From assembly GCF_004010195.1 (NCBI RefSeq), contig NC_057719.1, forward strand, positions 5,799,319 through 5,819,318: a DNA stretch of 20,000 bases. Direction: 5' to 3'. This DNA is from Chiloscyllium plagiosum (Eukaryota). The notes under the pieces are model-generated. The model did not search any database, was not told the origin of the DNA, and saw nothing but the letters and a program-made list of their open reading frames with translations. The translations under genes and the position numbers were made by a program. Positions 1-20,000 of the stretch are shown here, one piece after another (positions within the stretch are counted from its first letter, which is position 1; each line of letters starts with the position of its first letter).

Positions 1-50
1 CTTCATCTAATCAATATGTGCAGGAATAGCTCACTCCAGTGTTGAGAAAT

Positions 51-362
51 AGATTTAGATTTAGATTAGATTACAGTGTGGAAACAGGCCCTTCGGCCCA
101 ACAAGTCCACACCGACCCGCCGAAGCGCAACCCACCCCTACATTTACCCCTTACCTAACACTACGGGCAATTTAGCATGGCCAATTCACCTAACCTGCAC
201 ATCTTTGGACTGTGGGAGGAAACCGGAACACCTGGAGGAAACCCACGCAGACACGGGGAGAACGTGCAAACTCCACACAGTCAGTCGCCTGAGGCGGGAA
301 TTGAACCCGGGTCTCTGGCGCTGTGAGGCAGCAGTGCTAACCACTGTGCCACCGTGCCGCCC
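51..362 (-). mobile_element. HE1-type (V-SINE) tRNA-derived SINE, full length, young subfamily
   Basis: Reverse complement starts GGGCGGCACGGTGGCACAGTGGTTAGCAC (A box), has B box GGTTCAATTCC, the central TGTGTGGAGTTTGCACGTTCTCCCCGTGTCTGCGTGGGTTTCC core, a CR1-like 3' end GGGCCGAAGGGCCTGTTTCC and a (TAATC/TAAATC)n tail. Possible TSD AATAG at 48-52 and 363-367. Confidence 0.92.
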
Positions 363-1019
363 AATAGGTTCTTATGTTTTGGTGGAAACAAACACTATTA
401 ACATTTTGTTGGAACTAAGCATCACCATAGACTGTTTAGTTCATACTGACCAAATATTCCTTTACTAAGTGTCAGTTTCTTTGGAACAATGATCTAATAC
501 TGTCCATCAATGATTACTTACAAACTTTCTTCTTTATAGGTTAGTGTTATTAGTGTACATATACATTAACGCATGTGTGCTGCTCCTCTGCTTTGGTGTT
601 CTTCAATTATTAAAACTCAGTCGTAAACCTAAAATTTTATCATTTACATTAATCTGTCTGTGGAGAATTGTACATTCTGATTCAAAATAATAAAAATCAG
701 AGATGCCTGGATCATGGCTGACAAATATTGGAAAGCTTTTCTTGCTGAATCAAGCCTCAAATCTAACGTTGTTATTAAAAATGCTTGATTTATTTTTGTA
801 TGATATAACCCAGCTGCAGAGACAATTGAAGCACATGCCTCGGATACTGATTGAATGAGTGATAAAAGGTAGATGACAAGCAAAATAGATTGAATCTTGG
901 AGCAATGTAGTTCAGTGTGAATGAATATATTCAATTTCTGCAGCCACCCCTAATCTGAGTTCCTGATCTAAGTGACAGGAATTAAAAATGCATGAGACAG
1001 AGGCAGCAGTTCTTTTCAG

Positions 1020-1160
1020 TCTGGGCAGCTGTGCCCAGATGGTGCCATAATCCTCCATTGTTTGACCAACAGATCATCGAAAAGCCTTAGAGCAGACGGT
1101 TAATGTTAGTGGCACAGGTGAAATGAGATTGTTTACATTGGAGAGGACAACTTGTAAACA
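1020..1160. promoter_or_regulatory. Candidate enhancer (transcription-factor motif cluster)
   Basis: CAGCTG 1026-1031, CAGATGG 1036-1042, TAATCC 1048-1053, CATTGTT 1056-1062, CAGGTG 1115-1120, TGTTTAC 1130-1136 and GTAAACA 1154-1160 in sequence not recognised as a repeat. Motif content only. Confidence 0.3.
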
Positions 1161-1492
1161 CTATATGACTGATGAATCGAAGGATGGTATACCCATAATT
1201 CACCAAACATCCAACATTACAGCTGTTTCCATTCCCAAACTTTGGCAACAGATGTTAGCTTCAAACCATCACACTGCATTGAAAACTCAAGACAATTAAT
1301 TATTCTGTGTCTACAGTATTTCATGTCACACTCAAGGTTGAAAAAGATATTCATGTTCAAACAGTGCAAAATAAAATTCAAATATAACTACTTTGTATCT
1401 TTTGAAATTCACAGACCTGCAAAATAAGTTAGTGCATTGAACACTTAAATTCCATTTTCTTCAGTAATAGAATTGACTTATCAGGATGTGAG

Positions 1493-1990
1493 GAGAACGT
1501 GAGGACTGCAGATGCTGGGGATCAGAGTTGAAAAGTATGACACTGGAAAAGCACAGCAGGTCAGGCAGCATCCAAGGAACAGGAGAGTCAGCATCATGAT
1601 TCTTGGTGAAGGACTAATGCTCAGTGGTTAGCACTGCTGCCTCGCAGCACCAGGGATCCGCGTTTGATTCCAGCCTCGGGTGACTGTTTATGTGGAGTTT
1701 GCACACTCTCCCCGTGTCTGCGTGGGTTCTCTCTGGTGCTCCAGTTTCGTTCCATAGTCTGGAGATGTGCAGGTTAGGTGAATTGGCTATGCTAAATTTC
1801 CCCTAGTATTCAGGGATGTGTAGCTTAGGTGCATTAGTCAGGGGTAAATGTAGAGTAATAGGTAGAATTGGTCTGGATGTGTACTAGTTGGAGGGTTGAT
1901 GTGGGCTTGTTGGGCCAAATGGACTGTTTCCACACTAGAGATTCTGTGAATCCTTGGCTGCTGCCTGACCTGTTGCGCTTTTCTAGCCCA
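1493..1990 (+). mobile_element. Non-autonomous palindromic Penelope-derived element, interrupted by an HE1 SINE
   Basis: 36-bp inverted arms 1543-1578 and 1951-1986 (4 mismatches). The right arm matches the Penelope 3' end near 13647-13682. Decayed HHR 5' half TCTTGGTGAAGGACTAATGC at 1601-1620. Confidence 0.75.
1621..1950 (+). mobile_element. HE1-type SINE, older diverged subfamily, slightly 5' truncated
   Basis: TCAGTGGTTAGCACTGCTGCCTC head, GTGGAGTTTGCAC...CCCCGTGTCTGCGTGGGTT core and GGGCCAAATGGACTGTTTCCACACT 3' end; tail differs from the 51-362 copy. Confidence 0.9.
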
Positions 1991-2419
1991 AACTTGTAAG
2001 GAGATAAGGTTAACTTGAATCATAGTAATTGTAATAAACGTTGAACTGAATAATAATATAGTTCACTGGAGGATTGAATAAAAACGCCAGCCAGATTTTC
2101 AGGCACACTTTCAGCAGTAGAGGTAATGAAAGCACTAATTAACAAGTTGGTATCTGTTTCTATCTCCCATATTCACTGCCTTATCCAATTGCCAGTAATC
2201 TCAGAACTCATCTTCAGTGATCCACAAGCTGCCCAGTTAGCTACTGAAAATCCTTCTTACTGAAAATAAGTCTTTCCCTATTGCAAGGTGCCTAGCATAT
2301 CTTGGAACTATCTGTTCCATAAATGTTACCTATAATAGATTGTTGGCTTGCTCAGGACAAAATTGGATACAAATAGACAATTCTATCACAAACAGAAATT
2401 GGCTATCTCTGGTCATGGA

Positions 2420-2492
2420 GGCTGGCTGAGCAGAGTGTTCCAGTATTTTCTATTATAAATTCAGATTTCTTGCATCTGGAACATTTTGCTTT
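2420..2492 (+). mobile_element. Highly decayed right half of the element family seen at 6135-6305
   Basis: TTCCAGTATTTTCTATTATAAATTCAGATTTCTTGCATCTGGAACATTTTGCTTT resembles 6249-6305. Confidence 0.4.
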
Positions 2493-2827
2493 AGTTTTAA
2501 ATTTACTTTTGAAGTGTAGCTAGTGCTATAAATGAGGGAAACATAGTAGCCACTTTGCATACAAGAAGTGGCTAGTTTAAGTGTTTTTAGAATTGTTTGA
2601 GAGACAAAGATTTAGGTGATTCAAGAGGGAGGGGGCAGGTAATTAATGACTTAGGTTTAAACTTGTGCATTAAAACAATGTTAAGACTGAAAGCTGAGGA
2701 ATTCCACCAAAATGAAAGAATGAGCTAAATATTGGACAGCACGATGAGCCTTGATTTCAAAACTGTCATTGCACTGAGATTTAACGAGATATTAACTAGC
2801 AATACTGGCAGTCATGGTTCATAACCG

Positions 2828-2951
2828 GTGAAAGTGGGTACTGCAGATGCTGAAGATTAGAGGTTCCTGATGAAGGGCTTTTGCACGAAACATCAATCTT
2901 CCTGCTCCCGGATGCTGCCTGAACCGTTGTGCTTTTCCGACACTAATCTTG
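2828..2951 (+). mobile_element. Internally deleted Penelope-derived element with HHR motif
   Basis: Starts like the 1493 element (GAAAGTGGGTACTGCAGATGCTG), then jumps to TTCCTGATGAAGGGCTTTTGCACGAAACATC and GGATGCTGCCTGAACCGTTGTGCTTTTCC, matching 13604-13680. Confidence 0.75.
2867..2894 (+). ncRNA. Minimal hammerhead ribozyme motif, decayed
   Basis: CTGATGA-A-GGGC-TTTT-GCAC-GAAA-CATC; one stem II mismatch and CGTC changed to CATC, consistent with CpG decay. Confidence 0.6.
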
Positions 2952-4133
2952 GTTTATAACAAATAGAACAAATAATATTGCTTTTCTTTGCTTTCTGTAG
3001 GATCTTTAGCTACAGATGGATTGACATTTTATTGATGCAGAAATCTGCATTTCAGCAGCTTGTCTTATTTATCTGATTAACCTACAGACTGTATCCCTTC
3101 TGTATGAAAACAATTTGTATCTAAAATGTATAATCTATTATGAATAATCTAACCCCTTGGATTCACCATTTTCTAGATTTCAAATCTTAGAAGCCATACC
3201 TAATTTAACTAGTTGATTTTCCACTGAAAGTTTTGATGCACGTGCCCCTCTGCACATTTCTGATGTGTGGCTTTTGATGTTGATGGAAAAACTATTTTCA
3301 GATGACATTAATTTTCTTTGTCTTCAAAAGACTTGGAAAGAGATGGTAAACCAATTACTAAGATAGACTGCATGTGATTGTTTGCTCCAAAATCACATGT
3401 TCATGTATCATGATTGATATTGAGGTTAACTTATAATGGAGGGTGCTGAGAACAAAAACTCTGCTTCACAGAAGGTAAGCAGGGACAACTTAGAGAAGTC
3501 AAGAAAAATGACTGAGCAGATTCTACCTCCACTACCACAGAAGATCATTTACATTACAACCACAGAAACAATATGAATCAATCTTTCTCCATTGTACTGG
3601 AGTTACGTTACAAGTGCAGCTTGAAACCAGACACAGGTCAACATGACACTGGAATAAGGTGGAATGTATCACTGAAAGGAAAAGGTCATCTTCACAAGCT
3701 GCTGATGGAACCACTTGGTAATCTCTTTACTACTGTAACTCAACATGTACTATTTTTTGCCTCTGTTCTAACAGAAGCAGCATTAAACTCTCTTGTGAAT
3801 AAGACTCATTGGGGAGGCAATATTATTAACAATGATTTTAAGGTCCAGTGCACTGGATTCTAATTTCTCCTTTGGGAAACATCAAGGTTCTGAAGGAAGT
3901 GTACACTTTTACTCCAGACAATCAGAACATCTATTATCACCAATACTCAAATAAATCTAGTGGAGCACCTGTGGGAAAATATATCAGTGACAAATTAGAT
4001 TGCTGAGGAGCATCCTGACACAATATCTCTGATGATTGCTTTGTCATATATATGTGAAAAATGAAATCTTTGATTAGTCCTTGTTGGGGATGAGAAAAAT
4101 ACTGGAAAAACAGCAGTATAGCTCCAGTGGTAT

Positions 4134-4238
4134 TAGAAACGTAGAAATTAGGTGCAGGAGTAGGCCATTTGGCCCATTGAGTCTGAAACACCATTCATTA
4201 CACTCATGACTGATCATGCAATCTCAGTATCCCATTCC
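4134..4238 (-). mobile_element. CR1 LINE 3' end fragment
   Basis: TAGGTGCAGGAGTAGGCCATTTGGCCC...TGATCATGCAAT; homologous to the 5' part of 19708-19956 and to the reverse complement of 9920-10003. Confidence 0.75.
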
Positions 4239-4241
4239 GTC

Positions 4242-4650
4242 TGTGCTTCCTCCAAGTATTGTTCAACATGGAGGAACACTAATTTATCAGCTGAGGAAGG
4301 GTGGTATATGGTTATTAGTAGGAGGTTTCCTTACTCATGTTTGACCTGAAGTAATGAACTTCCTGGGGTCCAGTTGAGAGCTCCCTGGGCAACTCTCCCG
4401 ACTGTATACCATTGTGGCACCAACTCTGCCGGGTCTGTTTTGCTGATGGGACAGGATATATCCAGGGAAGTGATGGTGGGGCTTGGGGCATTGTAAGGTA
4501 TAATTCCATGATTGAGTACATTAGACTTGCTTAACTAGAGATAGCTCTTCCAATTTTGACACCTGCCCCAGATATTCATAAGGAGGACTTTGCAGGTTCA
4601 ATAGTGCTGTTTCTGCAATTGTTTTCAGTTGAGGTCAGGTGGTCCAACTA
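4242..4650 (-). mobile_element. LINE (CR1/L2 group) ORF2 AP-endonuclease fragment, decayed
   Basis: Minus strand around 4395-4470 reads PGYILSHQQNRPGRVGATMVYSRE, resembling the IPGY...DR...GGG.V.Y endonuclease motif; frameshifts and stops present. Confidence 0.65.
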
Positions 4651-4669
4651 GTATCAAGTATTGTAAATA

Positions 4670-4926
4670 AATGGTGTTGGGATTTTATATTGTCCTGCGT
4701 TTTGAAATCCTTCAAACTATGGAAAAAGCTATACTTATTGTATTTTATCTTTATTTCCTTTGTGTGATAAACTTCTGTTTTATTGTTAATCCAAACCTGC
4801 AGCATTGCCTACTCGTGTTTCAGTGAAAGACCACCATGTTAAATATATATTTAAAAAATGATCTAGTAAGCCAGATTTCAGTCTGGGATCTGACTTGTCC
4901 AGTTAGAACATCAGCTGGAATCAATA
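4670..4926 (+). mobile_element. Possible LTR 3' portion, decayed
   Basis: GATAAACTTCTGTTTTATTG poly(A)-like region and a terminal GATCTGACTTGTCCAG...CATCAGCTGGAATC segment resembling shark LTR-type repeats. Recollection only. Confidence 0.3.
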
Positions 4927-5599
4927 TATGGTGCGAGTATTCTGGCAACTTTCTATATGTTCACCAAATACAATGCTCTCTAATGTCCCTCTCCAAATAC
5001 TGCCAACTTCACTGAAGTTTCCTTATAGAATTTTATTTAAAAAGTCCTGACCACTTAAACTGATAAAACAAAGTTACAACTAATTTTGAGCTCTGAAAGC
5101 CTGGCCAACTACAAACTGAACTGCTGCTCTATTCATATGATACTTTGCTTCATAACTGAACCTACCCCAGCAATGTAGTCTGTGTAGGTCTTAAAAATCT
5201 TTAACTTTATAAACACTTCATTGATTAACTGCCCAGGTAGCTGATTGAGACATTTAACATACTTTCTTGGAAAAAAGTTTCCTTTCGCTTTCCGAACTCT
5301 CTTTCATGTTCACAGTACTAAAACTAAAATACATTTTTCTGTACTTTAAAATACAAATTCCCAAATGATAAATAAATATACACTGTTATTACAGCTTGAA
5401 TTGCCTTTCTTGCTAACTGATTTCAAATGTTACTTAATGTTCAAACTGACACGCTGTTAATGATGAAGCAGATATATGGCTTAAAATCTGATGTTGAATT
5501 GTATATCTCCAGTTTAAATTTAGAATCCAAATACCATAAATTTTACATTTTCAAATTCAATAAAATTGAAAACTTTTTGGTTCACAAGTTTTTTGAAAA

Positions 5600-5890
5600 G
5601 AATTCATTCATGGGATGTGGGTATTGCAGAGTCGACCAGCATCTAGGCAGTTAAGAGTAAACCACATTGCTGTGGGTCTGGAGTCGCTGTAAGCCAGATC
5701 TGGTAGGGATAGCTGTTTTCTTCCAAGAAGTGAATTGGCAATCAATAATGGATCCATGGTCTTCATTAGACGCTTAAATGCAGATTTTTTTTTTATTGAT
5801 TCAAATTCCACCATCTGTCATGGTGTTTTGAACCTGGGTCCCCAGAACATTAATAATCCAGCATTAATACCGTTAGGGCATTGACCCCCC
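5600..5890 (-). mobile_element. tRNA-derived SINE (non-HE1 family)
   Basis: Minus strand has a degenerate A box TGCCCTAACGG, B box GGTTCAAAAC, body GACTCCAGACCCACAGCAATGTGG shared with about 10555-10578, and tail CCCACATCCCATGAATGAAT similar to the LINE tail at 7885-7915. Confidence 0.75.
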
Positions 5891-6134
5891 CCCCCAAGTT
5901 TTCATGCTCACTTTCTGTTTGTTTCTTTCAATTGTCTTTCCTAAAGACATTTTCTCGTTTATTGTCTCCTCTTCTTTACCATCCTCCCTCTCCTCTCCAG
6001 GAAGACGCTCATTATCATTTGTATTTTAACTCGTTTCAGCCTTCATTAATTTTTTGCTAGTCTTCCCTGTAATTGATGCTCTTTCTCCCCACAAACAGGT
6101 GCTGTTCTCCAATTTTTAAGCTCTAAGAATATCC

Positions 6135-6305
6135 AAAAACAGAAATTACTCAGATCTGGCAGCATCTGCATAGATTCCAAAGAAGAGTCCCTGGACCTGA
6201 AATGTTAACTCTGACTTCTCTCCACAGATGTTGCCAGACTCCTGAGTTTTCCCAGCAATTTATGTTTTTATTTCTGATTTCCAGTATCCACATTTCATTG
6301 CTTTT
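6135..6305 (+). mobile_element. Palindromic Penelope-derived element (second family) with decayed HHR between the arms
   Basis: TCTGGCAGCATCTG 6155-6168 is inverted at 6225-6238 (1 mismatch) and extends imperfectly outwards. Between the arms lies CCAAAGA-AGAGTCCCTGGACCT-GAAA-TGTT. Confidence 0.65.
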
Positions 6306-6814
6306 TAAAATCCCCAACAATATCCACATCTTCAGCCCTGGCCTAATCCTTATTAAATTGTTTGGCTGAGTTTTGAATTCATGAGACTTGGGCTGCTATC
6401 ATTTTTCTAATTGTTCCATATATCATCTCAGCATTGGTCATTTAGTCTGTTTGCAGTTACTGGTGTACATGGTTCAATGTATCGAAATTAAATTGCTAGT
6501 GCCAACGTTTGTGCAGTAAACAATTGTAGTTATTGTACAGCTTGCTACAGAACTGGTCTTCATGCCTTTCACAGTAATAAGATCACACTGAATATGCATC
6601 AGCTTGTTAGCATTATGTTTTTCAGTCAATACTAATGTCAGTTGCCTAGCTAACAAGCTGTAGATATAGTATATTTTAGGGATTGTTTTCTTACTGAGAA
6701 ACATCAGCAATATAACATAGAGCTGCATTTCAGCAGTCTGTGACATATGTCTACTGAGAGCCAGCCAGCAGGTTCAACATAGCAATTCATTTTTATATGG
6801 AATTGCTTTGAATT

Positions 6815-7200
6815 TACAGTATTGAAATAGGCCATTTGATGTAACGAGACTCTGTTGATGTTTGTCTGCTACACAAGTCTCCTCCTACCTTACTTCACCT
6901 CACCCTCTAATCTATCTTCTATTCCCTCTTCTGCATATCCTTATCTACTTTATCTTCAAATGCATCTATTCATCTCAAACATCACTTGGGGTTGCACATT
7001 CCAAACTAACCACTTTCTGGCTAAAGATGTTTCTCCTGAATTCCTGATTGAATTTATTGGAGACGATCTGACAGTTATGTTTTGAAGCTTTAGACTAGCA
7101 TCTTTTCTGTGTTTGACCCAATACATAATTTCATATGTTTAAAGACATCTTGTGCAATCTATTGGCTTCCTGTTTCTTGAAGCTTGTTCAATATATTCCT
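6815..7200 (-). mobile_element. Old CR1 LINE 3' region
   Basis: TACAGTATTGAAATAGGCCATTTG terminus; CACTTTCTGGCTAAAGATGTTTCTCCT closely matches CR1 sequence at about 13272-13298. Confidence 0.65.
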
Positions 7201-7387
7201 GAAGGTTGACCAGAACTGAGAGGTTATAACTGTTTATCATTCAGAACTATCAGCTGACTAATAAAGTTAGTTAAATAGCAGTCTTCAGGAAGATACCTAT
7301 CTTAAGATAGTAGAGGGGACAGACAAGGTGACTCTCTTAGTCCCCCTTCGCAAAAAGAAAGAACAATTGGCTTCAATTCCACCAATA

Positions 7388-7917
7388 TCCCACAATTTAA
7401 AGGCATAAGTCAGGAGTATATTGGAATACTCTCTCCTTTCATTGAAGGATACAGCTCCAACAACACTCAAGAAGTTTGACAGGGTAAAGCAGCTCGCTTG
7501 ATTGGCACCACATCTACAAGCATCCACTCCCTCCACCACTGACGCTCAGTAGCAGCAGTGTGTACTATCTTCAAGCTGCACTGCAGAAATTCATAAAAGA
7601 TCCTTCCAAACTTACGAACACTTCCATCTCGAAGGACGAGGGTACATGAAAACACGATATATGAGAGCACCATCACCTGCAAGTTCCTCTCCAAGGCACT
7701 CATCATCCTGACTTGGAAATATAATACCTTTCCTTCACTCTGGCTGGGTCAAAATTCTGGAGTTCTCTCCATAAGGGAATTGTGGGTCAACCTACAGCTT
7801 GTGGACTGCAGGAGTTCAAAAAGGCTGCTTACCCAACCTTCTCAATGGCAACTATGGGCAGGCAATAAAACACTGGCTAGCCAGCGATGTCCACGTCCCG
7901 CAAGTGAATAACAAAAA
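7388..7917 (+). mobile_element. LINE (CR1/L2 group) 3' end: ORF2 C-terminus and 3' UTR
   Basis: Decayed frame FKGISQEY / VRSILEYS / TAPTTLKKFD / KAARLIGT, typical of the post-RT region; ends GCCAGCGATGTCCACGTCCCGCAAGTGAATAACAAAAA. Confidence 0.75.
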
Positions 7918-8669
7918 CTATTTTTGCAGCCAAATAGTGACTCTGTCTCTGTTCTGGGAAACAAGAAATGAAACGTATTGCAATTCTCCCATCTTAATTG
8001 CATAAATTGTAGAGCATATTTTTATCATTTACACCATTTTCATTAAAACAATGAGGCTCCCATTGAAACTCATTAGAAGAGAAAAGGCCTTTTCATTGTG
8101 ATGTTGAGTTTCTCAACAAGAAAATAGCATTGTAATTTTCTTTGTGCTATGAGCCACATTTAGATTCTCAATTTGGTCATAGTATTGATATCCATCTGTC
8201 TAAGTGGTACTCCTTTATTAACTCTTTGGTGAATTTCCATATTACTGAAATGTAAATGTTTTTACTAAGCGACAATAACTAATTTATATTATAGTGCTAA
8301 TATTTTTGTTCTAACTGTGAATGGACTGTGCTCTCAACCTGCACATTTAGATCAGTGAACTGATTTTAACATTATCATCTTGACATGAGGGATGGTCTAT
8401 GCATAGACTTGTAAGAACAAATATGACATTGTGCAAACTGCTCATACACAGCTGTCCTGGTGTGCTGCCAGAACAATATAAATTGGCGAATTTACAAACA
8501 GGAACATGGATGGAAAGAACCGGTTGATTCATTTCAGTGTAGAGATACCTTAATAAACATCTCTGATCCCATACCATTACACCAGATACAGTTTAGTTCT
8601 GTTTATAATGCTGGCACTTCTCCTTGGCAGGGAAAGAAATGTAAAAGAAATCCCATAGTGTTAAGGGAA

Positions 8670-8743
8670 CTATAGGAATGATACAACACAGAAGGGGGCC
8701 ATTCTGGTCACCTTGTTTATGCTGACTCACAGACACCCAGGCG
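8670..8743 (-). mobile_element. Old CR1 3' terminus; probably continues at 10004-10110 beyond the inserted CR1
   Basis: ATAGGAATGATACAACACAGAAGGGGGCCATTCTGGTC has the CR1 3'-end pattern; 10043-10075 (TTCTCCATCCCTGGCAACATCTCTGAACACTCT) resembles 15397-15440. Confidence 0.5.
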
Positions 8744-10003
8744 CACTTTTTAAGAAAGGTGGGCGAGAGAAAGCAGGAAATTATAGTTAGTCTGACCTCA
8801 GTGGTGGGAAAGATGCTGGAGTCTATTATAAAGGACGAAATTACTGCACATCTGGATAGTAGTAACAGGATAGGACAGAGTCAGCATGGATTTATGAAGG
8901 GGAAATCATGCTTGACTAATCTTTTTGAATTTTTTGAGGATGTAACAATGAAGTTGGACGAGGGAAATCCAGTAGAGGTAGTGTACCTGGACTTTCAGAA
9001 AGCTTTTGAAAAAGTCCCACACAGGAGGTTAGTGAGTAAAATTAGGGCGCATGGTATTGGGGGCAAAGTACTAGATTGGATTGAAAATTGGTTGGCTAAT
9101 AGGAAACAAAGGGTAGTGATAAACGGCTCCATTTCAGAATGGCAGACAGTGACCGGTGGGGTACCGCAGGGATCCGTGCTGGGACCACAGCTATTTACAA
9201 TATATTGTAATGATATAGAAGATGGTATCAGCAATAACATTAGCAAATTTGCTGATGACACAAAGCTGGGTGGCAGGGTGAAATGTGAGGAGGATGTTAG
9301 GAGATTACAGGGTGACCTAGACAGGTTAGGTGAGTGGGCAGATGCATGGCAAATGCAGTTTAANNNNNNNNNNNNNNNNNNNNNNNNNNNNNNNNNNNNN
9401 NNNNNNNNNNNNNNNNNNNNNNNNNNNNNNNNNNNNNNNNNNNNNNNNNNNNNNNNNNNNNNNNNNNNNNNNNNNNNNNNNNNNNNNNNNNNNNNNNNNN
9501 NNNNNNNNNNNNNNNNNNNNNNNNNNNNNNNNNNNNNNNNNNNNNNNNNNNNNNNNNNNNNNNNNNNNNNNNNNNNNNNNNNNNNNNNNNNNNNNNNNNN
9601 NNNNNNNNNNNNNNNNNNNNNNNNNNNNNNNNNNNNNNNNNNNNNNNNNNNNNNNNNNNNNNNNNNNNNNNNNNNNNNNNNNNNNNNNNNNNNNNNNNNN
9701 NNNNNNNNNNNNNNNNNNNNNNNNNNNNNNNNNNNNNNNNNNNNNNNNNNNNNNNNNNNNNNNNNNNNNNNNNNNNNNNNNNNNNNNNNNNNNNNNNNNN
9801 NNNNNNNNNNNNNNNNNNNNNNNNNNTCTCTGGATTCATTTAAGGAAGGATTGGATAGAGCTCTCAAAGATAGTGGAATCAAGAGTTATGGAGATAAGGC
9901 AGGAACAGGATACTGATTAGGAATGATCAGCCGTTATTATATTGAATGGCGGTGCAGGCTCGAAGGCCTGAATAGCCTACTCCTGCACCTATTGTCTATT
10001 GTC
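8744..10003 (+). mobile_element. CR1 LINE, 5'-truncated, young; reverse-transcriptase domain (spans 463-N gap)
   Basis: SLTSVVGKMLESII, QHGFMKGKSCLTNL, VYLDFQKAFEKVPH, GVPQGSVLGP and KFADDTK motifs; ORF2 stop at 9914-9916; (CTATTGT)n tail. A small deletion near 8786 shifts the frame in NYRPVS. Confidence 0.95.
9364..9826. other. Assembly gap (463 N)
   Basis: Run of N inside the CR1 copy. Confidence 1.
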
Positions 10004-10527
10004 AAACAGCTCCAGCCTCCCAAATTGTCCTCGTAGCTACAGTTCTCCATCCCTGGCAACATCTCTGAACACTCTGCAGAGCAATTATGTTCTTACATAT
10101 TAGCAGCTGATTCCCAAGCCAAATTGGTGGAATAGGACTTCTCAAGCAATGGTGTGCAAAATGATAGAGAAGTTCAGGTAATCCATTAGTGGAAATCTTC
10201 ACATGCAGGTGTTTAATCTTCTGTGCGATCAATTTCACAGAGCACCAGAGGTTTTTAAAACATGTTGAAAGCAATGATGATGAAGATGTCAGCTGGCTGT
10301 TTGGTTTTGTATATAATCCCAATTTCAGAATTAAGCAGCCTTGAGTGAGATTAGAAGAGTTGGTTATGTTACCAAATAGTGAATGCAGATACCTGAATTC
10401 TGGCAAAAGCTGTCTAGCTTATTCAAAAAGGAAAAAAGTGAGCAATGAGTTAGGATTGACATTTCAGGGGGGCATTGGACAACTATGGAACATTGGCAAT
10501 AATTGCAGGTGAATTTCTTATTGCTCA

Positions 10528-10975
10528 AGTCCTTACCTGGTCTGACCTACCTGTAACTCCAGACCCACAGCAATGTGGTTGACTCTTAACTGGCCTCTAG
10601 GTGGCACAGTGGTTAGCACTGCTGCCTCGCAGCGCCAGAGATCCGGGTTCAATTCCCGCCTCAGGCGACTGACTGTGTGGAGTTTGCACGTTCTCCCCGT
10701 GTCTGCGTGGGTTTCCTCCGGGTGCTCCGGTTTCCTCCCACAGTCCAAAGATGTGCAGGTCAGGTGAATTGGCCATGCTAAATTGCCCGTAGTGTTGGGT
10801 AAGGGGTAAATGTAGGGGTATGGGTGGGTTACGCTTCGGCGGGTCGGTGTGGACTTGTTGGGCCGAAGGGCCTGTTTCCACACTGTAAAGTAATCTAATC
10901 TAATCTAATCTAGGCAATTAAGGATGGGCAATGAATACCGACCTAGCCAGAAATGGCCTTATCCCGTAAATGAAG
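10528..10975 (+). mobile_element. 3' half of the non-HE1 SINE family, split by an HE1 insertion
   Basis: GTCCTTACCTGGTCTG...AACTGGCCTCTAG, then HE1, then GCAATTAAGGATGGGCAATGAATACC...; the left part matches the reverse complement of 5645-5710. Confidence 0.75.
10601..10911 (+). mobile_element. HE1-type SINE, young subfamily
   Basis: Near-identical to the reverse complement of 51-362, lacking about 10 5' bases; (TAATC)n tail; TSD TCTAGG at 10596-10601 and 10909-10914. Confidence 0.93.
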
Positions 10976-12164
10976 TTTTAAAAAGTACAGATAAAAGTGA
11001 TGTGTTGTGTAAATCTGATGGTAAAGTTCTGAAATTATTTCAAAGTTGCTTGTTAGTGTATGTAGTTCACAGTTTCTTTTCTCCTCTGCTATGATGATCA
11101 TTCTTCTTTCCTGTGTCCCTTACTTTATTCAGTCTGTATTCCATTACTTTTTTTCTTCAAACCTGGCCATGCGGTACAGGTCCATTGAATAGAATGAGCC
11201 CTTTTGTTTGGAAGATTTATTTTTGCTGAGTGGTATAGCTTTCATTGTTTTTGGAATAACAAAAATAGCGTGAATTTCATCTAGTGGCTACATTTTTAGG
11301 TTATAGGTTGATGTAGAAGTGTTATTGCTTAAAATGTACATCTTACAAACCCTTAGGCCCAGAACTGTGTTCTATAGGATCACACTTAGTGCCTTCCAAC
11401 CTTTGCTTGTCTGTAAACTACAAGCATTCAATGTAACAACACAAATATTATGTAAATATCAAAGCTGTCTCATACTTGTCTTATAGACGTAATCAAGATT
11501 ATACCATTCATTTTGGTCATTGTGTTTAAAATGTTCAAGAACAGTTTTGGAGTATGCAGATAGCTAAATTCAGGACTTAAATTTATCTATCTAATTTCCC
11601 TTTCTACTATACTGATCTGTATTGGAATATATTTTCATGGACATTGGATGCTATCCATCGCCCTGTTGAACTGGTTATGCTTCATGTCTGAGCCCTTGGC
11701 AGTAAGTGTCAACAATCTGTCTGATTGAGGAATCACAGCTGACCCTTGATACTCAATCTCACAGTCGCTTGCAAGACATCTTTCTTATCACTGTTGTACA
11801 GCAGTGTGGAATAGAGTTGATTAGAAGCCAGCAACATCGAAAAGAGAACAAATCAAAGTGCGCTATCCATGAACAGTTCTTAGTCACAAGTTAGAGCAGC
11901 TGTAACAGAGATCTGGATACAGGCCAAAAATATTAACTTCAGTGAGAGACAAAAGAAAAGTTGAAACAATACCATTAGTATAATTTATGCTGTGTAAAGC
12001 ATATGAAGTTTGAGCTGTAACTTTTTAAACAAAAGTTTTTAAATTCAGCTAACTCTGAAAGTGAAGAAGGTCAACAAGGCATGGTGCAGGAGGTATGGAG
12101 GGTGTGCGGATAAGTTCTATAAGCAGACCGTTAGTGGTTTTGTAGCTCAGAAACTGATTATTTT

Positions 12165-12262
12165 CTGGAAAAAAAGGCACACTTAGGCAAAGTTCTTTTT
12201 TAATCTTGAGCTCATCAGGCCAATTCACACAAATACGAAATTCGAGGGGAGAATTCAGTATA
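12165..12262 (-). mobile_element. Possible Penelope-type terminal fragment with HHR relic
   Basis: Minus strand GGC-CTGATGA-GCTCAAGATTAAAAAAGAACTTT-GCC; CTGATGA (12212-12218) is intact but the GAAA box is lost. Confidence 0.3.
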
Positions 12263-13389
12263 GGAAGGGAAGAATTGCTGCATTTTCGCCTCTAATGTTT
12301 GGAGCGGTTGATATAGTTTGAGGTAAAATTTTAACTTATAGAGAAAGAAAAAAGACGAAAAAAATGTAAATAAAATAGACTAAACAGATTGTGTATTTGG
12401 AGTGCAGTATGGGACTCTGTGGACCAGGAACCTGTCTTGATGGAACACATTTGCAGTAGAGGATTTAACTGGGGAAAAAAACAGCATTATTTACAAGCAG
12501 GTTTTTGGGCCCATAAGTACATAGCCAGTCTGATGCCGGGATAAGAGATATCTCAAACCAGTTTGAAATGATATACGGGGGTTAAAATCTCTGAATTATT
12601 CGCCAATGCATGTGAAAATTAACGCAGGTAAGGAATGTAATGCACATGGTTGAAGAAGTGATGTAAATTTGGCATCAATATTGAGACAGGATAGCTGTGA
12701 TATTAGGATGGACATCAGAGTTTTGGGTGAAAATGTTAATGGTTGTGATTCGGGTGTCAGAGAAGAATGCTCGGATAGAAAAAAAAATAGTTGTTTTATT
12801 TATAGATTAAATGCAAAAGAAATAAGACCAGAGTGGTCAGAAGTTATGGTTTACACATAGATTGGTAAACCAGGAAGAGGAGATAAACATGTGAAGACCG
12901 CATTGGACCTGAAGGGCAAATTCGACTATGTGATCCACAAAAGCTATCGTTTATGCAAGCACACATTGTAAAAGTAACAAATTGAATGAATTACAGATCT
13001 AAATTCATCTTGGAAGGAATGATGCGGTGGCTATTACTAAGTATGAGTCTAAATGACCATAAGACATAGGAACAGAAATTAGGCCATTCAGCCCATCATG
13101 TCTGTTCTGCCATTCAATCGTGGCTGATAATTTTCTCAACCCCCATTCTCCTGCTTTCTCCCCATAAACCTTGATCCTCTTGATACTCAAGAACCTATCT
13201 ATCTCAGTCTTAAATATACTCAATGACCTGGCCTCCGTTGTCTTCTGTGGCAATGCATTCCATCAATTCACCACTTTCTGGCTGAAGAAGTTTCTCCTTA
13301 CCTCCGTCTTAAAAGGTCCAGCCTTTACTCTAAGGCTCTGCCCTCGGGTCTCTACCACTGGAAGCATCTTCCCAGGATCTACTCAGTCC

Positions 13390-13696
13390 TCTGGGACTCT
13401 GGGACACCCGGACCAACCAACCCAACCACCCTGTGGCTCAACACTTCAACTCCCCCTCTCACTCCACCAAGGATATGCAGGTCATTGGACTCCTCCATCG
13501 CCAGACCACAACAACACGACGGTTGGAATTGCATTTCCGACACCCCTCCCCCAAGTCCCTCCTCCCTACCTTTTATCTTAGCCTGCTGGACAAACGTTCC
13601 TCATTCCTGAAGAAGGGCTTATGCCCGAAACGTCGATTCTCCTGTTCCCTGGATGCTGCCTGACCTGCTGCGCTTTTCCAGCAACACATTTTCAGC
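13390..13696 (+). mobile_element. Penelope-like element fragment (GIY-YIG C-terminal part fused to the 3' terminal region)
   Basis: WDTRTNQPNHPVAQHFNSPSHSTKDMQVIGLLHRQTTTTRRLE matches the C-terminal half of Penelope GIY-YIG endonucleases. Flanked by TCTACTCAGTCC 13378-13389 and TCTACTAAGTCC 13697-13708. Confidence 0.85.
13603..13638 (+). ncRNA. Minimal type I hammerhead ribozyme motif, intact core
   Basis: ATTC-CTGAAGA(13607-13613)-A-GGGC-TTAT-GCCC-GAAA(13627-13630)-CGTC-GATT; perfect 4-bp stem II, palindromic ACGT stem III, predicted cut after C13634. Confidence 0.75.
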
Positions 13697-16617
13697 TCTA
13701 CTAAGTCCAGGCCATTCAGTATTCTGTATGTTTCAATTCGATCCCCGCTTGTCTTTCTAAACTCCATTGAGTACAATTCCAGAGTCCTGAAACGTTCCTC
13801 ATATGTTAAGCTTTTAATTCCTTAGACCATTCTTATGAATATCCTATGAACACGCTCCAGTACATCCTTCTTGAGATATGGGGCCCAAACCTGTGCACAA
13901 TACTCCAAATGTGGTCTGGCCAGAACCTTCTAGAGCCTCAGAAATACATCCCTGCTTTTATATTCAAATCATCTTAAAATAAATGCCAACATTGCATTTG
14001 TCTTCCTAACTACTGACTCCCCTGCATGTTTACCTTTAGATAGTCCTTGACTAGAATTCCCAAGTCTCTCTGCAATTCAGTCTTCTGAATTTTCTCCCCA
14101 TTTAGAAAATCGTCCATGTCTCTCTTCGTCCTACCAAAGTGCATGATTTCACAATTTCCCAAGTTGTATTCCATCTGCCGCTTGTTTGCCCAGTCTCCTA
14201 ATCCTTCTGCAGCCTCCCTGTCTCCTCAGTGTTACCTGTCCCTCTACCTATCTTTGTATCATCTGCAAACTTAGCCAGAATGCCCTCCATTCCTTCATCC
14301 AAATAATTAATGTATAAATGAAAACTTGTGGGCCCAGCACTGAGCCTTGCAGAACACCATTTGTCACTGGCTGCCATCCCAAGAAGGACCCTTTTATCCA
14401 GACTTCGTTTTCTGCAAGACAAGCTTCTATCCATGCTAGCACTTGCCTCTGACACCATGAACCCTTATTTTATTTAGTAGCCTCTTGTGCGGAACTTTGT
14501 CAAAAATATTCTTGAAGTCCAGTATCCATTGGCTCTCCTTGGTCTCGAACCTGCTCGTTACTTCCTCAAAGAATTCTAGCAGATTTGTCAGTCATGACCT
14601 TCCCTTGATGAAACCATGCTGATTTTGCCTTATTTCACCATTCACTTCCAAATATTCAGAAATCGAATCGTTCACAATGGATTCCAGTATCTTTCCCACG
14701 ACCGAGGTTCGGCTAATCAGTCTGTAATTTTCCATCTTATGCCTCACTTCTTTTTTAAACAGGGTGTCATGTTAGCGATTTTCCAGTCCGCTGGGACCCT
14801 CCCTGATTCTAGTGATTCCTGAAAGATCATCACCAACACCTCCACTATCTCTTCAGCTATCTTCCTTAGAACTCTGGGGTGTAGTCCATCTAGTCCAGGT
14901 GATTTATCCACCTTCAGGCCATTCAATTTTTCTAGCATCTTCTCCTTGGTAATACAAAGAACAAAGAAAATTTACAGCCCAGGAACAGGCCCTTCTGCCC
15001 TCCAAGCCTGAGCCGATCCAAATGTACTGTCTAAACCTGTCGGTCAATTCCTAAGCATCTGTATCCCTCTGCTCCCCACCTACTCATGCATCTATCCAGA
15101 CGCATCTGAATTGAATCTACCATGCCTGCCTCTACCATCTCTGCAACGCGTTCCAAACGCCCACCACCGTCTGTGTGAAGTACTTGCCGCGTGTATCCCC
15201 CTTAAACTTTCCACCTCTCACCTTGAAAGCATGACCTCTCGTTATTGAATCCTTCACCCTGGGAAAAAGCTTGTCTCTACCCACCCTGTCTATACCCTTT
15301 ATGATTTTGTAAGCCTCAATCAGGTGCCCCCTCAATCTCCTTTTTTCTAGTGAAAATAAACCTAAACCTACTCAACCTCTCTTCATAGCTAGCACCTTCC
15401 ATACCAGGCAACATCCTCATAAACCTTCTCTGCGCTCTCTCCAAAGTGTCCACATCCTTTTGGTAATGTGGCGCCCAGAACTGTACACAGTATTCTAAAT
15501 GCGGCCAAACCAAAGTCTTGTACAATTTTAACATGACCTGCCAGCTCTTACACTCAATACCCCATTCAATGAAGGCAAGCATACTATATGCCTACTTGAC
15601 CACTCTATCCACCTGTGCAGCAACCTTCAGGGTACAATGGACCTGCACTTCCAAATCTCTCTGCCCATCAACTTTCCCAAGTCTCTTCCATTCATTGTGT
15701 AATTCGATCTAGAATTAGACTTGCTGAAATGCATCACCTCACATTTATCTGGATTGAAAGCCATCGGCCACTTTTCTGCCCAACTCTCCAGTCTATCTAT
15801 ATCCTCCTGTATTCTCTGACAGTCCCTTATGCTTTCTGCTACTCACCAATCTTTATGTCATCTGCAAACTTGCTGATCATACCAACAGTGCCCTCTTCCA
15901 GATCATTTATGTATATTAAAAACAACCGTGGCCCCACCACTTATCCCTGTGGAACACCACTGGTCACCTTTCATCATTTTGAGAAACTCCCTTCAACTAC
16001 TACTCTCTGTCTCCTGTTGCTCAACCAGTTCTTTATCCACCGAGCTAGAACACCCTGCACACCATGTGACTTCACTTTCTCTATTAGTCTACAATGGGGA
16101 ACCTTATCAAACGCCTTACTACAGTCCATGTATATGACATCAACAGCCCTTCCTTCATCTAACAACTCAAAGAAGTCTATTAAGTTGGTAAGGCCTGATT
16201 TCCCCTGTACAAAGCCATGTTGCCCATCACTGATAAACTCATTCTTTTCCAAATATAAATAGATCCTATCTCTCAGTACCCTCTCCAGCAACTTCCCCAC
16301 CACCGACGTCAGGCTCACTGGTCTGTATTTACCCGGAATATCCCTACTACCCTTCTTGTACAGGGGGACAACATGGGCAACCTTCCAGTCCTCCGGCACC
16401 TCACCTGTATTTAAGGATGCCACAAAGATATCTGTCAGGGTCCCAGATATTTCATCTCTCACCTCCCTTAGCAACCTGGGATAGATCCCAACCAGTCCTG
16501 GGGATTTGTCCACCTTAATAACCTCTAGCATACCCAACACATCTTCCCGACTTATGTCAATGTGATCCAGACTAATCGAATGTCTATCTCTAATCTCAAG
16601 ATTCATCATGTTCCTCT

Positions 16618-16632
16618 NNNNNNNNNNNNNNN
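16618..16632. other. Assembly gap (15 N, true size larger)
   Basis: The 3' two-thirds of the adjacent HE1 and part of the CR1 ORF2 are missing across it. Confidence 0.95.
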
Positions 16633-16733
16633 ACGTGCAAACTCCACACAGTCAGTCGCCTGAGGCGGGAATTGAACCCGGGTCTCAGGCGCTGTGAGGC
16701 AGCAGTGCTAACCACTGTGCCACCGTGCCGCCC
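16633..16733 (-). mobile_element. HE1-type SINE 5' part (remainder in the gap)
   Basis: Matches 262-362 with a single visible substitution. Confidence 0.92.
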
Positions 16734-18829
16734 GTTTCCTTAATTCTACTTGCTAAAGCTATTTCATGACCCCTTTTAGCCCGCTTGATTGCTTGTTTAA
16801 GACTTGTTCTACTCTTCCGATATTCCTCCAGGGCCCGTTCTGTTCTTAGCTTATGTTCACTTCCTTATGTTCACTTCCCTTTTCCTCTTGGCTAGTTGTA
16901 CAATTTCTCCTGTCATCCATGGTTCATGTATCTTACCCTTCCTATCCTTTGCCTTCAACGTGACATGCCTATCCTGCACTACCACTAACCTATCTTTGAA
17001 AGCCTCCCACATCCCAAATGTGGACTTCCCCTCAAATAGCTGTGTCCAATCCACATTTCCCAACTCCTGCATAATTTTGATATAATTGGCTTTGGCTCAT
17101 TTTAGTACTCTTCCCTTAGGATCACTCTCTTCTTTATCTACAAGTATTCTAAAACATACAGAATTGTGGTCACTGTTCCCAAAGAAACCCCCCACCGCAA
17201 CTTCTATCACCTGTCCTGCCTCGTTCCCCAGTATCAGGTCCAATATGGCCCCTTCCCTCGTCGGACTATTGACTTACTGCTCTAGAAGAATGGCCACCAT
17301 ATTCAGCTCTACCTTCCAACTTTCTTTAATTTTTGGGAAATTACTCCTGTCATCCACTGTGAGGACTGATGCGAAGTAATTATTCAGTTCCTCAATCATT
17401 TCCTTGTTCCCCAGTGTCTATTTCTCCAGTGTCATTTTCCAGCAGCCCGATGTCCACTTTTGCCTCTGTTTTGCCATTTATATATGTGAAGAAACTCTTG
17501 CAGTCTTCCTTTATATAACTGGCTAGCTTACCCTCATATTTAATCTTCTGCCTTTTTTTTGTGGCCCTCTATTGGTCTTTGTAAGCTTCCCAGTCCTCTA
17601 GTTTATCACCCTTCGCTACTTCGCATGCTTTCTCTTTTACTTTTATGCTGTCCCAGACTTCCCTAGTCAGCCACGGTTGTCTTATTCTCCCTGCATCATG
17701 TTTCTTTTTCCTCAAGATGAATCTTTGCTGTGTCTCCTGAATTACTCCCAGAAACCCTTGTCTTTTCTGTAAGGCTCCTCTCCCAGTCAATTCTATCCAG
17801 CTCCTCCCTCATACCTCAATAGTTGCCTTTGTTCAGCTATAATACTATTACCTTTGATTTTATCTTCTCCCTCTCAAATTGCAGAGTAAATTCAATCGTA
17901 TTATGATCACTGCCTCCTAAGGGTTCCTACACCTTAAGCTCCCTTACCAAGTCTGTCTCATTACACAGCACTAAATCCATATTGCTTGGTCCCTAATGGG
18001 CTCCAACACAAGCTGTTCCAAAAAGCCATCTCGCAGGGCTTCCACAAATTCCTTTTCTTGCAATCCACTACCAACCTGATTTTCCCAGTCCACCTGCATA
18101 TTGAAGTCCCCCATGATCATTAGGTTCATGACTAGGAATTAAATTCTGCACCTTACACAAAGATAGGAATCATGATAATTGACATAAAGAAGTAGGGTGC
18201 TAGCTAATGGGAAGGTGCAAAGATTGTCAAAACAGATGATAAGAACTACAAAAGAGAGTCTAAAGAGAAATATGCCAATATTCACTCATTTAACTGGTAA
18301 AGTGGTATTTGCTGTGTGCAGGGTTAGTTGGATTTTTTTCGTAAAATTACTTATCTGAGGTTAATGTGATCAGAGCTTGGAGTTATCAAAGCACTTTTGT
18401 TGATTTTATGCATTGACGTGGAGCAGGGGAGATTAAATTCAGAACCAACTAGCAATTTATTTGATAGTATAACAGTGATCATCATGTTGAGAATAGGGGC
18501 AGATCTTGCAGTCAAACACCATTTAGTTTTCATTGCTTCTTGAGCAGAATGATATAAAAATAAAATAATTTATGGTCAAAGTTGGGATGATATAATGCTC
18601 AAGGGCCTATGCAAACTCTTAGTTATTACACTAAGAGCATGCTATTTGTAACACCAAAGGGACTCACCTAAGTTTTGCAAATTGAACTGGTTGACTTTTG
18701 TCCTTCCTCTTGACAGTACATGAAAGCCAAATGGACTTGTAAAGTGGAATCGTTTGGTCAGCTGAATTAATTCCATAGCATTAATATGGTGCTCAAATTA
18801 TATAGCTTCCAAGTTATCTTAGGTAGTAG

Positions 18830-19026
18830 CGAGTTTTGAGAAGATTTGTAGTTCAGGTTGAGGTTCTGGATGTAGGTTTGCTCGCTGAGCTGGAAGGTTC
18901 GTTTCCAGATGTTTTGTCACCATACTAGGTAACATCTTCATGTTACCTGCCAGGAGATGTTACCTGGTTGGGTGACGAAACATCTGGAAAATAATCTTTC
19001 AGCTCAGCGAGCAAACCTACATCCAG
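18830..19026. mobile_element. Fold-back Penelope-derived mini-element with two inverted HHR relics
   Basis: 72-bp inverted arms 18866-18937 and 18955-19026 (8 mismatches); direct repeat TATCTTAGGTAGTAG at 18815-18829 and 19027-19041; (C)AGGAGA-T-GTTACC-N6-GGTGAC-GAAA-CATC on + and its counterpart on -. Confidence 0.8.
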
Positions 19027-19263
19027 TATCTTAGGTAGTAGTTAGGATGCTGCAATCCACCCAGATTTATTTTGTCAACTCAAGTGTTGTAATCCTGCAC
19101 TTTTCCCCCTTACCTGCTACTGTCAGATTCAAATTTTCATGTTTTGAAGTGTAACTACTTATCGTACTGTTGTGTTAACTAGAGGCTGCAATGTATACTA
19201 GTTACAGAATGTATTGCAGCAACTTACCAATGTTTTCTTGGCAGCCCCTGTCAAACACAGCCT

Positions 19264-19362
19264 CTCCTGATGAAGGGCTCCTTCCGAAATTTCGATTTTC
19301 CTGCCTCTCGAATGCTGCCTGACCTGCTGTGCATTTCCTGCATCACTCTAATCTTGACTCTC
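19264..19362 (+). mobile_element. Penelope-derived terminal fragment starting at an HHR motif
   Basis: CTGATGA(19267-19273)-A-GGG-CTCCT-TCC-GAAA(19286-19289)-TTTC followed by ATGCTGCCTGACCTGCTGTG, as in 13653-13671. Confidence 0.72.
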
Positions 19363-19365
19363 TCA

Positions 19366-19476
19366 CTAGAATACAAGGGTAATAGGCACATGGGAATACA
19401 CTCCTCCACCTTCCTCGCCCAAAAAAACATTGAACCTCATTCTGATTTCTGTATGTCCTTACCCAACAGCACTGTG
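19366..19476 (+). mobile_element. Decayed 3' UTR fragment of the LINE family at 7388-7917
   Basis: CTAGAATACAAGGGT...ATGGGAATACAC...CCCAACAGCACTGTG loosely parallels 7629-7785. Confidence 0.35.
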
Positions 19477-19502
19477 TGACCAGATTTACTCATTCAACAC
19501 TT

Positions 19503-19705
19503 TTAAATTCGATTTATTAATGTCTTGTGTACCTAGGTACAGGGTGAAAAGTTTGTTTTGTGTGCTGTAAAGGCAGATCATACAAAGTGTATTTGTGTAT
19601 TAGAACAGAGTGAGTAATACAATGTTATGGCTGCAAAGAAGGCACACAAAGAACGAGATCAACATTAAGTTTAAAATTTGAGAGGTCCATTCAGAAGTCT
19701 AATAA
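19503..19705 (-). mobile_element. LINE 3' UTR fragment (L2/Rex1-like)
   Basis: GATTTATTAATGTCTTGTGTACC...ACAGGGTGAAAAGTTTG pattern (minus-strand AATAAA terminus) recalled from fish and shark LINE 3' ends; cut off by the next CR1. Confidence 0.5.
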
Positions 19706-19707
19706 TC

Positions 19708-19956
19708 AATAGACAATAGGTGCAGGAGTAGGCCATTCAGCCCTTCAAGCCTGCACCACCATTCAACATGATCATGGCTGATCATGCAATTTCAGTTTCC
19801 CACTCCCTCACTCTCTCCATACCCCTTGATCCCTTTAGCTGCAAGGGCCAAGTCCAGCTCCCTCATGAATATATCTAATAAACTGGCCCCAACAGCTTCC
19901 TGTGGTAGAAAATTCCACAGGTTCATAAATGTCTGAGTGACGAAATTCTTCCTCAC
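19708..19956 (-). mobile_element. CR1 3' end, same tail family as 8744-10003
   Basis: AATAGACAATAGGTGCAGGAGTAGGC is the exact reverse complement of 9975-10000. Confidence 0.88.
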
Positions 19957-20000
19957 CAAGGCCCTGTCATCCTTACTCCAATACTCAAATCCTCTTGCTA

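Follow-up and report, generated by a model that had tools for sequence, protein, structure and literature searches.

The fold-back at positions 18815-19041 of the analysed stretch of Chiloscyllium plagiosum DNA (the window, 20,000 nucleotides) is very probably one old insertion, dead on arrival, of an endonuclease-bearing Penelope-like retroelement (PLE) with a high copy number. It consists of two head-to-head arms, one of which has a tail; its family has two termini, the junctions of the family vary from locus to locus, and the insertion is present in two species. The head-to-head arms, the one-sided tail and the family termini support what a preliminary description of this DNA had kept as its fallback, namely, an extreme inverted Penelope truncation. 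The pattern is already in print, and the locus simply adds another dead copy to those with this layout.

Structure and family of the insertion

Direct comparison bears out the two inverted arms of 72 bp each (the left one paired over 18866-18937), which differ at eight sites (arm positions 12, 15, 16, 23, 37, 38, 41 and 45), the 17-nt spacer (18938-18954) that holds a third TGTTACCT at 18941, and the identical 15-bp flanks. The spacer bases 18938-18940 are family sequence, and the foreign filler is therefore confined to the remaining positions (Table 1). The hairpin fold has an energy of -137.9 kcal/mol (z -18.7), a value matched by 0 of 200 shuffles in a shuffle test. The inverted-repeat termini are not symmetric: the left end runs 36-39 bp past the inverted match (18827/30-18865), as an unpaired extension for which the right arm has no partner and which the preliminary description had passed over, and this asymmetry of the ends rules out a DNA-transposon MITE. 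The mismatches had been said to cluster in loop II and one short patch; such clustering is present to a modest degree (adjacent pairs, P 0.17; span, P 0.014), but mismatch 18915/18977, a case of CpG decay, lies outside both.

Table 1. Features of the fold-back, in window coordinates
Feature	Position	Strand	Basis or remark
Left copy of the putative target-site duplication	18815..18829 (or 18815-18826, 12 bp, should the final 3 bp belong to the element)	+	exact repeat; commonest family end 18827
PLE "tail", left end only, 36-39 bp, 72% A+C on the sense strand	18827..18865	-	unpaired; family end clusters at 18827 and 18863-18867
Left arm: pseudo-LTR 3' end, 5'-truncated within the hammerhead core (begins at U4)	18866..18940	-	near the family majority sequence
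Left minimal-hammerhead relic (putative)	18908..18940	-	sequence inspection; stem II folds
36 open codons; ATG where stem II begins, frame open as far as the tail end	18828..18935	-	putative start of the parent element's ORF
Junction filler	18941..18954	+	matches to the right-arm start
Right arm: inverted tail-less pseudo-LTR 3' end, with about 7 of the 8 arm differences	18955..19026	+	end mirrors 18866, within the second family end cluster
Right copy of the putative target-site duplication	19027..19041 (19027-19038 if 12 bp)	+	exact repeat; junction in organisms A and B

The 15-bp repeat is the sole direct repeat of at least 8 bp between the two flanks, with a chance of about 2e-6 for 50 x 50 placements. 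Because the commonest end of the family is 18827, the duplication is more likely to comprise 12 bp plus 3 bp of microhomology, with an element of 200 bp. Hence, of the earlier proposal of a 197-bp unit with 3 flanking base pairs that could belong to the element, the assignment of these 3 bp is the more likely part, whereas the length of 197 bp is less likely than 200 bp; the reading of 15 bp and 197 bp is possible, and family ends at 18830-18831 occur too. Four of the 24 listed sequencing runs were placed on 18450-19250 at 85% likeness, specifically, two DNA runs of organism A, one of organism B and one RNA run of A. Both insertion junctions are present in organism B, the flanks of which differ at 22 of 653 sites (3.4%); thus, the insertion predates the split between A and B. 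An empty target site was not seen among the 15 listed of 42 joints, and organisms A and B both carry the insertion.

In one run, 19,349 records fall on the element, with a summed depth of up to 657,000 as compared to 3.8 in the flank; summed depth is not copy number, yet it points to some 10^4-10^5 copies of the family. Loose ends of the family, among the ends listed for the three DNA runs, accumulate at 18827 (516, 237 and 609 records) and in a second cluster at 18863-18867 (133-341, 54-138 and 166-381 records), and in all three runs both clusters sit on mixed AT-rich flanks (agreement 0.36-0.38). The family therewith has two termini, 36-40 nt apart; the left end of the insertion is that of the 18827 cluster and the right end mirrors 18866. 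On the other side, family sequence runs on beyond 18940 in 262, 196, 274 and 84 records. Since 70% of the placed records are less than 95% alike to the element and 21% less than 90%, the 11% difference between the arms lies within the range of the family.

Two further features of the family depth deserve mention. The base at 18905, just 3' of the cut site in stem I, occurs in two forms at a ratio of about 70:30 in each of the three DNA runs, and a change compensating it would be expected upstream of the core, outside this copy. Variants at 18923 and 18930 that make up about 0.5% of the family depth in DNA account for 38% and 25%, respectively, of the one-strand RNA reads, which suggests that many of the transcribed family copies come from one rare subfamily or from a small number of loci.

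With the orientation given by the hammerhead and the ATG, an inverted 5'-truncated copy adjoins head to head, and the one-sided tail of 36-39 bp fits both the 30-40 bp tail of PLE insertions and the two family termini. The PLE identity is drawn from this architecture because no RT or GIY-YIG ORF is tied to the family. The cut site lies 28 nt from the ATG, and the two ends lie 69-73 and 109 nt from it. When compared with longer proteins, the frame of 36-40 residues yielded one match, a host gene model that opens with a family copy, and no RT; among representative proteins there were two matches. The real hits of both comparisons were two other stub-like copies with no RT. A gene model of Hemiscyllium ocellatum opens with the 36 residues of the family at 83% identity, which therefore places the family in carpet sharks. 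In this model, an RP9 isoform (XP_060705803.1, or P0003), residues 1-36 correspond to the family end and stop at the tail end; its annotated first coding exon is a family copy that is either exonised or a gene-model artefact. Residues 1-40 of P0003 had no match among proteins of 364-2000 residues, nor at near length, and no Pfam family was matched for P0001, P0004 and P0005. P0004, one of the two matches among the representative proteins, was rejected, being a low-complexity repeat protein without a passing stretch. Exact motif scans gave 0 matches in viral contigs, metagenome contigs and prokaryote genomes, collections that are not expected to hold the host.

Hammerhead relics, junction and neighbouring elements

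A hammerhead-like motif had been reported in each arm. On motif inspection, both arms indeed appear to carry a relic of the type I minimal hammerhead of the pseudo-LTR (pLTR), and the left one retains an intact stem II of 6 bp, including one G-U pair, which folds as a stem. However, both cores are broken, and the 8 Rfam matches at E up to 5 include no hammerhead and none at gathering score; the microRNA matches among them reflect the long hairpin only. In the core numbering that we assume for both relics, the left one has lost C3 and the 5' strand of stem I, and its G12, which is kept in 50-59% of the family depth, has become A by CpG decay; the right-arm core is down to A7-G8-A9, the three bases with which the first core box ends. 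As family records past 18940 supply C3 and the stem I strand, the copy was cut inside the hammerhead core. Single changes of C3 or G8 are reported to abolish cleavage in the anole hammerhead motif (PMC11167929), and neither hammerhead here should be able to cleave now; in the fold, the arm duplex pairs over both motifs.

The junction filler is made up of a 9-nt direct copy of the right-arm start, which matches the right arm at 9 of 9 positions and the left arm at 8 of 9, followed by a 5-nt inverted copy from the same place (5 of 5 matches to the right arm); alternatively, its last 4 nt may be a mutated right-arm start. The 15 listed of 42 joints in the family comprise 8 of the opposite-strand type, 3 jumps from the left to the right arm, 3 of the tandem type and 1 of the deletion type. 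All of these are at different positions, with one contig per run (one joint in two) and a depth near that of the flank; hence, fold-backs are common in the family but their junctions are individual. In 6 of the 8 listed opposite-strand joints, one side is at 18936-18941, as here, joints further upstream being not callable. Fillers of 1-26 nt join the left to the right arm in 10 of the 12 cases listed, and one of them, like the filler here, repeats a piece of the arm.

The origin of this layout can be envisaged as follows. The endonuclease of the element would have nicked both target strands 12-15 nt apart, and each nicked strand would have primed copying from one of two internal start sites; alternatively, the second arm could have been copied from the first by fold-back. 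Both copies would have stopped inside the hammerhead core, the two ends would have been joined with templated filler, and the arms would then have diverged by mutation. That the hammerheads point in opposite directions would follow simply from the presence of one in each pseudo-LTR. In LINE-1 twin priming, both nicked strands also serve as primers and a head-to-head junction is formed within one duplication; there, the two parts derive from different stretches of a single RNA, whereas here both arms copy the same stretch. There may also be a likeness to repair-type templated insertions.

Several other elements are seen in the window. A second hammerhead-bearing family is represented by a stub at 2815-2960 with a similar head-to-head layout: its 11-bp duplication (2815-2825 and 2950-2960) contains 1 mismatch, and a 36-nt antisense end piece (2826-2862) is followed by a sense arm that starts just before the hammerhead core. 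Four more stubs of this second family are located at 1492-1589 (- strand), 1930-1992, 13604-13700 and 19265-19346, of which those at 13608 and 19268 keep a hammerhead-like core and stem II; a search for duplications around these four gave nothing better than 8 bp with 1 mismatch. Inverted SINE-like copies (134-353 and 10600-10819; 61-141 and 10818-10898) are 95-97% identical and 10 kb apart; incomplete copies also occur at 1619-1810 and 16633-16736. Long stop-free frames of up to 396 codons occupy both strands of 8726-9913, which, together with related pieces at 14246-14827 and 15600-16651, look by eye like LINE fragments.

Origin of the two arms and alternative histories

That the hairpin of 197-200 bp is an independently amplified non-autonomous unit, akin to a MITE or a fold-back SINE and moved in trans by a PLE enzyme, seems improbable. 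Clean ends, an exact duplication and the presence of both PLE termini would suit such a unit, and the junction might be common to up to a few percent of the family copies: the spacer is spanned by none of the listed records, and at 18969 the depth of the right arm amounts to 1.7-4.2% of the mirrored total, or about 1,200 single-copy equivalents in one run, which is a weak bound on junction sharing. However, the joints listed for other loci all differ and have near single-copy depth, the longest family pieces listed all stop at 18935-18940 with none crossing the filler, copies with the right-arm patch make up at most 0.2-0.6% of the family depth, and no second copy of the hairpin was found within the 20,000-nt window. 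The unequal divergence of the arms would be accounted for if the hairpin had arisen from two independent insertions, or if two copies had later recombined or undergone an inversion, and the family is dense enough for nesting; yet one duplication surrounds the whole unit and none surrounds either arm alone, both arms end within 15 nt of the same point, and such joints are common in the family, so that a history of this kind is more improbable still. We give hardly any credence to the notion, which extends the earlier suggestion of a mobilised hairpin RNA with ribozymes on both polarities, that the unit is the relic of a hairpin or circular RNA replicon of the retrozyme or viroid type. Formally, there is one sense hammerhead relic per strand, and the RNA would be highly self-paired, but neither core is intact, the duplex buries both motifs, and the junctions at other loci differ. 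Since there is a single motif per strand and it lies in mid-unit, no unit-length RNA could be cut out, as opposed to the same-strand tandem repeats of animal retrozymes. In the one RNA run, a poly(A) library of which about 2% was read and which is blind to small and circular RNA, the flanks are without depth, 4 of 408 reads are at least 99% alike, and there is no pile-up among the ends listed.

Within the history of a single PLE insertion, the question arises whether the arms were already different when they were inserted, as had been argued from the identity of the flanks. The argument fails: at a divergence of 8 in 72, identity of 15 bases has a P of 0.17 and identity of 12 bases a P of 0.24 (Fisher, 0.34-0.59), and, the flanks having diverged by 3.4%, the time since the A/B split should by itself have produced about 2.4 of the 8 differences. 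The claim itself retains support from the lopsidedness of the differences and from the filler. In about 7 of the 8 differences it is the right arm that departs from the family majority, and in 1, at a CpG, the left (1:7, binomial P 0.07; Fisher P 0.006-0.11 by counting rule, reaching 0.11 when adjacent changes are counted as single events); thus, equal decay from one template explains the arms poorly. The right-arm G at 18966 is carried by both filler pieces, the direct and the inverted one, and would be as old as the insertion if the filler was made at that time; slippage at the tip of the hairpin could also have produced the filler at a later time. The family letter at 18966, 18970 and 18999 is deduced from rows absent among those listed, with the P0003 peptide as an aid in the loop. 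A group of 28 low-agreement records has G at the site equivalent to 18966 and is elsewhere unlike the right arm.

Accordingly, it is possible, albeit doubtful, that the two arms were copied from two RNA molecules or from two differing pseudo-LTRs of one tandem transcript. The concentration of departures on the right arm and the G in both filler pieces speak for such an origin, and the anole enzyme, for which a dimer model is given, is reported to extend both strands (PMC11167929). Against it stand the P of up to 0.11, the potential slippage origin of the filler, the three deduced family letters and the composition of the family: no sizeable subfamily shares the letters of the right arm, which reach at most 0.2-0.6% of the family depth at 18991, 18992 and 18995 and at most 1.7-4.2% at 18969, contrary to the proposal of two subfamilies, and both arms have the majority letter at five polymorphic sites and a common minority letter of 27-30% (18905/18987). 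A second major subfamily as the source of the right arm was rejected on the rarity of the right-arm letters and the polymorphic sites common to both arms. An origin from two templates would be a variant of the best explanation, the single PLE insertion, and compatible with it; some of the differences would then, rather tentatively, date from the insertion. A dimeric Penelope enzyme could conceivably have primed one strand at the tail start site and the other at the tail-less site, on RNAs from different source copies, with templated filler joining the products, although we regard this as unlikely.

Comparison with known systems

According to the accessible text of PMC8557442, PLE insertions have an adjoining inverted 5'-truncated copy and a tail of 30-40 bp at one end, and that of PMC3846280 describes rotifer PLE copies with inverted pLTRs, a 31-bp tail, duplications of 8-10 bp and palindromes at the junctions. 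The present insertion resembles these complex insertions, as far as they are characterized there, in its head-to-head ends, one-sided tail, short duplication and small junction palindrome (PMC3846280, PMC8557442). It differs in that the ORF body and the direct pLTR are gone, in the length of its duplication (12-15 bp as compared to 8-10 bp in the rotifer PLEs; PMC3846280) and, relative to the insertions in print, in its filler, which is a direct plus an inverted copy of the arm.

For PAc, the Poseidon element of Anolis carolinensis, PMC11167929 gives the following outline: the RT has two internal start sites, and the stretch between them corresponds to the tail; cutting and extension affect both target strands; the ORF begins at stem II, with the cut site 26 nt downstream; and priming takes place 111-118 nt into the ORF. 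Similarly, the ATG here is at the start of stem II, the cut site would be at 28 nt (26 nt in PAc), and the outer end is 109 nt from the ATG, as compared to the PAc start region of 111-118. Like PAc Poseidon as described there, the family has two ends a tail apart, an A+C-rich tail and AT-rich flanks; unlike in PAc, the tail alone folds into no stem-loop and no ATT motif is evident at the target. The likeness to PAc is drawn from geometry and description.

Pairs of minimal hammerheads on opposite strands, 100-700 bp apart, are reported for metazoan PLEs in PMC4209133. The relics share with these the long stem II, the single base between A9 and G10.1, the G10.1-C11.1 pair, the minimal stem III (CG in 37-42% of the family depth) and the arrangement in opposite-strand pairs, but both motifs are truncated and mutated here, and their cores are about 15 nt apart. 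Retrozymes, in turn, consist of units repeated in tandem on the same strand, with complete motifs, and give rise to circular monomers, as stated in PMC7229834 and bioRxiv 10.64898/2026.07.22.740005. The present unit is short, non-coding, PLE-related and associated with a type I hammerhead, as the non-LTR retrozymes of PMC7229834 are; unlike them, it is an inverted pair in which each strand has a single, broken motif, and it contains no tandem units. In the literature covered, which did not extend to subscription papers and repeat databases, there was no description of the shark family and no test of one template versus two.

The way in which PLEs build inverted ends together with a one-sided tail is described as undefined in the accessible text of PMC8557442. 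The locus is a data point on this mechanism, with both start sites apparently used in one event and the filler templated from one arm. The lopsided divergence of the arms is of a kind that a genome-wide count could use to test one template versus two, and, should the two-template origin be true, a comparison of arm with arm in young insertions of this genome could settle how Penelope inverted structures are formed.
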